Assembly: GCA_965208105.1 (NCBI GenBank)
Contig: OZ242318.1
Location: 1,088,001 to 1,152,000, forward strand
DNA: 64,000 nt
Reading direction: 5' to 3'
DNA from: Candidatus Latescibacterota bacterium
Lineage (GTDB): Bacteria > Latescibacterota > UBA2968 > UBA8231
In this document: one piece after another, positions 1 through 64,000 of the stretch
Numbering within the stretch: position 1 is the stretch's first letter
Layout: the number at the start of each line of letters is the position of its first letter
Position numbers and translations under genes: made by a program
The notes under the pieces: generated by a model
What the model saw: only the letters and a program-made list of their open reading frames with translations
What the model was told of the DNA's origin: nothing
Databases searched by the model: none

Positions 1-360
1 TTTGGCACCGATACGGACCGCATCATCAGCTGCGGTATCTATCTGGAAGATTCAGATGTGGAGAACGGGTGTTTGCGGGTGGTGCCCGGGAGCCACCGGA
101 TAGGCGAGATCGTCGAGCACCGCAGAGATCCAAGCAGTCATGGAAGCTGGACGGAGGTCGATGAATCGCGGGCAGTGGATCTTGTCATCCCCGCCGGTAC
201 GGTGGTCCTGTTTTCCGCCAATCTGCTGCACGGTGCCTATGACAACCACAGCAATCGCACCCGCTATAGCACCGCATGGCATTATTTGCCCGAGGGACTC
301 AATCCGGAAAAGTATCAAAAGGGAATTTACGAGGACCGGCATGTGGCGAGGAAGTGTTGA
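1..360 (+). CDS. Phytanoyl-CoA dioxygenase (PhyH) family protein, 5' end outside window
   Basis: Frame is open from base 1; ENGCLRVVPGSH, distal His in LLHG and RTR motifs are typical of the PhyH C-terminal half. Confidence 0.8.
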   Translation, partial: FGTDTDRIISCGIYLEDSDVENGCLRVVPGSHRIGEIVEHRRDPSSHGSWTEVDESRAVDLVIPAGTVVLFSANLLHGAYDNHSNRTRYSTAWHYLPEGLNPEKYQKGIYEDRHVARKC

Positions 361-626
361 GGAATTGGGAAGGGGTCTGATTGTGTGTTGAGGGATTGGC
401 CTTTGCGTACGTTCCGTAGATTGCAAAATCCCGTTACAGCAATTGAAACAAACCACCGATTGAAAGATTCAGATAGTGAAGATTTCGGTTGTGGTCGAAG
501 TACCGGCCTGTCACATTGGCCTGCAGGAGAATCCTCGCCCTTCCTTGCCGTACGGGTATACCATACCCCAGTCCCAGTAACGCCCCCAAGCCCATATCGC
601 CGGCTCTCCACCTGACAAATTGCAGA

Positions 627-1535
627 CTACCTCGATCCATCGACATCATACCTCGACACGAAATCCCAGATCAGGCGGCTGGTATCTGAGCCCTCGTAGC
701 TGATATCGAACCAGACATGCCCGCCGTCGAGGACCTTGTAATGCTCAACCGAAGCACCGTTGTCTCCTTCTGAATAGGCATGATGTTCCATGGTTACTCC
801 GCCTTCATTCACACTGCTTACTATCGGGGTAGCGTTGGTATTGTTGAAACTCGTCCAGTAGGCGAGGACATCGTCGATGGACATCAAACCCTTACTTCCC
901 CCCTCGTAGGGGACGACGAAGTCCGACGTGCCGTGGATATTTATCATGGCCGTAGGGTGTGACGGGCTGCAGTGGTCATAAGTCTCTTCCATCATCGTTC
1001 CGGCAACGGAACCTATGGCGGCTATCTTGTCGCTGTGATAGCAGGCAAGGGCGTAGGTGAAGAAGGCTCCGTTGGAATAGCCGCAGGAGTATACCCTGGT
1101 CGGATCGATGCTGTAGTTGGAAGAGATTTCACCGATCAATGATTCCACGAAGCCAAAATCATCGGCATCGCTTTTGTTCTCCTCTGATTCCAGGCCGGCA
1201 TTCCAATGCGGGTCTCCATTCAGCAGGGTGCCTTGCGGATAGGCCAGGATGAAATTCTCCGCGTCCGCCAGAGATCGCATGTCTGCGTATTTCAAATATT
1301 CGCTCGCAACCCCGCCGTATCCGTGAAAGTTGAGCATCAGCGGGACCTTCGCGGTCCCGTCATAGGAGTCAGGCACGTAAAGAATGTATTCCCTTGTGGT
1401 GCCATCATGGGAGAGCGTCCGTGCCAGTAGACCCGCTGTACCTGTATCGGGAGGATCGAGCGACGCGTCGTCATCTCCCGAACAGGAGAAGAAGATTGAC
1501 AATGCAAAAGGGGTGAGAATGGAAAGCTTTCTCAT
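627..1535 (-). CDS. Lipoprotein esterase, PHB depolymerase/LpqC-like alpha/beta hydrolase
   Basis: Lipobox-like FFSC, NFHGYGG, GYSNG nucleophile elbow, HGTSD, GGHVW. Confidence 0.85.
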   Translation of the reverse strand: MRKLSILTPFALSIFFSCSGDDDASLDPPDTGTAGLLARTLSHDGTTREYILYVPDSYDGTAKVPLMLNFHGYGGVASEYLKYADMRSLADAENFILAYPQGTLLNGDPHWNAGLESEENKSDADDFGFVESLIGEISSNYSIDPTRVYSCGYSNGAFFTYALACYHSDKIAAIGSVAGTMMEETYDHCSPSHPTAMINIHGTSDFVVPYEGGSKGLMSIDDVLAYWTSFNNTNATPIVSSVNEGGVTMEHHAYSEGDNGASVEHYKVLDGGHVWFDISYEGSDTSRLIWDFVSRYDVDGSR

Positions 1536-1589
1536 TTACTGCTCGAAAACGCGGCAAAGGCGCCGGCAGAAGGGAGGAGGCCGGCGGAG

Positions 1590-2819
1590 CTAACGCCGAA
1601 CCGTGCCGTCGGCGCGCCTTGCAACCTCGTGGACACCGGAGTCTTCGGCAGGGAACCGGGCGGCCAGGTTCTCGTCGATGTCCACCCCGAGCCCGGGTTT
1701 GCCGTTGGGCCACATGTAGCCGTCCCGCACTTCGGGGGTGCCGGGGAACACTTCCTCCAAGGTGGGATGGGTGTTCAGGTAAACCGATGCCTCCTGAACC
1801 CCGAAATTCCACACGTTCATATCCAGCATGAGATTGGCGGCGTGCCCCACGGGCGAGACGTCGGCGGAGCCGTGCCAGGCAGTGCGGACGTTGAATGCCT
1901 CGCACAGCGCAGCCAGCTTGCGCGCCGGGGTCAGCCCGCCGATGGTGGAAATGTGCAGCCGCAGGAAGTCTATGAGCCGGTCCTTGATAACGGGGACCAC
2001 CTCGTGTGGATTGCTGTAGAGCTCGCCCATGGCCATGGGGGTGCTGGTCTGCTCGCGCACGAGGCGGAGGTAGTCGTTGTCCTCCGGGGCGAATAGGTCC
2101 TCCATGAAATAGGGCTTGTACTGCTCCACGTCTTTGGCCAGCGCGAGACCCTGGATAGGAGGCATGACCGACTTCACGTCGAAGAGTATCTCCGGTTCCG
2201 GGCCGAAGGTGGAGCGGAAGCGGTCGAACACGTCCACGATATTGCGGCAGACCGCCGAGGGCTCGCGGATGCCTCCGCCGCTCATGGAGGCCTTGCCGGT
2301 TATCACCGCCGGTCCGTAGAACTCCTCGTCCCGTTCCGTCATCCCGCTTCCCCATCCGAACTTGATGTGTCGGAAGCCTCGTTCCAGGAGCTCGCGGGTG
2401 TCCTCCTCGTACTGGGCGCGGTCGCGTCCCCGGGGAATCACGTAGACCGCCGCGGCCTCCCTGGACTTGCCGCCGAAGAGCTCGTAGACCGGCATCCCCG
2501 CCGCCTTGCCCTTGATGTCCCACAGGGCCTGGTCCACGCCGCTGATGGCGTTGTTGAGCACGGGGCCGCTGCGCCAGTAGGACGACGCATAGCACGATTG
2601 CCAGATGTCCTCGATCTCGCCCGGGTCCTTGCCCGACAGAAAAGGCTTCAGGTAGTCGTTCACCGCCGCGGCGACCGCCGTTGACCGGGTGCAGAACGAG
2701 GCGCATCCCACTCCGTAGAGCCCCGGCTCGTCGGTTTCCACTTTGACCACCGTGAGGGTGCGCGCTCCGGGCGGTTGGGTGATGATCGCCCGCACATCGC
2801 GAATCGCGAGTCGGTCCAT
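1590..2819 (-). CDS. Mandelate racemase/enolase-superfamily sugar-acid dehydratase (RspA/ManD-like)
   Basis: SSYWRSGPVLNNAISGVDQALWDIKGK, YFMEDLF, MGEL, AWHG, PGLGVDID; start moved to MDRLAI after an AGGCG RBS-like site. Confidence 0.85.
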   Translation of the reverse strand: MDRLAIRDVRAIITQPPGARTLTVVKVETDEPGLYGVGCASFCTRSTAVAAAVNDYLKPFLSGKDPGEIEDIWQSCYASSYWRSGPVLNNAISGVDQALWDIKGKAAGMPVYELFGGKSREAAAVYVIPRGRDRAQYEEDTRELLERGFRHIKFGWGSGMTERDEEFYGPAVITGKASMSGGGIREPSAVCRNIVDVFDRFRSTFGPEPEILFDVKSVMPPIQGLALAKDVEQYKPYFMEDLFAPEDNDYLRLVREQTSTPMAMGELYSNPHEVVPVIKDRLIDFLRLHISTIGGLTPARKLAALCEAFNVRTAWHGSADVSPVGHAANLMLDMNVWNFGVQEASVYLNTHPTLEEVFPGTPEVRDGYMWPNGKPGLGVDIDENLAARFPAEDSGVHEVARRADGTVRR

Positions 2820-2832
2820 CGCCTCTTTCTCG

Positions 2833-4824
2833 CTACTGGTAGGGCACGGGGATGGCGCCCCCGTGCCAGGGGAAGGCATAGGTCGGCTTGTGGGCGAAGC
2901 GGCGCATGCCCAGGTCCAGCCGCATGGAGGTGCCGGGGGGTAGCTGCACCGCGAAATACTTCGACCCCACCGGGATGGTCTGTTCTTCGTGCGTCAGTTC
3001 GACGAACTCGTGCTCGGCGAAAGCCCCCGCCTGCACGATCAGGTTGCGGGTCTCGCCGGGGTTCAGGTTGACGAGCTGGAGACCTGCGCTGTCGGCTCCC
3101 AGTTTGTCGACGAGGGCAGCCACGTCGGGCGGCATGCCGGGCCGGGTGCGGTCGGCGTCGAAGTAGCGCACGGTGGCGCGCAGCAGCCCTCCGGTATAGA
3201 TCGATTGCGGCGCCCCCATGGTCACCTGCGTCAACCCCTTGGTGTAGACCGTGGTGGGGGGAGAGGGGTTGTCCGCGATCAGGGTCCTGGCATCGCGGTC
3301 CTCGTTCAGGATGGTCTGGAAGTCGGCCTCGGCATTCTGGTACTCGGCCTGCATGATCTTCTCGGGCCAGTCCGGGTTCCTGCCGTCGTAGTACTGGAAG
3401 CGCGCCAGCTCGGTGTCGGCGTAGCTCTTCTCGCCGAGGACGGGCACGTGGTTCCAGTCGCGCACCTTGTCCCCCTCGCGGATCCTGGCGATGAATTCGT
3501 AGTCCTCGGGGGCCATCGATGCGTGGTAGAGGTGGACAAGCTCCTGCAGGCGACACGGAAAGAAGCGGCCCTTCTCATACTCGAAGTCCTCCCTGACGTA
3601 CTCCCACCCGTCCGCACCGTAGCGGGAAGGCAGGAGGAGCTGGCCGTCCTCGCCGGTGATGGCGTTGTCCATGAGCAGCCGGAACTGCGAGCGCAGCAGC
3701 TCCAGGTAGCCGAAGTCGCCGGTGAGCAAGAGGGCGCATTCGGCGGCGATGGTGAGCCCGGAGAACATGATGTAGTGGCCGACGAAGCTGTTCCAGCCGT
3801 AGAGCCCGCCCCACCACAGGCCACGGCGGTTTTCGCCGATCTTGCCCGTGGGTCCCACGTTGTCGGGGAGGACCCCGTTGTTGGCCTTGATGCGCTCCAT
3901 CCATGCCTCGGTGTAGTCGAGCACCCAGCGCTTGTACTTGTCCTCGCCGGTGTAGAGGAAGGCATTGGTGATCAGGGCGGTGGATCCCAGGCTGTGGGGG
4001 ACGTCGCCGTTGAGGACCATGTTGTCGAACAGCTCGAGGATCTCCTGCCGCCGCTCGGGGTCCTCGAACCAGTTTCCCTCGACGTCCGTCACCGGAACCA
4101 CCGGATCGAGAGAGGCGCGCACCTTGTAGGGCCGGTAGCCCTTCTCGTAACCCGACTCCCCTCCCTGCATCCACATGATGACGTTTTCAACCGTGGCGTG
4201 GCGCATGGGTCCGACGCTGGTCACTATGGGGCTGCGAAAGACCTTGTGCCGGGAATCGTAGTTGGGTGCTTCGGGGTCCTCGCCCATGAACATGGCCGCG
4301 AACCGTCGGGCGCGGCGCACGTTTTCCGAGATGGTGGGATCGGCCAGGCCGAAGTGGTAGAAGGCCATGTTGCCCTCGCCCTGGTGGTACCACTCGTTGG
4401 CCCCGGCGGAGGCCAGGTTGTAGTACTCGTGGTGGATCTGGGCCTGGAAGCGGGGGTGGACCCGGCTGACGATGTCGTCGGAAAAGAACCGGGTGGTGGC
4501 GTGCCATTGCTGCAGCCCGAGGTCGAGCACCTTGCGGTCGGCGCCCATGGCGTAGAACAGACCCCAGTTGTAGGCACTCTCGTAGAGGTCGTCGACATCG
4601 TCGGCGTAGTAGAAGGCCCCGCCCTTCTCGGCGTACTTGTCGACCATGGGCTGGACCGCGTCCTCCATCAGCTTCATCAGCCGCCGCTGCAGCAGCGCCC
4701 AGCCGGGGGGCGGAGATTTCCGCCGCGCCCTGACCTGGACCATGCCAGCTAGCGCCCCTGGCCGCGGGGATTTCCCCCCCTCGGCGCCGGTTGCGCCCGC
4801 TGCACTATTCCGATTGGATGCCAT
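2833..4824 (-). CDS. Conserved hypothetical protein (663 aa, Trp/Tyr-rich, possible carbohydrate-active helical fold)
   Basis: Long ORF with natural codon bias, tightly packed between co-directional catabolic genes; no motif I can name. Confidence 0.7.
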   Translation of the reverse strand: MASNRNSAAGATGAEGGKSPRPGALAGMVQVRARRKSPPPGWALLQRRLMKLMEDAVQPMVDKYAEKGGAFYYADDVDDLYESAYNWGLFYAMGADRKVLDLGLQQWHATTRFFSDDIVSRVHPRFQAQIHHEYYNLASAGANEWYHQGEGNMAFYHFGLADPTISENVRRARRFAAMFMGEDPEAPNYDSRHKVFRSPIVTSVGPMRHATVENVIMWMQGGESGYEKGYRPYKVRASLDPVVPVTDVEGNWFEDPERRQEILELFDNMVLNGDVPHSLGSTALITNAFLYTGEDKYKRWVLDYTEAWMERIKANNGVLPDNVGPTGKIGENRRGLWWGGLYGWNSFVGHYIMFSGLTIAAECALLLTGDFGYLELLRSQFRLLMDNAITGEDGQLLLPSRYGADGWEYVREDFEYEKGRFFPCRLQELVHLYHASMAPEDYEFIARIREGDKVRDWNHVPVLGEKSYADTELARFQYYDGRNPDWPEKIMQAEYQNAEADFQTILNEDRDARTLIADNPSPPTTVYTKGLTQVTMGAPQSIYTGGLLRATVRYFDADRTRPGMPPDVAALVDKLGADSAGLQLVNLNPGETRNLIVQAGAFAEHEFVELTHEEQTIPVGSKYFAVQLPPGTSMRLDLGMRRFAHKPTYAFPWHGGAIPVPYQ

Positions 4825-4849
4825 GGTATCCTGACTGGATTACATGCGG

Positions 4850-6439
4850 TCAAACCTGGTAGGCGAAGACCTTGGCCTGGAACATGCGGATCCGGACCGC
4901 CACCATCTCTCCCACCCCGGAAAGGTCGCTGTTTCCGTTCCAGGTGACCGTCCGGTCGAGCGCATCTCCTGTCAGCAGGTCGCATTCATCGAAGGTCAGG
5001 CCGGCGACCGGATCGACGTCGGGGTGGATCCGCGAGGGAATGTTGCGCAGAATCTCGGCCTTGATCCAGCCGCCCGGGCGGCAGCGGTAGTTGAGCCTGA
5101 GCTGACGGGCGGACCTCTCCACGGTGGGCAAGGTAAAGCGTCCCTCCACATCCGCTTCGATGCCGCAGAACCCGTGGGGCCGCCACCGGGCCCATTGCAG
5201 CACCGTCCTGTGCTCTCTCCTGCCGGGCTCGTTGTGCAGCGAGGTGTGCCCTCCGTACAGAGACCCCCAGCGGCCGTCGGGCAATTCCGCGATGCCGCTG
5301 CCCCAGGAATAGACCATGGCCTCGTCGGGATCTCCCGGCCTCCCCACGGGAATGATCGCCTTGCGCTCCGGCCGCTGCCAGATCAAACCGTCGCGGCTGA
5401 CAGCGAGCTGGCTGTCCACGTGGTCGGTGGCGTGATGGTAGGCCTGCACCAGCATGCAGTGCAGGTCGTCCCCGCCCGGATAGGGGAAGTAGTCGGCGCC
5501 GTAGAAGGAGAGGTCGGGCTCGTCCTGGCCGTCGGGAAAGATGAGGAGCTTGGGAGCGGGCCAATGGTTGAAGTCCCTGGTGCGGGTCAGCCCGATGGCG
5601 CGGTGGAAGATGCCGTCCTCGGGAACGCCGCTGCCGATCAGGTCGAACTGTTCCTGGGGGACCCCCTGGATGCGGCAGTAGGCGTAGTAGTAGCCGGATT
5701 TCTCGTCGTACCTGACCGATAGGCCGCCGTCCATGGGATAATCGGCGAGAATCCCGCCGGCCTGCTTCCAGTGAATGCGGTCGGGGGAGACCCACCCGAT
5801 TACCCTGCCCTTGAGAACCAGCCGGGGCCCCTCGAAGGCCGGACCCAGGTATTCCTGATCTGCCCACCACTTATCGACGGATTCATCCTCCACCTCCTCG
5901 CCCTCGTTGGCGACCTCGCTGGTCTCCGAGTTGACCCTGGCCCCCTCGCAACCCATGCCCTTGAAGCGCTCCTCGGGCGGCGCGGTTGGATCCTCGAATA
6001 CCGCTTTGAGCATGTCGCCACCCACGTCGGTAACCAGGTTGTTGTCCTTCGAGCCGTTGCGCTCGATGACGCCCAGGGGCGGCCGGGTCCAGCGGTAAGC
6101 GTCATCGCTTACCGCGTATGCCACGTGCCTCCCCTGGTAGTAGAGCAGGTGGTAGCGGCCATCGTCCTGCCACACCCGCACGGAGTTGCCGACGCCGCCG
6201 ATTTCGGCATCCACCTCGCCCTCGAACTCGAGGGGAGCGGATTTGTCAGCCTCCTCGATCGCCAGACGGACCCCGATGGGGGCATCGTAGAGTTCGAACG
6301 CGCCGCTGCGGCCTGCGGCGCGATGGCCCGGAAACACCTCCGTCAAATCGACCAATGGACGCCACTGCCCCGCGTTCTTCCTGGGCCTGACCCAGTCTCC
6401 GGGGAAATAACCGCGCACATCCTTCCATCCGTTACTCAT
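4850..6439 (-). CDS. Five-bladed beta-propeller glycoside hydrolase-like protein (GH32/43/130-like)
   Basis: Asp-box-like repeats YAVSDDAYRW, WVSPDRIHW, TRTRDFNHW, AVSRDGLIW plus a C-terminal beta-sandwich. Confidence 0.65.
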   Translation of the reverse strand: MSNGWKDVRGYFPGDWVRPRKNAGQWRPLVDLTEVFPGHRAAGRSGAFELYDAPIGVRLAIEEADKSAPLEFEGEVDAEIGGVGNSVRVWQDDGRYHLLYYQGRHVAYAVSDDAYRWTRPPLGVIERNGSKDNNLVTDVGGDMLKAVFEDPTAPPEERFKGMGCEGARVNSETSEVANEGEEVEDESVDKWWADQEYLGPAFEGPRLVLKGRVIGWVSPDRIHWKQAGGILADYPMDGGLSVRYDEKSGYYYAYCRIQGVPQEQFDLIGSGVPEDGIFHRAIGLTRTRDFNHWPAPKLLIFPDGQDEPDLSFYGADYFPYPGGDDLHCMLVQAYHHATDHVDSQLAVSRDGLIWQRPERKAIIPVGRPGDPDEAMVYSWGSGIAELPDGRWGSLYGGHTSLHNEPGRREHRTVLQWARWRPHGFCGIEADVEGRFTLPTVERSARQLRLNYRCRPGGWIKAEILRNIPSRIHPDVDPVAGLTFDECDLLTGDALDRTVTWNGNSDLSGVGEMVAVRIRMFQAKVFAYQV

Positions 6440-6526
6440 CGCAATCCTCTTTCTTCGATTGGTGCGGTCCGTCTCGATCCAGGACCACGTCCAGTGATAG
6501 CGCTGGTGCTCCGGCAGGGGTCTTAC

Positions 6527-7429
6527 TCAACTGTCTACTCTCTCCAGGATGGACCAGTCGAAATCCACCATCTCCAGGTTCAGGCCGCGCCAATAGTACT
6601 TGTACTCGTCCGAGTCCCAGCCCTCGTAGGCCTCGTCCCAGGTCATCAGGTTCACGTGGGGCTTGAGCGACATCTCCTCCACCGGCAGCGACATGGGCTG
6701 GTAGCGGTAGTCGCACGACAGCCGCACCCTGTCCCGGGTCAGATTGGGCAGCGACCGGTGCACCGTATGGCTGTGGAAGAGGATGGCGTCGCCGGCCTCC
6801 AGGTCCCCCTCGACCCAGTCGTGGTCCACCTCGTCGAGGACCACGCTGCGGTGGCCGGCTCCGGAGGCGCTTCTCACCGGCAGAATGTCCAGCTTGTGGG
6901 TGCCGCGCATCAGGCTCAGGCCGCCCAAATCCCTGGGGCAATCCCCAAGGGGCAACCAGCAGGTATAGGTGGTCCGCGTCCCCTGGATGTAGATGTAGTC
7001 CTGGTGGGGCGGCGTGGGAGCGGCCTCGCGGTGCGGCGCCATCAGCCGGGCTATATTGCGCGGGTGGACGAAGGCTGGCTCGCCGAAGATCTTCTCGCAG
7101 AGGCCGACGATGGCGGGGTGGTGCGCCAGTTGATGGAACTCCTTCATCCGGTAGACGTCCTGGTAGGCCCTCTTGTCGGCGCCGTTGGAAGCGTAGCTCT
7201 CGACCTCGTCGATCGACGGACTGACGATGCCCTCCTCGGGGTCCGTTCCGGGCAGGAGCCACCCCCTTGCATCGAACATGCGCAGGATGAGGCGGCGCAG
7301 CTCGAGCACTTCATCCTTGGGAACGAGGCCGCGGAAAAGGCCGAAACCGTCCTCGTCCATCCTCCGCCTGAGGGCATCCACATCCTCGGCCAGCGCGCTC
7401 ATGTCCTGGAATTCAGCGACCTTTGCCAA
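6527..7429 (-). CDS. Phytanoyl-CoA dioxygenase (PhyH) family Fe(II)/2OG oxygenase
   Basis: TPPHQD (HxD), WLPLGD, HSHTVH, RLSCDYRY. Confidence 0.88.
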   Translation of the reverse strand: MAKVAEFQDMSALAEDVDALRRRMDEDGFGLFRGLVPKDEVLELRRLILRMFDARGWLLPGTDPEEGIVSPSIDEVESYASNGADKRAYQDVYRMKEFHQLAHHPAIVGLCEKIFGEPAFVHPRNIARLMAPHREAAPTPPHQDYIYIQGTRTTYTCWLPLGDCPRDLGGLSLMRGTHKLDILPVRSASGAGHRSVVLDEVDHDWVEGDLEAGDAILFHSHTVHRSLPNLTRDRVRLSCDYRYQPMSLPVEEMSLKPHVNLMTWDEAYEGWDSDEYKYYWRGLNLEMVDFDWSILERVDS

Positions 7430-7447
7430 CCCGTCCTCCTTTCGGCA

Positions 7448-8836
7448 TCAGAACTGCTCCTCCGGCTCCATCATGTATTCAGGGGCCCTGTTCTCGAAGG
7501 TGGCGCATTCCCCGTTCCATGCCATGTCCACCGACCCGACCGGACCGTTGCGCTGCTTGCCGATGATGATTTCGGCATGGCCTTCCATACTGTCGCCGTC
7601 AGGATCTTTCATGCCGTAGACCTCGGGCCGGTAGATGAACATCACCAGGTCGGCGTCCTGCTCGATGGACCCTGACTCGCGCAGGTCCGAAAGCTGCGGG
7701 CGGCGGTCGGTGCGGCTCTCCACGGCGCGCGACAACTGGGCCATGGCCAGCACCGGGAGGTCCAGCTCCTTGGCCAGGGCCTTGAGCCCCCGGGAGATGT
7801 GCGAGATTTCCTGTTCTCGGCTGTTGAACTGCTGATGTCCGCTCATCAGCTGCAGGTAGTCGACCACTATGAGGCCGACCCCGTGCTCGCGCTGCAGGCG
7901 GCGGGCCTTGGCGCGGGCCTCCAGGACGGTGATACCGGGAGTGTCGTCGATGTAGATGGGGGCCTGCGCCAGCCGGGTGATATTCCGGGTCAGGTGCACC
8001 CAGTCGTCTTCGCGCAGGCGGCCGGTGCGCAGCTTGTGCAGGTCCAGCCGGGTCTCGATGCACAGGAGGCGTTGAGCCAACTGCGTGCTGGACATCTCCA
8101 GGCTGAATATGCCCACCCCCACCCCCGCCTCCATGGCCGCGTTCCGCGCCAGGCACAGGCCCAGGGCGGTCTTGCCGACGCTGGGGCGGGCGGCCACGAT
8201 CACCAGGTCGCCGCTCTGGAACCCGGAGGTCAGGTCGTTGAGGTCGCGGTAGCCGGTCTCCACGCCTGAAACGGTGCTGGCCTGGCTGTGGACCCGCTCG
8301 ATCTGCTCGACGGTCTCCCCCAGGACGCTGTCGAGCTTGGCAAAACCCTGGCTCAGCCCCCTTTCCGACAGGGCGAAGATCCGCTGCGCCGCCCAGTCGA
8401 TCACCTCGTGGATATCGCGGTGGTCCTCGTAGGCCTGCTCGCTCATCTGGGCCGAGGTCTCGATCAGCTTGCGACCGAGAGCCTTTTCCAGCACGATCCT
8501 GGCGTGGTGGTCGATGTTGGCGGCGCTCGCCACCTGCGTGGCCAGGGTCGCCAGGTAGACCCTGTCGCCCACCTCCTCCAGTTGACCGCGCTTTCTCAGC
8601 TCCTCCGCCAGGGTGAGCTGATCGACCGCTTCGTTGCCTTCGTAGAGCGCGAGGATGGCCTCGTAGATCTGGTTGTGGGACTTGTGGTAGAAACAGTCGG
8701 TGTCGAGGATCTCGATGGCGCGTCCGATGGCGCGCCGGTCGATGAGCATGGCGCCCAGAACGGCCTGCTCCACCTCCAGGGCCTGTGGCGGCAGGCGCTC
8801 CACGTTCGCTCCCCGGTCGAGGTGGGCCTGGCTCAT
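7448..8836 (-). CDS. dnaB: Replicative DNA helicase DnaB
   Basis: LPPQALEVEQAVLG, AARPSVGKT, VDYLQLM, QLSR, LRESGSIEQDAD, KQRNGP. Confidence 0.98.
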   Translation of the reverse strand: MSQAHLDRGANVERLPPQALEVEQAVLGAMLIDRRAIGRAIEILDTDCFYHKSHNQIYEAILALYEGNEAVDQLTLAEELRKRGQLEEVGDRVYLATLATQVASAANIDHHARIVLEKALGRKLIETSAQMSEQAYEDHRDIHEVIDWAAQRIFALSERGLSQGFAKLDSVLGETVEQIERVHSQASTVSGVETGYRDLNDLTSGFQSGDLVIVAARPSVGKTALGLCLARNAAMEAGVGVGIFSLEMSSTQLAQRLLCIETRLDLHKLRTGRLREDDWVHLTRNITRLAQAPIYIDDTPGITVLEARAKARRLQREHGVGLIVVDYLQLMSGHQQFNSREQEISHISRGLKALAKELDLPVLAMAQLSRAVESRTDRRPQLSDLRESGSIEQDADLVMFIYRPEVYGMKDPDGDSMEGHAEIIIGKQRNGPVGSVDMAWNGECATFENRAPEYMMEPEEQF

Positions 8837-8872
8837 TTCATCAACCCTTCAAGGTATTCGCGGGACGGCACG

Positions 8873-9039
8873 CTAGTGCCTGCTTGCGTAATTAAGCGTA
8901 CGAACGAGGGCGCAGAAGCGCCCGGCTCGCAAGGCGCCTGAGCGAGTCTTACCTGGAGTGTACGGCGAGGGAGGGCAACGCCGCGAGCCGGGATGCAGCG
9001 GCGGCCGAATTCACGCGGAATTGCGCAAGCAGGCACTAG
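8873..9039. mobile_element. MITE copy 1 (167 bp including both CTAG)
   Basis: Terminal inverted repeats CTAGTGCCTGCTTGCG(T/C)AATT; internal palindrome CCCGGCTCGC...GCGAGCCGGG; differs from 16444-16610 at 3 positions; sits on the udg TAG stop. Confidence 0.9.
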
Positions 9040-9752
9040 AGCTCCAGGCCGTCGTACTGGAGCCGCAACTGCTTCATGTCTTCCCAGGCGCCGCGCTTCC
9101 ATCCTGGATTGCGCAGCAGGGCGGCGGGATGATAGGTGACGACGAGAGGAATGCCCTCGTACTGGTGCAGGTGTCCGCGCAGCTCCCTCATGGGGGCGCC
9201 TGTCTGCAGCAGGGCCTGGGAGGCGATGCGGCCGAGGGCGCAGATGACCCGCGGCTGGATGATGCTGATCTGGCGCTTCAGGTAGGGGGCGCAGGATTCG
9301 ATCTCGTCGGGCTGCGGGTCGCGGTTTTTGGGCGGATGGCACTTGATCATATTGCAGATGTAGACGTCCTCGCGCCGCATCCTGATGGCCTCGATCATCC
9401 GGGTGAGCAGCTGGCCGGCCGCGCCCACGAAGGGCAGTCCCTGGCGGTCTTCCTCGAAGCCCGGAGCCTCGCCGACGAAGACGATGCCGGCTGCAGGATT
9501 GCCCGAGCCGAAGACGAAGCGGCGCCGGGTCTTTCCAAGGCGGCATAGGGTGCATTCGCAGATCTCGCGGCAGAAGGATTCGAGCTCCCGGCCGGATGCC
9601 TTCTCGGCTTCCTGGATCCTCCTGCCCTCCGCCTCCAGCAGGGATGCGGGAGCTATGAAGCGATCGCCTTCGAAGGCCGACAGGTCTTCGAGGTAGCGCC
9701 GAATCTGGGCGGCGATCTCGGCGGCTTCTTTGCGGCCGGCCACGGGGCTCAC
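9036..9752 (-). CDS. Uracil-DNA glycosylase, family 4 (Fe-S type)
   Basis: CTLCRL, VGEAPG, PFVGAAG, KCHPPKNR, TYHPAALLR. Confidence 0.95.
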   Translation of the reverse strand: MSPVAGRKEAAEIAAQIRRYLEDLSAFEGDRFIAPASLLEAEGRRIQEAEKASGRELESFCREICECTLCRLGKTRRRFVFGSGNPAAGIVFVGEAPGFEEDRQGLPFVGAAGQLLTRMIEAIRMRREDVYICNMIKCHPPKNRDPQPDEIESCAPYLKRQISIIQPRVICALGRIASQALLQTGAPMRELRGHLHQYEGIPLVVTYHPAALLRNPGWKRGAWEDMKQLRLQYDGLEL

Positions 9753-9827
9753 CGGCCTTGCGCCCGGGAGCGGGTGAAGATGCCTTTCGCGCCCATCTCT
9801 GTCAAGCCTCTCCGAACCGGTCCCCGG

Positions 9828-10790
9828 TCATTCACCGCCCGCCTCCCTGGCCGCCTCTTTGGCCTCCTGGATGAGCCTGAGGGCCTCGTCGCTGCGGGTG
9901 ACCATGATATCCGCCGTATCGCCGTAGATGTCCTCCGCCAGGGGGTCCGCCCCTGCCTCGAGCAGGACCTTCACAAGTCCTTCGCTATCGTTGCCGGCGG
10001 CCTTCATCAGGGGCGTCTGGCGGGACGTGTTAGTCGCGTTCACGTCCGCTCCCCCCTCCAGCAGGATCTCCACCGTGCTGGCCAGGTCGCGGACGATTGC
10101 GCGCATCAAAGCGGTGTTGCCGCGCTCGTCTCCAGCCTCCGTGTCGGCCCCTCCCTCCAGCAAGACCTCCACGCACTCGTCCTGCCCCTTCTCCGCCGCC
10201 AGGATCAGGACGGAATCGCCCTCCTTGTCCTTCGTATCGACATCCGCCCCCGCTTCCAGCATGGTCCTGACTACCTCGGCGAAATCCCCGATCACCGCCT
10301 GCACCATGACCGACTCGCCGTACTGGTTTTTCGCGTGTATGTCCGCCCCCGCCACTATCAGGGTCTGGACGACGTCGAAGTGGCCCTTGTCCGCCGCCCG
10401 GCTCAAGGCCGTCTCACCGTTGTTGTTCTGTGCGTTTACGTCGGCCCCGGCCCGCACCAGGACCTCCAACGCCCCGCCGTGCCCGCCGTTGGCACTCCGC
10501 ATCAAAGCGGTCCAGCCGAATCTGTCCCGGGCCTCGGCATCCGCACCCGCCTGCAACAAGATTTCCACGACCTCTCCATGGCCCGCGGCTGCGGCCTCCA
10601 GCAAGGGGGTCCAGTCGAAGTCGCTTTTGGCGTTCACGTCCGCTCCCGCCTGCAGCAATCGCCCGACCTCGGCCTGGTCGCCCGCCTTTGCCGCGGCCAC
10701 CAGCTTCAGCCCGGCCTCCTTGCCGCCGGTGCAGGCGGCGAGTCCGATAGCCAACCCCACCAGGGCCGTGAATGTCGTCATTCGAGGCAT
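9828..10790 (-). CDS. Ankyrin-repeat lipoprotein
   Basis: LAAC lipobox; about 8 repeats of G(W/E/N)TAL..AA..G...VV..LL.AGAD. Confidence 0.93.
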   Translation of the reverse strand: MPRMTTFTALVGLAIGLAACTGGKEAGLKLVAAAKAGDQAEVGRLLQAGADVNAKSDFDWTPLLEAAAAGHGEVVEILLQAGADAEARDRFGWTALMRSANGGHGGALEVLVRAGADVNAQNNNGETALSRAADKGHFDVVQTLIVAGADIHAKNQYGESVMVQAVIGDFAEVVRTMLEAGADVDTKDKEGDSVLILAAEKGQDECVEVLLEGGADTEAGDERGNTALMRAIVRDLASTVEILLEGGADVNATNTSRQTPLMKAAGNDSEGLVKVLLEAGADPLAEDIYGDTADIMVTRSDEALRLIQEAKEAAREAGGE

Positions 10791-10896
10791 GATCTCCCTC
10801 CCTCTGGTCTCATTGGTGCACTTCCGTCGTAAAGAGTTTCAATCCTGTCAGGCCGGGGCTTCTCCCCCGGCCAGGTGGAGGAGGCGGGAACCACGA

Positions 10897-12114
10897 TCAC
10901 GCCCCGGCGCGCTCCGCCCACAGTTCCCCCAGGCGGTCGAGGACGCGGTCGGCCACCGCCAGCTTGCTCATCTTGGGCAGCTCTTCCACCTTGCCGCCGG
11001 CGTCGATCAGAGTGACCACGTTGGTGTCCGAGCCGAATCCGGCATCTTCCCTGCCCACGTCATTGAGGACGATCAGGTCGCAGTTCTTCTTCTCGAGCTT
11101 CTCCCTCGCCCGCGCCAGGCCGGGCTCGGTCTCGGCGGCGAAGGCCACCAGCACCTGGTCCTGCTTGCGGCGCCCAAGACCCGCCGCGATGTCCGGGTTC
11201 TCCACCAGCTCGATGACGCGGGAACCTTCCCCCCGCTTTATCTTCTGCCCGGCCACCTGCCGCACCCTGTAGTCGGCCACCGCCGCCGCCATGACCACCC
11301 CGTCCATCCCGGCGAACAGCTCATCCACCGCGGCCTGCATCTCCAGGGTGGAGCGCACGGCGGTGTGCCGGACCCCGGCCGGGGGCGCCAGGTCGGTGGG
11401 ACCGGCGACCAGCCAGACCCGGGCGCCGCGCTCGCGCGCCCGCTGCGCCATGGCATAGCCCATCTTGCCGGTGGAGCGATTGCCGATGAAACGCACCGGG
11501 TCGATGTCCTCCACCGTGGGACCGGCGGTCACCAGGACCTTGCGGCCGTCGAGATCGGCGCGCCCGGCGAAGTGGCGCAGGATGGCGGCGGCGATGGTCC
11601 CCGGGTCGGCGAGGCGGCCCTGGCCAACCTCTCCCGAAGCCAGCTCACCGGTTTCGGGCTCCACCCACAAAAACCCGCGCTCCCGCAGCCGGGCGACATT
11701 GCGCTGCACCGCGGCGTTGTGAAGCATGCCCTCCTCCATGGCCGGCGCCACCAGCACGGGGGCGGTGGTGCTCAGCAGCAGGGTGGAAAGCAGATCGTCG
11801 CCAATGCCGTTGGCCATCTTGGCGATGATATTCGCGGTGGCCGGGGCGACCACCACCAGATCGGCCCAGGCGGCCAGTCCAACGTGCAGCACGGGAAACT
11901 CCCGCGAGGACTCGAAGAGACCGGTGTGCAACGGATGCCTGGAAAGCACCTCGAGGGTGGCGGGGGCGACGAACTTGTGCGCCGCCTCGGTCATCACCAC
12001 GCGCACATCGGCGCCCTCCCCGACCAGCTCGCGCAGGATCAACACGGCCTTGTAGGCGGCGATCCCCCCGCTGATTCCGAGCACGATCCTGCGCCCTTCA
12101 AGAGCGGTGCTCAT
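10897..12114 (-). CDS. coaBC: Bifunctional phosphopantothenoylcysteine decarboxylase/phosphopantothenate-cysteine ligase
   Basis: GISGGIAAYK, APATAN, APAM, TAGPT.E.IDPVRFIGNRSTGKMG, FAAET. Confidence 0.97.
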   Translation of the reverse strand: MSTALEGRRIVLGISGGIAAYKAVLILRELVGEGADVRVVMTEAAHKFVAPATLEVLSRHPLHTGLFESSREFPVLHVGLAAWADLVVVAPATANIIAKMANGIGDDLLSTLLLSTTAPVLVAPAMEEGMLHNAAVQRNVARLRERGFLWVEPETGELASGEVGQGRLADPGTIAAAILRHFAGRADLDGRKVLVTAGPTVEDIDPVRFIGNRSTGKMGYAMAQRARERGARVWLVAGPTDLAPPAGVRHTAVRSTLEMQAAVDELFAGMDGVVMAAAVADYRVRQVAGQKIKRGEGSRVIELVENPDIAAGLGRRKQDQVLVAFAAETEPGLARAREKLEKKNCDLIVLNDVGREDAGFGSDTNVVTLIDAGGKVEELPKMSKLAVADRVLDRLGELWAERAGA

Positions 12115-12661
12115 TCTCCCCTTTCCTTCGCTGCAAGCGGGAGATGATCAAATCGGCCACCCGCCCCTGCGAGCTGCGTTCCGTATCCACGACCAGATCG
12201 TACACAGAGAGATCCTCCATGTCTATAGCGTGATGGCGGCAATAGCGCGCCGCCTCGGAACCTTCGCGTTCCTCCATGGCGCACAGGGCCTGCGGGAGCG
12301 TCTGTCCGTCGCGGCGGCCGATGCGGGCGGCGCGCGTCGGCGCCGATGCCTGCAGCCAGACCTTCAGCGCCGGCAGGCCGTGGCGGGCGGCCATCCAGCC
12401 GGTGACGCGCCCCTCCAGGATCACCCCCCGGCACCGCCGCGCCTCCTCCACCATGCGGGCGTCGAGCCCGGTGTCGATGCGGGAGTCGGTCTCGGCGCGG
12501 CGGCCGAACTCGGCCAGCGTGACACCGGCCTCCGCGGCCATGGTGCGGAAGATGCCCCCGGCGTTAATGTACCGCCATTGCAGGCGCTCCGCCAACCGCC
12601 GGCTGGTGGTGGTGGTGCCGCTGCCGGGAAGCCCGCTCACCGCAATGATGCCTTCCTTCAC
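12098..12661 (-). CDS. cmk: Archaeal-type (type 2) cytidylate kinase family protein
   Basis: IAVSGLPGSGTTT, AGGIFR.MA, ILEGR..GW, R..RI..RD, YDLVVDT. Confidence 0.75.
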   Translation of the reverse strand: MKEGIIAVSGLPGSGTTTTSRRLAERLQWRYINAGGIFRTMAAEAGVTLAEFGRRAETDSRIDTGLDARMVEEARRCRGVILEGRVTGWMAARHGLPALKVWLQASAPTRAARIGRRDGQTLPQALCAMEEREGSEAARYCRHHAIDMEDLSVYDLVVDTERSSQGRVADLIISRLQRRKGENEHRS

Positions 12662-12669
12662 TACTCACC

Positions 12670-13551
12670 TCAGGCCAGGTTCTGCACCTGCTCGCGCAGG
12701 CGTTCCACCTCTTCCTTGATCTCCAGCACCAGGTGGACGATCTCCGATTCCGTGGACTTGGAGCTGATGGTATTGGCCTCCCTGTTCATCTCCTGGAGAA
12801 TGAAATTCAGCCGCCTGCCCACCTCCCCTCCCCTGTCCAGGGTATCGAGGAACTGAGCGTTGTGGCTGCGGAAGCGCACCACCTCCTCGGTGGTATCGCT
12901 GCGCTCGGCCAGCATGACCACTTCCTGCGCCAGGCGGTCCTCGTCCACCTCGCCGGGACGCAGCAGGGCTTCGACCCGCTCCCGCAGGCGCGCCCGCAGG
13001 CGGCCGCGGGCCTCCGCCGCCATGGCCTCGACCCGCTCAAGCGTTTCCTGCAGCCCGAGCACCCGTTGCCGCAGGTCCCGGCCCAGTGCCTCGCCCTCCC
13101 TGGCGCACATGCGGACGAAGTCGTCGAGGGCGGCGTCCACGGCTCCGGACAGCAACTCCTCAACCGCTTCGGGCTGCAGCGTTGTCGGCGCGCTCTTGAA
13201 AAGACCGGGAAGCCCGGCCACCAGGGCCAGATCGGGACGGCCTTCCATTCCGCCTATGCCGCCGCACAGCTTTTCGAGCTCATCGTAATAGTGCCGCGCC
13301 AGATCTTCGTCCAGGACGGGCAGGGGGTTTGCCGCGGCCGCCTCTTCCCAGTCGACGAATACCGTTATCTTGCCGCGGCCGATGCGGCGGCGCAGCCTCG
13401 CCCTGACCCCGGCCTCGAATCTCTGAAGGCGGGGGGGGCAGCGGATCTGGATATCGCAGTAGCGGCTGTTGACCGAGCGCAGCTCGACCTTCACCTGCCC
13501 GTGTTCCCCTTCGGCGGAGCCGCTGCCGAATCCCGTCATGCTGCTGATCAT
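12670..13551 (-). CDS. yicC: YicC/YloC family endoribonuclease
   Basis: SMTGFG, LRSVNSRY, GRRLNFILQEMNREANTISSK, REQVQN. Confidence 0.95.
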   Translation of the reverse strand: MISSMTGFGSGSAEGEHGQVKVELRSVNSRYCDIQIRCPPRLQRFEAGVRARLRRRIGRGKITVFVDWEEAAAANPLPVLDEDLARHYYDELEKLCGGIGGMEGRPDLALVAGLPGLFKSAPTTLQPEAVEELLSGAVDAALDDFVRMCAREGEALGRDLRQRVLGLQETLERVEAMAAEARGRLRARLRERVEALLRPGEVDEDRLAQEVVMLAERSDTTEEVVRFRSHNAQFLDTLDRGGEVGRRLNFILQEMNREANTISSKSTESEIVHLVLEIKEEVERLREQVQNLA

Positions 13552-13563
13552 GCAAATCCTCCT

Positions 13564-14865
13564 CTAAGGTACCGGGCCGGGGTCAACCTCGACCCTGGTG
13601 GCGACGAAACCCTGCAGGCGGGCGAGGCCCTCGCCCTCCATGGTCGACTTCATCAGGCCCTCTCCCGTGGCGATCCACGCTTTGCGATGCCGCTCGTCCA
13701 GGGCGATGTCCAGCACCAGGCCGCCGCCGTCCGGCGATAAAAGGTGGTGGGACAGCAGGGCGCCCTCCGCGCTGAATACGGCCAGCTCGGTCGGGCTCAC
13801 CACCCAGCAGGCGCCGCCGTGCCGGTCGACGTCCAGGGCGAGGGCGCCTGAAAATGGCAGCTCCGCTTCCAGGGCGCCGCCGCCGGCCCCGTCCAGGCGC
13901 AGGAGTCCGCCGCCGTCCCGCACCAGGAGCCAGGCGCGGCTCCCGGGAGCGGCGGCGATCGCCAGCGGACGCGGCACGTCGCGCCATTCCATCCGGCTTC
14001 TGCCCTCGTGCCCGTAGAGAAGCACCCGTTCCTCCTCCCTGTCCACGATCCAGCAGCGCCCGTCCCGCGCCGCCAGGAACATAGGTTCGGAAAAATGGGC
14101 GTCCACTTCAAGCAGCTCCAGCGGATCGCCGGGCTGCGCCGGGGAAAACGAGTAGACTGTCCGGCGCCCGGCGTCGATGATCCATCCGAGGTCGTGCTCC
14201 GAATCGATGCTCAACCCGGAGGGGCGCTCCATGTCCGCTTCGAACTCCTGCAGCTCCTCCTCCTTGTCCAGGCGAAAGAGCCCCCGGACCTGGGCGGCGC
14301 TGACCCAGCAGGACCCGTCTTTGCGGTAGAGCGCCAGGTCGGCGACGGCGGGGAAGTCCAACCACCTGAACTGGGCGCTGCGTCCGTCCGGGCTGATCTT
14401 CCAGACCGAGTTGGCGGGGAAATCGGCCACCCAGGCGGTCTCCTCGCCGGGGATGGCGCGGCTGAAGCCGACTCCAAGGTTGACCCTGTCGACTATGCCG
14501 AGAACTCTCTCGTGAAAAACCTCCCCTTCGCCGTCGATCAGCAAGCCCAGCTGGTAGTCGTGGACCACGCCGTTGACCAATCCCGTGTCCGTGTAACCGA
14601 GCTCCCCGGGCTGCAGAGGAGAAACCGGGTGGAGGGCGAAATCTCCCTCGCCGACGCGGCGGTAGAGGCGCAGAGCGTCGATGTCCTCGAAGCGGCTGTA
14701 GTCCCAGCGCAGGCGCACCTCGCTGTCGCCGGCCAGGGCCGCCAGGGGGATGTAGGAGTCCTGGGGGTTCCTGGCATCCCAGTCCAGGGGGTTGCGGCGC
14801 TGGCGCTCAGCGCAGCCGCCGGCCGCCAGGAGCAGGCAGCAGATGTATATCAACCTGAGTGCCAT
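13564..14865 (-). CDS. Lipoprotein with FN3-like N-terminus and beta-propeller
   Basis: AGGC lipobox, RRNPLD, FN3-like VRLRW..LYRR..YTDTGL, repeated CWV/CWI blades. Confidence 0.65.
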   Translation of the reverse strand: MALRLIYICCLLLAAGGCAERQRRNPLDWDARNPQDSYIPLAALAGDSEVRLRWDYSRFEDIDALRLYRRVGEGDFALHPVSPLQPGELGYTDTGLVNGVVHDYQLGLLIDGEGEVFHERVLGIVDRVNLGVGFSRAIPGEETAWVADFPANSVWKISPDGRSAQFRWLDFPAVADLALYRKDGSCWVSAAQVRGLFRLDKEEELQEFEADMERPSGLSIDSEHDLGWIIDAGRRTVYSFSPAQPGDPLELLEVDAHFSEPMFLAARDGRCWIVDREEERVLLYGHEGRSRMEWRDVPRPLAIAAAPGSRAWLLVRDGGGLLRLDGAGGGALEAELPFSGALALDVDRHGGACWVVSPTELAVFSAEGALLSHHLLSPDGGGLVLDIALDERHRKAWIATGEGLMKSTMEGEGLARLQGFVATRVEVDPGPVP

Positions 14866-15310
14866 GAGAGAAGAATACGAAATAGGTGGTCAGGACGATG
14901 CCCGCTTCCATCGCCGCGAAGGCGGCGCCGGCGATGCGGTCGTAGCGCTCGGCCCGCTCGAACTGCTTTTCCCGGCGCCTGATTCCGGCCGAGCGCAGGT
15001 AGCTCTCGTAGGCCTCGTCGGCGCGGTGCTTGCTCCACAGAGCCAGGCCGCCGCCGCCCAGGGCGAGGGCCGCGCTCAGGTAGAGCCTGGCGCGGGGGCG
15101 GCTTCCCTCCCCCCCTCTGCCGCGCTGCCGGATCAGGCCCGGGCCCCGTGCCGCGGCTGCCTGCGCCTGCCACGGCTCTTTACAGCGCCAGGAAGGCAGG
15201 GACGGGAAGGCGGGGGGCAGCCTCCCCTCCAGCGGCTCGGGCTCGCCGCCGAAGGCAAGACCCTGCGCCGCCATCATAGCCGACAGGGAGCAGATCAGAA
15301 ACCGCATCAT
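14807..15310 (-). CDS. Hypothetical membrane protein
   Basis: Signal-like N-terminus and two hydrophobic segments flanking ADEAYESY; fills the operon gap; start uncertain. Confidence 0.55.
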   Translation of the reverse strand: MMRFLICSLSAMMAAQGLAFGGEPEPLEGRLPPAFPSLPSWRCKEPWQAQAAAARGPGLIRQRGRGGEGSRPRARLYLSAALALGGGGLALWSKHRADEAYESYLRSAGIRRREKQFERAERYDRIAGAAFAAMEAGIVLTTYFVFFSHGTQVDIHLLPAPGGRRLR

Positions 15311-15320
15311 GGAAGATTTC

Positions 15321-16607
15321 CTAGTGCTCGGCGAATACATAAATCCTCTTGTTCTCCGAAGCGATGCCCACCACTCCCGGACCCAGGGCCACCGCCTCCT
15401 GGGCGGGGCCGTTCAGGCGATACTTCCAGAGCAGGCGTCCCGACTCGCTGTCCAGGGCGTAGAGGTGCTGGTCGCTGCTGCCGCAGTAGACCGTCCCGCC
15501 CGCGATGGCCGGGCTGGAGCGCACCACACCTCCGGTGGCGTAGCTCCAGCGCCGGGCACCCGACCGCGGGTCCAGCCCGTGGACGTGATGATCGGCCGAC
15601 CCCACCACCAGGACCCCGGGACCCAGGGCCATGCCCGGGGCCGGCAGGGCTCCCACCCGTGCCCGCCAGACCACCTCTCCGGAACCGGCGCTCAGAGCCA
15701 GCACGGTCCCCGCGGCGGTGCCGACGAAGACCCGATCCTCCGCGGCCACGGGACGGGCGCGCACCGCGTCGTCCAGCTGACGGCTCCAGCGGCGGGTTCC
15801 ATCCCCCAGCTCGAAGGCCGCGACGAGGCCGGAACCGTCGCCAGCGTAGACCTCCTCCGCCCCCATGGCCGCTGCCACCCGCAGGCGGCCCCCCAGGCGG
15901 GCCTGCCACAGCCTCTCCCCGGTGGAGGCGCGCAATGCCTGCAGCACCCCCGCCTCCACGGCCGCCACCAGGGTGTCGTTGCGGCCGGCGAGAGGCGCGC
16001 AGACGGCGGCCTCGGTGGGAACGGTCCAGCGCAGCTGCCGCGTGAGGCGGTCGAAGGCGCGCAGCCGGGGCTCCTTTCCTGCCTCGGCGAAGACCAGCAT
16101 GCGGCCGGCCAACAGGGGCGCGGCGCACACCGCGGCGGAACCGGGGCGGCGGCCCAGGAGCCGGCCGCTGCGAATCTCGAAGGCGTAGATGGAGCCCGCC
16201 GCGGTGAGCTGCAGCACCGCGTTTCCCGCGAAGAACGGAGGACCGAGGGGGGCGGCATCGATCTTCTGGTTCCACAATTGCTTCAGAGGCGGTTGCAGGT
16301 CCCGCGGCGCAAAGGAGTGGGCGGCTGCGGTGCCGCCGGCCTGCAGCCACTCGCTGCCGTTTTCCCCGGGCAGGTAGAACTCCTTTTCCCGGCACCCGGT
16401 CCCCAGCAGCAGGACCCCCAGCAGGCAGCTCCGCCAGGCGCTCCTAGTGCCTGCTTGCGTAAGTAAGCGTACGAACGAGGGCGCAGAAGCGCCCGGCTCG
16501 CCAGGCGCCTGAGCGAGTCGTACCTGGAGTGTACGGCGAGGGAGGGCAACGCCGCGAGCCGGGATGCAGCGGCGGCCGAATTCACGCGGAATTGCGCAAG
16601 CAGGCAC
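15321..16607 (-). CDS. PQQ-like beta-propeller lipoprotein (BamB-like); 5' end altered by MITE insertion
   Basis: Repeated (L/F)..  .G...W blade motifs and GTGC lipobox; the present start is probably the MITE-derived GTG at 16607, the ancestral start probably TTG at 16623. Confidence 0.75.
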   Translation of the reverse strand: MPACAIPREFGRRCIPARGVALPRRTLQVRLAQAPGEPGASAPSFVRLLTQAGTRSAWRSCLLGVLLLGTGCREKEFYLPGENGSEWLQAGGTAAAHSFAPRDLQPPLKQLWNQKIDAAPLGPPFFAGNAVLQLTAAGSIYAFEIRSGRLLGRRPGSAAVCAAPLLAGRMLVFAEAGKEPRLRAFDRLTRQLRWTVPTEAAVCAPLAGRNDTLVAAVEAGVLQALRASTGERLWQARLGGRLRVAAAMGAEEVYAGDGSGLVAAFELGDGTRRWSRQLDDAVRARPVAAEDRVFVGTAAGTVLALSAGSGEVVWRARVGALPAPGMALGPGVLVVGSADHHVHGLDPRSGARRWSYATGGVVRSSPAIAGGTVYCGSSDQHLYALDSESGRLLWKYRLNGPAQEAVALGPGVVGIASENKRIYVFAEH

Positions 16608-16610
16608 TAG
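16444..16610. mobile_element. MITE copy 2 (167 bp including both CTAG)
   Basis: Near-identical to 8873-9039; same TIRs; sits on the TAG stop of the Omp85-like gene. Confidence 0.9.
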
Positions 16611-19438
16611 TAATCCCAGCCAAAGAAGAAGTCCCAGCGCGTGTCGTTTCCAAGGCTTTCGAAGTCGGTCCGCCTCGCCGCGTCGAGGCGAAAGACGAAT
16701 ATCCCTCCCAGCGCCAGGCGCACTCCGGCCCCCAGGCTGCCCTTCCACCCCCCGAACTCCCCGGTCCAGGCATTGCCGGCGTCCACGAAGAGAGCTCCGC
16801 GGAAGGCGCTGAGATCGATGTTCCCCACCGGCAGGCCGATCACCAGGCGGTCCAGCAGGGGGAACCGCAGCTCGTTGTTGAGCAGCAGCGCCTTGCTGCC
16901 CCATATCGAGCGCCAGCCGTAGCCGCGCAGGGTCCAGCTGCCGCCCAGAGGGAAGAACTCGGGAACGTCCCCGGAGCTGTGCCTCCCCATGAGGCGGAGG
17001 GCCAGGGCGCTGCGCCGCGACAGGCGAAAATAATGGCGGTAGTCGCCGAACAGGGTGACGTTGAAGCGGCGCGACCGCTTGAAATCCACCGTCTGCGCGG
17101 CGCCGAAGCTGTAGCGCTTGCCCTCCAGTGGTCCGGTGATGGTCCAAATGCTGCTGTCGTGGGTGTAGCTCAGCGCATTGGTGACCAGCCAGCCTTTCAG
17201 GCGCCCGCCGCCGGATTGGCGGTCGATGCTGGCGTGGCGCAGGGAGAGCCCGGTTTCCACCCGGTCGAAGCGGGAGAAAGGGTAGCTCAGGTCGATGCTG
17301 GCGCCGACCCGCTTCTCGCGCACCCGGCGCCCAAAGCGTCCGCTGAGACGGTCGTTGAGGCGAAAGACGCCCCAGGTGGTGTTGAGCTGCCTTCCCAGGT
17401 GCTGGCGTCCGAGCACCATGTTGAGCCCGTTGAGTACATCCACGTTGCCGGAGATGTGCGACAGCACCAGGTAGTAGTGGTCGTTGCCCAGCATGTCGCT
17501 CATCCCCACCTGGATTCCGCCCGAGGTGCCGAAGTCGAGGTCCTGTGAAATCTGGCTCTGGGCGATATCCAGGGACATCTTCTTCCTGTACTTCTTGCGG
17601 GCAAGGGGACCGCCCAGCGCCGCCTCGGGCTTCCACGTCGCGGCCTTTGCCGAGGGCAGGGATTCCCAGGCCACCGCGGCGCTGTCGTCCCGACCCAGCT
17701 CCTGGTGGTAGATCTGAAACCGGCCGTCCTCGTAGCCGGAGAACAGCAGCCCCCGCCGGTCCGGAGTCCACACCGGGTCGAAGGTCCCGGTCAGGGTCCG
17801 GGTGACGCGCCGGGTGGCCGCCCGCAGCCCGCCTTCCGGGGCCCGGGACAGGCGCATGGCATAGAGGTTGAACATGGTGTCGCGGTCGGAGCTGAAGACG
17901 AGACTCTGCCCGCCGGGCGACCAGGCCGGCTGCAGGTCGTTGTGCCATCCTCTGGTCAGGGGCAGGACCTGCCGCTCTTCCACCTCGTAGAGGAACAGAT
18001 TGTAGAATCCCCGGCGCCCCCCTTCCCAGCGGTCCGAGCTGAAGGCGATGCGGCTCCCGTCGGCGGACCAGTCCGGGTCGCGGTCGTGGTAGATGTCGGA
18101 GGTCAGGGCCTGCAGGCTGCCATCCACCGTGTCGACCACGTAGAGGTCCGCAATACCCCCCTTGTGGGCTCCCGAGAACACCAGGCGGCGGCCGTCCGGG
18201 GACCACGAGGGCGAGGAGATGGCGACGACCTCATCGAAGGAGAAGCGGCGCTCCTCCCTGCCCTGGCACAGGTCCCAGATGTAGAGGTGATCGCGTCCGG
18301 CGCGCTTGGCGGAGAATGCCAGGCGGCGGCCGTCCGCCGAGACCGCCGGCTTGGTGTCCAGGGCGTGCAGGGCCTCGAAGGAGGGCGAGCGCTCCCCTTC
18401 CACCACGACCACGTCATCGCCGCCCTGCAGCGAGCTGCGCACGATCTGGGTATAGCCCTGGTAGTTCCTGAAGAATATGACCCCGGCGCTGTCGCCGGCG
18501 GCGAAGACCTGCGGCTTCACGTTGAAGCCCCGCCGGGTCAGGGGGCGGGCGAGCCGGCTGGGCGGATCGGCGGCGGCGATATCGGGCAGGTACTCCTTGC
18601 CCAGCCGGTACTGCCAGTCCTTGTCCAGCTTGGCCAGGGAATCGCCGGTGACCTTCTCGAAGACCTCGGCGAAGTCGCGGCCGCGCCACCAGTTGTCGAG
18701 CAGCAGGGCGAAGATGTCCTCCCCGTAGGTGGCCGCCATGTGGGCGCAGATGGACTGCCCCTCCTTGTAGAGCTGGAAGGTGCCGTGGATGAAGTGCATG
18801 CCGTCGATGGCCACCAGGCGGCGCGAGAACAGGGAGTCTCGGATGATCATGTCGGCGTAGGTGTCCCATTCCCCTGACCAGTACTCGGCGAGACCTTCGG
18901 AAAACCACAGGGGGGCGGGCCTGAAGTCGGTGATGCCGCGGCGGCCCAGGACCTGCTTGATGCGGTCGGCCATGAAGACGTGCACCAGCTCGTGGCGCAG
19001 GACGCGTTCGAATTCGGGCAGGGAGCCGCTCAGCGGCAGCACCACCCTGCCCTTGAGGAACTCGGTGAATCCTGCAACCCCCGGCGGCAGGAGATCGGGG
19101 ATGATGTTGGTCTGCTCGAAGTAGACGTGGGAGGAATAGATGATGAGAGGAATGCGGCGCTGCACGGTGTGGGCGAATTTGCGCTCCAGGTCGGCGAATC
19201 CCCGTTCGGCCATCTCGGCGGCGTACCCTGCCAGTTCCTCCTCCTCGGCGTAGAAGTAGAGATCGAAGTGGTCGGTCTCGGTCTTCTGCCACTGGAAATC
19301 GGCGTACTGGACCTTGTTCTTGCCGAAGCGATGGACCTGGGAGGCGCCCGGATCGGCGCCCGCAACCAGGGCGGCGAGCGCCACCGGCAGGAGGAGGCCG
19401 AGATGGCGCCGGAGGTCGAATGAGGTGGAAGCGTGCAT
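16607..19438 (-). CDS. Outer-membrane protein: gluzincin peptidase-like domain, PD40/TolB propeller and Omp85/BamA-like barrel
   Basis: FGKNKVQY, LRHELVH and WFSEGLAEY, PSWSPDG repeats, LGG..TLRGY, FVDAG, C-terminal FFFGWDY. Confidence 0.8.
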   Translation of the reverse strand: MHASTSFDLRRHLGLLLPVALAALVAGADPGASQVHRFGKNKVQYADFQWQKTETDHFDLYFYAEEEELAGYAAEMAERGFADLERKFAHTVQRRIPLIIYSSHVYFEQTNIIPDLLPPGVAGFTEFLKGRVVLPLSGSLPEFERVLRHELVHVFMADRIKQVLGRRGITDFRPAPLWFSEGLAEYWSGEWDTYADMIIRDSLFSRRLVAIDGMHFIHGTFQLYKEGQSICAHMAATYGEDIFALLLDNWWRGRDFAEVFEKVTGDSLAKLDKDWQYRLGKEYLPDIAAADPPSRLARPLTRRGFNVKPQVFAAGDSAGVIFFRNYQGYTQIVRSSLQGGDDVVVVEGERSPSFEALHALDTKPAVSADGRRLAFSAKRAGRDHLYIWDLCQGREERRFSFDEVVAISSPSWSPDGRRLVFSGAHKGGIADLYVVDTVDGSLQALTSDIYHDRDPDWSADGSRIAFSSDRWEGGRRGFYNLFLYEVEERQVLPLTRGWHNDLQPAWSPGGQSLVFSSDRDTMFNLYAMRLSRAPEGGLRAATRRVTRTLTGTFDPVWTPDRRGLLFSGYEDGRFQIYHQELGRDDSAAVAWESLPSAKAATWKPEAALGGPLARKKYRKKMSLDIAQSQISQDLDFGTSGGIQVGMSDMLGNDHYYLVLSHISGNVDVLNGLNMVLGRQHLGRQLNTTWGVFRLNDRLSGRFGRRVREKRVGASIDLSYPFSRFDRVETGLSLRHASIDRQSGGGRLKGWLVTNALSYTHDSSIWTITGPLEGKRYSFGAAQTVDFKRSRRFNVTLFGDYRHYFRLSRRSALALRLMGRHSSGDVPEFFPLGGSWTLRGYGWRSIWGSKALLLNNELRFPLLDRLVIGLPVGNIDLSAFRGALFVDAGNAWTGEFGGWKGSLGAGVRLALGGIFVFRLDAARRTDFESLGNDTRWDFFFGWDY

Positions 19439-19502
19439 GGAACTAGCGAACCAGAGAATGGGTTCCGGGAAGGGTCCGCGCAGCCCGCCGGGCTGCGGGG
19501 CT

Positions 19503-20585
19503 TCAGCGGCCGCCCGGAAGATGGCCCCCGAGTCCGTCCCCGGACTGGCGCAGGGGACGGTGGATGACCAGCCTGCGCCCGGCCTCGAGACCGTCCCGGT
19601 AGGCGGTGCTGGCGGCCACCCCCCGTCCATAGCTGCTGTATACCCGGGGGTTCACGTAGCGGTAGTACTGCTGCAATCTGCTGTCGCCCTTCCAGACCAT
19701 GGACCGGGTGCCGCGAATGGTGGATTCCTGCTCCTGAAGCTTGCGGTAGAACCCTTCGAGGGTGCCGGCGAAATAGCGCTGTCTCTCGCGGTTGTCGCCC
19801 AACCCCGATCTCTTCCTGTAGCCGCGCCACAGACCCTCCAGCGACCCGGCGAGGAAATCATAGGCGTAGGAGGCCATCTCCAGGTTGGCCTCCGTCCCGT
19901 AGATCTGCAGGATGGTCCCGCTCTTGTCGGACCGCGCTTCGTAGGTGGCGGCCCACAGGACCTCGACGAAGAAGAAGTCCTGGAGAATGGTGCCCAGCCA
20001 CAACTCGAAGGATGCCCGGCGCGCCTTGACGGGTCCGAGGCAGCGGCTGCCGAACCCGCGCTCGCGGTCGAGCTCCACCACCTCCACGTTGTAGCGCAGC
20101 AGCAGCCGCCGCGCCTTCTTGACGGCGCTCTCGGCCTCGTGCTCGTTGGGGCTGGAGGCCAGGGACAACACCTTCCTGATGACGCGCAGGATGCGGTCCT
20201 GATCGGTCGCCGCAGCCGTCTCTCCGCCGCCGCGCGCCCGGGGGCTGCAGCGCAGTTTCTCGCAGGCGCGCCGCCAGGCCGGGCCGTGGGGCCCCTCCCC
20301 TTGCGGCGCCAGGACCTCATCGGCGTACTGGTGAGCCATCTCGTGGCGCAGGGTATCCATGACCTCGAGCCAGGGATGGGTTTCGATGTGCCGCGACGAG
20401 ATGCCCAGGCGGCGGTGCGCCCGATCCCAGTAGCCCCATTCCCCCTCTCCGCGGCTCAGGGTGATGATGGGGACCTCGAGGGCGCAGTCGAGATACTCCT
20501 CGTTGTAGCGGTGCCACCACCAGTAGAGCTTGCGGTTCCAGGCCCTGTGCAACTCCGCTCCTATCCCTCGCCGCCGCGCCTCCAT
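19503..20585 (-). CDS. SprT-like metalloprotease plus DUF2786 domain protein
   Basis: TLRHEMAHQY, PHGPAW, IRKVLSLASSPNEHEA. Confidence 0.8.
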   Translation of the reverse strand: MEARRRGIGAELHRAWNRKLYWWWHRYNEEYLDCALEVPIITLSRGEGEWGYWDRAHRRLGISSRHIETHPWLEVMDTLRHEMAHQYADEVLAPQGEGPHGPAWRRACEKLRCSPRARGGGETAAATDQDRILRVIRKVLSLASSPNEHEAESAVKKARRLLLRYNVEVVELDRERGFGSRCLGPVKARRASFELWLGTILQDFFFVEVLWAATYEARSDKSGTILQIYGTEANLEMASYAYDFLAGSLEGLWRGYRKRSGLGDNRERQRYFAGTLEGFYRKLQEQESTIRGTRSMVWKGDSRLQQYYRYVNPRVYSSYGRGVAASTAYRDGLEAGRRLVIHRPLRQSGDGLGGHLPGGR

Positions 20586-20589
20586 GTCC

Positions 20590-21459
20590 TCAGCGCAGGG
20601 TGCGGATGAAAGAGTTGCTGAACGCGCCGCGGGCGACCTCGGCCACCGGCCCCTTCATGGTCAGGTCGAAGTCTCCGCCCACCTTGATGCGCAGGGCGCC
20701 CCCCGGCGCTTTCACCGTCACCGGGCTTTTGACCAGCCCGAGACGAACCGCCGCGCTGGCGGCGGCGCAGGCCGAAGAGCCGGACGCCTGGGTTTCCCCG
20801 GCGCCGCGCTCCCAGATCAGAATGTAGATCGACCGCGGACCCAGCGGAACGGCGAGCTGGACGTTGGTCCGCCGCGGAAAGAGCCGGTGATTCTCGAGCT
20901 CGGGACCCAGCTCCAGCAGCTCTTCCCGGCTCCACTCCCCTCCCTCGTCCTTGAAGACGACGCAGTGGGGATTTCCCACGCTCACCCCGGTGAAGAGCAG
21001 GTCCCGGCCGGCCGCCGCGATGGGCCGGCGGACTAACTCCGCGACCTTCAGGGCGCAGGGCAGGTCCCCGGGGCTGAAGGTCGCCCGCCCCATCTCCACG
21101 GTGGCGGAGGCGGGTTCGCCGCGGGAGTCAAGGTGCAGGTCCACCTCGACCAGCCCTCCCCTGGTCTCGACGCTGAAGCGGCGCTTGCGGGTCTTGCGGG
21201 TGGCGTAGAGATAGCGGCCGAAGATGCGCAGGCCGTTGCCCGACTTTTCAGCCTCGCTGCCGTCGGGGTTGTAGATGCGCACGGCGAAATCCGCCCGACG
21301 CGATTCCTCCAGGGCGAGAATGCCGTCGCTGCCCACGCCCCAGTGGCGGTCGCAGACGGCGCGGATGTTGGCCGGGGTCAGGCGGAAGTCGAGCTCGGCG
21401 GGATTCAGCGCGATGTAGTCGTTGCCGAGGCCGTGGCCTTTGAAGAATCCGTTTTTCAT
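20590..21459 (-). CDS. dapF: Diaminopimelate epimerase
   Basis: KGHGLGNDY, YNPDGSEAEKSGNG, VGNPHCV, WERGAGETQASGS; both catalytic Cys positions read Ser. Confidence 0.85.
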   Translation of the reverse strand: MKNGFFKGHGLGNDYIALNPAELDFRLTPANIRAVCDRHWGVGSDGILALEESRRADFAVRIYNPDGSEAEKSGNGLRIFGRYLYATRKTRKRRFSVETRGGLVEVDLHLDSRGEPASATVEMGRATFSPGDLPCALKVAELVRRPIAAAGRDLLFTGVSVGNPHCVVFKDEGGEWSREELLELGPELENHRLFPRRTNVQLAVPLGPRSIYILIWERGAGETQASGSSACAAASAAVRLGLVKSPVTVKAPGGALRIKVGGDFDLTMKGPVAEVARGAFSNSFIRTLR

Positions 21460-21570
21460 GCTTGGAAGCGCCCTGAGAGATTCCTTTCAATTTCTATAAC
21501 GAAAGGTAGACACGCCACTTAGCGCGGTCAACAGGGTTTCCCCGGCCAACCCCTTCCCTATATTATTGCC

Positions 21571-22386
21571 ATGCTCAACCTGGTTATCGCCCTGCCCGGC
21601 GAAGCGCGCCCGGTCATCAGCCGCCTCCGCCTTGAACGGCTGGAACCCGGCACTGCATTCCCGCTCTACTCCGGCGACCGCGTCCGCCTGGTGGTCTCGG
21701 GCTGCGGCAAGGTCGCCGCCGCCGCCGCCGCCGCCTACCTGGGGGCGGCCCTGCCAGATCCTCGCCCCTCCGCCTGGCTCAACCTCGGGGTTGCCGGCCA
21801 CCGCAGCTCCGCCCTGGGCGCCGCCCTGCTGGCCCACAAGGTCGTCGACCGCGCCAGCGGCCGCAGCTACTACCCGGCCATCACCTTCCCCTTCCCCGGC
21901 TCCACCACCGCCCTGGTGACGGTGGACGAGGCCGAGACGGCCTACCCCGAGCCATGCGCCTACGACATGGAGGCCAGCGGGTTCTGCGCCGCCGCCCTGC
22001 GCTTTGCCGGCGCCGAGCTGGTGCACTGCCTCAAAATCGTCTCGGACACCCCCGAAGACCCGCCGGACCAGCTCTCGGCAAAGAAGGTCGAAGCCCTGGT
22101 GCAGGCCCGAATGGACATCGTGGAGCAACTGGTCTGCATCCTGGCCGACCTGGGCGCCGAAGCGGCGGGCCTCCAGCGGGACCCGCCGCGCTACGCCGAG
22201 ATCCTAGATCGCTGGCACTTCACCGCTTCCGAGCGGCGGCAGCTCCGCCAACTGCTCCAGCGCCGCCATGCCCTGTCCGGGGCCGAGCCTGTGCCGGAAG
22301 CGGAGTGGGATGACTTGAAACGCGGCAAGGATGTCCTAATTTCTCTGCGGCGCCTGCTCGACGCCCAGGCCCCTCTCCGGTTCTGA
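21571..22386 (+). CDS. Nucleoside phosphorylase-like (MTA/SAH nucleosidase fold) protein
   Basis: IAL..EA, SGCGK, WLNLGVAG, YDMEASG, KIVSD. Confidence 0.75.
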   Translation: MLNLVIALPGEARPVISRLRLERLEPGTAFPLYSGDRVRLVVSGCGKVAAAAAAAYLGAALPDPRPSAWLNLGVAGHRSSALGAALLAHKVVDRASGRSYYPAITFPFPGSTTALVTVDEAETAYPEPCAYDMEASGFCAAALRFAGAELVHCLKIVSDTPEDPPDQLSAKKVEALVQARMDIVEQLVCILADLGAEAAGLQRDPPRYAEILDRWHFTASERRQLRQLLQRRHALSGAEPVPEAEWDDLKRGKDVLISLRRLLDAQAPLRF

Positions 22387-22390
22387 TCCC

Positions 22391-23401
22391 ATGTTCGACT
22401 ACCTCTACATCGAGGAAGCGGTCCTCGACCACCCGCGCACCAGAGAGATCCGCGCCCGCTTTCCCCACGCCACCGCCGTTCCTTGCAGGCACTACGGGGA
22501 GGTCTTCAACCCCCGGGCCCAGAACTTCCGCCTGCAGAAGAAGCGGCCCGCCCTCGTCCTGGCGCGCAAGGAGGGACGCCTGGTGCTGGAGGCCCCTCCC
22601 GGCTACGGCATCGGAGGCGAGCGCAACTACTACTTCTCGCACATGCTCAACTGCGTCTACGATTGCCGCTACTGCTTCCTGCAGGGGATGTACCGCTCCG
22701 CCCACATGGTGGTCTTCGTCAACTACGAGGACTTTCAGAAGGCCATCGCCGAAAAGGTGGGACAGGATGAGGACCCCCCTCCCTACTTCTTCTCCGGCTA
22801 CGACTGCGACAGCCTGGCCCTCGACGCCATCACCTCCTTCGCCGGCAGCTTCCTGGGCTTCTTCGCCGCGCTGCCCGGCGCCCGGCTGGAGCTGCGCACC
22901 AAGAGCGTCCGGGTCAAGCCCCTGCTCCAGGCCCGCGCGCTGGCCAACTGCATCGTGGCCTACAGCCTGACCCCGCCTGCCGTCGCCGCCGCGCTCGAGG
23001 TGGGCGCGCCCCCCGTCGGCCGCCGCCTCGGCGCCATGCGGCAGTTGCAGCAGCGCGGCTGGCCCCTGGGCCTGCGCTTCGACCCCCTGATCTGCCACCA
23101 GGGCTGGGAGGAGAGCTACCGCCGGCTCTTCGCCGATGCTTTCGCCGCTCTCGACCCCGCCCGCCTGCACTCGGTGAGCCTGGGCTCCTTCCGACTGCCG
23201 CGGGAGCACTACAAGCGCATCTTCCAGCTCTTCCCCGAGGAGAAGCTGTTCTCCTGGGGCCTCGAGGAGAAGGACGGCATGGTTTCCTACAAGGAGGAGA
23301 CGGGCCGGGCAATGGAGGAGTTCTGCACCCGCGAACTCCTGCGCTACATCGCGCCGGAGATCCTCTTCCCGTGCCACCCGGGGGACGGCCCGGCAGCATG
23401 A
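22391..23401 (+). CDS. Spore-photoproduct-lyase-like radical SAM protein
   Basis: CVYDCRYCFLQG (CxxxCxxC), DSLA, LELRTKS, LRFDP. Confidence 0.85.
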   Translation: MFDYLYIEEAVLDHPRTREIRARFPHATAVPCRHYGEVFNPRAQNFRLQKKRPALVLARKEGRLVLEAPPGYGIGGERNYYFSHMLNCVYDCRYCFLQGMYRSAHMVVFVNYEDFQKAIAEKVGQDEDPPPYFFSGYDCDSLALDAITSFAGSFLGFFAALPGARLELRTKSVRVKPLLQARALANCIVAYSLTPPAVAAALEVGAPPVGRRLGAMRQLQQRGWPLGLRFDPLICHQGWEESYRRLFADAFAALDPARLHSVSLGSFRLPREHYKRIFQLFPEEKLFSWGLEEKDGMVSYKEETGRAMEEFCTRELLRYIAPEILFPCHPGDGPAA

Positions 23402-24117
23402 CCGTCCTCGTAACCGGAGCCAGTTCGGGGATAGGCCGCGCCATCTGCGAGCGGCTGCTGGATGAAGGACGCCGGGTCGTGGGTCTCGCCCGCGACTTCA
23501 GCAAGTTCCCCTGCGACCACCCTGGATTCGAGACCCACCGCGCCGACCTGGCCGATCTGCAGGCCCTGCCGGCCGTCCTCGGGAAACTGGAGCGCGCCTA
23601 TCCCGGGATCGAGGCGCTGATCTGCAACGCGGGCCAGGGGCGCTTCGGCGAACTGGAGCAGTTCTCCCTGGACCAGATCAGGGAGCTGATGGACCTCAAC
23701 TTCACCAGCCACGCCTTCCTGGTGCGGACCTTCCTGCCCCGCCTGAAAAGGGCGGGGCGCGGGCACCTGGTCTTCATGGGGTCGGAGGCGGCGCTGAGCG
23801 GCGCCCGCAAAGGCTCGGTCTACTGCGCCAGCAAATTCGCCCTGCGCGGCTTCGCCCAGTCCCTGCGCCTGGAGTGCGCCGGCGCCGGGGTCAGCGTCAC
23901 CCTGGTCAACCCGGGCATGGTCGAGACCCCCTTCTACGAGGGCATGGGGTTCGCCCCCGGCCCCGACCCCGCCTGCCACATCCTGCCCGCCGACGTCGCC
24001 GAGGTTGTATCCACCATTCTGCAGGCGAGGCCGGGAACCGTCTTCGACGAGATCAATCTTTCGCCGCAGAAACGGGTAATCGACTTCGGGACCGGAAAGA
24101 AAGAGGATGGGAGCTGA
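23398..24117 (+). CDS. Short-chain dehydrogenase/reductase
   Basis: TGASSGIG, NAG, YCASK, NPGMVET; ATGA overlap with the upstream gene. Confidence 0.92.
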   Translation: MTVLVTGASSGIGRAICERLLDEGRRVVGLARDFSKFPCDHPGFETHRADLADLQALPAVLGKLERAYPGIEALICNAGQGRFGELEQFSLDQIRELMDLNFTSHAFLVRTFLPRLKRAGRGHLVFMGSEAALSGARKGSVYCASKFALRGFAQSLRLECAGAGVSVTLVNPGMVETPFYEGMGFAPGPDPACHILPADVAEVVSTILQARPGTVFDEINLSPQKRVIDFGTGKKEDGS

Positions 24118-25006
24118 CCTGCCGCGGGAAGGCCGGGGCCGGCATACCCGGCGGCTGAGAAAGGGCGGGAACATTGCCCCGGCGATCAGGAACTACGCCC
24201 TGGTCGCCGCGCTGATCTGCAGCCAGGTCGCCGGCTGCGCCGCCGCGCGCCACCGCCTGGGCTTTGCCCTGGTTCCGGTGGAGACCGAGATCGCCATCGG
24301 CGCCAGGATCGCCGCACGCATCGAGGCGCAGGAGAAGGTCCTGCCCCTGCCCAGGGTGCAGGAATACCTGCGGCAGATCGGCTGGCGGCTGGTGCAGCCC
24401 AGCCTGAGGGACCGCTCCGGCATCCGCTACCGGTTCATCGTCCTGGACGATGCCCGGCAGGTCAATGCCTTCGCCGTTCCCGGGGGCCACATCTACGTCT
24501 ATTCCGGGCTTCTTCTCGCCGCCGGGGACGAGGCCGAGGTGGCCGGAGTCCTCGCCCACGAGATCGGCCACGTGGTGGGCCGCCACGGCGCCAACCAGCT
24601 CGCCGCGCAACTGGGCATTTCCCTCCTCACCCGCCTGGCCCTGGGCGAAAATCCGGCGCAGCTGGCGGACATCGCCGTCGACTGGGGAAGCACGGGGGCC
24701 CTGCGGCGCTTCAGCCGCGACGACGAGCACCAGGCCGACGGCTTCGGGGTGGCCTACGCCATCGCCGCCGGCTACGACCCCAGGGGGCTGCTCGCCTTCT
24801 TCGAGAGGCTGCAGAAGATGGAGCGCGGCAAGCGCAGTCCCTGGGAGAACCTGCTGGCCACCCATCCTCCCACCGCCGAGCGCATTCGCCGCATCGAGGA
24901 GATGATCGTCAGGGCGGGAAGCCCCGAAGGCCGGAGATACAAGGAGCGCTACGCCAGGGAGACAGCCGTTCTGAGGAGGGACTTTCAGGCGCTCTTGCAG
25001 CCCTGA
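24107..25006 (+). CDS. M48 family metalloprotease
   Basis: VNAFAVPGG, LAHEIGH, FSRDDEHQAD, THP...ER; start uncertain. Confidence 0.9.
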   Translation: MGADLPREGRGRHTRRLRKGGNIAPAIRNYALVAALICSQVAGCAAARHRLGFALVPVETEIAIGARIAARIEAQEKVLPLPRVQEYLRQIGWRLVQPSLRDRSGIRYRFIVLDDARQVNAFAVPGGHIYVYSGLLLAAGDEAEVAGVLAHEIGHVVGRHGANQLAAQLGISLLTRLALGENPAQLADIAVDWGSTGALRRFSRDDEHQADGFGVAYAIAAGYDPRGLLAFFERLQKMERGKRSPWENLLATHPPTAERIRRIEEMIVRAGSPEGRRYKERYARETAVLRRDFQALLQP

Positions 25007-25830
25007 GGGGTTTCCCGCCAGCGCTCCAGGTAGGGCTCCATCTCCGCCAGCAGCTCGAGGTTGTTCCTCTTGCGGGCCCCATTGCAGACGATGCCCGCCT
25101 TCTCCAGCAGCACCCGCCGCGCCGCTTCGCGCTTCCCGGGGCTCAACTCCGCCGACTGCAGCAGCTTGTCCAGGGCGCGCACCCTGAAGCGGTCCATGGC
25201 GGGATAGGCGCGCGAAAGCTGGTCCTCGTGGCCGCCGTACTTGACCAGCAGCGGCTCTTCCAGGAAGGCGACGCGATAGCGCCAGGCGATGCGCAGGAAA
25301 AGCTCGTAGTCCTCGCAAACCGGAAGGGTCTCGTCGAAGGGGCCGACGCGCTCGAGGACATCCCGGTGCAGCAGGATGGAGGAAGGGGACATGATGCAGC
25401 GCGGCAGGGCCTCGAGGAAGATATCGCCGCCGGTTTTGCGGTGGTGCTTGCGCGGATTGACCCGCACCCCCCTGCGGATCCAGATTTCCTCGGTGTGACA
25501 GACGGCAAGGCGGGTTGCCCGCAGCGCCTCCATCTGCTTCTCCAGCTTCGTCGGCAGCCACTCGTCGTCCGAGTCGAGGAAGGCCAGCCATTCCCCTCTC
25601 GCCGCCTCCATGGCGCGGTTGCGCGCGGCCGACACTCCCCGGTTGCGCGGCTGCACCAGCAAGCGCACGGAGGAGCCGAAGGCGGCGCGGATCGAATCTC
25701 CGCTGCCGTCGTCCGATCCGTCGTCCACCACGATCACCTCGCGCTCGGTCCAGGTCTGCGCCAGCGCCGAGCGGATCGCCCTGCCCACCACCTCGCGGCG
25801 GTTGTACACGGGTATGACCACGGATATCAT
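24985..25830 (-). CDS. Glycosyltransferase family 2
   Basis: ISVVIPVYN, VDDGS, AFLDSDD, CEDY. Confidence 0.92.
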   Translation of the reverse strand: MISVVIPVYNRREVVGRAIRSALAQTWTEREVIVVDDGSDDGSGDSIRAAFGSSVRLLVQPRNRGVSAARNRAMEAARGEWLAFLDSDDEWLPTKLEKQMEALRATRLAVCHTEEIWIRRGVRVNPRKHHRKTGGDIFLEALPRCIMSPSSILLHRDVLERVGPFDETLPVCEDYELFLRIAWRYRVAFLEEPLLVKYGGHEDQLSRAYPAMDRFRVRALDKLLQSAELSPGKREAARRVLLEKAGIVCNGARKRNNLELLAEMEPYLERWRETPQGCKSA

Positions 25831-25898
25831 GGAAGGCCCAGATTCAAGGTGGCCGGCCTCCGGCCCGGGCTTTCCCCGGCGGAGGTCCGGTCACGCCC

Positions 25899-28070
25899 TC
25901 AGGTTCCCCGGCGGGGGCCGGCCGCGGCGGTCTCCTCCAGCTTCTTCAGCACCAGCCCGGTGGTCAGGATCTCCGGCAGCACAACGGGCTCGCCGGAGCG
26001 CCCTCCCGGGAAGATCACGTAGAGGGGCACCGCCGAGCGCCCGAAGGATTGCAGCCAGCGGGTGATTTCGGCGTCGCGATGGGTCCAGTCGGCCTTGACC
26101 AGGGCCACGTCCAGCTCGGCGAACCGGGCGCGCACCCGGGGGTCGGCCAGCACCACCCGCTCGTTCACCTTGCAGGTCCAGCACCACTCCGCGGTGAAGT
26201 CGATGAACACGTGGCGGCCGGCATCGAGCAGCTCCTCCAGCCCCGCACTCGAAAAGGGCTGCCAGGCGAGCGGACCCTCTCCAACAGGGTCCGAGGGCAC
26301 GCGCTCCTGCTCCAGCGCCGGACGGAGGAATATTGCGTAGGCGGCGGCCACGATAGCGGCCGCCGCGCCGCGGGCGACCCAGCGCCGCACCTTGCTGCTG
26401 CCCAGGTCCACCCACTGCCCCAGGATCCAGCAGGCCAGAGCGGCGCAGAGCAGGAAGGCCCCGGTCCAGACGACGCCCTCCAGCCCAACCTGATGGCCCA
26501 GGACCCACAACAGCCACAGGACGGTGGCCATGAGGAGGAAGCCCATGAGCTGCTTGAAGAGCTCCATCCAGGCCCCGGGGCGGGGCAGGAAACGCATCCA
26601 GGACGGCTCCAGAGCCAGGACCAGGTAGGGCAGGGCCATTCCCGCGCCGATGGCGGCGAAGATAGCCCAGACGAAAGCGCCGGGCTGGGAGAAGGCAAAG
26701 CCCAGGGCCGTTCCCAGGAAGGGGGCGCTGCATGGGGTGGCCAGGATGGTTGCAAGGACCCCGTTGAGGAAACTGCCGGCCAGGCCCTGGCGCCCGGCCG
26801 CGGCCTGCAGCCCCGCCCCGCTGCCGGGCAGCCGCACGCTGAACACTCCGAAGAGGCTGAGGCCGAGGACGAAGACGAGGGCGGCCATGGCCGCCACGAA
26901 GCCGGGATACTGGAACTGGAAGCCCCAGCCGATCTGCTCGCCGCCGCGCTTGAGCAGGACGACGAGGGCGGCCAGGACCAGGAAGGTGGCCACGATCCCC
27001 GCCGCGAAGGCGAGGCCCAGATGGCGGGTGCGGCGGCGCTCCTCCCCGGCCTGGGCGACCAGGCCCAGGACCTTGAGAGAGATCACCGGCAGCACGCAGG
27101 GCATGAGATTGAGGACGAGGCCGCCCAGCGCCGCCAGAAGCAGGTAGAATGCCAGGGAGCCGGGAAAACCGGCGCCGGTTGCGGAGGCGAAATTCGGGCC
27201 CCCCGGCAGGGAAGCCGCGGCCAGGTCCAGATCGACCTCCCCGAAGCGAGTTTCCTCCTCTCCCGGGAAGCGGTAGAGTACCACCCCTCGCAGTGAACCC
27301 GGGTCCTGGCCGCCAGGCGGCTCCAGTGCGAAGCGCAGCCGGACCCGTCCGTCCTCTTCGGAAAGCTGCGCCGGACCGACCGCCGGGGCCGCGGCGCCGA
27401 AGGGAAAGAAGTCCACCACCTGCGGCTCGGGCCCGGGGCCCTGTGCGCCCCGGGCAACCGCCAGGTCCACCCGCATCCCGGCGGCACCCCCGAGCACCCG
27501 GTAGTCGAGGCGCAGGTCCGGCGCCAGGGGCTGTGGGACCCGCGCCGCGAAGCGTTCGAATACCTCCTGGTTGGCGGGGGCGGCCGCGCCCGTATCCACC
27601 GGCAGGTCGAGGGCCACGGTGGCCTCTCCCGGAATGCAGACCTCCCTGCACACCAGCCAGGAAACCTCCGCGGCAAAGCTCACGGTGGAATCCGCCGGCA
27701 GCAGCGGCGGCGGGGTTACCGGGGCGATCAGCACCACCTCGCCGGCATAGCCGTACACGGTGAGGCCGCCCTCTTCGCTGTACCTGGAGGGCAGGGGCCA
27801 TTGCAGGGGAGGGGCCTCGTAACCCGGGGGCATGCGCCAGTCGACCTCGGTTGGCAGCCCCGCGGCCCCGCTGAATTTCCAGTAGGTGTGCCAGCCCTCC
27901 TCCATGCGCAACTCGACGCCCAGGCGCAGAGGGCGCCCGGGTACGACGGTCTCGACGTCGGCCAGGAGCCGGGCCGCTACAGGGTGGTGACCGGCGGCGG
28001 AGGCGTGGAGAGCGGCGGTAGCGCCCGGCCCCAGCAGGAGGGCAAGAACCAGGGGGGCAAGGACGGTCAT
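25899..28070 (-). CDS. dsbD: Thiol:disulfide interchange protein DsbD-like
   Basis: GWHTYW, CREVC, LNLMPCVLPV, ATPCSAP, FTAEWCWTC. Confidence 0.9.
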   Translation of the reverse strand: MTVLAPLVLALLLGPGATAALHASAAGHHPVAARLLADVETVVPGRPLRLGVELRMEEGWHTYWKFSGAAGLPTEVDWRMPPGYEAPPLQWPLPSRYSEEGGLTVYGYAGEVVLIAPVTPPPLLPADSTVSFAAEVSWLVCREVCIPGEATVALDLPVDTGAAAPANQEVFERFAARVPQPLAPDLRLDYRVLGGAAGMRVDLAVARGAQGPGPEPQVVDFFPFGAAAPAVGPAQLSEEDGRVRLRFALEPPGGQDPGSLRGVVLYRFPGEEETRFGEVDLDLAAASLPGGPNFASATGAGFPGSLAFYLLLAALGGLVLNLMPCVLPVISLKVLGLVAQAGEERRRTRHLGLAFAAGIVATFLVLAALVVLLKRGGEQIGWGFQFQYPGFVAAMAALVFVLGLSLFGVFSVRLPGSGAGLQAAAGRQGLAGSFLNGVLATILATPCSAPFLGTALGFAFSQPGAFVWAIFAAIGAGMALPYLVLALEPSWMRFLPRPGAWMELFKQLMGFLLMATVLWLLWVLGHQVGLEGVVWTGAFLLCAALACWILGQWVDLGSSKVRRWVARGAAAAIVAAAYAIFLRPALEQERVPSDPVGEGPLAWQPFSSAGLEELLDAGRHVFIDFTAEWCWTCKVNERVVLADPRVRARFAELDVALVKADWTHRDAEITRWLQSFGRSAVPLYVIFPGGRSGEPVVLPEILTTGLVLKKLEETAAAGPRRGT

Positions 28071-28696
28071 GGCGCAGCCGGCGATCCCGGGAGATCGGCC
28101 GCGGCGGCGCGGCAGACCCGCTCCATGTCGATCACCTTGCAGCCCAGGCGCGCCGCGGCTTTGCGCAGCTCCTCCCCCTTGGCCGCGTCTCCCTCGGAGG
28201 TGAGCACCTCCGACATGGCCACCGCCGGGAAGAGTCCCGCCAGCCGCGCCAGCTCCACCGATCCCTCGGTGTGTCCCTGGCGCTCGCGCAGGCCGCCGCG
28301 GCGCGCCGCCAGGGGCAGCACGTGGCCGGGTATGACGAAGTCGTCGGGGCCGGACTGCGGGGAGATGGCCCGGCGGATGGTGAGGGCGCGGTCGGCGGCC
28401 GAGATCCCGGTGCCGATGCCGCGGCGGGCGTCGAAGGGCAGGCCGAAGCGCGGCGTCACCTTGCCGCCGTGGCGCGGGCTGATCAGGGGGATGCCGAGCT
28501 GCTCGAGATGGGCCTCGGTGGTGGCGAAATGGAACATGCCCCGCGCCGCGCTGAGCATGACGTTCACCTTCTCGCCGGTGACGAACTCGGCCGCCAGCAG
28601 GAGGTCGCCCTCGTCCTCCCGCTCGCGGTCGTCCATCAGGACCAGGAACTCTCCCCGGCGCAGGTCCTCTAAGGCTTCTTCCAGGCTGCAGAACAT
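28067..28696 (-). CDS. ribB: 3,4-dihydroxy-2-butanone-4-phosphate synthase (divergent)
   Basis: DDREREDEGD, TGISAADRA, PGHVLPL, RQGHTE. Confidence 0.82.
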   Translation of the reverse strand: MFCSLEEALEDLRRGEFLVLMDDREREDEGDLLLAAEFVTGEKVNVMLSAARGMFHFATTEAHLEQLGIPLISPRHGGKVTPRFGLPFDARRGIGTGISAADRALTIRRAISPQSGPDDFVIPGHVLPLAARRGGLRERQGHTEGSVELARLAGLFPAVAMSEVLTSEGDAAKGEELRKAAARLGCKVIDMERVCRAAAADLPGSPAAP

Positions 28697-28702
28697 GCGC
28701 TC

Positions 28703-30007
28703 CTACTCTTCCATTTCAATGTGCGCTCCCAGGCCGATTAGGTCCTCGAAGAACGCCGGATAGGACTTGGCGACGTTTTCGGCGTCGAGCACGGTGAGGC
28801 CGCGGCGGCAGCGCAGCCCCACGATGGCCAGCATCTGGGCGACGCGGTGGTCGTGGTGCGACGCCACCTCCACCCCTCCCTCGTAGCCGGCGGGACGTCC
28901 GCGCACCAGGATCTCCGCCGGTCCCTCCGCGCAATCGACTCCTACCCTGCCGAGCTCGCGCACGGGAGCGGAGATGCGGTCGCACTCCTTGTGGCGCATA
29001 TTGCCGATGCCGTAGAACCGGCTCTCCCCCTCGGCCATACTCGCCACCGCCACCATGGCCAGCACCATGTCGGTGGCCACGTCGCCGTCGAACTCCACCC
29101 CCCTGAGCCCGCGGTGGCCTCCGAGCCGGACCTCGCCGCCGCCGTATCCCACCTCGACCCCCATTCGCCGCAAAAGCGGGACCACGGCGCGCTCTCCCTG
29201 GCTGTCCTCGAAGAGGCGGTCCACCGCGATGGCGCTGTTGGTGAGCGCACCCGCGGCCAGGACCGCCGCCGCCGATGGGTAGTCCCCGTTGACGGTGTAC
29301 TCCCGGGGCTGGTATTCCTGGCCCCCGGCAACGGCGAAGCGGAGGAGATCGTCCGCCGCCTCCACCTCGATCCCCGCCTGGCGCAGCACCTCCAGGGTGG
29401 TGCGCACCAGCGGCTTCGACACCAGCCCGTCCCTGACCTCGATCTCCACGTCGGCTCCCACCAGGGGCGCCAGAAACAGCAGTGAACTCAGGTACTGGGA
29501 GGTGGTTGCGCCGCTCACCACCACCCTGCCGCCGCGCAGCTTGCCGCCGCGCAGCACGATGGGCAGACGGCCGCCGTCGGACTCGCTCTCCACCCCCATC
29601 TGCTCCAGGGCCGCCAGCAGGTCTCCGTGGGGCCTGCGCCCCAGGGATTCCCGGTGGCGGGTGGTGAAGGTCACCCGGGGAAGCAGCGCCCCGACCCCCA
29701 TTAGCAGACGCGCCACCGTCCCGGCGTTTCCCGGATCCACCACACCCGGAGCTGAAGGAGCGCGGCCGAACCCGCGCACCCGCAGGCGGCGTCCGCCGCC
29801 TGCGCCGCGGCTCTCCTCGATCTCGGCGCCGAAGCGGCGCAGGCAGCGCACCATGGCCTCGGCGTCCTCGCTGCGGGCGGGATGATGCACCACGCTCTCC
29901 CCCTCAGACAGGGCAGCCGCCAGCAGGTAGCGGGTGGTGTAGTTCTTCGAGGAGGGTGGACTCAGCCGCCCCGCAAGGCGCTCCGAGTAATGTACTTTGG
30001 CCTTCAT
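28703..30007 (-). CDS. aroA: 3-phosphoshikimate 1-carboxyvinyltransferase
   Basis: PSSKNYTTR, GNAGTVAR, SQYLSSL, RHKECDRI, HDHR, VAKSYP. Confidence 0.95.
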   Translation of the reverse strand: MKAKVHYSERLAGRLSPPSSKNYTTRYLLAAALSEGESVVHHPARSEDAEAMVRCLRRFGAEIEESRGAGGGRRLRVRGFGRAPSAPGVVDPGNAGTVARLLMGVGALLPRVTFTTRHRESLGRRPHGDLLAALEQMGVESESDGGRLPIVLRGGKLRGGRVVVSGATTSQYLSSLLFLAPLVGADVEIEVRDGLVSKPLVRTTLEVLRQAGIEVEAADDLLRFAVAGGQEYQPREYTVNGDYPSAAAVLAAGALTNSAIAVDRLFEDSQGERAVVPLLRRMGVEVGYGGGEVRLGGHRGLRGVEFDGDVATDMVLAMVAVASMAEGESRFYGIGNMRHKECDRISAPVRELGRVGVDCAEGPAEILVRGRPAGYEGGVEVASHHDHRVAQMLAIVGLRCRRGLTVLDAENVAKSYPAFFEDLIGLGAHIEMEE

Positions 30008-30084
30008 TCAATCCGTGCTTTTTCTCTTGAAGATAACCAAAGGGATGGTCAGTCGCTACTTGCCCGCAAGGCCCCGATCCGCTC

Positions 30085-30112
30085 TTGACAGGTGGGGAAA
30101 CCTGCCTTTAAT
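30085..30112 (+). promoter_or_regulatory. Candidate sigma70 promoter of the sox/mgd-like cluster
   Basis: TTGACA-16 nt-TTTAAT, overlapping the palindrome CAGGT-N6-ACCTG. Confidence 0.4.
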
Positions 30113-30151
30113 CTATCCCACTGCAACGCAGCGAATCCCCCGCAAACACCT

Positions 30152-31390
30152 ATGCCCTTGAAGCTGATCCGCCAGGCCCTCACCCCCCGCCGTCAGCCGC
30201 CGCGCATGTGGCGCAAGCGCGAACTGGCCCCCAGCTACGACGTGGTCATCATCGGCGGCGGCGCCCACGGCCTCGCCTGCGCCTACTACCTGGCCGCCGA
30301 GCACGGCATCACCAGCGTCGCCGTCCTCGACAAAAGCTACATCGGCGCCGGGGGCAGCGGGCGCAACACCGCCATCATCCGCAGCAATTACCTGACTCCC
30401 GAGGGGGTGCTGTTCTACGACCGCAGCGTGCAGCTCTACGCCGAGATGGCGCGGCGGCTGGACTTCAACGTCATGTTCAGCCAGCGCGGCCACCTCACCC
30501 TCGCCCACAGCGACGGCGCGGTCAACACCATGCGCCGCCGCGCCGAGGTCAACCGGCTTCAGGGGGTCGATTCGCGCCTGATATGGCCCGACGAGATCGC
30601 CCGCCTCTGCCCCTGCCTGGACTTGAGCCAACGGCCGCGCTACCCCATCCTGGCGGCCCTCTACCACCCCCCCGGGGGCATCGTGCGCCACGACGCCGTG
30701 GTCTGGGGCTACGCCCGCGGCGCCGACGCCGGCGGCGTCCACATCCACCAGCACACCGAGGTGACGGGCATCGCGGTGGAGAGCGGCAAGGTGACCGGGG
30801 TGCACACCGACCGGGGCCACATCCGCACCGGCACCGTGCTCAACGCCACCGCCGGATGGGGCTCGACCATCGCCGCCATGGCCGGGGTCGACCTTCCCCT
30901 CACCACCTCGCCGCTGCAGGCCTGCGTGAGCGAGCCGCTCAAGCCCTTTCTCGACGTGGTCATCGTCTCCGGCAGCCTGCACGTCTACGTCAGCCAGTCG
31001 GACCGCGGCGAGCTGGTGATGGGGGCCAGCGTCGACCCCTTCACCTCCTACTCCATGGATTCCTCCCTCGACTTCCTCGAAGGCCTGGCGGCGCACATGC
31101 TCGAGCTCTTTCCCTCCCTGAGCCAGGTCCGCGTCCTGCGCCAGTGGGCGGGGCTCTGCGACATGACTCCCGACTTCAGTCCCATCATGGGGCTCACCCC
31201 GGTGGAGGGCTTCCTGGTCGACGTGGGATGGGGCACCTACGGATTCAAGGCGTCGCCCATCTGCGGCAAGATGTCGGCCCAACTGATCGCCAGCGGCCGC
31301 ACCCCCGAACTGATCGCTCCCTTCCGCCTGTCGCGCTTCGTCGAGCACGACCTGGTGGGCGAGAAGGGCGCCGCCTCGGTGGGGCACTAG
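30152..31390 (+). CDS. soxB: Sarcosine oxidase beta / N-methylglutamate dehydrogenase subunit A
   Basis: IIGGGAHG, GRNTAIIRSNY, RHDAVVWGY, GWGTYGFK. Confidence 0.88.
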   Translation: MPLKLIRQALTPRRQPPRMWRKRELAPSYDVVIIGGGAHGLACAYYLAAEHGITSVAVLDKSYIGAGGSGRNTAIIRSNYLTPEGVLFYDRSVQLYAEMARRLDFNVMFSQRGHLTLAHSDGAVNTMRRRAEVNRLQGVDSRLIWPDEIARLCPCLDLSQRPRYPILAALYHPPGGIVRHDAVVWGYARGADAGGVHIHQHTEVTGIAVESGKVTGVHTDRGHIRTGTVLNATAGWGSTIAAMAGVDLPLTTSPLQACVSEPLKPFLDVVIVSGSLHVYVSQSDRGELVMGASVDPFTSYSMDSSLDFLEGLAAHMLELFPSLSQVRVLRQWAGLCDMTPDFSPIMGLTPVEGFLVDVGWGTYGFKASPICGKMSAQLIASGRTPELIAPFRLSRFVEHDLVGEKGAASVGH

Positions 31391-31398
31391 GAGGGCCC

Positions 31399-31671
31399 AT
31401 GCTGGTTCTGACCTGCCCCCACTGCGGCCGCCGCAACGTCAGTGAATTCCGCTACGGCGGAGAGTACCGGCCGCGCCCCGGCGATCCCCTCGCTCCGGAA
31501 GAAGAGGATTGGGCCCGGTACCTCTACATGCGCGCCAACGTCTGGGGGGTGCAGAAGGAGTGGTGGTTCCACAACGCCGGCTGCGGCTCCTGGTTCGTGG
31601 CCGAGCGCCACACCCGCAGCAACGAGGTGATGAAGACCTACCTGCGGCCGGCGCCGGGCGGAGACTCCTGA
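31399..31671 (+). CDS. soxD: Sarcosine oxidase delta-like subunit
   Basis: CPHCG.R..SEF.YGG, EWWFH..GC..WF...R; GGAGG RBS. Confidence 0.88.
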   Translation: MLVLTCPHCGRRNVSEFRYGGEYRPRPGDPLAPEEEDWARYLYMRANVWGVQKEWWFHNAGCGSWFVAERHTRSNEVMKTYLRPAPGGDS

Positions 31672-34575
31672 ATGCCTGCTCCCCCATCCGGCTCTGCCGC
31701 CTCCGGACCCCGGCGCCTGCCCGCGCAGGGCGGCGAAATCATCGACCGCAGCCGCAGCTTCCAGTTCAGCTTCGAGGGCAGGAGCTATCCCGCCCATCCG
31801 GGCGACACCATCGCCTCCGCCCTGGCAGCCTCCGGGGTCCGTACCTTCAGCCGCTCCTTCAAGTACCACCGCCGCCGCGGCCTGCTGTGCTGCTCCGGCC
31901 ACTGCCCCAACTGCCTGGTGCAGGTGGGGGACGAGCCCAACGTGCGCGCCTGCCAGCGCCCGGTGCGGGAAGGACTGGCGGTCTGCGCCCAGAACGCCTG
32001 GCCGAGCCTGGACCGGGACCTGATGGCTCTCAGCCAGCGGGGGTCGCGCCTGATGCCGGTGGGCTTCTACTACAAGACTTTCATGCGGCCCCGGGCCCTG
32101 TGGCCCCTCTACGAGCGCATCCTGCGCCGCGCCGCCGGGCTGGGAAGCATCGATCCCCTGTCCGCTCCGGGTTCCTTCGACAAGCAGTACCTGCACGCCG
32201 ACGTGGCCGTTGTCGGCGGCGGCCCGGCCGGAATCAGCGCCGCCATTGGCGCCGCCCGGCGCGGAGCCAGGGTCCTCCTCTTCGACGACCAGCCGGCATT
32301 GGGCGGCCACCTGCGATACAGCCCCGCGGCTTCGTCCAGCCTCGGCGAGCTTCTCGGGGAGCTGGCGCGGCAGCCCGGCATCGAGGTCTTCGCCGACACC
32401 GCGGTCTTCGGCTGCTACCAGGACCTCTGGCTGGGAGCGGTCAGGGGGCCGCGGCTGTTCAAGCTGCGGGCCCGCGCCCTGGTAGTGGCCGGCGGCGCCG
32501 GTGAGATCCCGCTGCTCTTCGACGACAACGACCTTCCGGGGGTCATGCTGGGCAGCGCGGTGCAGCGCCTCCTCCACCTATACGCAGTGGCGCCCGGGCG
32601 CAGAGCGGTGGTGGTCACCGCCAACGACGACGGCTGGGAGGTGGCCGCCGACCTCCACCGCGCCGGGGTCGAGGTCGCCGCCGTCGCCGACGAACGCGGC
32701 CCCGGGGACAACCCCCGCGCCGGCGAACTGGAGGCCGCCGGCATCGAGATCTGCTACCGGCACACCATTGCCGCCGCCCGCGGAGGGACGGCGGTGGAGG
32801 GGGCGGTGGTCGCCGCCCTGGGCCCCGACGGCCAACCGCGGAAGGGCACCGAGCGCAGCTTCGACTGCGACCTGGTCAGCCTGAGCGTGGGCTGGGCACC
32901 GGCCCCGGACCTGGCCTACATGGCGGGCGCCCGGGCGGGCTACGACGAGGAGTGCGCCGCCATCCTTCCCTCCGGGCTGCCGCCCGGACTCTTCGTGGCC
33001 GGCAGGGCCAACGGCACCCGGGACCTGGAGGACCAGCGCGCCGAAGGCCTCTTCGCCGGGGCCAGCGCCGCGGCGGGGCTCGGGCTGGGTCCCGCCCCCG
33101 ATCCCGCCGCCGGCCTCGAGGGCGCCCCGAAGCTGGAAACCTCGACCAGGGTGCTGGTGCCCGGCAGGAGCAAGCGCTTCCTCTGCTTCTGCGAGGACGT
33201 CACCGACGAGGACGTGCACACCGCCGTCGCCGAGGGCTACGACAGCATCGAACTGCTCAAACGCTACAGCACCATCTCCATGGGGCCGTGCCAGGGCAGG
33301 ATGTGCGGGCTCAACAGCGTCCATCTCTGCGCCCGCGCCAACCGCCGCAGCGTGCAGGCCACCGGCAAGACCACCTCGCGGCCTCCCGTCGCCCCGGTGA
33401 CTCTCGGGGCCCTGGCCGGACAGCGCATGGAGCCGGTGCAGCTCACCCCCCTGCACCAGTGGCACATGGAGCGCGGGGCGCGCACCATGAGGGCGGGCCT
33501 CTGGCTGCGCCCCGAGCACTACGGCGACCCCGCCGCCGAGGTCGAGGCGGTGCGCCGGCGGGTCGGGCTCATCGACGTGAGCACCCTGGGAAAGCTGCAG
33601 CTCACCGGTCCCGGCGCTCCCGGCCTGCTGGAGCGCATCTACGCCAACCAGTGGCGCCGCCTGCAGGTGGGCAGGGTGCGCTACGGGGTCATGTGCAACG
33701 ACGAAGGGGTGGTCATGGACGACGGGGTCTGCGCCCGCACCGGGGAGCGGGAGTGGTACCTGAGCACCACCTCCTCCGGCGCCGGAGCCGTCTTCGAGTG
33801 GATGCAGTGGTGGATGCAGTCCGGCTGGGGAGAGGGGGTCCACCTGACCGATCTCACCGATACCTTCGCGGCCTTCAACCTGGCCGGGCCCCTGGCCCGG
33901 GCAACCCTGGAGAAGCTCACCCGGCGCAACCTGGCCAACGCCGCCTTCCCCTACATGCGGGTGCGCCGCGCCCGGGTCGCGGGAGTGCTCTGCCGCCTGC
34001 TGCGCATCGGCTTCACCGGAGAGCTCTCCTACGAGATTCACTGCCCTGCCGCCTATGGGCTCCACGTGTGGGAGGCCCTGATGGAGGCCGGCGCCGAGTT
34101 CGGCATCCTCCCCTTCGGGGTCGAAGCCCAGCGCGTCCTGCGCCTGGAGAAGGGCCACATCATCGTGGGCCAGGACACCGACGCCCTCACCGACCCCTTC
34201 GCCGCCAACATGGAGTGGGCGGTGAAGCTGGACAAGAAGGACTTTCTGGGTAAGCGCAGCCTGCTGCGGATCTCCAGGAGCGGCCCCAAACAGTCGCTGG
34301 TGGGCTTCAAGACCGAGCGCCCGGGCTTCGTTCCCGACGAGGGGCTGCAGGTGGTGGAGCCCAGGTCCGGGGGCCGCCCGCAGATCGTGGGCTGGATCAC
34401 CTCGTGCCGGTTAAGCCCCACCTTGCAGGAGACCATCGGGCTGTGCTGGCTGCCCGCGGCACTCGCCGCCCGCAACGGCGCTTCCTTCTCCATCTACGCC
34501 GGCGGCAGGCTCGAGGGCGCCCGGGTCTTCCACGGATCATTCTACGATCTCGAGGGAGAAAGGCTGCGGATGTGA
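31672..34575 (+). CDS. soxA: Sarcosine oxidase alpha-like subunit
   Basis: GDTIASAL, RSFKYHR, VGGGPAG, CEDVT..KRYST..MGPCQG, DVSTLGK, GcvT-like C-terminus. Confidence 0.9.
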   Translation: MPAPPSGSAASGPRRLPAQGGEIIDRSRSFQFSFEGRSYPAHPGDTIASALAASGVRTFSRSFKYHRRRGLLCCSGHCPNCLVQVGDEPNVRACQRPVREGLAVCAQNAWPSLDRDLMALSQRGSRLMPVGFYYKTFMRPRALWPLYERILRRAAGLGSIDPLSAPGSFDKQYLHADVAVVGGGPAGISAAIGAARRGARVLLFDDQPALGGHLRYSPAASSSLGELLGELARQPGIEVFADTAVFGCYQDLWLGAVRGPRLFKLRARALVVAGGAGEIPLLFDDNDLPGVMLGSAVQRLLHLYAVAPGRRAVVVTANDDGWEVAADLHRAGVEVAAVADERGPGDNPRAGELEAAGIEICYRHTIAAARGGTAVEGAVVAALGPDGQPRKGTERSFDCDLVSLSVGWAPAPDLAYMAGARAGYDEECAAILPSGLPPGLFVAGRANGTRDLEDQRAEGLFAGASAAAGLGLGPAPDPAAGLEGAPKLETSTRVLVPGRSKRFLCFCEDVTDEDVHTAVAEGYDSIELLKRYSTISMGPCQGRMCGLNSVHLCARANRRSVQATGKTTSRPPVAPVTLGALAGQRMEPVQLTPLHQWHMERGARTMRAGLWLRPEHYGDPAAEVEAVRRRVGLIDVSTLGKLQLTGPGAPGLLERIYANQWRRLQVGRVRYGVMCNDEGVVMDDGVCARTGEREWYLSTTSSGAGAVFEWMQWWMQSGWGEGVHLTDLTDTFAAFNLAGPLARATLEKLTRRNLANAAFPYMRVRRARVAGVLCRLLRIGFTGELSYEIHCPAAYGLHVWEALMEAGAEFGILPFGVEAQRVLRLEKGHIIVGQDTDALTDPFAANMEWAVKLDKKDFLGKRSLLRISRSGPKQSLVGFKTERPGFVPDEGLQVVEPRSGGRPQIVGWITSCRLSPTLQETIGLCWLPAALAARNGASFSIYAGGRLEGARVFHGSFYDLEGERLRM

Positions 34576-35276
34576 GCACGGTTGCCGCGCCCACCAGGCT
34601 GACCCCCATCTACGCCATCGCCCGCGGCCTCGAGGCGGAGTTCGTCGAGCACCACGGCTGGCGCGTCGCCGCGGTCTATTCCACGATGGAGGCGGAGCTG
34701 GCGCAGGCGCGGAGCGCGGTGGCGCTGGCGGACGAAACCCCGAGGGGCAAGATCCGGATCGAAGGAGACGGGGCCGAGGCGGTGCTGGAAGCCGCCTTCG
34801 CTCCGGGGGCCCTGGAGGTGGGAGCCGGAGCGGCCGTTGACTACGGGCACCTCTACCGCCTGCGCCCCGACCTCTTCTACCTCAGCACCGGTCCCGGCGT
34901 CGAGGAGGCGGCCCGGGAGGAGGCGGCCGCGGCGGCGGAATCGGCGGGCCTCCTGGTCAGCGCCACCGACATAACCCACGGCTGCGCCGAAATCCGGGTG
35001 GTGGGCCCGTCCAGCCCCGGGCTGATGAGCAAGGTGTGCGGCCTCGACTTCGACCAGGCGGCATTTCCGAACGGCGGCGCGCGGCAGTCCAGCGTGGCCA
35101 GAACCGCCCAGACCATCATCCGCCGCGACATCGGCTCCCTGCCGGCCTACTCCCTGGTGGGAGCGCGCTCGCTGGGCGCCTACCTCTGGACCACCCTGGC
35201 CGAGGCGGGCGGCGAGTGGGGGCTGGCGCCCCTGGGGCGGAATGCCCTGGAGGCACTGAAGAAGGCAGGAGGCTGA
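34572..35276 (+). CDS. soxG: Sarcosine oxidase gamma-like subunit
   Basis: GTGA overlap with soxA; SKVCGLD, ARSLGAYLW motifs. Confidence 0.8.
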   Translation: MSTVAAPTRLTPIYAIARGLEAEFVEHHGWRVAAVYSTMEAELAQARSAVALADETPRGKIRIEGDGAEAVLEAAFAPGALEVGAGAAVDYGHLYRLRPDLFYLSTGPGVEEAAREEAAAAAESAGLLVSATDITHGCAEIRVVGPSSPGLMSKVCGLDFDQAAFPNGGARQSSVARTAQTIIRRDIGSLPAYSLVGARSLGAYLWTTLAEAGGEWGLAPLGRNALEALKKAGG

Positions 35277-35353
35277 AGAACAGGGCGCCCGCCCGGGGCG
35301 CATGATCCGAGTGCAGCGTTGACCACAACCCCAACATCTCGAGGAGACCTCTC

Positions 35354-36688
35354 ATGACACTGGACCAGGTCAAGAAACTGATCAAAGACCAAAAGCTGGA
35401 ATTCTTCCTGTGCTCCTTCGTGGAGATGGGCGGCTTGCCCAAGGCCAAGCTGGTGCCCGCCACCCACGTGGAGGACATGGCCGCCGAGGGGGCCGGCTTC
35501 GCCGGCTTCGCCGCCGGCGAAATGAACCAGGGGCCCCACGACCCGGAGATGGCCAACATCCCGGACTTCGGCTCTCTCACCGTGGTGCCATGGCGCCCCA
35601 ACATGGCCTGGGTAGCGGGCAACATCACCGTTGAGGACGAGCCCTACCCCTACTGCCCCCGCACCATTCTGCAGCGCCAGTTGGACCGGGCCGCGGAGAA
35701 GGGCTTCACCTTCCACGTGGGCGTCGAGGCCGAGTTCATGCTCCTGCGCCGGGGCGAGGACGGAAGCTGCGCGCCCTACGATCCGCTGGACGTGCTCGAC
35801 AAGCCGTGCTACGACCTGGTCACCCTGCACCGCAATCTCGACATGATGACCACCCTCATCGGCTACATGCAGGACCTGGGCTGGGGGCCCTACGCCAACG
35901 ACCACGAAGACGCCAACTGCCAGTTCGAGATCAACTGGGAGTACTCCGACGCCCTGGCCACCGCCGACCGCTACACCTTCTTCCGCTGGATGGTCAAGAC
36001 CGTGGCGGAGGACCATGGTCTGCTGGCCACCTTCATGCCCAAACCCATTCCCCATCTGACCGGCTGCGGCGCCCACTTCCACATGAGCCTGTGGGACGAG
36101 AAGAAGGAGCACAACTTCTTCCTCGACGAGGAGGACGAAAACGGCCTGTCGCAGCAGGCCTACTGGTTCATGGGCGGCATCCTCCGGCACGCCCAGGCGC
36201 TGGCCGCCGTCAACACCCCAATCGTCAACAGCTACAAGCGCCTGACCCGCGGCGCCCCGCGCTCGGGTGCCTCGTGGGCGCCGGTCTACATCACCTACGG
36301 CGGCTCCAACCGCACCCAGATGGTGCGCATCCCGGCTCCGGGACGCATCGAGAACCGCGCCATCGACGGGGCGGTCAACCCCTACCTGGCCTCTGCCGCC
36401 ATACTCGGCGCCGGCCTCGACGGCATCGAGAACAAGATCGACCCGGGGACGCGCAACACCGACAATCTCTACGAGGTGGAGGAAGACGAGCTGCGCCGGC
36501 GCGGAATCGGTTTCCTGCCCGACACCCTCAAGGAGGCCGCCGACCACCTGGCCGCCGACGATGTGGTCCGCGAGGCCCTGGGGACCGAGTACGCCGACTA
36601 CTACGTGGAGGTCAAGCACGCCGAGTGGCGCGAGTACCACCAGAGCGTGGCCCAGTGGGAGCTGGACCGCTACCTGCCGGTCTACTGA
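35354..36688 (+). CDS. glnT: Type III glutamine synthetase / probable gamma-glutamylmethylamide synthetase
   Basis: KAKLVP, GAGFAGFA, DHEDANCQFE, FMPKP, SGASWAP, NRTQMVR. Confidence 0.85.
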   Translation: MTLDQVKKLIKDQKLEFFLCSFVEMGGLPKAKLVPATHVEDMAAEGAGFAGFAAGEMNQGPHDPEMANIPDFGSLTVVPWRPNMAWVAGNITVEDEPYPYCPRTILQRQLDRAAEKGFTFHVGVEAEFMLLRRGEDGSCAPYDPLDVLDKPCYDLVTLHRNLDMMTTLIGYMQDLGWGPYANDHEDANCQFEINWEYSDALATADRYTFFRWMVKTVAEDHGLLATFMPKPIPHLTGCGAHFHMSLWDEKKEHNFFLDEEDENGLSQQAYWFMGGILRHAQALAAVNTPIVNSYKRLTRGAPRSGASWAPVYITYGGSNRTQMVRIPAPGRIENRAIDGAVNPYLASAAILGAGLDGIENKIDPGTRNTDNLYEVEEDELRRRGIGFLPDTLKEAADHLAADDVVREALGTEYADYYVEVKHAEWREYHQSVAQWELDRYLPVY

Positions 36689-36706
36689 TCCGGCGCGGGA
36701 GTAGCG

Positions 36707-37732
36707 CTAGAAGCGGCCCTGGCGCGACTCGTAGCCGGTGGGCTTGCCCAGACTCCTGCCCCCGGCGCGCACCCAGCGGGCCATCCAGCGGATAATGCGC
36801 CGCGGGGAAACCGCGGGAGGGCCGAGGCGCGCGACCAGGTCGGAGGCGTCACCCAGCAGCGCGCTCTCCTCCTCGGCCCCGGCGAAGAGCGGTTCCACTC
36901 CCAGCTCCCGGCCCAGGTCCAGGGCGATGCGGCGCACCGTGAGCACCTGGGGACCGGTGATGTTGATGACGGCGGGCGGACTGCCGCACAGGGGGAAGAG
37001 GCGGGCAAGGTAGGCGTTGGCGTCCCCCTGCCAGATCTGGTTGACGTGGCCCGTGCGCAAGTCGATGGGCTCCCGGCGCCACACCTTCCAGGCGATGTCG
37101 TGGATGATGCCGTAGCGCAGCTCGGTGGCGTAGAACAGACGCGCGATCGCCAACGGCGTCCCCAGCCTTGCGGACCAGAAGGCGGCCACGCGCTCGCCGC
37201 CCAGACGCGACCAGGCGTACTCGCCCACGGGACCCGGTTCCCCCTCCTCACCGGAACCCTTCCCCGACGCCGGAGCGAAGGCATAGACGTTGCCCGAGCT
37301 CAGGTAGACGATCCTGGACCGACTGTAGCGCCGCACCACCTGCCCCGGCAGCCAGGCATTGGTGGCCCATGTCGCCCCCTCGTTGCCCGTGGCGCCGAAC
37401 TTGTAGCCCACCAGCAGGAAGACAGAGGGCGCATCGGGCAGCGCCGCCAGCGCGTCCTCATCGAGCAAATCGGCGCTGATCGTCTCCACCCCGATCCCCT
37501 CCAGGTAGCGCCGCTCCCCAAGCCGTGAAAACCGGGAAACGGCAACGACCCTGGGAGCCCCACCGCGCACCAGCAACTCCGCCAGCGAAGGCCCCATCTT
37601 GCCCCCGGCGCCGAGAATGAGGACGGGGCCGTTTAGCTGCCGCAGCGCCTCCCTGACCGCCTCCGATGGCCTGGTCATGCGCTCCACCAGCGCCTCTTCT
37701 GTCTCGATGGGGTCAAGGCTGTCCTGGTTCAT
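36707..37732 (-). CDS. NAD-dependent epimerase/dehydratase
   Basis: ILGAGGKMG, SSGNVY, GEYAWS, RLFYA. Confidence 0.88.
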   Translation of the reverse strand: MNQDSLDPIETEEALVERMTRPSEAVREALRQLNGPVLILGAGGKMGPSLAELLVRGGAPRVVAVSRFSRLGERRYLEGIGVETISADLLDEDALAALPDAPSVFLLVGYKFGATGNEGATWATNAWLPGQVVRRYSRSRIVYLSSGNVYAFAPASGKGSGEEGEPGPVGEYAWSRLGGERVAAFWSARLGTPLAIARLFYATELRYGIIHDIAWKVWRREPIDLRTGHVNQIWQGDANAYLARLFPLCGSPPAVINITGPQVLTVRRIALDLGRELGVEPLFAGAEEESALLGDASDLVARLGPPAVSPRRIIRWMARWVRAGGRSLGKPTGYESRQGRF

Positions 37733-37872
37733 CTGGCTATTTCGGGAGAGGGCTCCCGCTCCGGGAATGGCTTGTGCGGCTGAACATAACGGGGCTTTAA
37801 TTTCTATCTGTTTGCCAGAGGGAGGCAAAGGAATGCCTAAGGCGTCCTAGCGGGTAGGCTAGGTCGGACAGG

Positions 37873-37901
37873 TTGACATGCCACCCAAGGAATGGTATCA
37901 C
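37873..37901 (+). promoter_or_regulatory. Candidate sigma70 promoter upstream of the HNH gene
   Basis: TTGACA-17 nt-TATCAC with an extended -10 TG. Confidence 0.55.
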
Positions 37902-38039
37902 TAGCGGCGTAGATTAAAAATGGATAAATTAACCTGAAGCGATATTGACAAATTAACTTGGCCAGCTCCAGATATTGTGTATCGAGTACTACCCCTATCG
38001 CGATTATTCATTGATAGGAAGAATTGTTGAGTCAATGCC

Positions 38040-39148
38040 ATGAAGTATTTACCCGAGTCAGATCGACTTGATATCGCATCTCTGAGCGGGTTGTTCAGGA
38101 ATACAACCAACTCGTATAAATTTCTCTTCTTTCTCTCTATCCTGAATATACTCAAGGAAAAGCATTTCGCTGATGATAAAGGCATACTTTTGCGAGAACT
38201 ACAGAGTGAGATGCTGGTTATAGCTTGGTATCCAAATATTTTTTTCAAGTTGTCCTTTGGTTCTCAGGACATGATTTCTTCCGCATTGAAAAAGATACCG
38301 GATGCTGGCAACGAAAAAAATTTTCTGTCCAGAAATGGTCTAAAAACCTTGCGGAGCTGTATTGAAAAGACATATGACCAAAACCAGATTCATAATTTGA
38401 TTCGCTTTGTACCCACCCGAATTTTGCGGCCTTTTTTTCCGATGAAACCAGAGGTATGAAGGATTATTTGATAGAACAAGAAATACCAGAGCTTGCTGAA
38501 AAACATTTCCTGGAACGACGCCCGCTGTTTCGTTTCGACGATGTGCGGGAACGAATCATTCTGCATCGGGATTGGATAGAGTATCTGGATCGACACCATG
38601 CAATTGTTGAGGGTTGGGCAAGGTGGCACTGGGCGGATTATATGCAGCGACGGAATCCGAATATCCCTGCTGTGACGCGAAAACTGTTTCCTCCCGATCG
38701 GAGAGAATCCCTTGAAAAACAGCGGAAATTCTGGAACTCTGTAGTTGATCATGGGGAGATCCGCTGCATATACTCAGGTAGAAAGATCCATGATGATTAT
38801 GAATTGGATCACTTCTTACCTTGGCGTTTCGTCGCTCATAATCAGTTGTGGAACCTAATTCCTGTCGATCCAGCAGCAAACAGTGCCAAGAGTGATCATC
38901 TACCCGCTGTGAAATACATCGACCTCTTAGCTGAATCTCAGCGTAATGCTCTGTCTATTGCCCGGGATATATCTAGCAATGACAAGTGGAAAAAAGAAGT
39001 AGAGCCTTACATTACGGATCTTTACATTGATCAACCTGAAGATACCCTCGATCGGGATAAATTAAAGGATGCCTATCGCAGAACCTTGAAACCCTTGATG
39101 TCGATTGCAAAACAGCAGGGTTTTCAATCTGAGTGGAGATATTCTTGA
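38040..39148 (+). pseudogene. HNH endonuclease split by a frameshift in a T7 run (ORFs 38040-38459 and 38456-39148)
   Basis: N-terminal NSYKFLFFLSIL; C-terminal CIYSG..LDHFLPW..LWNLIP..NSAKSD; adding one T at 38432-38438 fuses the frames (RPFFSDETRGMKD). Confidence 0.75.
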
Positions 39149-39890
39149 GATTATCTCATTTCAGGCATGGATCGTTTTGACAACCCAATTGAACTCCTCG
39201 ACAAAATCGGTGGGACGCAAGCACCTTCCTCGAGCGGCAAGGGAACAATTTGTTTTGCTGGTCAGGCTGGACAATGTATCGCCGGATTTCTTAAAGCGAT
39301 CTCAGCACGCCGCGCTCGGACGATTATCGCGGGGCATTCCTGCACAGACTAGGCATCGCGAGTGAGGATGATCACGGCACCCACTGACCTTTAGTAGCCA
39401 GCGTTTTGATGGCTACGGTGGTATCTTCATCGGTGGCTTCCTATCTCCAATTTCCATACCCTTGCATCCCTTTGCACTGAAATTGAATTGAATGGCCCTG
39501 AAACAGACAACTCGATTTTGCCGATAACGGAGAACACCTCCCACCTCAGGTCTTCAACCAACATTTCTCCTCCTCCGACCAGGGGGGGTATTGAGTTGCT
39601 TCCCAAACCCTCGAGAGCGCCGCCGACCGCTTGGGCACGGACGAAGTGGGCAAGTGGCCCCAAAGAAGAGAGAAGGTCGGGCGCTGAGATGCCCCGCTTT
39701 TTTCAGCCTATCCGAACCTTTCGCCCGCCGGTTTCTTCTTGTAGGGTGAAAGAGGTGCCGCCGTGGCGACTCCGCCTGCTAACGCCGCCAGCTTCTCAAT
39801 GAACCTGGCCTGCAGAGTCTCAGGTCCCGACGGCTCCCTCCGAGCCCTAGAACACATCTGCGAAATACACCTGACAGAACGCCGGATTGT

Positions 39891-41228
39891 ATGGACAGCC
39901 AAGCCGACCTGGTGCGCCGCTGCCAGAGGGGCGATAGCACGGCATTTGCCCCGCTCCTGCGCCCCTACGAGTTCGCCCTGTCCGCGCTGATCCGCTACCG
40001 GATCGGCCACCCGCAGCATGCCGAGGATGTATTGCAGGAGGCGCTGGTGCAGGCTTGGACTCGGATCGGCACGCTTAAAGATCCAGGCAAGATTGGCCCC
40101 TGGCTGATGCAGATCGGCCGCAACCAATGCCACGATTTCTTCAAGAAGGCACAGCGGCGCGAAAAGCCCACCGAGGACGCAGCGCTGGCGCGGGCAGTCG
40201 ACAGGGACTCACTGCGGCGGCCTCGAAGGCAGTTGCAGCGTGACCAGGCCGCGCGTGCGTTGGAGCAGGTTCCCCAGCCCCAGCAGCAGGTCGCCCGCCT
40301 GCACTACCTGGAGGGCTTGAGCATCGCCGAAATAGCCGCCCGCGGCCAGTGGCCCCAGGGCACGGTCAAACGACATTTGTTCCAGGCGCGCCTGCACATG
40401 CGCCAGAACATGGGAATCACCGTTCCAGTAAGGAGCCCTGAAATGCGGACCCAAATTACCAGAGACCAGAAGGTCGGACAGCCCTTCCCCCGGCAGCGCC
40501 CCGAAATCGCCGTCCGCGAACTGGACCGGGCGCCCTTCGCGGTCGAATGCCCCGAGTTGCGCTGGTGGCTGGTGGTGCCGCGCCCGGGCGAGGAAGCGGT
40601 CCAGGCCACCTACAAAGCGCCCGATTGGCGCCTGGGCGGCGTTGCCCGCATGCGGGTGGCGCGTCCGGCCGCCGTGGACGGCCTGGACGGCGTGGAAATA
40701 GAGGTCGAGGAATGGGACCGGGACCATGAGGGCTGGCGCGATGCCGGCTGGTCCATGTGCGCCCGGGAGCATGGCGAGGAGATCCAGTACCTGGCGGTCA
40801 TTGGGCAGCAGGAGGAGGGGACCTCGATCAGCACCTATCTGAGCCAGAACTTCACCGATGGCTGGGGATGCATGAAGCGCCGCATCGAGGACAGGGGACG
40901 GTACGTGCGCCTGCAGGACGGCTCGTGGAAACAGGCCCACGACGCCGACAATCTCGACGCCAGCGGCGCCGGGATGTGCGAGGTGCGCATCGGCGGCAAT
41001 GTCTTCACCTGCCTGCGGGTGCTGCAGCTCGAAGGCCTGGTCTCCGAAGAGGACGCGCCCATCGACGAGGCCTACATCACCGCCGAGGGCCGCACTGTGC
41101 TGATCCGGGACTACGCCCACGACTGCTCTGACGACATCGACCTGGACCGCTCCCATGCCCTGTTGATCGACGGGCAGACGCTGTACCACTGGACGGACCG
41201 GGTGACCGGGGCGGGGATGGGGCTTTGA
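39891..41228 (+). CDS. ECF sigma factor with a long C-terminal extension
   Basis: Region 2 (AEDVLQEA..AW, WLMQIGRN) and region 4 (EGLSIAEIA..GTVKRHLFQAR), then about 270 extra aa. Confidence 0.85.
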   Translation: MDSQADLVRRCQRGDSTAFAPLLRPYEFALSALIRYRIGHPQHAEDVLQEALVQAWTRIGTLKDPGKIGPWLMQIGRNQCHDFFKKAQRREKPTEDAALARAVDRDSLRRPRRQLQRDQAARALEQVPQPQQQVARLHYLEGLSIAEIAARGQWPQGTVKRHLFQARLHMRQNMGITVPVRSPEMRTQITRDQKVGQPFPRQRPEIAVRELDRAPFAVECPELRWWLVVPRPGEEAVQATYKAPDWRLGGVARMRVARPAAVDGLDGVEIEVEEWDRDHEGWRDAGWSMCAREHGEEIQYLAVIGQQEEGTSISTYLSQNFTDGWGCMKRRIEDRGRYVRLQDGSWKQAHDADNLDASGAGMCEVRIGGNVFTCLRVLQLEGLVSEEDAPIDEAYITAEGRTVLIRDYAHDCSDDIDLDRSHALLIDGQTLYHWTDRVTGAGMGL

Positions 41229-41296
41229 GAGTTACAGCCAGCGCGCCCCTAGCCTGAGACATCAGCAGGAAGTTTGCAGGCCGTTCCTCCCTCCGC

Positions 41297-43336
41297 TCAG
41301 CCAAGTTCCCGGGGCACGGTGACGTTCCAGCTCTTGTCGAAGTAGCGGTTCCCGTCGACGGTCACCTCCACCGTGGTCGAGAAATGGTAGGATTCCGCGT
41401 CGCTGCGCAGGACTTCTTTGGCCTCGACGACAATCTTCTTGTCCGGATGCGGCGGCTCGTACAGGTAGCCGGCCTTCAGCACGGTTTCGGCCGGGTTCTT
41501 CGGCGTCACCGTATAGGTCGACCAGGCCCGCCCGGGGACGTGACTCCCGGCCCCGTCCCTCTCCAGGGTGGCGGTCACGGTGCCGGCGACGTGGTCGTGG
41601 GTGATCTCGTGGCGGCTGGCGGGCAAGTCCTCCATGGTCGCCGGCGGATGCGGCGAGGGCTCGAATCGCGGCTCCGGCAGAGATGGAGTCGGGTCCGGGG
41701 TCAGGGGCAGCACCACCCGAGACGGGCGGTCGCGGCCGCAGTACAGGCTGTGGATTGCCGGGCACGGTGTGGGCCAGGCGTTCTGGAAATCGGCGCCGGC
41801 CACGCTCAGGCGAATGCGGTGGCCCTTCTCGAACAGGTAGGAGAGGTATTTCATCTCGATGCGCAACTCGTAGACCTCGCCAGCTTCCATGGGCTCGGGA
41901 CTCGAGTGGGAGCTGCGGTGGGTCCCCAGCAGGCCGCCGTCGGTCAGCCACTTCGAGGTGCCGTCCGGGGCGACGTCGGTCAGCTTCAGGTGGAAGTAGG
42001 CGGTAGGGGCGCTGGAAGAAACGTGCAGCACCGCCACCGGGTTTCCGCTGACCTCGAGATCCCGCTGCAGCGGCGGCGTGGTCCAGGTCAGCGACAGGGC
42101 CTCGTCGAGCCGCTGGTCCACCGGCATGGCCCAGGGTATGATGCCGCCGCCCCAGTAGATGCCGGCGGTGATGCCGACCGCCGGGTTGTAGACGTTCTCG
42201 CTTGCCATACTCTCGCAATCCGGGGCCTCGCGACCGAGCTCTCCTCCGGGGTGAAAGTAGAAGGAGGTGTCCCGGTTGCGCGCCGGCGGCCACTCCTCCT
42301 CCGCTCTCCAGAACCCGGCGTCCTCCAGGTACATATGCGCCGCCGGCTCCTTGTAGCGGCGCACGAACAGGGAGACCGCGGGCTCATCCATCACCCCGGT
42401 TTCCTCCCCCTTCAGCCAGCGGTCGTACCACCTGAGCATCTCGTGGCGAAAGTCTATCCGGGGCCCGGGGAGGGCGTCTTCCGGCCAGTAGTGGCCCCAC
42501 GGACCCAGCAGGATCTTCCTGGGGACCTCGAGATTGGAGAAGGCCCGCAAAATCGGGGTGGGATAGGGATCAGCCCAGCCGCACCAGAACATCACCGGCA
42601 CATCGACGCGGCCGTAGTCCGGCTGCAGCGAACGCTCCTCCCAGTAGGGACCATGCAGCGGATGGGTTATGTAGCCGATGCCCCAGGGAACGTTGTTCTC
42701 CAGGCGCTCCTGCCACAGCTCCTCCCACAGCGGCCCGGCGATCTCGACGTCCGGAGGAGAGAAGTTGTAGGCCGTCATCAGCGGCGAGTAGCTGTCGAAC
42801 ATGTAGGGGCGGATCGAGCCGCCGGGGTTGGTCCAGTCGAGGTAGACGTCGGTGTTCGACGACCCCATCACCAGGGTCCTGAGATGAGGCGGCCTCTGCG
42901 CCGCCACGTGCCACTGCACCACGCCGCCGAAGGACATGCCCCACATGCCCACGGCGCCGCTGCACCAGGGCTGGGCGGCGACCCATTCCACCGCCTCGTA
43001 GCCGTCCCGCCGCTCCCGCTCCGAGTAGATGTCGGTGGTCGAGCCACCCGAGTTGCCGGTGCCGCGCACGTCGAAGCAGACGACGGCGTAGCCGCGGCTG
43101 GCGAACCAGGCGGGACCGTGGCGGCGGTGATTGTAACCGCTCTCGGAAACTTCGGCCTCGATCCCGGTGAGGCGGCGATAGGGCAGGTACTCGACGATCG
43201 CCGGGAACTCCCCTGGCGCGTCGGGACGCGCGACCACGGCGGCCAGCTCGACCCCGTCGCTCATGGGCATGCGCACCTTGCGGTCGAGCTTCACCTCGTA
43301 TTCCGGCCTGGATGCCGGCTTGCTCTGTCCGTTCAT
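41297..43336 (-). CDS. CocE/NonD family serine hydrolase
   Basis: PMSDGVELAA, EYLPYR, DVRGTGNS, GMSFGG, GPWGH; start after a GGGAGAGG RBS. Confidence 0.92.
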   Translation of the reverse strand: MNGQSKPASRPEYEVKLDRKVRMPMSDGVELAAVVARPDAPGEFPAIVEYLPYRRLTGIEAEVSESGYNHRRHGPAWFASRGYAVVCFDVRGTGNSGGSTTDIYSERERRDGYEAVEWVAAQPWCSGAVGMWGMSFGGVVQWHVAAQRPPHLRTLVMGSSNTDVYLDWTNPGGSIRPYMFDSYSPLMTAYNFSPPDVEIAGPLWEELWQERLENNVPWGIGYITHPLHGPYWEERSLQPDYGRVDVPVMFWCGWADPYPTPILRAFSNLEVPRKILLGPWGHYWPEDALPGPRIDFRHEMLRWYDRWLKGEETGVMDEPAVSLFVRRYKEPAAHMYLEDAGFWRAEEEWPPARNRDTSFYFHPGGELGREAPDCESMASENVYNPAVGITAGIYWGGGIIPWAMPVDQRLDEALSLTWTTPPLQRDLEVSGNPVAVLHVSSSAPTAYFHLKLTDVAPDGTSKWLTDGGLLGTHRSSHSSPEPMEAGEVYELRIEMKYLSYLFEKGHRIRLSVAGADFQNAWPTPCPAIHSLYCGRDRPSRVVLPLTPDPTPSLPEPRFEPSPHPPATMEDLPASRHEITHDHVAGTVTATLERDGAGSHVPGRAWSTYTVTPKNPAETVLKAGYLYEPPHPDKKIVVEAKEVLRSDAESYHFSTTVEVTVDGNRYFDKSWNVTVPRELG

Positions 43337-45587
43337 GTCCTCTCCCTCACAGTCGCGGATGCTTCCCTTGACCCGGTCTCTGTGCTGCCCTATAAATTGG
43401 CTTCGCAGCACGGTTGTGGTCAATCAGGGTGAAATTGCGGGTCGGAGCCAATAAATTCAAGCGTGGGTATTGCTTCCGAATAATTTTCCGTTGTCGTGTA
43501 GGAGGAGCGAGTCAACGGGTTGGAAAAAGCCTTGGCTGTCGAGGCATTCCCGAGTTTATTAAGGGAGTTATTGCTGAAAATTGACCAGCTCCATCAATCA
43601 TAGTTTGCGTCATTCCTCCCTTTTCTTATTCCTGATTTTTCTCTCCTCTCGGGCCGCATCGGCTACGAGCGCGGAGGTGGATTCCCTGCCTCTGATTGTC
43701 CTTCCTCCCACCATAGTCAGCGCCAAGGCAATCGAGAAAGAGCAAGGGGAAATCCATCTATCCACCGTGGAGGTGAGAAGATATCCCGCCCCGACCAATG
43801 ACCCGATCCGATTTCTGAAAGTGCTGCCCGGCATTTCCTCAGGCAATGATTTCAGCTCCTCCTACAATGTGAGTGGCGGAAACTACGACCAAAACCTCCT
43901 CTATATCAACGGCATTGAAATCGAGTCGCCATTTCATGCAAGGCACGGACTGGCGCAGTCCATTTCGATGTTGAATCCGGCCATGATAGACAGTATGACC
44001 TTTCGATCCATCTCATTCCCGGTGATGATGGGAGATAAGCTCAGCAGCTTGGTCGAAGCGGATTACAAGGCCAGCGCGGAGAAGATGGAAGGAGAATTAG
44101 ATCTTTCGCTTTCAAGTCAAAACATGGTGGTGGGAGGACAGATCGGTGAATCTGCCGGTTTCTCCACCGGTATACGCCATGCCAACCTGAGCCGCTATGC
44201 GCGGGGTCTGCAGATAAAAGGGGAGTATATTCCGAGCTTCTGGGATTGGCAGACTCAGATAAAAGCCAAGTCCTCTCTGATGGGCGAGATCTCTCTGTTT
44301 GCTGCAACACTGAATAGCCATTTTGTTATGCGTCCAGAGAAGATGAGGCTGCGCTATAACTGCTCCGCATTGCAGCACCGGGAGGTGTGTAGTGAGATTA
44401 AGGGGATGGGGACCGGGGCTGAAAACTACGAATTCTCCGATCAGGCGGTTGGCATTGCTTTTGAGCGCTTGTCCCCTTTGGGAACAGTCCAGGTAGTTGG
44501 CAATCTGACCAGGAAAAGGGAGACGGAAGATACCGATGTGGAATATGCGCTTGAACCAGGAAAAATTCTCAGCATGGAGAAAATCGACAGTCAGTTTTGG
44601 AGAAATAGATGGAAAGTTGAAATTAACGTTAGGGCCTCGCACTTTTGGGGAGGCGCCGGCCTGAAACGGGCAAAGATGGGGGGTTATATTGATGCGAAGG
44701 AGAACATCTCCTATCGCCAAGGCACTTTCTTAAATGAGGCATCTCACCTGAGTGTGCACAGGAAGGACATCGACAAATTCGTTTTTCTGCAAAACAGGTG
44801 GGGCGCTGGCCGCCTTGATGTGGTTGGTGGAATTCGCCTTGTAAGCTTCGGGGCCACTGCCGAATCGATTGCAATGCCGCGAACGAGCATCACCTTCACT
44901 GCCTCTCCTCGATTGTCTTTGTCGCTTGCAGCCGGACGCCATGCTCAGCCTCCGGTGTATAAGGAATATTTGGGCGGAAGTAAGGGGAGGAAGATAGACT
45001 TCAAAGCCCAGCGATCCGAACAAATAGGCGCCGGGTTCGTGTATGGGATAAGGAATTCTCTGCACTGGAGCACCGATATCTATTACCGGCATCAATGGAG
45101 AATGATCTCCTACCAGGTTGATGATCTCAAAATATCCTATGCGAGCAGCAATGGCGCGAGGGGGTATGTTTTGGGCATTAATTCCAAGATCAGGGGAAAG
45201 GCCGACAGCCTGATCGGAATTGCCAGCTATGGCTTCCTGGTTGCGCGCGAGGACATAAAGGGAGACAGTCGAGGCCATATTCCCATGCCCAGCGATCAGC
45301 GCCACACACTGTCATTATACCTGGAAGACAGGATGTATTTAGGAATAATCGAGAGGCGCTTTTTGAAGTTTTCCAGGTTCCATCTTCGCATTTTATTTGG
45401 GACAGGTTTCCCCTACACACACCAGGTTGTTCAAGGAAATGGGCGCTTGGTCGATGGGCCGCGAAACAGCAGTCGAGGCGAGCCCTATTTCAGGTTTGAC
45501 GTGGGACTGACTCAGGGAATTAGAATTGCTGAAAACACCTTTCATTTGCGCCAGGAGATAGCTAATTTGTTCGATCAATACAATGCG

Positions 45588-46749
45588 CTAGTGCTCTGTT
45601 AAGGATTCAGGCTTGTACTTTTTCGTACATGTTGGTATCATGGGGACATATGTCCATTTTTCTGGGAGGGTCCTGCCATGTGCCTCCATGCTCGAACACC
45701 GGATGCTGCCGAATCGAAAGAACTGGGCCGATGGCTGAAGCGGCCACGCAATGCCGTACAGATGCGACGAGGGCAATTGATCTCCCTCAGTGCCCAGGGT
45801 ATGCGGGTCCAGGAGCTGTCGGCGACGCTGCATCTGCACGAGGAATACATCCGCTCCCTGGTCCGACGATACAACGAGGAAGGGCTGGCGTCGCTTCGCA
45901 CGCGAGCCCACCCGGGGCGCACCCCAGCGCTGACGCCCGAAGACGAGTCCGTGGTGGTGGAGATCGCCAAGATGCCCCCTCGGGCTTTCGGCCAACCCTT
46001 CAACCAGTGGTCGCTGCGCAAGCTGACCGACTGTCTGGTCGGGCGCAAGATGATCCCCAAGGTCTCGCACGTGACCATCGCCAAGGTCTTGGACCGGCAT
46101 AAGGTCACCTACCAACGTACCCGCACCTGGAAGGAGTCGAAGGATCCGGATTTCTCCTCGAAAAAAAACGCATCGACCGCCTCTACCGGCGTGCGCCGAA
46201 GGACTCGGTCGTAGTCTGCTTCGACGAAATGGGGCCCGTGCAGATCAAGCCCCATGCCGGCTCCTCCTGGGCGCCGCAGAAGCACCCGGTGCGGCACCGA
46301 GCCACCTACACCCGGCACGCCGGGGTCAGCTATTTCTTCGGCGCCTACAACGTCCACGAGGACGTCCTGTGGATGCATCACAAGCGAAAGAAGCACGCCT
46401 CGGAGGTGCTCACTTTCCTCAAGGCCATCCGGCACCGCTACCGCAAGGCCCAACGCATCTACCTCGTTCTGGACAATTTGTCGACGCACGCGACCCCAAA
46501 GATTCGGCAATGGTGTCGGCAGCATCGAGTCTCCCTCGTCTTCACCGCTACCAACGCCTCCTGGATGAACCGTCTCGAATGCCATCTGACCGCCGCCCAC
46601 TACTTCGTCATCAAGAACAGCGACCCAAGGGACCATCGAGACATCGGCCAGCGCATGCAGGAATACCTCGTATGGAGAAATCGAAACCAGGACGATGCCA
46701 AGCTCGCCAAAATACAAAATTCAATGCCCACTCTTTAACAGCGCACTAG
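45588..46749 (+). mobile_element. IS630-family insertion sequence (coordinates include both CTAG)
   Basis: Ends CTAGTGCTCTGTTAAGGA and reverse-complement CTAGTGCGCTGTTAAAGA; inserted at CTAG with duplicated target; carries HTH and DDE ORFs. Confidence 0.95.
45678..46738 (+). CDS. IS630 transposase, two ORFs joined by a probable -1 frameshift at A8 (46161-46168)
   Basis: ORF A has HTH, GRTP and WSLRKL; the -1 frame reads KRIDRLY..VCFDEMGP..LVLDNLSTH..SWMNRLE (DDE). Confidence 0.9.
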
Positions 46750-46965
46750 GGTATTCCTACTTCCCCACATGGCGGGGAGAGCCGATTGAAGTTAAAAGAT
46801 CGCTGGGGCGACGGGTGTACAATTTGGGGATAGTTTGGGAGTTTTGAGTCCTCATTCACGCCCCCTGATCATCGCACTGTTTTTGTTTTTTTGAGTTGTA
46901 GGGAGGGTAAGTTGAAAGCTACGAGACGCTTACCAAATACACGGGTGCAGGAACGGGGAAATTGA

Positions 46966-47295
46966 TTGACAGTCTGGCTGCCAGGGCGGGTAGCTGACCT
47001 GCGGATTGAAGCCGTGCTTGATACCACCGAGGTGAGGGAATTTCTGGAAGGCATGAAAGACCAGGACATCGATGAGATTGCCTTTTCCGCCAAGGCAGCG
47101 ATTCTGGATCTCGAGATAAAGGTTGAAGATTGGGAGGCTGCCAAACAGGAGCTCGCCAAGCTGCGTACCGAGTATGCCGGCATAGATTCTGTCGGGGGCC
47201 ATGATGTCAATCGTCCGTTCCGGTACAAGGAACGCCTTATCAAGATAAATGAGGAGTTAAAAAAATTGGGAGGAAGGCCTCACAGGATTGAATAA
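46966..47295 (+). CDS. Small hypothetical helical protein, possibly a gene remnant
   Basis: Charged, coiled-coil-like ORF; an in-frame upstream TTG (46912) with GGAGG RBS is cut off by TGA at 46963. Confidence 0.4.
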   Translation: MTVWLPGRVADLRIEAVLDTTEVREFLEGMKDQDIDEIAFSAKAAILDLEIKVEDWEAAKQELAKLRTEYAGIDSVGGHDVNRPFRYKERLIKINEELKKLGGRPHRIE

Positions 47296-47362
47296 GATGA
47301 GCGAAGGTTAAGAAATCTCTGATTAAGCATCCTGTTAACGTCAAGTCTGTCAGCGCCGACGT

Positions 47363-50300
47363 GTTTCAATCCGCTCCCCTCACCGAAGCAAGGGGAGATG
47401 GTCGACCTGCTGACGGTAGGGCTCGTAGGCGAGGTTTCAATCCGCTCCCCTCACCGAAGCAAGGAGAGATGGCTCGATCTGCGAAAGGTCCACGCCTCGA
47501 TGGGGTTTCAATCCGCTCCCCTCACCGAAGCAAGGGGAGATCCACGCCTCGGCCTCGGGACGAAAGCAACCCAGGGTTTCAATCCGCTCCCCTCACCGAA
47601 GCAAGGGGAGATCGCCTATTGGGGTATTACCACCAGGGCCTGCGGGTGTTTCAATCCGCTCCCCTCACCGAAGCAAGGGGAGATTGGTTTTCCAATGCAC
47701 CAACACCCAGGTTGATAGTGTTTCAATCCGCTCCCCTCACCGAAGCAAGGGGAGATCTGTCCAACCCCATCGATTGCGGTGCCTACATTCGAGGTTTCAA
47801 TCCGCTCCCCTCACCGAAGCAAGGGGAGATCGGGCGTCGCCCGGGGGACTACTTATATCGACATGTTTCAATCCGCTCCCCTCACCGAAGCAAGGGGAGA
47901 TATCTACCTCCGGGACGGTATGGCTTGCACCTGGTGCGGTTTCAATCCGCTCCCCTCACCGAAGCAAGGGGAGATTCAAGGCTGGGCCACGACAGTATCG
48001 GCGCCAGAATAGTTTCAATCCGCTCCCCTCACCGAAGCAAGGGGAGATCAGGGCGCACCGTCGCCACACCCGCGCCCGCGTGGTTTCAATCCGCTCCCCT
48101 CACCGAAGCAAGGGGAGATCCACCCCTCGCCTTTTGGTGGCCTGCAAATTCCAGTTTCAATCCGCTCCCCTCACCGAAGCAAGGGGAGATTTCCCGAGGT
48201 TGGCCCATTCCGATCATCTGCACATGTTTCAATCCGCTCCCCTCACCGAAGCAAGGGGAGATGCTGTTGGTCGCAGCGTAGGCCACCACGTCCATGAGTT
48301 TCAATCCGCTCCCCTCACCGAAGCAAGGGGAGATCCAGCGCATACAGCCTCCTCTCAGCGGTAGCGGTAGTTTCAATCCGCTCCCCTCACCGAAGCAAGG
48401 GGAGATCTGCTCGGCTTGTCCGCAAGCTCTGACCCTGACGCTGTTTCAATCCGCTCCCCTCACCGAAGCAAGGGGAGATCCGAATCTCCAGCAATGCTGG
48501 TATCTTACCAATTAGTTTCAATCCGCTCCCCTCACCGAAGCAAGGGGAGATCCCCCATGATCCGGAGTGCAAATCGCTTTCTGATAGTTTCAATCCGCTC
48601 CCCTCACCGAAGCAAGGGGAGATAGCGACCCGCGTGTTTTTGGGTGATTTGTTAGTTGTTTCAATCCGCTCCCCTCACCGAAGCAAGGGGAGATGACGGC
48701 AAAGCGGGGGAATCAGTGAGACGGACAGAGTTTCAATCCGCTCCCCTCACCGAAGCAAGGGGAGATCTCGGTGCCCGGCCAGCCGGCCCCGACCACCTAC
48801 GTTTCAATCCGCTCCCCTCACCGAAGCAAGGGGAGATTCGGGCGGGTCCTACAGCCCGAACACGGGCGACGTGTTTCAATCCGCTCCCCTCACCGAAGCA
48901 AGGGGAGATACGCCCGGCGCAGGCGAGACGACCTACCTGATTACGTTTCAATCCGCTCCCCTCACCGAAGCAAGGGGAGATCGGCCCTACCTGGCGCTAT
49001 GACACCTCGCGCCGCTCGTTTCAATCCGCTCCCCTCACCGAAGCAAGGGGAGATGGCGGCGTCAGGGCCAGGGCCACCGCGGAGATCGAGTTTCAATCCG
49101 CTCCCCTCACCGAAGCAAGGGGAGATGATGGCGTCGATTATTTTTGCCTGATCTCTGGACAGTTTCAATCCGCTCCCCTCACCGAAGCAAGGGGAGATAG
49201 CTGCTGATTCCCTGGATGATGCCCTGGTGCACGGTTTCAATCCGCTCCCCTCACCGAAGCAAGGGGAGATTGGCGCGGCTGATGGATCAGGGCAGGCCGT
49301 AGAGGGTTTCAATCCGCTCCCCTCACCGAAGCAAGGGGAGATATGGAGTGCCAGTTCCGATATCCTTGTCCGCGGAGTTTCAATCCGCTCCCCTCACCGA
49401 AGCAAGGGGAGATACAGCATCGAAATCTGAGCACGGAAAATTGGGTTGTTTCAATCCGCTCCCCTCACCGAAGCAAGGGGAGATCGTTCCTCCAATTCCA
49501 TACGGCGCTCATTCACCGCGTTTCAATCCGCTCCCCTCACCGAAGCAAGGGGAGATCCGACGGCGCGGTGCGCGCGTGGAGCTTCGACCCGGTTTCAATC
49601 CGCTCCCCTCACCGAAGCAAGGGGAGATCGGTTAAGGAGGATCAACACCTGTGCCGCACGGTATTGTTTCAATCCGCTCCCCTCACCGAAGCAAGGGGAG
49701 ATCGCTCAAGCTGCTTTCCTTCCAAAGGTTCCGGCCCGTTTCAATCCGCTCCCCTCACCGAAGCAAGGGGAGATCGGTCCCGCCGGCCCATGTCCGCCAA
49801 CGATGAACGGGTTTCAATCCGCTCCCCTCACCGAAGCAAGGGGAGATCCGACGGCGCGGTGCGCGCGTGGAGCTTCGACCCGGTTTCAATCCGCTCCCCT
49901 CACCGAAGCAAGGGGAGATCGGGGCATCGTCTCGTTCAACAACACGTTCTACCTGTTTCAATCCGCTCCCCTCACCGAAGCAAGGGGAGATCTTCGTAGG
50001 GATCAGCAACGTCATCGGCATCCGGTGTTTCAATCCGCTCCCCTCACCGAAGCAAGGGGAGATAGTGATCTCTTGCAGCCTGTCGGTGGGATGATCGGTT
50101 TCAATCCGCTCCCCTCACCGAAGCAAGGGGAGATTTACCTCATCGCTAAAATCCGTCCCATTGATACTGTTTCAATCCGCTCCCCTCACCGAAGCAAGGG
50201 GAGATTCGAGCGCTACGGCCATTCATCTGCAACCAGCGAGTGTTTCAATCCGCTCCCCTCACCGAAGCAAGGGGAGATTTGTCGTGGGGTTAAGACTGCC

Positions 50301-52155
50301 GGTAATACGGTTGTTTCAATCCGCTCCCCTCACCGAAGCAAGGGGAGATCAACAAAGTGGGGCACATCCTCGATACGCAGCCCTGTTTCAATCCGCTCCC
50401 CTCACCGAAGCAAGGGGAGATTTCTGATGGCGTCGATTATTTTGCCTGATTCTCTGGACAGTTTCAATCCGCTCCCCTCACCGAAGCAAGGGGAGATTCT
50501 TGCCGATTATCCTGGACGAGAGCGAAGCAAAGGTTTCAATCCGCTCCCCTCACCGAAGCAAGGGGAGATATCTCTCTTTGACTGTGGCTTTTTTGCCTGT
50601 CCTGTTTCAATCCGCTCCCCTCACCGAAGCAAGGGGAGATTTATCTACGATCTGGCGGGCGGGTCGGATGCAGCGGTTTCAATCCGCTCCCCTCACCGAA
50701 GCAAGGGGAGATTGGTTTGTTGTGCCTTGCATGGTTCCAATTTATAGAGTTTCAATCCGCTCCCCTCACCGAAGCAAGGGGAGATCAGGCAACCTAAATC
50801 TGACATTCACCGTATACGAGTGTTTCAATCCGCTCCCCTCACCGAAGCAAGGGGAGATCCGCCCGGATTGCTCCAGGCGGTCCTTAATCAGCTGTTTCAA
50901 TCCGCTCCCCTCACCGAAGCAAGGGGAGATGACCTCCCTACGGACCATTTCAAACGCTTGGGTAAGTTTCAATCCGCTCCCCTCACCGAAGCAAGGGGAG
51001 ATCTTTTTGGGCTGATACAGCAACGTGCACGGCAACGTTTCAATCCGCTCCCCTCACCGAAGCAAGGGGAGATGGGTATATCCCAAAGAGCTGAGAGCGT
51101 GGGTTTACGTTTCAATCCGCTCCCCTCACCGAAGCAAGGGGAGATCAGAGCAACAAAGTCACCGAATAGCAATATACCCGGTTTCAATCCGCTCCCCTCA
51201 CCGAAGCAAGGGGAGATCTCCCGGCGGATCATTACAACAGCTCGGATCGCCACGTTTCAATCCGCTCCCCTCACCGAAGCAAGGGGAGATAATGGGAATG
51301 CCCCGCCAAAGTTCCATTTCATACGTTTCAATCCGCTCCCCTCACCGAAGCAAGGGGAGATTTCTCCGCCTCGGCCCTGTCGATTACTCCATACCTGTTT
51401 CAATCCGCTCCCCTCACCGAAGCAAGGGGAGATCCAGCTTCTGAGCGGCACCCATACGACCATAAGAGTTTCAATCCGCTCCCCTCACCGAAGCAAGGGG
51501 AGATGTCGGTGATTTCACTCGTTTGACTCCAGTCTTTGGTTTCAATCCGCTCCCCTCACCGAAGCAAGGGGAGATCAGCGGCGGCGGCGGTTGACAAGTG
51601 GGTCGATCGTGTGTTTCAATCCGCTCCCCTCACCGAAGCAAGGGGAGATGCAATATGGACTGCCGAATCCTGGGAAACCTCGGCGTTTCAATCCGCTCCC
51701 CTCACCGAAGCAAGGGGAGATGTATGTGCTGGATAATGATTTCGCGGTGTTTGAAGTTTCAATCCGCTCCCCTCACCGAAGCAAGGGGAGATCGACTAGC
51801 TTGGTAGTCTGTTCAGCCAGCAATCCGTTTCAATCCGCTCCCCTCACCGAAGCAAGGGGAGATCTCTGAGTTCTCTTGCGTCTGTAAGAGCATCTTCGTT
51901 TCAATCCGCTCCCCTCACCGAAGCAAGGGGAGATTCCCTTGAGGAGACCTCCCCCCCACCAATGCCACGTTTCAATCCGCTCCCCTCACCGAAGCAAGGG
52001 GAGATCTATTCAAATCGCTCCTTCCTATGCAGATTACTCTAGTTTCAATCCGCTCCCCTCACCGAAGCAAGGGGAGATAGCGCATTGGGTTAATGCGCGG
52101 TGATCAAGGCTGAGATCTGTTTCAATCCGCTCCCCTCACCGAAGCAAGGGGAGAT
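47363..52155 (-). CRISPR. Type I-C CRISPR array, 67 repeats and 66 spacers of about 34-40 nt
   Basis: 37-bp repeat, minus strand ATCTCCCCTTGCTTCGGTGAGGGGAGCGGATTGAAAC (10-bp stem, UUCG loop); one variant repeat at 47434 near the trailer end; leader on the cas2 side. Confidence 0.99.
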
Positions 52156-52335
52156 ACCGGTTGTCGTAACCGGTGTAATACCAAAAGGTTATACAAGGGG
52201 ATGCGCGAACCTCCTTCAATCAGCATCCCACTGCCAAAACGAGGGCATATTCCTCGTTGTAATTTGTTATAAGCCATAAAGTTGTCCACCGCGCGAAAGC
52301 AAGGGCAAAACGCCGTTACTTTACGTTCGCGCACG
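52156..52335 (-). promoter_or_regulatory. CRISPR leader
   Basis: AT-richer non-coding stretch between cas2 and the first repeat; inverted pair TGCGCGAAC (52202) / GTTCGCGCA (52325) plus GCGCGAA at 52291, as often seen in I-C leaders. Confidence 0.85.
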
Positions 52336-52626
52336 CTATAAGACCAGTGGCTCATTCAGATCCACGGGTTCACCGAGCCCGTGATGCTCCGTCTTGTCTC
52401 TGGCATCTTCGTCCAGGTGATAAAACCTGAGCGAATCCTGTTTTGGATCCATTTCCTTCAGCAGACGACTCCTGAGCGCTGCCCATTGGGTCTTTCCCAG
52501 GCGACATTCAAAGAGCGATTTCTGAACCCGGATACCGTAATCCTTACAGGCTCTTGCTACCTTGCGCAGGCGCCGTTGGCCAGCTCGATCTATCGTTGAA
52601 ACATCGTAAGCGATCAGGATGAACAT
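52336..52626 (-). CDS. cas2: CRISPR-associated Cas2
   Basis: ILIAYDV, RRLRKVARAC..YG.RVQKSLFEC, DSLRFY. Confidence 0.97.
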   Translation of the reverse strand: MFILIAYDVSTIDRAGQRRLRKVARACKDYGIRVQKSLFECRLGKTQWAALRSRLLKEMDPKQDSLRFYHLDEDARDKTEHHGLGEPVDLNEPLVL

Positions 52627-53687
52627 TATTTCGGAATGAAGGGAATGTAGTCAGGGACATCGCCGCGCAGCTTGCGGGCCAATAACTTGGCCTGGATGCT
52701 GAACACTTGACCTAAACAAATATTCTCCTTGAACAGGGCGTGCTTTATTTCCGTTTGCTTGCGCCGTTGCCAAGCCTGGATGACCTCTTTCCTGCCCTTT
52801 TCGGTAAATTCTACAGCGCCACCCTCTCGTTCGCGAAAGTGCCCGGACTCGATCTGCCTGCGATTGATCAAGGTCAATGCCAACCGCTCTGCCAAACAGG
52901 GCCGGAACTCTTCCATCAGATCCAAGGCGCAAGCCGGCCTGCCCGGGCGCGTTGCATGAAGCCAGCCGACATAGGGATCCAGTCCGGCGGTTGTCAAAGC
53001 CGCCAGGCAATCGTGGCGGATCAAGGCATAAATGAAGGAGAGCAGGCAGTTTATCTGGTCCCGGGGCGGACGACGGGTACGGGTCACAAATCTGAAATCT
53101 TCCCGTTGCTGTTTGAGCATGTATTGGAACACCGAGAAATACACTTTGGCTCCCATTCCCTCCAGGCCCCTGATCGGGTCCAGGGCCTCCCGAACCCCGC
53201 AATCCGGGGCAACGGGCTCAGCATTGCCGAGTTGGTGGATCAGTTGCACCAATTCATCTGCCGCACCCGCCAATGCCGTGCGGTCTGCATCATCCTCGGC
53301 TTCCCGGCCGGCTCGTAAAAGATTGGATCGCGCATTTTGCAGCTTCCCGGCCACAAACTGCCGGGCAATGCCAGCCGCATCCTGTGAGCTGTCCGCCGCC
53401 GCGTACTGAGCCCGGCGCAGCAAGTAGCGGGTGTCTCCGCTTCCCAGGACCTGCGCCAGCAAGTAGCCGTTTTCCGTGTGGTAATGCACCGCTACCTGAT
53501 GCTCCCAGCAAAAGGCCATGGCCTGAGGCGTAACCACGACCCGGCCAAACGCGCAAATGCTTTCCAAATGATGAATTGGCACGGTCAGGCGGGTTTGTTT
53601 TTCGATCACGACCCGAAGCGTCAAGTGATCTCTGTGTACTACAGTACCCGGTGTCGTCAAGTAGAGAATGTTTTGGACGACGGCCAT
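52626..53687 (-). CDS. cas1: CRISPR-associated Cas1, type I-C
   Basis: NILYLTT, RGLEG, RTRRPPRD.INCLLSF.Y, GLDPYVG.LH, LDLMEEFR. Confidence 0.97.
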   Translation of the reverse strand: MAVVQNILYLTTPGTVVHRDHLTLRVVIEKQTRLTVPIHHLESICAFGRVVVTPQAMAFCWEHQVAVHYHTENGYLLAQVLGSGDTRYLLRRAQYAAADSSQDAAGIARQFVAGKLQNARSNLLRAGREAEDDADRTALAGAADELVQLIHQLGNAEPVAPDCGVREALDPIRGLEGMGAKVYFSVFQYMLKQQREDFRFVTRTRRPPRDQINCLLSFIYALIRHDCLAALTTAGLDPYVGWLHATRPGRPACALDLMEEFRPCLAERLALTLINRRQIESGHFREREGGAVEFTEKGRKEVIQAWQRRKQTEIKHALFKENICLGQVFSIQAKLLARKLRGDVPDYIPFIPK

Positions 53688-53723
53688 GTTTCAACCCGTT
53701 TCTTTACTGAAGTAGTGAGCACC
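53688..53723 (-). repeat. Degenerate CRISPR-repeat-like element (psiR3) abutting the cas1 ATG
   Basis: Plus strand GTTTCAACCCGTTTCTTTACTGAAGTAG aligns to the repeat GTTTCAATCCGCTCCCCTCACCGAAGCAA with one gap and mainly C-to-T changes; contains the cas4 stop. Confidence 0.65.
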
Positions 53724-54425
53724 CTGGTCGCTGGTATCGAACACTGCCCGATAGGCCCGCACCAGCGTAGGCGGGACACTGGTGACTTCGGGTAGGCAAT
53801 GGTCAAAAAGTGAGCACTCGGAGCATTGGGGTTTGTGGACGGCTTGAGGTACCACTTCCTCTTCGATCAGCCGGTGCATGGCTTCGATGGCCTGTTCGGT
53901 GAGGCGGCGCAAATCCTCGGTAAATTCCACCTCTCGGCGGCGCTTGCTCTTGGCGTGGAAGATCGCCCCCTTGGGAATGTCCAGTCCGAACATTTCTTCG
54001 AGGCACAACGCTTGGGCGCAAAGCTGAGCGTCGTCGTTGTCGAATTTGCGGCGTTTGCCCTTTTTGTATTCAACTGGATAGACGCTTTCAACATTATCCG
54101 GCAAATATCGGGATATTTTTCGCTTAGAAGGGCGTTTTAGTTTCACCTCAACAATATCGCATTTTCCAGAAAGGCCCAACCTTTGGGACCATACCGGCAA
54201 CGCCCGAAGCACTTCTGAATCTACCGCCTTCTCGTACCCTGGAATATCGGCTTGCTCGTGAAATTGACTACCGATCAGTGTGTGCTCATTGTCGGTAAAA
54301 GTGCCCTCGACATGAATCAAGGCCGCCCGCCGTGGGCAATAGAGGTACTGGTTGATAGCGGAAAGCGCGATGATCCGCTCCCCGCTATCGAATGGGTGGA
54401 TCGGTTGGGTAGTCAATTCACTCAT
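53691..54425 (-). CDS. cas4: CRISPR-associated Cas4
   Basis: LSAINQYLYCPR, GKCDIVE, PVEYKKG, QLCAQALCLEEM, CSECSLFDHCLP. Confidence 0.96.
   Translation of the reverse strand: MSELTTQPIHPFDSGERIIALSAINQYLYCPRRAALIHVEGTFTDNEHTLIGSQFHEQADIPGYEKAVDSEVLRALPVWSQRLGLSGKCDIVEVKLKRPSKRKISRYLPDNVESVYPVEYKKGKRRKFDNDDAQLCAQALCLEEMFGLDIPKGAIFHAKSKRRREVEFTEDLRRLTEQAIEAMHRLIEEEVVPQAVHKPQCSECSLFDHCLPEVTSVPPTLVRAYRAVFDTSDQGAHYFSKETG
54367..54401 (-). repeat. Degenerate CRISPR-repeat-like element (psiR2) inside the cas4 5' coding region
   Basis: Minus strand ATCCACCCATTCGATAGCGGGGAGCGGATCATCGC shares ATC, TTCG and an exact 11-mer GGGGAGCGGAT with the repeat; 24 nt downstream of psiR1. Confidence 0.55.
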
Positions 54426-54461
54426 GTTTCAATCCGCTCCTCCGCCGAAGTGAGAGGAGGC
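54426..54461 (-). repeat. Solitary CRISPR-repeat-like element (psiR1) between cas7 and cas4
   Basis: Minus strand GCCTCCTCTCACTTCGGCGGAGGAGCGGATTGAAAC: last 15 nt identical to the repeat, TTCG loop kept, compensatory stem change; directly followed by the cas4 ATG. Confidence 0.92.
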
Positions 54462-54474
54462 ATATACGTGAAAC

Positions 54475-55428
54475 TCACTCATGACGCCTGTGTAGGCGAA
54501 CGCCTCCGGGCAGCTCAGCACTGTCCCACCCGCAGCTAATCTCATAATCGGCAAAGGATTGGGGAAATTCTACGCTGTCCTTCAGTTTCACCTCGATTCC
54601 CTCAAAGAGCTTGTGAGCATGGGCGCAGCCGAGACGGGCTTCGCGTTTGTTTTGTTCGGCGTTATTCTCATGCTGAGTACCGACATGCTCAAAGTCGTAA
54701 ATCCCTCGCACCACCATTTCCCCGCGGGCAGCAGAGCGGTCGTGCTCAAACATGTGGTTGAGCGCATCGAAAAGGACTTCAAGGTCAGTGCTGGTGAAAC
54801 CTGTGCGCTCGGCGAAAGCAGGCGAGACATAAACCTTGGCAGCGTAGAGAGCGTATGGGACGATGTGCTTATTGCCCATGGTACGTTCTTTGTCGGCATC
54901 TTCCTCTTTGGTGACAGCTCCGCGAGTGATGGAGATTTCCAATGGCGTGATAGAATGGTAAGACTGGCCGAAGGTGAATTGCACCGGGCCCCGCACTTGT
55001 CCCCAAGCGGAACCTTTCATGATGTCGTCGCCGGTAGAGAGTACACCGCCGAATGTTCGCACGTCAAAGAATTCACGACACAGCCATTTCATGGCCGCTT
55101 CTTGCTTTTGGTCTTTGGAAGCTCCCGAGGCTAAACTCTCGCCGCTTTTTTCTATGCCGTTATTGATCTCGTTGTTGAGTACGGCACCCTGCCTGATGAG
55201 CAGGTTATAGCCATTACCATCGTCGCCAGTGCGCTCGGGCGGGAATGTTTCCACAAAGTTGCGCACCTTGCGCTTGAGACACACGTCGGAAACGATACCC
55301 CGATTGGTGTTGTGGTCTTGACGCGGCATGTTGCCAGCATCAGGATCGCCATTGGGATTTCCATTGGTGACCTCGAAGAGCAGCAAAACATCGTGCCGAT
55401 TGGTGAGAATATCGTTGTTCTGATTCAT
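54475..55428 (-). CDS. cas7: Cas7c (Csd2)
   Basis: NGNPNGDPDAGNMPR, SDVCLKRKVRN, FDVRTFG, GQVRGPVQF, TMGNKHIVPY, EHDRSAARG. Confidence 0.97.
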   Translation of the reverse strand: MNQNNDILTNRHDVLLLFEVTNGNPNGDPDAGNMPRQDHNTNRGIVSDVCLKRKVRNFVETFPPERTGDDGNGYNLLIRQGAVLNNEINNGIEKSGESLASGASKDQKQEAAMKWLCREFFDVRTFGGVLSTGDDIMKGSAWGQVRGPVQFTFGQSYHSITPLEISITRGAVTKEEDADKERTMGNKHIVPYALYAAKVYVSPAFAERTGFTSTDLEVLFDALNHMFEHDRSAARGEMVVRGIYDFEHVGTQHENNAEQNKREARLGCAHAHKLFEGIEVKLKDSVEFPQSFADYEISCGWDSAELPGGVRLHRRHE

Positions 55429-55455
55429 TGATGAGCCCTTTCTGTGAAAAATTTA

Positions 55456-55866
55456 TTAGTTGCTTTCCTTTTCTTCTTTTGCTGCTTCGCGGGCGACGCG
55501 GTCGGCGGCCTTTTGCTGGTAAAAGCCGAGGGCAAAGCGCCCCTGTGCATGCAAATCCAGTGTACGGGGAAATGGGTAGATTTTAGTTGACACTTCTTGA
55601 ATAGCCTTGTCCAAAGAGCGGTCATGTCCTTTGTACTTATCGGACTTACGGATATTGTTGAGATGGTGGCGGTTGAGCTTGAGGAGGACGGGGAACACTG
55701 AGGCTGGCGAGGCCATGGCAGTGCCAAAATAACGCTCGGCAACACCGGCTCCTTCGAGTTGATAATCATGTGCCTTGGCTTGGGCCTCGGCGAGTACAGC
55801 GAGTAGCCGTCCGCATTGATAGGCGGCATCTTCCGCCTTTGCATCCTGTTGTTCAGTAATTTCCAT
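55456..55866 (-). CDS. cas11: Probable internally translated Cas11c small subunit (136 aa)
   Basis: In-frame ATG (MEITEQQ) preceded by AAGGAAAAGATC just before the AYQCGRLLA domain, matching the known I-C arrangement. Confidence 0.7.
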   Translation of the reverse strand: MEITEQQDAKAEDAAYQCGRLLAVLAEAQAKAHDYQLEGAGVAERYFGTAMASPASVFPVLLKLNRHHLNNIRKSDKYKGHDRSLDKAIQEVSTKIYPFPRTLDLHAQGRFALGFYQQKAADRVAREAAKEEKESN

Positions 55867-57300
55867 GATCTTTTCCTTTCGATTCCGATTGAGAATGAGC
55901 TTCGCCAAGGCGAACCGTGAATGGTTCAACAATGCCGTGCTTCCATCGCGTGCCATATCAACCCGCAGGCGGTTCAACATGGGATGCAAAAAAGCCAGTG
56001 AGGGCGCGGTTCCTTCCAGCGCGGCACGAAACAACTGGGCGGTCACTTCCGTCTGCAAATCTTTTGCGTCGCGTACTGTAGTGCAAGCCAGTCGGAACAA
56101 AGCTAATGGCGGCATTTTTTCTTTGCCAGTAGGCAGACGCACCGGTTCCAGATCGAGATCGCGGAACCAGTGTTGCAGGTTTTCTGTGGCGGTTTCCAGT
56201 GTAGTCTGCATCCAGTGGCGCACGACAATCCGGCCACTATTGCCGGCGAGAGTGACGGCATGGAATTGCTCTTGCCGTAGTGCCTCGCGTTCCCGTCCAG
56301 CCCACGGAGACTTCAAAAAATTCGCCACTGCTATGGGATCGGCTTGGTTGAGCAAAGCCCCAAAAGTGCTGGTGGCGTCCGTTTCATTACGGGTCCAAAA
56401 ACAGCAAGATGCCTGCCCTAAGCGGACAGAATGATCTTCGCGGTCGAGCATTGCGTTGAGCGCGGTGCAATAGGCAGTAGCTGCTCGGGTGGAGGTAGAA
56501 GCGTTGAGACTTTGCTCAAAACCGTAGGAGGCGAAGGCATCCTTATCAAACGAGACAATCGCCGCGCCAAAGGCTTGAGTGTTGGGCACTCTTTGGATTT
56601 TAGGATTGTGAGTCAGCGCAATAGGCTGATCGCTCTTCCCAGTGACCAAGCAGAGTCCGTGAGGCGCATCTGCTTCGTGGTCTTGATTTTCTTGCTCGAA
56701 TTGACTACGCCAAAAGGGTCGGATGTGAATCTCATCCTCCAGCAGCAATTGTTCTTCTACGCGGAATGAGAAGTTGTCCGGCCCTAGCTTGACCTCTCCA
56801 CCGTCGGCTTTAGTGATCCACCAAGCAGGTCTTTCTTTGGGCTTGGGGTCGGAACTGATTCCCCAACGCAAAAAGGATGGCATCTGCCCCGGCTCAGGCT
56901 TGAAAGCCAACAGGGTCTTGAGCACCGGGCTGAGTGTTTTCTCGTGGGCCTGTTTAATCTGTGTCCAAAAGTCATCGTATTTACGGAGGTTGTTCTCATT
57001 CCGGTCCTTCCGCTTCTTTTCAGACATAGGTCGTTCCGGGTTCGTGTCCAATCCGAACACGGCTGTAATACTGTCCGCCATGAACTCGGCCACCCCACCA
57101 GCCACCTTGGGTCGAGTTGTCTGTGGGCAATCGAACTCCTTACCTCGGTTCCTTTCCCCCTCGGTCTCCACCGGCCCCTGCCCCACGAGATTGCCCGTCG
57201 TGTCCAAAGTAATGATCCATCGCACCGCCTTGGGTTTGAATCCTAGGTTATTAAGGAGTTCTCGAGAGATTGCAAAATCGTTCAAATATTGCAGCAGCAT
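55456..57300 (-). CDS. cas8c: Cas8c (Csd1)
   Basis: MLLQYL, CLVTG, IVSF..DAFASYG, NSGRIVVR, AY.CGRLLA, QGRFALGFYQQ. Confidence 0.93.
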   Translation of the reverse strand: MLLQYLNDFAISRELLNNLGFKPKAVRWIITLDTTGNLVGQGPVETEGERNRGKEFDCPQTTRPKVAGGVAEFMADSITAVFGLDTNPERPMSEKKRKDRNENNLRKYDDFWTQIKQAHEKTLSPVLKTLLAFKPEPGQMPSFLRWGISSDPKPKERPAWWITKADGGEVKLGPDNFSFRVEEQLLLEDEIHIRPFWRSQFEQENQDHEADAPHGLCLVTGKSDQPIALTHNPKIQRVPNTQAFGAAIVSFDKDAFASYGFEQSLNASTSTRAATAYCTALNAMLDREDHSVRLGQASCCFWTRNETDATSTFGALLNQADPIAVANFLKSPWAGREREALRQEQFHAVTLAGNSGRIVVRHWMQTTLETATENLQHWFRDLDLEPVRLPTGKEKMPPLALFRLACTTVRDAKDLQTEVTAQLFRAALEGTAPSLAFLHPMLNRLRVDMARDGSTALLNHSRFALAKLILNRNRKEKIMEITEQQDAKAEDAAYQCGRLLAVLAEAQAKAHDYQLEGAGVAERYFGTAMASPASVFPVLLKLNRHHLNNIRKSDKYKGHDRSLDKAIQEVSTKIYPFPRTLDLHAQGRFALGFYQQKAADRVAREAAKEEKESN

Positions 57301-57302
57301 TA

Positions 57303-58115
57303 TCAGATTCCCTTGGGTTCGAGAATTTCAACTTCATCGGGATGGCAAGATAAGGTGGAATCCTCAATCTTGGCGCGGAAAAAACAGGCCCTAGGTTTAG
57401 CCAATTCACCGACGAAACGCGGAGTACTTTTCTTGGGTTTGTCCCCCAATTCATCGGGACGTTTCCAGCGAAAACCCTGAGCGCGGGCCGTGGGCGAAAA
57501 AACGTCGTAGAGCATCAAACCCAAATCCTCCACGGGCTGTCGCCAACTGTCACCCAATTCAGTGACTCGCTCTTCCAGAGCGGCTTGGGGGTCATCAACC
57601 CACTCGAAATCCGCCGCGAATTCACGCATACCCAAGGCAGGCCGATGGAAGCACTTGCCCTGCTGAGCGCGACGCTTGAATTCAGCGAAATACTTCACCA
57701 GTGTATCGTTTGGGTGATTCGCCAACGGCGTGGTACGCAGTTCGGCGCTGATGATGTATTCTACCTCTTGCAGGGCTAACATGTTGCGCTGAGTGCCGTC
57801 AGGTGCGCCTCCGCCAGCTTCAATGGGCGATACCTTTTCCGGCTGCCTCATCCATTGGCTGACGTTGCGTAGGCTGATGACCGATTGCACTTCATTGCGC
57901 CGAATCGAGGCCCACCGGCCTCGCTGAACCACCCGGATGGCAGCAACGCAATAGCAAACTTGGGGTTCCCAAAACACGGCTTCCAAAATGCCCCGTGCGG
58001 CAGAGGGCGTCATCACCGGATAGCTGACGCGCTCCACTTTCATTTCGGGACGGGTGAAACAGGCCCAATCGCCCCATACTCTCAGGTGTACATGAAAATT
58101 TTTATTATTTTTCAT
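57303..58115 (-). CDS. cas5: Cas5c (Cas5d), crRNA-processing subunit
   Basis: VWGDWACFTRPEMKVERVSYPVMTPSAARGILEA, RRNEV, CFHRPALGMREF, DLGLMLYD. Confidence 0.97.
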   Translation of the reverse strand: MKNNKNFHVHLRVWGDWACFTRPEMKVERVSYPVMTPSAARGILEAVFWEPQVCYCVAAIRVVQRGRWASIRRNEVQSVISLRNVSQWMRQPEKVSPIEAGGGAPDGTQRNMLALQEVEYIISAELRTTPLANHPNDTLVKYFAEFKRRAQQGKCFHRPALGMREFAADFEWVDDPQAALEERVTELGDSWRQPVEDLGLMLYDVFSPTARAQGFRWKRPDELGDKPKKSTPRFVGELAKPRACFFRAKIEDSTLSCHPDEVEILEPKGI

Positions 58116-60331
58116 AATAAGAAATCCTCAGTCGGACGTTGGTCGATAACCACGCCGAGATGTTCGTGATAAGCAGCTTCATCCAGTACGCTCAGTTCCA
58201 TACCGGGTAACAGCGGGCGAAGCAGTCCCATGTTGTCGACCTTCTGAAAATCGCGCAAATGCAGATTCACTATAAAGCGTTGAAGATCGCGCAAATCCTT
58301 GCGAGTGAAGCGCGGACCATCTATTTGGGGGCGCTCCCGGATAGCGGCTACCATTCCCAAGGCTTCCTCCCTTGGCGCGATTACAGCTTGGGTGTCATCG
58401 GAAATTACCTTCGCCTTGCTGGCTACTTCACGAAAACGCAATGCTTCTCGATCCTCCTGAATGGAGCTCTCTCGACGGCGTTGATAATCCGTGGGCACGT
58501 ATTGAAAAAGCTCGCCAAAGTAACGACGGAACAAATCCGGCTCGCCAGATAAGTCATCCGCGGACAACCGATATAGCAACCGCGCCGCAATGTCCGTAGC
58601 TACGCGATATACGCCGCCGGGCAGCTTGGGGTCTGTTGGCCGGAATACCACTACACGCCCCTTGTCGGGTAAGAGTCCTTCCCGATTACAGCGGCCCGCT
58701 GCTTGCACGATCGAATCCAGTGGCCCCAAGGCACGGTAAACCAACGGAAAATCAATATCCACTCCGGCCTCTATTACCTGAGTCGCCACCAACCAACAAG
58801 GTTTTTCGTTTTTCAAACGCCATTGCGCTTCCGCCAGAACTTTGAACCGATGCTCAGCGCACATGGCCGAGGAAAGATGCAGTACACCTTCTAATTTTTG
58901 CCCGCGCAGCAGTTCCCACCATTCAGCCGCCTGTTTGCGCGTATTCACCACACCCAAGGCTTGAGGCTCATTCGTCCATTCCTTAGCCAATTCAGGCCAA
59001 TCGCTCTCCGTGGACCGCACCTCGTAAATTACCCGGCCTAGCTTCTGAAACAACTCGCTAGGCTGTGCCCCGATCTCTTTCACTTCATCCACATCGAAAC
59101 CATTCGCCAACGATGTGCTGCGACTAAAGGCTGGTTGGGTAGCGGTGGAGAAAACGAAACTCGTGCAGTAGTGTTTTTGGAGATCGCGTAGCACATGCAG
59201 GAGCGGATTGAGCAGATGCGAAGGCAGCGTCTGCACTTCATCCAGTAATACCACGGAACTCGCAATGTTGTGCAGTTTTCGGCACTTGGAGGTGCGATTG
59301 GCAAAGAGGGACTCAATGAATTGTACTGAGGTGGTGACGATGACCGGAGCGTCCCAGTTCTCCGCTGCCAATTCCTCTGGGGACCGGCCTTGCTCCCCAT
59401 CGTCATCCTTCGCAACTACTGCCGAATGATGCTCAATCACGATGCCTTCGTTTTGGGGATCAAGCACTTTGCGATATTCGGCGGCATTCTGTTCAATGAT
59501 TGACAGATAAGGTATCACCACGATCACCCGCTGCATCCCATGTCGCCGTGCATGTTCCAAGGCAAAGGCCATGCTCGATAGCGTTTTGCCACCTCCCGTC
59601 GGCACGGTTAGAGAAAAGAAGCCTACTGGTTCCGCCGCCTTTGCCAAGCAGTCCTCAAACACCCTGTTGCGTAACTGATTGAGTTTGCCGGAAGCATCAA
59701 ACTTGCCTCGGTGTGCTTGCAGTCGCTTCAGTAGCAACGGGACATCCAGCTTCACTGGATAGCGCTCCCGTCCTGAGCTGAATTGTTCCGTATCAAGAAA
59801 ATCCGCATCCACCAAGCAGGAAAACAACATCCGCACGTAGAATTCGGCGACGGCTGGATCCCCCGAGCGCTCGACAAATTCGGGTTCGGCCAGCTTGTTT
59901 GGAATTTTTTCCAGTTCCGTCTCAAACCGCTTTACCAGAGGATCGAGACGGTTCATGGCATCGTACTTTTCTCCGCAGACCAATCCTTGCAAATCACTTA
60001 CGTTATGTAGACCCGCATGATGTCCGGCAATGGCAAACGCCGGTGCCAGCCATCCTCTGATGAATGCCAGTGCAGCACCATACACCGCATGATGGGTTTC
60101 AGCCGATCCCGGACGCTCGTCTGCCAGATATTCTTGGAAAGCCTGGCTATATTTTCCCAGATCGTGGAGCAGACCGGCCAATTTGGCACCATCGGCAAAA
60201 CCGAACGGTCCGGCGAATCCCCGAGCCCTGTCCGCTACGTTTCGCAAATGCTCGGATAACGGTTGCCAACGCGATTTATTCGGATCGGGTTCTCCAGTAG
60301 CCGTTTCGGCTGTATGGGCATAGTAGTTCAT
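58112..60331 (-). CDS. cas3: Cas3 HD nuclease-helicase
   Basis: YAH, LSEHL, LHDLGK, GHHAGL, LVDADFLDT, VPTGGGKT, DEVQ, TAT, QAAGRCNREG. Confidence 0.98.
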   Translation of the reverse strand: MNYYAHTAETATGEPDPNKSRWQPLSEHLRNVADRARGFAGPFGFADGAKLAGLLHDLGKYSQAFQEYLADERPGSAETHHAVYGAALAFIRGWLAPAFAIAGHHAGLHNVSDLQGLVCGEKYDAMNRLDPLVKRFETELEKIPNKLAEPEFVERSGDPAVAEFYVRMLFSCLVDADFLDTEQFSSGRERYPVKLDVPLLLKRLQAHRGKFDASGKLNQLRNRVFEDCLAKAAEPVGFFSLTVPTGGGKTLSSMAFALEHARRHGMQRVIVVIPYLSIIEQNAAEYRKVLDPQNEGIVIEHHSAVVAKDDDGEQGRSPEELAAENWDAPVIVTTSVQFIESLFANRTSKCRKLHNIASSVVLLDEVQTLPSHLLNPLLHVLRDLQKHYCTSFVFSTATQPAFSRSTSLANGFDVDEVKEIGAQPSELFQKLGRVIYEVRSTESDWPELAKEWTNEPQALGVVNTRKQAAEWWELLRGQKLEGVLHLSSAMCAEHRFKVLAEAQWRLKNEKPCWLVATQVIEAGVDIDFPLVYRALGPLDSIVQAAGRCNREGLLPDKGRVVVFRPTDPKLPGGVYRVATDIAARLLYRLSADDLSGEPDLFRRYFGELFQYVPTDYQRRRESSIQEDREALRFREVASKAKVISDDTQAVIAPREEALGMVAAIRERPQIDGPRFTRKDLRDLQRFIVNLHLRDFQKVDNMGLLRPLLPGMELSVLDEAAYHEHLGVVIDQRPTEDFLL

Positions 60332-60374
60332 AGATTACCTGAAAACATGCTACCAAGATGGCGGATACCGTTCC

Positions 60375-60746
60375 TTATCCGCATGCCTTCAACAGAACGG
60401 CCGGCAACCGCTTCAACTCCGCATTGCGCGGATCGACCTCAAACCCGCCGGACTCCAGGGCGGTAACCCGAAGCAGCGGTTCTACCCCTTCCTCCCCGTA
60501 CACGATGGTCCCGCCGACGACTTCACCCTCGAACTCAATCTCGGCGGTGGTTATGTCCAAAGAGACGGGCTTTCCGTCCTCAAGCACGTACTTGCGGCAT
60601 CCCTTCGGCTTGAGTCCGATCGCTTCGAGGTGCGACCTCGGCACGAACGAGTCGAACACACCGGTATTGACGAGAAATTTGCCGGTCCAGCTTCGCTGCA
60701 GGTCCGCAGGATTGCGGATGGTTACGTCAACATAGATTGCGCCCAT
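60375..60746 (-). CDS. Clan AA (retropepsin-like) aspartic protease homolog, catalytic D changed to N
   Basis: FLVNTGV in place of FLVDTGA; PLLRVTALE in place of PLLG.TALE; 123 aa. Confidence 0.8.
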   Translation of the reverse strand: MGAIYVDVTIRNPADLQRSWTGKFLVNTGVFDSFVPRSHLEAIGLKPKGCRKYVLEDGKPVSLDITTAEIEFEGEVVGGTIVYGEEGVEPLLRVTALESGGFEVDPRNAELKRLPAVLLKACG

Positions 60747-60790
60747 TGTGGTTCGCATTCCGAGTTGATTCTGCTGCCGCCGGGTTTTGT

Positions 60791-60819
60791 ATGATAGTGA
60801 AATTTTGTTCAGCGTGCAA
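60791..60819 (-). promoter_or_regulatory. Sigma70 promoter for protease copy 1 and probably the cas operon
   Basis: TTGCAC-17 nt-TATCAT; near-identical to 61528-61556. Confidence 0.7.
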
Positions 60820-60845
60820 GAGGGACCCGGTTTCTCGACTGATTT

Positions 60846-60979
60846 CCCTTTCAACCACTCATCAGGCAGTGGTCGTACCACTTCAGCATCTCGTGGCGGA
60901 AGCCGGTTCGGGAACCGGCTAGCGCGTCCTCGGGCCAGTAGTAGCCCCGCGGACCCGGCAGGATCTTTGGGGAGACTTC
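60846..60979 (-). pseudogene. Fragment of a CocE/NonD hydrolase paralog
   Basis: EVSPKILPGPRGYYWPEDALAGSRTGFRHEMLKWYD matches the protein encoded at about 42407-42529 (26/36 identical). Confidence 0.8.
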
Positions 60980-61062
60980 GGGTATTCGGGAACCGGTTGC
61001 ACGGCAGGTCAGTTCCGCGCGCTGGCGATACAGACGAGAGGTCTATACACCAAGCTTTCCTG

Positions 61063-61434
61063 CTATCCGCATTTCTTCAGCAGGACGGCCGGGTGCCGCT
61101 TCAGCTCTGCGTTCCACGGGTCGAGCTCGAATCCCCCGGACTCCAGCGCGGTGAGGCCGAGCAGGGGTTCGGCCCCTTCTTCGCCGTAGACGATGGTGCC
61201 GCCGACGACTTCCCCCTCGAACTCGATTTCCCCCACGGTTATATCCGCGGAAGCGGGCATGCCGTCTGCGAGCAGGTACCGGCGCCGGCCCCTGGGTTCG
61301 AGCCCGATGGCCTCGAGGTGCTCGCGCGGCACCAGGGCGTCGAAGGCGCCGCTGCCGACGAGGAATTTGCTGGTCAAACTCTGCCGCGGGTCCGCCGGAT
61401 TGCGGATGGTCACGTCAACGTAGGTTGCAACCAT
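61063..61434 (-). CDS. Clan AA (retropepsin-like) aspartic protease homolog, catalytic D changed to G
   Basis: FLVGSGA in place of FLVDTGA; PLLGLTALE; AAGGAGA RBS; same length as 60375-60746. Confidence 0.85.
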   Translation of the reverse strand: MVATYVDVTIRNPADPRQSLTSKFLVGSGAFDALVPREHLEAIGLEPRGRRRYLLADGMPASADITVGEIEFEGEVVGGTIVYGEEGAEPLLGLTALESGGFELDPWNAELKRHPAVLLKKCG

Positions 61435-61527
61435 TGTAATTCTCCTTCTTGACCTGGTTCCGTCACCTTGGCCGCTCTCCCACTCTTTCGGCCATTTCCT
61501 CCACTCTGGCTTCCTCCACTTCCATAT

Positions 61528-61556
61528 AATTTAGTGAAATTTTGTTCAGTATGCAA
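61528..61556 (-). promoter_or_regulatory. Sigma70 promoter for protease copy 2
   Basis: TTGCAT-17 nt-TAAATT; shares CTGAACAAAATTTCACTA with 60791-60819. Confidence 0.6.
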
Positions 61557-61781
61557 TAGCCGTGCCTGACCGCGGCCGGTTTCCTTGTCTCCCATCAAAA
61601 TTCCTGCCAATAGGCTGCTTCCCTTGACTGGGACCCGGCGCCGTCCTATAGATTAGGTTCGCCGCCAGGTCCCCTTGGATTTCCATCCACGGACCTCAAG
61701 GCGGGCGTAACCTTTTTCCGGCATGGAGCCGGGGGATTCCTTGCTACCTCGCCGCCTGACCCTTCACGAGGACTATGCCGC

Positions 61782-63998
61782 ATGGACCTGTTCGATGCCG
61801 GCCAGCAAGACCGGGAGGAGCGCGACCAGCCCCTCGCCGCTCGCCTGCGGCCGCGCCATCTGGATGAGTTCAGCGGCCAGGAGCACATCGTCGGTCCGGG
61901 CCGCCTTCTGCGCCGGGCCATCGAGGCCGACCAGCTCTCCTCGCTGATCTTCTACGGTCCGCCGGGCACGGGCAAGACCACCCTGGCATCGGTCATCGCC
62001 CATACCTCGCGCTTTCACTTCATCACCATCAACGCGGTCCTGGCCGGGGTCGCCGACATCCGCGGCGCCATCGACGCGGCGCGGGAGCGACGCAAGTTCC
62101 ACGACCAGCGCACCATCCTCTTCGTCGACGAGGTCCACCGCTTCAACAAGGCCCAGCAGGACGCCCTGCTGCCCTGGGTCGAGAACGGCACCGTGGTCCT
62201 CATCGGCGCCACCACCGAGAACCCCTACTTCTCGGTCAACCGCCCGCTGCTCTCGCGCAGCCGCGTATTTCAGCTCGAGGGCCTGGACCAGGAATGCCTG
62301 CGCCGCATCGCCCGGCAGGCCCTCGCCGACGAGCGCGGCTACGCCCACCTCAAGGTGGACCTGCGCCCCGACGCCCTGGACCACCTGGTCAACGTCGCCA
62401 ACGGCGATGCCCGCGCCCTGCTCAACGCCCTCGAGCTGGCGGTGGAAACCACCCCGGCGGACGCGGGCGGGAGCATCGTCGTCGACCTGGAGGTGGCCGA
62501 GGAGTCCATCCAGCGCCGCGCCGTGCTCTACGACAAGGAGGGCGACTACCACTTCGACATCATCAGCGCCTTCATCAAGTCCATGCGCGGGTCCGACCCG
62601 GACGCCACCATGTACTGGCTGGCGCGCATGGTCTACGCCGGCGAGGACCCCCATTTCATCCTGCGGCGCATGCTCATCTTCGCCAGCGAGGACGTGGGCC
62701 TCGCCGCGCCGCAGGCCCTGCAGGTGGTGGTGGCCGCCGCCGAGTCCTTCGAGCGCACCGGGCTGCCCGAGGGCCGCTTCCCCCTGGCCCACGCCGCCCT
62801 CTACCTGGCCACCGCCCCCAAGAGCAACTCCGTCTTCGCCTTCTTCGACGCCCTCGCCGCCGTCGAGCAGGAGAGCGGCGAGGAGGTCCCCGACCCCCTC
62901 AAGGACGCCAGCCGCGACGCCGAGGGATTCGGCCACGGGGCCAACTACCTCTACCCCCACGCCTACCGCGACCACTGGGTCGCGCAGCAGTACCTGCCCG
63001 ACGCGCTCCAGGGCCGCGTCTTCTTCGAGCCCACCGACCAGGGCTACGAGAGCCGCATCCGCGACCAGGTCCGCAGCCGCCGCGAGCTCCAGCTCGCCGC
63101 CATGGTGGAGGGCCAGGCCGACGCCCCCGCCGCGCTCTACCTCACCGCGGCGGAGCGCAGCCGCGACCAGTGGCTGCAGCGCATCACCAGCGAGATCAGC
63201 GCCCAGTTGGCCCGCACCCGGGAGCGCGTCTTCCATGGCCTGCAACTGCAACAGCACTACCTGGTCCTCGACCTCAACGCCGGCACCGGACTGATGACCT
63301 GGGAGGCCCTGCGCCGGGTGCCCGCCGGGGGGGTGTGGAGCCTCAGCTCCGACAAGGCCGCCGCCATCGCCCTGCAGGAAGTGGCCGCCCACCTGCCAGA
63401 AGTAGAGCGCCCCACCGTGCTGCAGGGTCCCCTGGAAGGCCTCGGCGAGAGGCTCGCGGCCGCTGGCGGCGGGGTGCGCTTCGACGCCATCATCGGGCGC
63501 AACGCCCTGGGGGCGCAGGAAGCCAAGGAGGACATCGCCGCCTCCCTGCCCCCCTTGCTCGCCCCGGGAGGGCGCCTCAGCCTGGCCGAGGCGGTGCCGC
63601 GCCGGGCCCAGCGCCTGCACCGGCTGGTGGACCTGGACAGCCTGGGCGCCGACCTCGGCTCCCGCGTCGCCGCCGCCGAAGAGGCCATCTACGCCGACGC
63701 CGGCAACCCCCAGGTCAACTGGGACGCGGACGACTTGCAAGAGCTGCTCGAGGCGGCCGGATTCAAAGTGGACCTGCGCCTCGAATCCGAGTCCTCTCCC
63801 CACCGGGTCACCCCGCGCCAACTGGGACACTGGTTCAATCCCGGCGGCGAGAAACACCACACCTTCGCCTACTACCTGGGCAGGAGCCTCGACGACGGCG
63901 AGGTGCGCCAGGTCAGGAAGGCCTTCGAGAAACAACTGGGCAACCGGGTGGTCCAGTGGTCCTCATCCCAGGTCTTCGCGGTGGCGGAGCTGGGATGA
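61782..63998 (+). CDS. rarA: Replication-associated recombination protein RarA with a C-terminal methyltransferase-like domain
   Basis: [52 protein letters not shown]; then VLDLNAGTG. Confidence 0.92.
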
Positions 63999-64000
63999 GG

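Follow-up and report, generated by a model that had tools for sequence, protein, structure and literature searches.

A solitary CRISPR repeat abutting the cas4 start codon of a type I-C operon: possible regulatory tag or tolerated scar

The type I-C cas operon in the stretch of DNA analyzed here (64,000 nt in total, referred to below as the window) raises the question of why a copy of its own CRISPR repeat stands directly before cas4, and whether this copy might work as a Cas5c-operated switch on spacer acquisition, as proposed in the original prediction. All parts of the system are found on the minus strand: cas3, encoding an HD nuclease and helicase (58112..60331; NCBIfam TIGR01587, 107.9 bits, and TIGR01596, 106.4 bits), cas5c (57303..58115; TIGR01876, 114 bits with a cut-off of 85, aligned to the solved chains 3kg4, 3vzi, and 8dej), cas8c (55456..57300; TIGR01863, 332.8 bits), cas7 (Csd2; 54475..55428; TIGR02589, 281.9 bits), cas4 (53691..54425; TIGR00372, 128.4 bits), type I-C cas1 (52626..53687; TIGR03640, 415.8 bits), cas2 (52336..52626; TIGR01573, 63.7 bits), and an array of 67 repeats of 37 nt, ATCTCCCCTTGCTTCGGTGAGGGGAGCGGATTGAAAC (47363..52155), with the 3' end GGATTGAAAC. 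This repeat family is the source of the copy before cas4. In an Rfam search, the array repeats matched CRISPR-DR9 weakly, below the threshold, and no known RNA family was matched at the solitary copy.

The cas7 stop codon TGA (54475-54477) is separated from the cas4 start codon ATG (54425-54423) by a 49-nt gap (54426-54474), which contains a single degenerate copy of the 37-nt repeat (54426..54462), hereafter the mimic, preceded by the 12-nt 5' flank GTTTCACGTATA (54463..54474), in which GUUUCA and the UGAAAC of the handle are able to pair. The last 14 nt of the mimic, GAGCGGATTGAAAC (54426-54439), are identical to the 3' end of the array repeat at 14 of 14 positions and end exactly at the cas4 ATG; they include the 11-nt handle CGGAUUGAAAC (54426..54436), likewise the same as in the array. 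This 14-mer has 68 matches in the window, 67 in the array (47363-52132) and one in the mimic, compared with 0.03 expected in shuffled sequence. A covariance model of sequence and structure, derived from 22 distinct array repeats, assigns 35.9 bits to the mimic (E = 1.4e-8 in 160 kb), so that the central observation of the original prediction, a repeat mimic abutting the cas4 ATG, is confirmed. The mimic is the sole clear solitary copy in the 4.85-Mb genome and is not part of any repeat-spacer periodicity, the nearest repeat-like remnant being 730 nt away (53688-53696).

Array repeats form a 10-bp stem (220 of 220 cells paired), whose five outer pairs are invariant in the 22 distinct repeats. 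A stem of the same length had been predicted for the mimic, but folding gives only 7 bp plus one isolated C-G pair around a UUCG loop, with a 3' arm that is one base shorter. The 5' arm CUCCUCU (54453..54459), which begins 15 nt after the cas7 stop codon, pairs with the 3' arm GGAGGAG (54437..54443), which ends 11 nt before the ATG. The reported change from C-G to T-A on both arms is real: pair 5 is U-A in the mimic and C-G in the array. The predicted hairpin is also recovered, but the fold of the gap (-15.7 kcal/mol, z = -2.0) is only modestly better than those of shuffled sequences, 8 of 200 of which are equally good. At the energy minimum, the tail is paired through its UGAAAC to the 5' flank. 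Related loci vary widely in this respect. In L010 and L011, a 14-bp hairpin covers the Shine-Dalgarno (SD) sequence and half of the tail, burying CGGAUU (-23 and -25.4 kcal/mol, z = -5.2, none of 200 shuffles), with extra pairing gained between AGUCCGC of the flank and GCGGAUU. The folds of L001 and L024 are no better than shuffles (z = +0.19 and +0.15), and a structure-based throttle would therefore not be general.

The GGAGGAG in the 3' arm is, as predicted, the only SD-like sequence in the gap. The double change in the stem is not, however, what first brought an SD-like sequence here, since the unaltered repeat of the array has GGGGAG in the same position; L001 keeps AGGGGAG. Across the genome, GGAG at 11 nt from an ATG is above background (80 cases, compared with 15 in the control), but the spacing has its mode at 7 nt (168 cases) with 5-9 nt preferred, so the 11 nt seen here is longer than preferred. 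Where cas4 still overlaps cas7, and in the uninserted alleles of the other genes described below, there is no SD before the ATG; the unit brings one. A 13-codon upstream open reading frame (ORF; ATG..TGA, 54422..54463) runs through the hairpin, with its stop codon overlapping the cas4 start as ATGA. This ORF, which might be translated, is also intact in L001 and is missing in L010, L011, and L024. A consensus scan at the mimic detected neither a sigma-70-like promoter nor a terminator, and an internal promoter or terminator was rejected on this basis.

The origin of the mimic can be traced in 19 close type I-C loci, 5 of which contain the element, 2 contain it in a decayed form, 5 have another gene at the junction, and 7 (L003, L004, L005, L006, L014, L019, and L047) retain a cas7/cas4 overlap of the form ATGAnTGA with no gap. 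The mimic is present in none of the about 135 more distant I-C loci, which have short gaps or overlaps without a repeat tail. When 87 loci were scored against their own repeats (a count that leaves out the window locus and L001, both of which match exactly), two or fewer mismatches were found only in L024 (one) and L010 (two). The I-C loci brought up by a metagenome scan with a Cas7 alignment were for the most part distant (42-77% identity), and no further mimic was among them. A search of genome contigs with a degenerate tail-plus-ATG pattern found 18 stretches, of which 13 are unrelated sites, 2 are arrays, and 3 are the mimic loci already known. In a variant from a DNA run, the tail ends with GAAGC before ATGAGTGAATTGGTT.

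The mimic-containing loci carry the octamer ATGAGTGA twice, on both sides of the insert; in the window, the two copies of the duplicated former overlap are the last 8 nt of cas7 (54475-54482) and the first 8 nt of cas4 (54418-54425). Judging from these sequences, the mimic is a derived insertion of a partial spacer and a repeat into the former 8-nt overlap, and both cas7 and cas4 stayed whole because the overlap was duplicated. The insert is best read as a partly decayed unit of the locus's own array, with ∼12 nt of spacer and one 37-nt repeat. The assignment of the 12-nt flank to an array spacer is suggested by analogy with the 35-nt spacer-sized flank at the 81-aa ORF insertion (see below). 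Immediately 5' of the cas1 ATG, the sequence GGTTGAAAC (53688..53696) is likely a remnant of a second repeat-derived unit, as this cas4-cas1 junction contains fuller repeat copies in L010, L011, and L024 (25.5-33.1 bits) and a decayed copy in L001. An origin from a self-targeting spacer is unsupported: when the opening 34 nt of the cas4 genes from 14 close loci were compared with these loci, none showed a second match (at least 24 of 34 nt), so no array spacer matches a cas4 start. Directly before the ATG, most of the overlap loci have GTC, and TTC occurs there in L047 and L008 alone; the other insertion sites are preceded by ACT/GCT or GCC.

Once acquired, the element has not always been kept. 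L003 is nested among the mimic-containing loci in the trees of Cas7 and Cas4 (the latter a quick version) and has lost the element cleanly; the element is decayed in L008 and L040, and the mimic is therefore dispensable. Decayed repeat copies are also seen in five loci with an inserted protease gene. As to covariation with the cognate repeat, which the original prediction offered as a test, mimic and array have inner-stem letters (TTAC) in common in L010 alone, and not in the window locus, L001, or L024; L011 has the TTAC letters too, but has no array beside its cas genes for comparison. Such limited sharing of stem letters fits a local origin of the unit and not an ongoing co-evolution.

Related genomes have similar units in front of unrelated genes too, at a distance of 0-1 nt from the start codon. 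The 14 distinct solitary-unit loci, from a biased sample of 10 genomes, include 5 that sit at this distance in the sense direction, whereas the expectation for ATG alone at 0-1 nt is about 3%; in this sample, the pile-up calls for selection or a very specific mechanism. One such unit, consisting of 35 nt (a spacer length) and a 36-nt repeat, is set exactly before the ATG of an 81-aa ORF; 28 of the 30 matched genomes lack it at the orthologous position. In 8 of 31 genomes, the 7 nt between the upstream stop codon and the start of a proteasome-type gene have given way to 15 nt and a repeat; the uninserted start of this gene, GCCGATGGAAAG, shares 9 of 12 positions with the tail, GCGGATTGAAAC. The genome G142 (a single contig, 94% complete) keeps such units without a hit to TIGR01876 (Cas5c) or TIGR00287 (Cas1). 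The covariance scores of the solitary copies form a continuum from 59.7 to 15.9 bits, with fresh copies elsewhere scoring 45-60, and slippage duplications of the tail are seen in L346, L347, L402, L011, and L024.

The suggestion that the structure of the mimic looks selected, and the expectation that it would be neither absent nor decaying in related loci, are both upheld only in part. In two lineages, the gap changes more slowly than synonymous sites: the window locus and L001 differ at 7 of 49 positions, with pS of 0.27-0.38 in cas4 and cas7 (P from 0.024 to 0.0003), and for L010 and L011 the figures are about 5 of 48 positions and a pS of 0.26-0.37 (P from 0.007 to 3e-5). The 14-nt tail is identical in the window locus and L001, which at synonymous rates has a chance of 0.011 to 0.001. 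Pairing is kept where the stem changes, as in pair 5 (C-G in the repeat, U-G in L001, and U-A in the window) and pair 3 (C-G in L011 and U-A in L010). On the other hand, the mimics are altered at stem positions that are invariant in the arrays (pair 5 in the window, pairs 1 and 5 in L001, and pair 3 in L010), their covariance scores range from 35.9 bits in the window down to 15.9 bits in L024, and the element has been lost or has decayed in near relatives. A role solely in ribosome binding leaves the unchanged 14-nt tail of the window locus and L001 unexplained.

The specificity of Cas5c, as described in the portion of PMC8524198 that was available, is set by the site of cleavage together with the base of the stem and the 3' tail, and not by the loop or the 5' end. 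The mimic retains the stem base and the tail, in agreement with the original prediction: four pairs of the stem base are kept, and the 11-nt tail is identical to that of the array repeat. By analogy with the cut position given in that portion of the article, Cas5c would be expected to cut between 54437 and 54436, and, judging from the retained letters, its binding to or cleavage of the mimic is plausible. The Cas5c encoded in the window has F, K, and Y at the triad positions (in FWEP and KY), compared with Tyr or His, Lys, and His in the published triad and with H..K-H in the respective columns of the solved chains 3kg4, 3vzi, and 8dej. Among the 19 close loci, the F is found in 18 and the KY also in 18. 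A Cas5c of this kind may nevertheless be active. Three RNA runs cover small shares of the window in the form of assembled contigs, which show neither ends nor strand. A 1604-nt contig of a relative from the RNA library X22 bridges positions 54175-55472, with 101 differences and 11 letters missing at 54432, although a contig from an RNA library, this one included, may derive from DNA.

The reading preferred here, which we give about an even chance, is that the array-derived insertion now serves as the hairpin-masked ribosome-binding site of cas4 and would couple translation in cis, holding the adaptation genes at a low level. Comparison with the relatives shows that an array unit (a spacer remnant and a repeat) was copied into the 8-nt overlap of cas7 and cas4 with duplication of ATGAGTGA. 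This broke the direct stop/start coupling and left the cas4 start 49 nt after the cas7 stop, and the sequence shows that cas4 now relies on the G-rich 3' arm GGAGGAG as its only SD, with the 11-nt tail as the spacer to the ATG. Because this SD lies in the hairpin and, in the window, the tail can pair with the 5' flank, initiation at cas4 is probably throttled, and the hairpin could be opened by ribosomes that finish cas7 or translate the 13-codon upstream ORF. Since the tail and the stem base are kept, Cas5c may additionally bind or cut the mRNA at 54437/54436, a step that the coupler does not require.

The switch envisaged in the original prediction assigns the decisive role to that last step: Cas5c would bind or cut the mimic in the polycistronic mRNA, hide or remove the cas4 SD, and part the interference genes from cas4-cas1-cas2, so that a high level of Cascade would lower spacer acquisition. 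This possible but doubtful mechanism draws on the intact tail and stem base, which are the very parts that, according to the available portion of PMC8524198, determine Cas5c specificity, and on the tail that stayed unchanged between the window locus and L001 at pS of 0.27-0.38 while changes in the stem kept its pairing. Furthermore, with the second unit at the cas4-cas1 junction of L010, L011, and L024, cas4 would be flanked by repeats in the way a spacer is, and RacrIC1, a solitary I-C repeat in a bicistronic mRNA, gave 5' RACE products and inhibited the I-C system (PMC10651486, in the portion available). However, a feedback switch designed for cas4 is hard to reconcile with the alteration of outer stem pairs that never vary in the arrays, the drop in scores to 15.9 bits, the pairing of half of the handle in the 14-bp stem of L010 and L011, and the F/K/Y triad. 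It would also leave unaccounted for the presence of the element in just 5 of the 19 close loci and none of the distant ones, its clean loss in L003, and the occurrence of repeat-plus-ATG units before unrelated genes, even in a genome without Cas5c or Cas1 hits.

In another reading, the mimic is a neutral scar, left when the array recombined with tail-like sites or when a template switch joined the two, and now on its way to decay or deletion. It would have no regulatory role other than allowing cas4 to be translated, and would be tolerated because the repeat happens to hold an SD at a usable distance. The continuum of scores, the decay in L008, L040, and the five protease-gene loci, the precise loss in L003, the patchy presence of units elsewhere (at the proteasome gene in 8 of 31 genomes, at the 81-aa ORF in 2 of 30 matched ones), the slippage duplications, the resemblance of the uninserted proteasome-gene start to the tail, and the persistence of a copy in G142 all point this way. 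Nevertheless, such a scar is rather unlikely, given that two independent pairs of loci change less than synonymous sites and keep pairing in the stem, that L010 and L011 have even gained pairing, and that 5 of 14 solitary units have ended up right before start codons. It is very improbable that the mimic acts as a guide, with the tail and the first ∼35 nt of cas4 loading Cascade, or as a decoy that soaks up Cas5c and Cas7 in the manner of Racr. There are precedents for such roles among solitary repeats and mini-arrays (from the available portions of PMC10120712 and PMC10651486), and the tail needed for Cas5 binding is intact, but there is no second repeat within spacer distance, and no TTC-flanked target of the pseudo-spacer with up to three mismatches was found in the window (18 nt) or the whole genome (21 nt). 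That search recovered only the cas4 site itself, which is preceded by AAC and not TTC. A guide against a PAM-flanked target was accordingly rejected within these limits.

The units before cas4, cas1, cas2, and unrelated genes could also be viewed together, as array units copied before start codons that tag mRNAs for Cas5c or Cascade and thereby form a post-transcriptional regulon. In such a regulon, which we consider unlikely, cas4 would be a giant spacer between two repeats, Cas5c would cut off the SD or seed Cascade at the 5' ends of tagged mRNAs, and spacer acquisition would be just one of the outputs. The mimic may thus be a regulatory tag or a tolerated scar. No description of array units that leave the array and are kept as ribosome-binding cassettes was found in the available portions of the published articles, supplementary files aside. 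If the element is no more than its sequence shows, the presence of such units in tight junctions of the cas operon and before ordinary genes represents a new route by which arrays reshape the host genome and marks the sites of recombination between cas modules. Should Cas5c act on these tags, the translation of adaptation genes and host genes would be under direct control of the enzyme that processes crRNA, which would be a natural counterpart of the synthetic Csy4-hairpin devices and a simple answer to the low level of acquisition relative to interference in type I systems.

In translational coupling, a hairpin-masked SD is opened by upstream ribosomes, and hairpins recognized by Csy4 or Cas6 serve as insulators in synthetic operons. 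The mimic resembles the couplers in that its SD is part of the 3' arm of a hairpin closely following the upstream stop codon, and the insulators in placing a repeat hairpin between two cistrons; it differs from both in being a natural, array-derived CRISPR repeat.

Compared with a pre-crRNA repeat, the substrate of Cas5c (PMC8524198, portion available), the mimic has a shorter, interrupted stem with changes at array-invariant positions and is not followed by a spacer and the next repeat; the Cas5c of this clade, too, differs from the catalytic positions given there. The crlRNAs, CreA, CreR, and standalone repeats (PMC10120712; 10.1101/2023.03.10.532045, both in the portions available) are likewise degenerate repeats in cas loci, for which regulation of cas genes has been proposed or shown. 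However, crlRNA, CreA, and CreR are guides of the repeat-spacer(-repeat) type, partly complementary to a promoter and usually located in long intergenic regions near cas3, cas8, or cas6, whereas the mimic is a single repeat in a 49-nt gap, fused to an ATG, with no promoter target at up to three mismatches. The available text of PMC10120712, exclusive of the supplementary tables, which may list I-C positions, mentions neither cas4 nor the ribosome. Solitary repeat units (SRUs) and RNA anti-CRISPRs (Racr) are also single repeat-like units outside an array that keep the hairpin and tail recognized by the cognate Cas RNA-binding proteins; an example is RacrIC1, which also shares its mRNA with a protein-coding gene (PMC10651486; PMC8616872, portions available). 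Like Racr, the mimic is a solitary copy of the host's repeat. According to the same sources, SRUs have been described from viruses and mobile elements, many of them shortly downstream of a promoter, and work against the CRISPR-Cas system of the host; a Racr would accordingly be encoded at a distance from cas genes. In contrast, the mimic lies inside the chromosomal cas operon of its host, carries an SD, and ends at a start codon, and its kin stand before housekeeping genes.

The window encodes a complete type I-C system on its minus strand, with all cas genes scoring above the curated NCBIfam cut-offs: cas3 (58112-60331), cas5c (57303-58115), cas8c (55456-57300), cas7 (54475-55428), cas4 (53691-54425), cas1 (52626-53687), and cas2 (52336-52626), followed by a CRISPR array with 67 repeats of 37 nt (47363-52155). 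Adjacent cas genes mostly overlap or almost touch, and real gaps are found only between cas8c and cas7 (27 nt) and between cas7 and cas4 (49 nt). The latter (54426-54474, minus strand) reads GTTTCACGTATA TGCCTCCTCTCACTTCGGCGGAGGAGCGGATTGAAAC, then ATG, and contains a degenerate solitary CRISPR repeat, referred to here as the mimic. Its last 14 nt are identical to the array repeat, the sole non-array match of 68 (0.03 expected by chance), and a covariance model built from 22 distinct array repeats scores it at 35.9 bits (E = 1.4e-8); the match and the score together confirm the original prediction of a repeat-like unit adjoining the cas4 ATG. In its stem, CUCCUCU pairs with GGAGGAG and pair 5 is U-A, where the array repeat has C-G, just as had been claimed; the 11-nt tail CGGAUUGAAAC lies between stem and ATG. 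This change did not, as also proposed, create the Shine-Dalgarno (SD)-like sequence, since the unaltered repeat already has GGGGAG there. Its folding is modest (-15.7 kcal/mol, z -2.0); in the minimum-energy structure, UGAAAC of the tail pairs with the flanking GUUUCA. The mimic is a solitary array-derived repeat unit that has become the translation initiation region of cas4.

Loci for comparison were gathered with Cas4 and Cas7 queries (34 and 22 genome loci, 80 metagenome loci, and 80 further genome loci), yielding 154 loci with both cas7 and cas4 once duplicates were dropped; 19 close loci have a Cas7 at least 70% identical to that of the window. In 7 of the 19, cas7 and cas4 overlap as ATGAnTGA (L003, L004, L005, L006, L014, L019, and L047); the mimic is present in five (the window, L001, L010, L011, and L024), a decayed version of it in two (L008 and L040), and a retropepsin-like gene between cas7 and cas4 in another five (L002, L007, L009, L027, and L044). 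A decayed mimic follows cas7 in three of these last five (L009, L027, and L044), and L009 also retains a remnant of an old 5' end of cas4. Where the mimic is present, a copy of the overlap sequence flanks the insert on each side: as ATGAGTGA in the window (54475-54482 and 54418-54425), over 9 nt in L001 and 12 nt in L010, with 11 of those 12 in L011. The mimic is a derived insertion. In the more distant I-C loci, cas7 and cas4 overlap or lie a short gap apart, and the repeat tail is absent. Among 87 loci scored, only L024 and L010 come within two mismatches of their own repeat; the window and L001, both exact matches, stand outside this count because the consensus repeat used to score them was cut short. 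Within the phylum, the junction query matches 21 of 168 genomes at all, and the whole junction with its insert is matched in five, the window's own included.

The insert has probably also been lost. In the Cas7 tree the overlap locus L003 is sister to the mimic locus L001 (support 97/91), and a quick Cas4 tree places it with the window in a clade (97% support) to which L001 also belongs. Because the inserts of the window and L001 are clearly homologous and L003 is nested with both, L003 most likely lost its copy through deletion between the direct repeats. Module histories conflict across the junction, dS between L024 and L010 being 0.38 in cas7 and 0.93 in cas4. In seven loci (L012, L016, L018, L021, L028, L029, and L032), this cas4-cas1-cas2 module and 37-nt repeat accompany another effector module, with a Cas3 of just 28-31% identity; adaptation modules have therefore been swapped between systems at the cas4 boundary. 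A close I-C locus has collapsed to a remnant in L034 (7655-8473; identical with L055), where pieces of cas7 (residues 131-245), cas4 (102-146), and cas1 (1-115) directly abut one another. The genome of L011 (G092) has no array within 6.5 kb downstream of cas2 in the cas operon; it holds 255 tail copies, some 300 kb from the cas genes.

Repeat-derived units also occupy the cas4-cas1 junction, at ∼8610-8646 in L010, ∼8630-8681 in L011, and ∼8720-8757 in L024 (25.5-33.1 bits), and a decayed copy adjoins the cas1 ATG in L001 (∼8730-8763). In several loci, therefore, cas4 has repeat-derived sequence on both sides. In the window only GGTTGAAAC remains directly 5' of the cas1 ATG (53688-53696, minus strand). 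The cas4 stop codon of L010 and L011 lies inside the 5' arm of the cas4-cas1 repeat. At the cas1-cas2 junction in the genome of L003 (L409, ∼435-448, minus strand), the tail GAGCGGATTGAAAC stands just 5' of the cas2 coding sequence, and an in-frame TTG within it is a possible cas2 start. Junctions with repeat remnants are also entry points of extra genes. The retropepsin-like aspartyl protease ORF (∼130 aa; L002:7585-7980; PF13975, 32.9 bits; PF13650, 29.2 bits) is found between cas7 and cas4 in L025 as well, between cas4 and cas1 in L008, and at L275:6915-7277, 2.4 kb from a two-repeat mini-array without nearby cas genes. The distant I-C locus L212 (5880-6380; Cas7 47% identical) has a degenerate copy of its own array repeat after cas7, then a HicA toxin (PF07927), a small partner ORF, and cas4.

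The gap evolves slowly in two pairs of loci. The window and L001 differ at 7 of 49 gap positions, with pS of 0.27-0.38 in cas4 and cas7 (binomial P, 0.024 to 0.0003), and L010 and L011 at ∼5 of 48, with pS of 0.26-0.37 (P, 0.007 to 3e-5). The stems of the window and L001 differ at four positions, in every case with pairing preserved (pair 1, C-G versus U-G; pair 5, U-A versus U-G; pair 7, U-G versus U-A), and L010 and L011 are separated by one complete C-G to U-A swap. In the latter two, GCGGAUU in the tail is base-paired to a new flank, AGUCCGC, as part of a 14-bp hairpin (z -5.2). To this extent the element is under some constraint, in line with the original proposal, but the folds of L001 and L024 are no better than shuffles, which argues against a general structural role. 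Every one of the 220 pair cells in the 22 distinct array repeats is paired; the outer five pairs are invariant and the inner ones covary. The mimics are altered at exactly those outer pairs and score 35.9 (window), 26.1 (L010), 21.9 (L001), 19.2 (L011), and 15.9 bits (L024), and are not bound by the array-repeat rules.

Unexpectedly, the mimic belongs to a wider family of repeat units placed exactly at start codons, in the adaptation operon and at ordinary genes. Elsewhere in the phylum, the junction query also picked up isolated matches of 37 nt. Across the 168 genomes, a tail with ATG or NATG directly after it occurs 54 times. In 12 instances no other tail lies within 160 nt: nine precede genes other than cas4, two are the cas4 cases, and one is a mini-array of two repeats. 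Among the products of these other genes, Pfam identifies a proteasome-type subunit (PF00227), a PhyH dioxygenase, a PPIase lipoprotein, and an LRR protein; also included is an ORF of 81 aa that matches no family. Units ending 0-1 nt before an ATG include L273:9223-9258, L339:2773-2803, and L274:9451-9487 (minus strand) and L276:4687-4722, L338:2257-2290, and L340:2719-2755. At the 81-aa ORF, an insert of 35 nt (spacer length) plus a 36-nt repeat lies exactly 5' of the ATG in 2 of 30 matching genomes (31 searched); at the proteasome gene, 15 nt plus a repeat replace a 7-nt stop-to-start spacer in 8 of 31, with 3'-arm deletions, shortened stems, and tandem tail slippage. The presence of such spacer-remnant-plus-repeat units at unrelated genes varies among species of one genus.

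An exact 14-mer census of ten genomes, a biased sample (five chosen for a tail-ATG match, five complete genomes without one), found 22 solitary sites at 14 distinct loci: five directly upstream (0-1 nt) of an ATG that opens an ORF of at least 81 aa, four 14-25 nt upstream (three with a likely SD of their own), and five elsewhere. By our estimate, ∼3% would have an ATG at offset 0 or 1 by chance. Among carriers, G142 (a single contig, 94% complete) has neither a Cas5c nor a Cas1 match, and G134 has no Cas5c match. Tandem duplication of the 9-nt tail unit GATTGAAAC, or its fusion with the similar gene start GATGGAAAG, is seen in L346 and L347 (proteasome-gene site), L402, L011 and L024 (cas4-cas1 junction), L343, and L365, which suggests replication slippage at these junctions. 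Two-repeat mini-arrays of the same family (repeat, ∼35-nt spacer, repeat) lie away from cas genes in L277 and at L275:9693-9803. Outside the window, its own genome (G000:C1:2921434-2921452, minus strand) has an 18/19 match to the repeat 3' half (GAGGGGAGAGGATTGAAAC) with no upstream stem partner and no ATG after it.

The cas4 SD sits 11 nt from the ATG, in the 3' arm of the hairpin that the repeat supplies. In the window's genome, GGAG peaks 5-9 nt from starts and is still enriched at 11 nt (80 versus 15 in the control). No SD precedes the ATG in the cas4 overlap state or at uninserted sites of the other genes. As read from the sequence, cas4 now depends on this repeat-derived SD. The most likely reading is that the unit acts as a portable SD-plus-spacer cassette, with the stem holding cas4 initiation low and linked to upstream translation. 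The window and L001 share a 13-codon ORF that begins, in the window, with the ATG at 54461-54463, traverses the stem, and has its stop overlapping the cas4 start as ATGA; this ORF could pass coupling on to cas4. Such a cassette or coupler would account for the 0-1 nt position rule, the sense orientation, and persistence in the absence of Cas5c, but not for the identity of the tail between the window and L001. A scar with no further role fits in part: it is consistent with the decay series and the clean losses, but less well with the constraint and the pile-up at start codons. For the mimic as a guide or decoy, no target preceded by TTC was found at up to 3 mismatches (18 nt searched in the window, 21 nt in the whole genome).

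That same tail identity is the best remaining argument for contact with Cas5c or Cascade. Reported determinants of Cas5c specificity are the base of the stem, the 3' tail, and the cut site (PMC8524198); the mimic retains the tail and, only in part, the stem base. At the published catalytic triad positions, Cas5c of the window (57303-58115, minus strand) and its clade has F, then K and Y, where the aligned solved enzymes have H, K, and H, and 18 of the 19 close loci share this pattern at each variable position. Over the sampled I-C loci these positions vary widely (H, Y, F, or L at the first; KH, KY, or KF at the pair); since such variants are common, the activity of the window-clade enzyme is uncertain rather than excluded. 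The originally proposed switch on spacer acquisition, in which Cas5c would bind or cut the mimic, is plausible, but the comparative data do not support it as a conserved design.

Among known systems, the titles and abstracts covered describe no repeat fused to a start codon or serving as a ribosome-binding site. Standalone repeats and mini-arrays have been surveyed, with repeat-like sequences in 34% of 1206 I-C loci (Table 1 of PMC10120712), and the parts of that survey consulted mention neither cas4 nor the ribosome. Solitary repeat units have been described as RNA anti-CRISPRs, including a I-C example on a bicistronic RNA (PMC10651486; see also the review PMC8616872).
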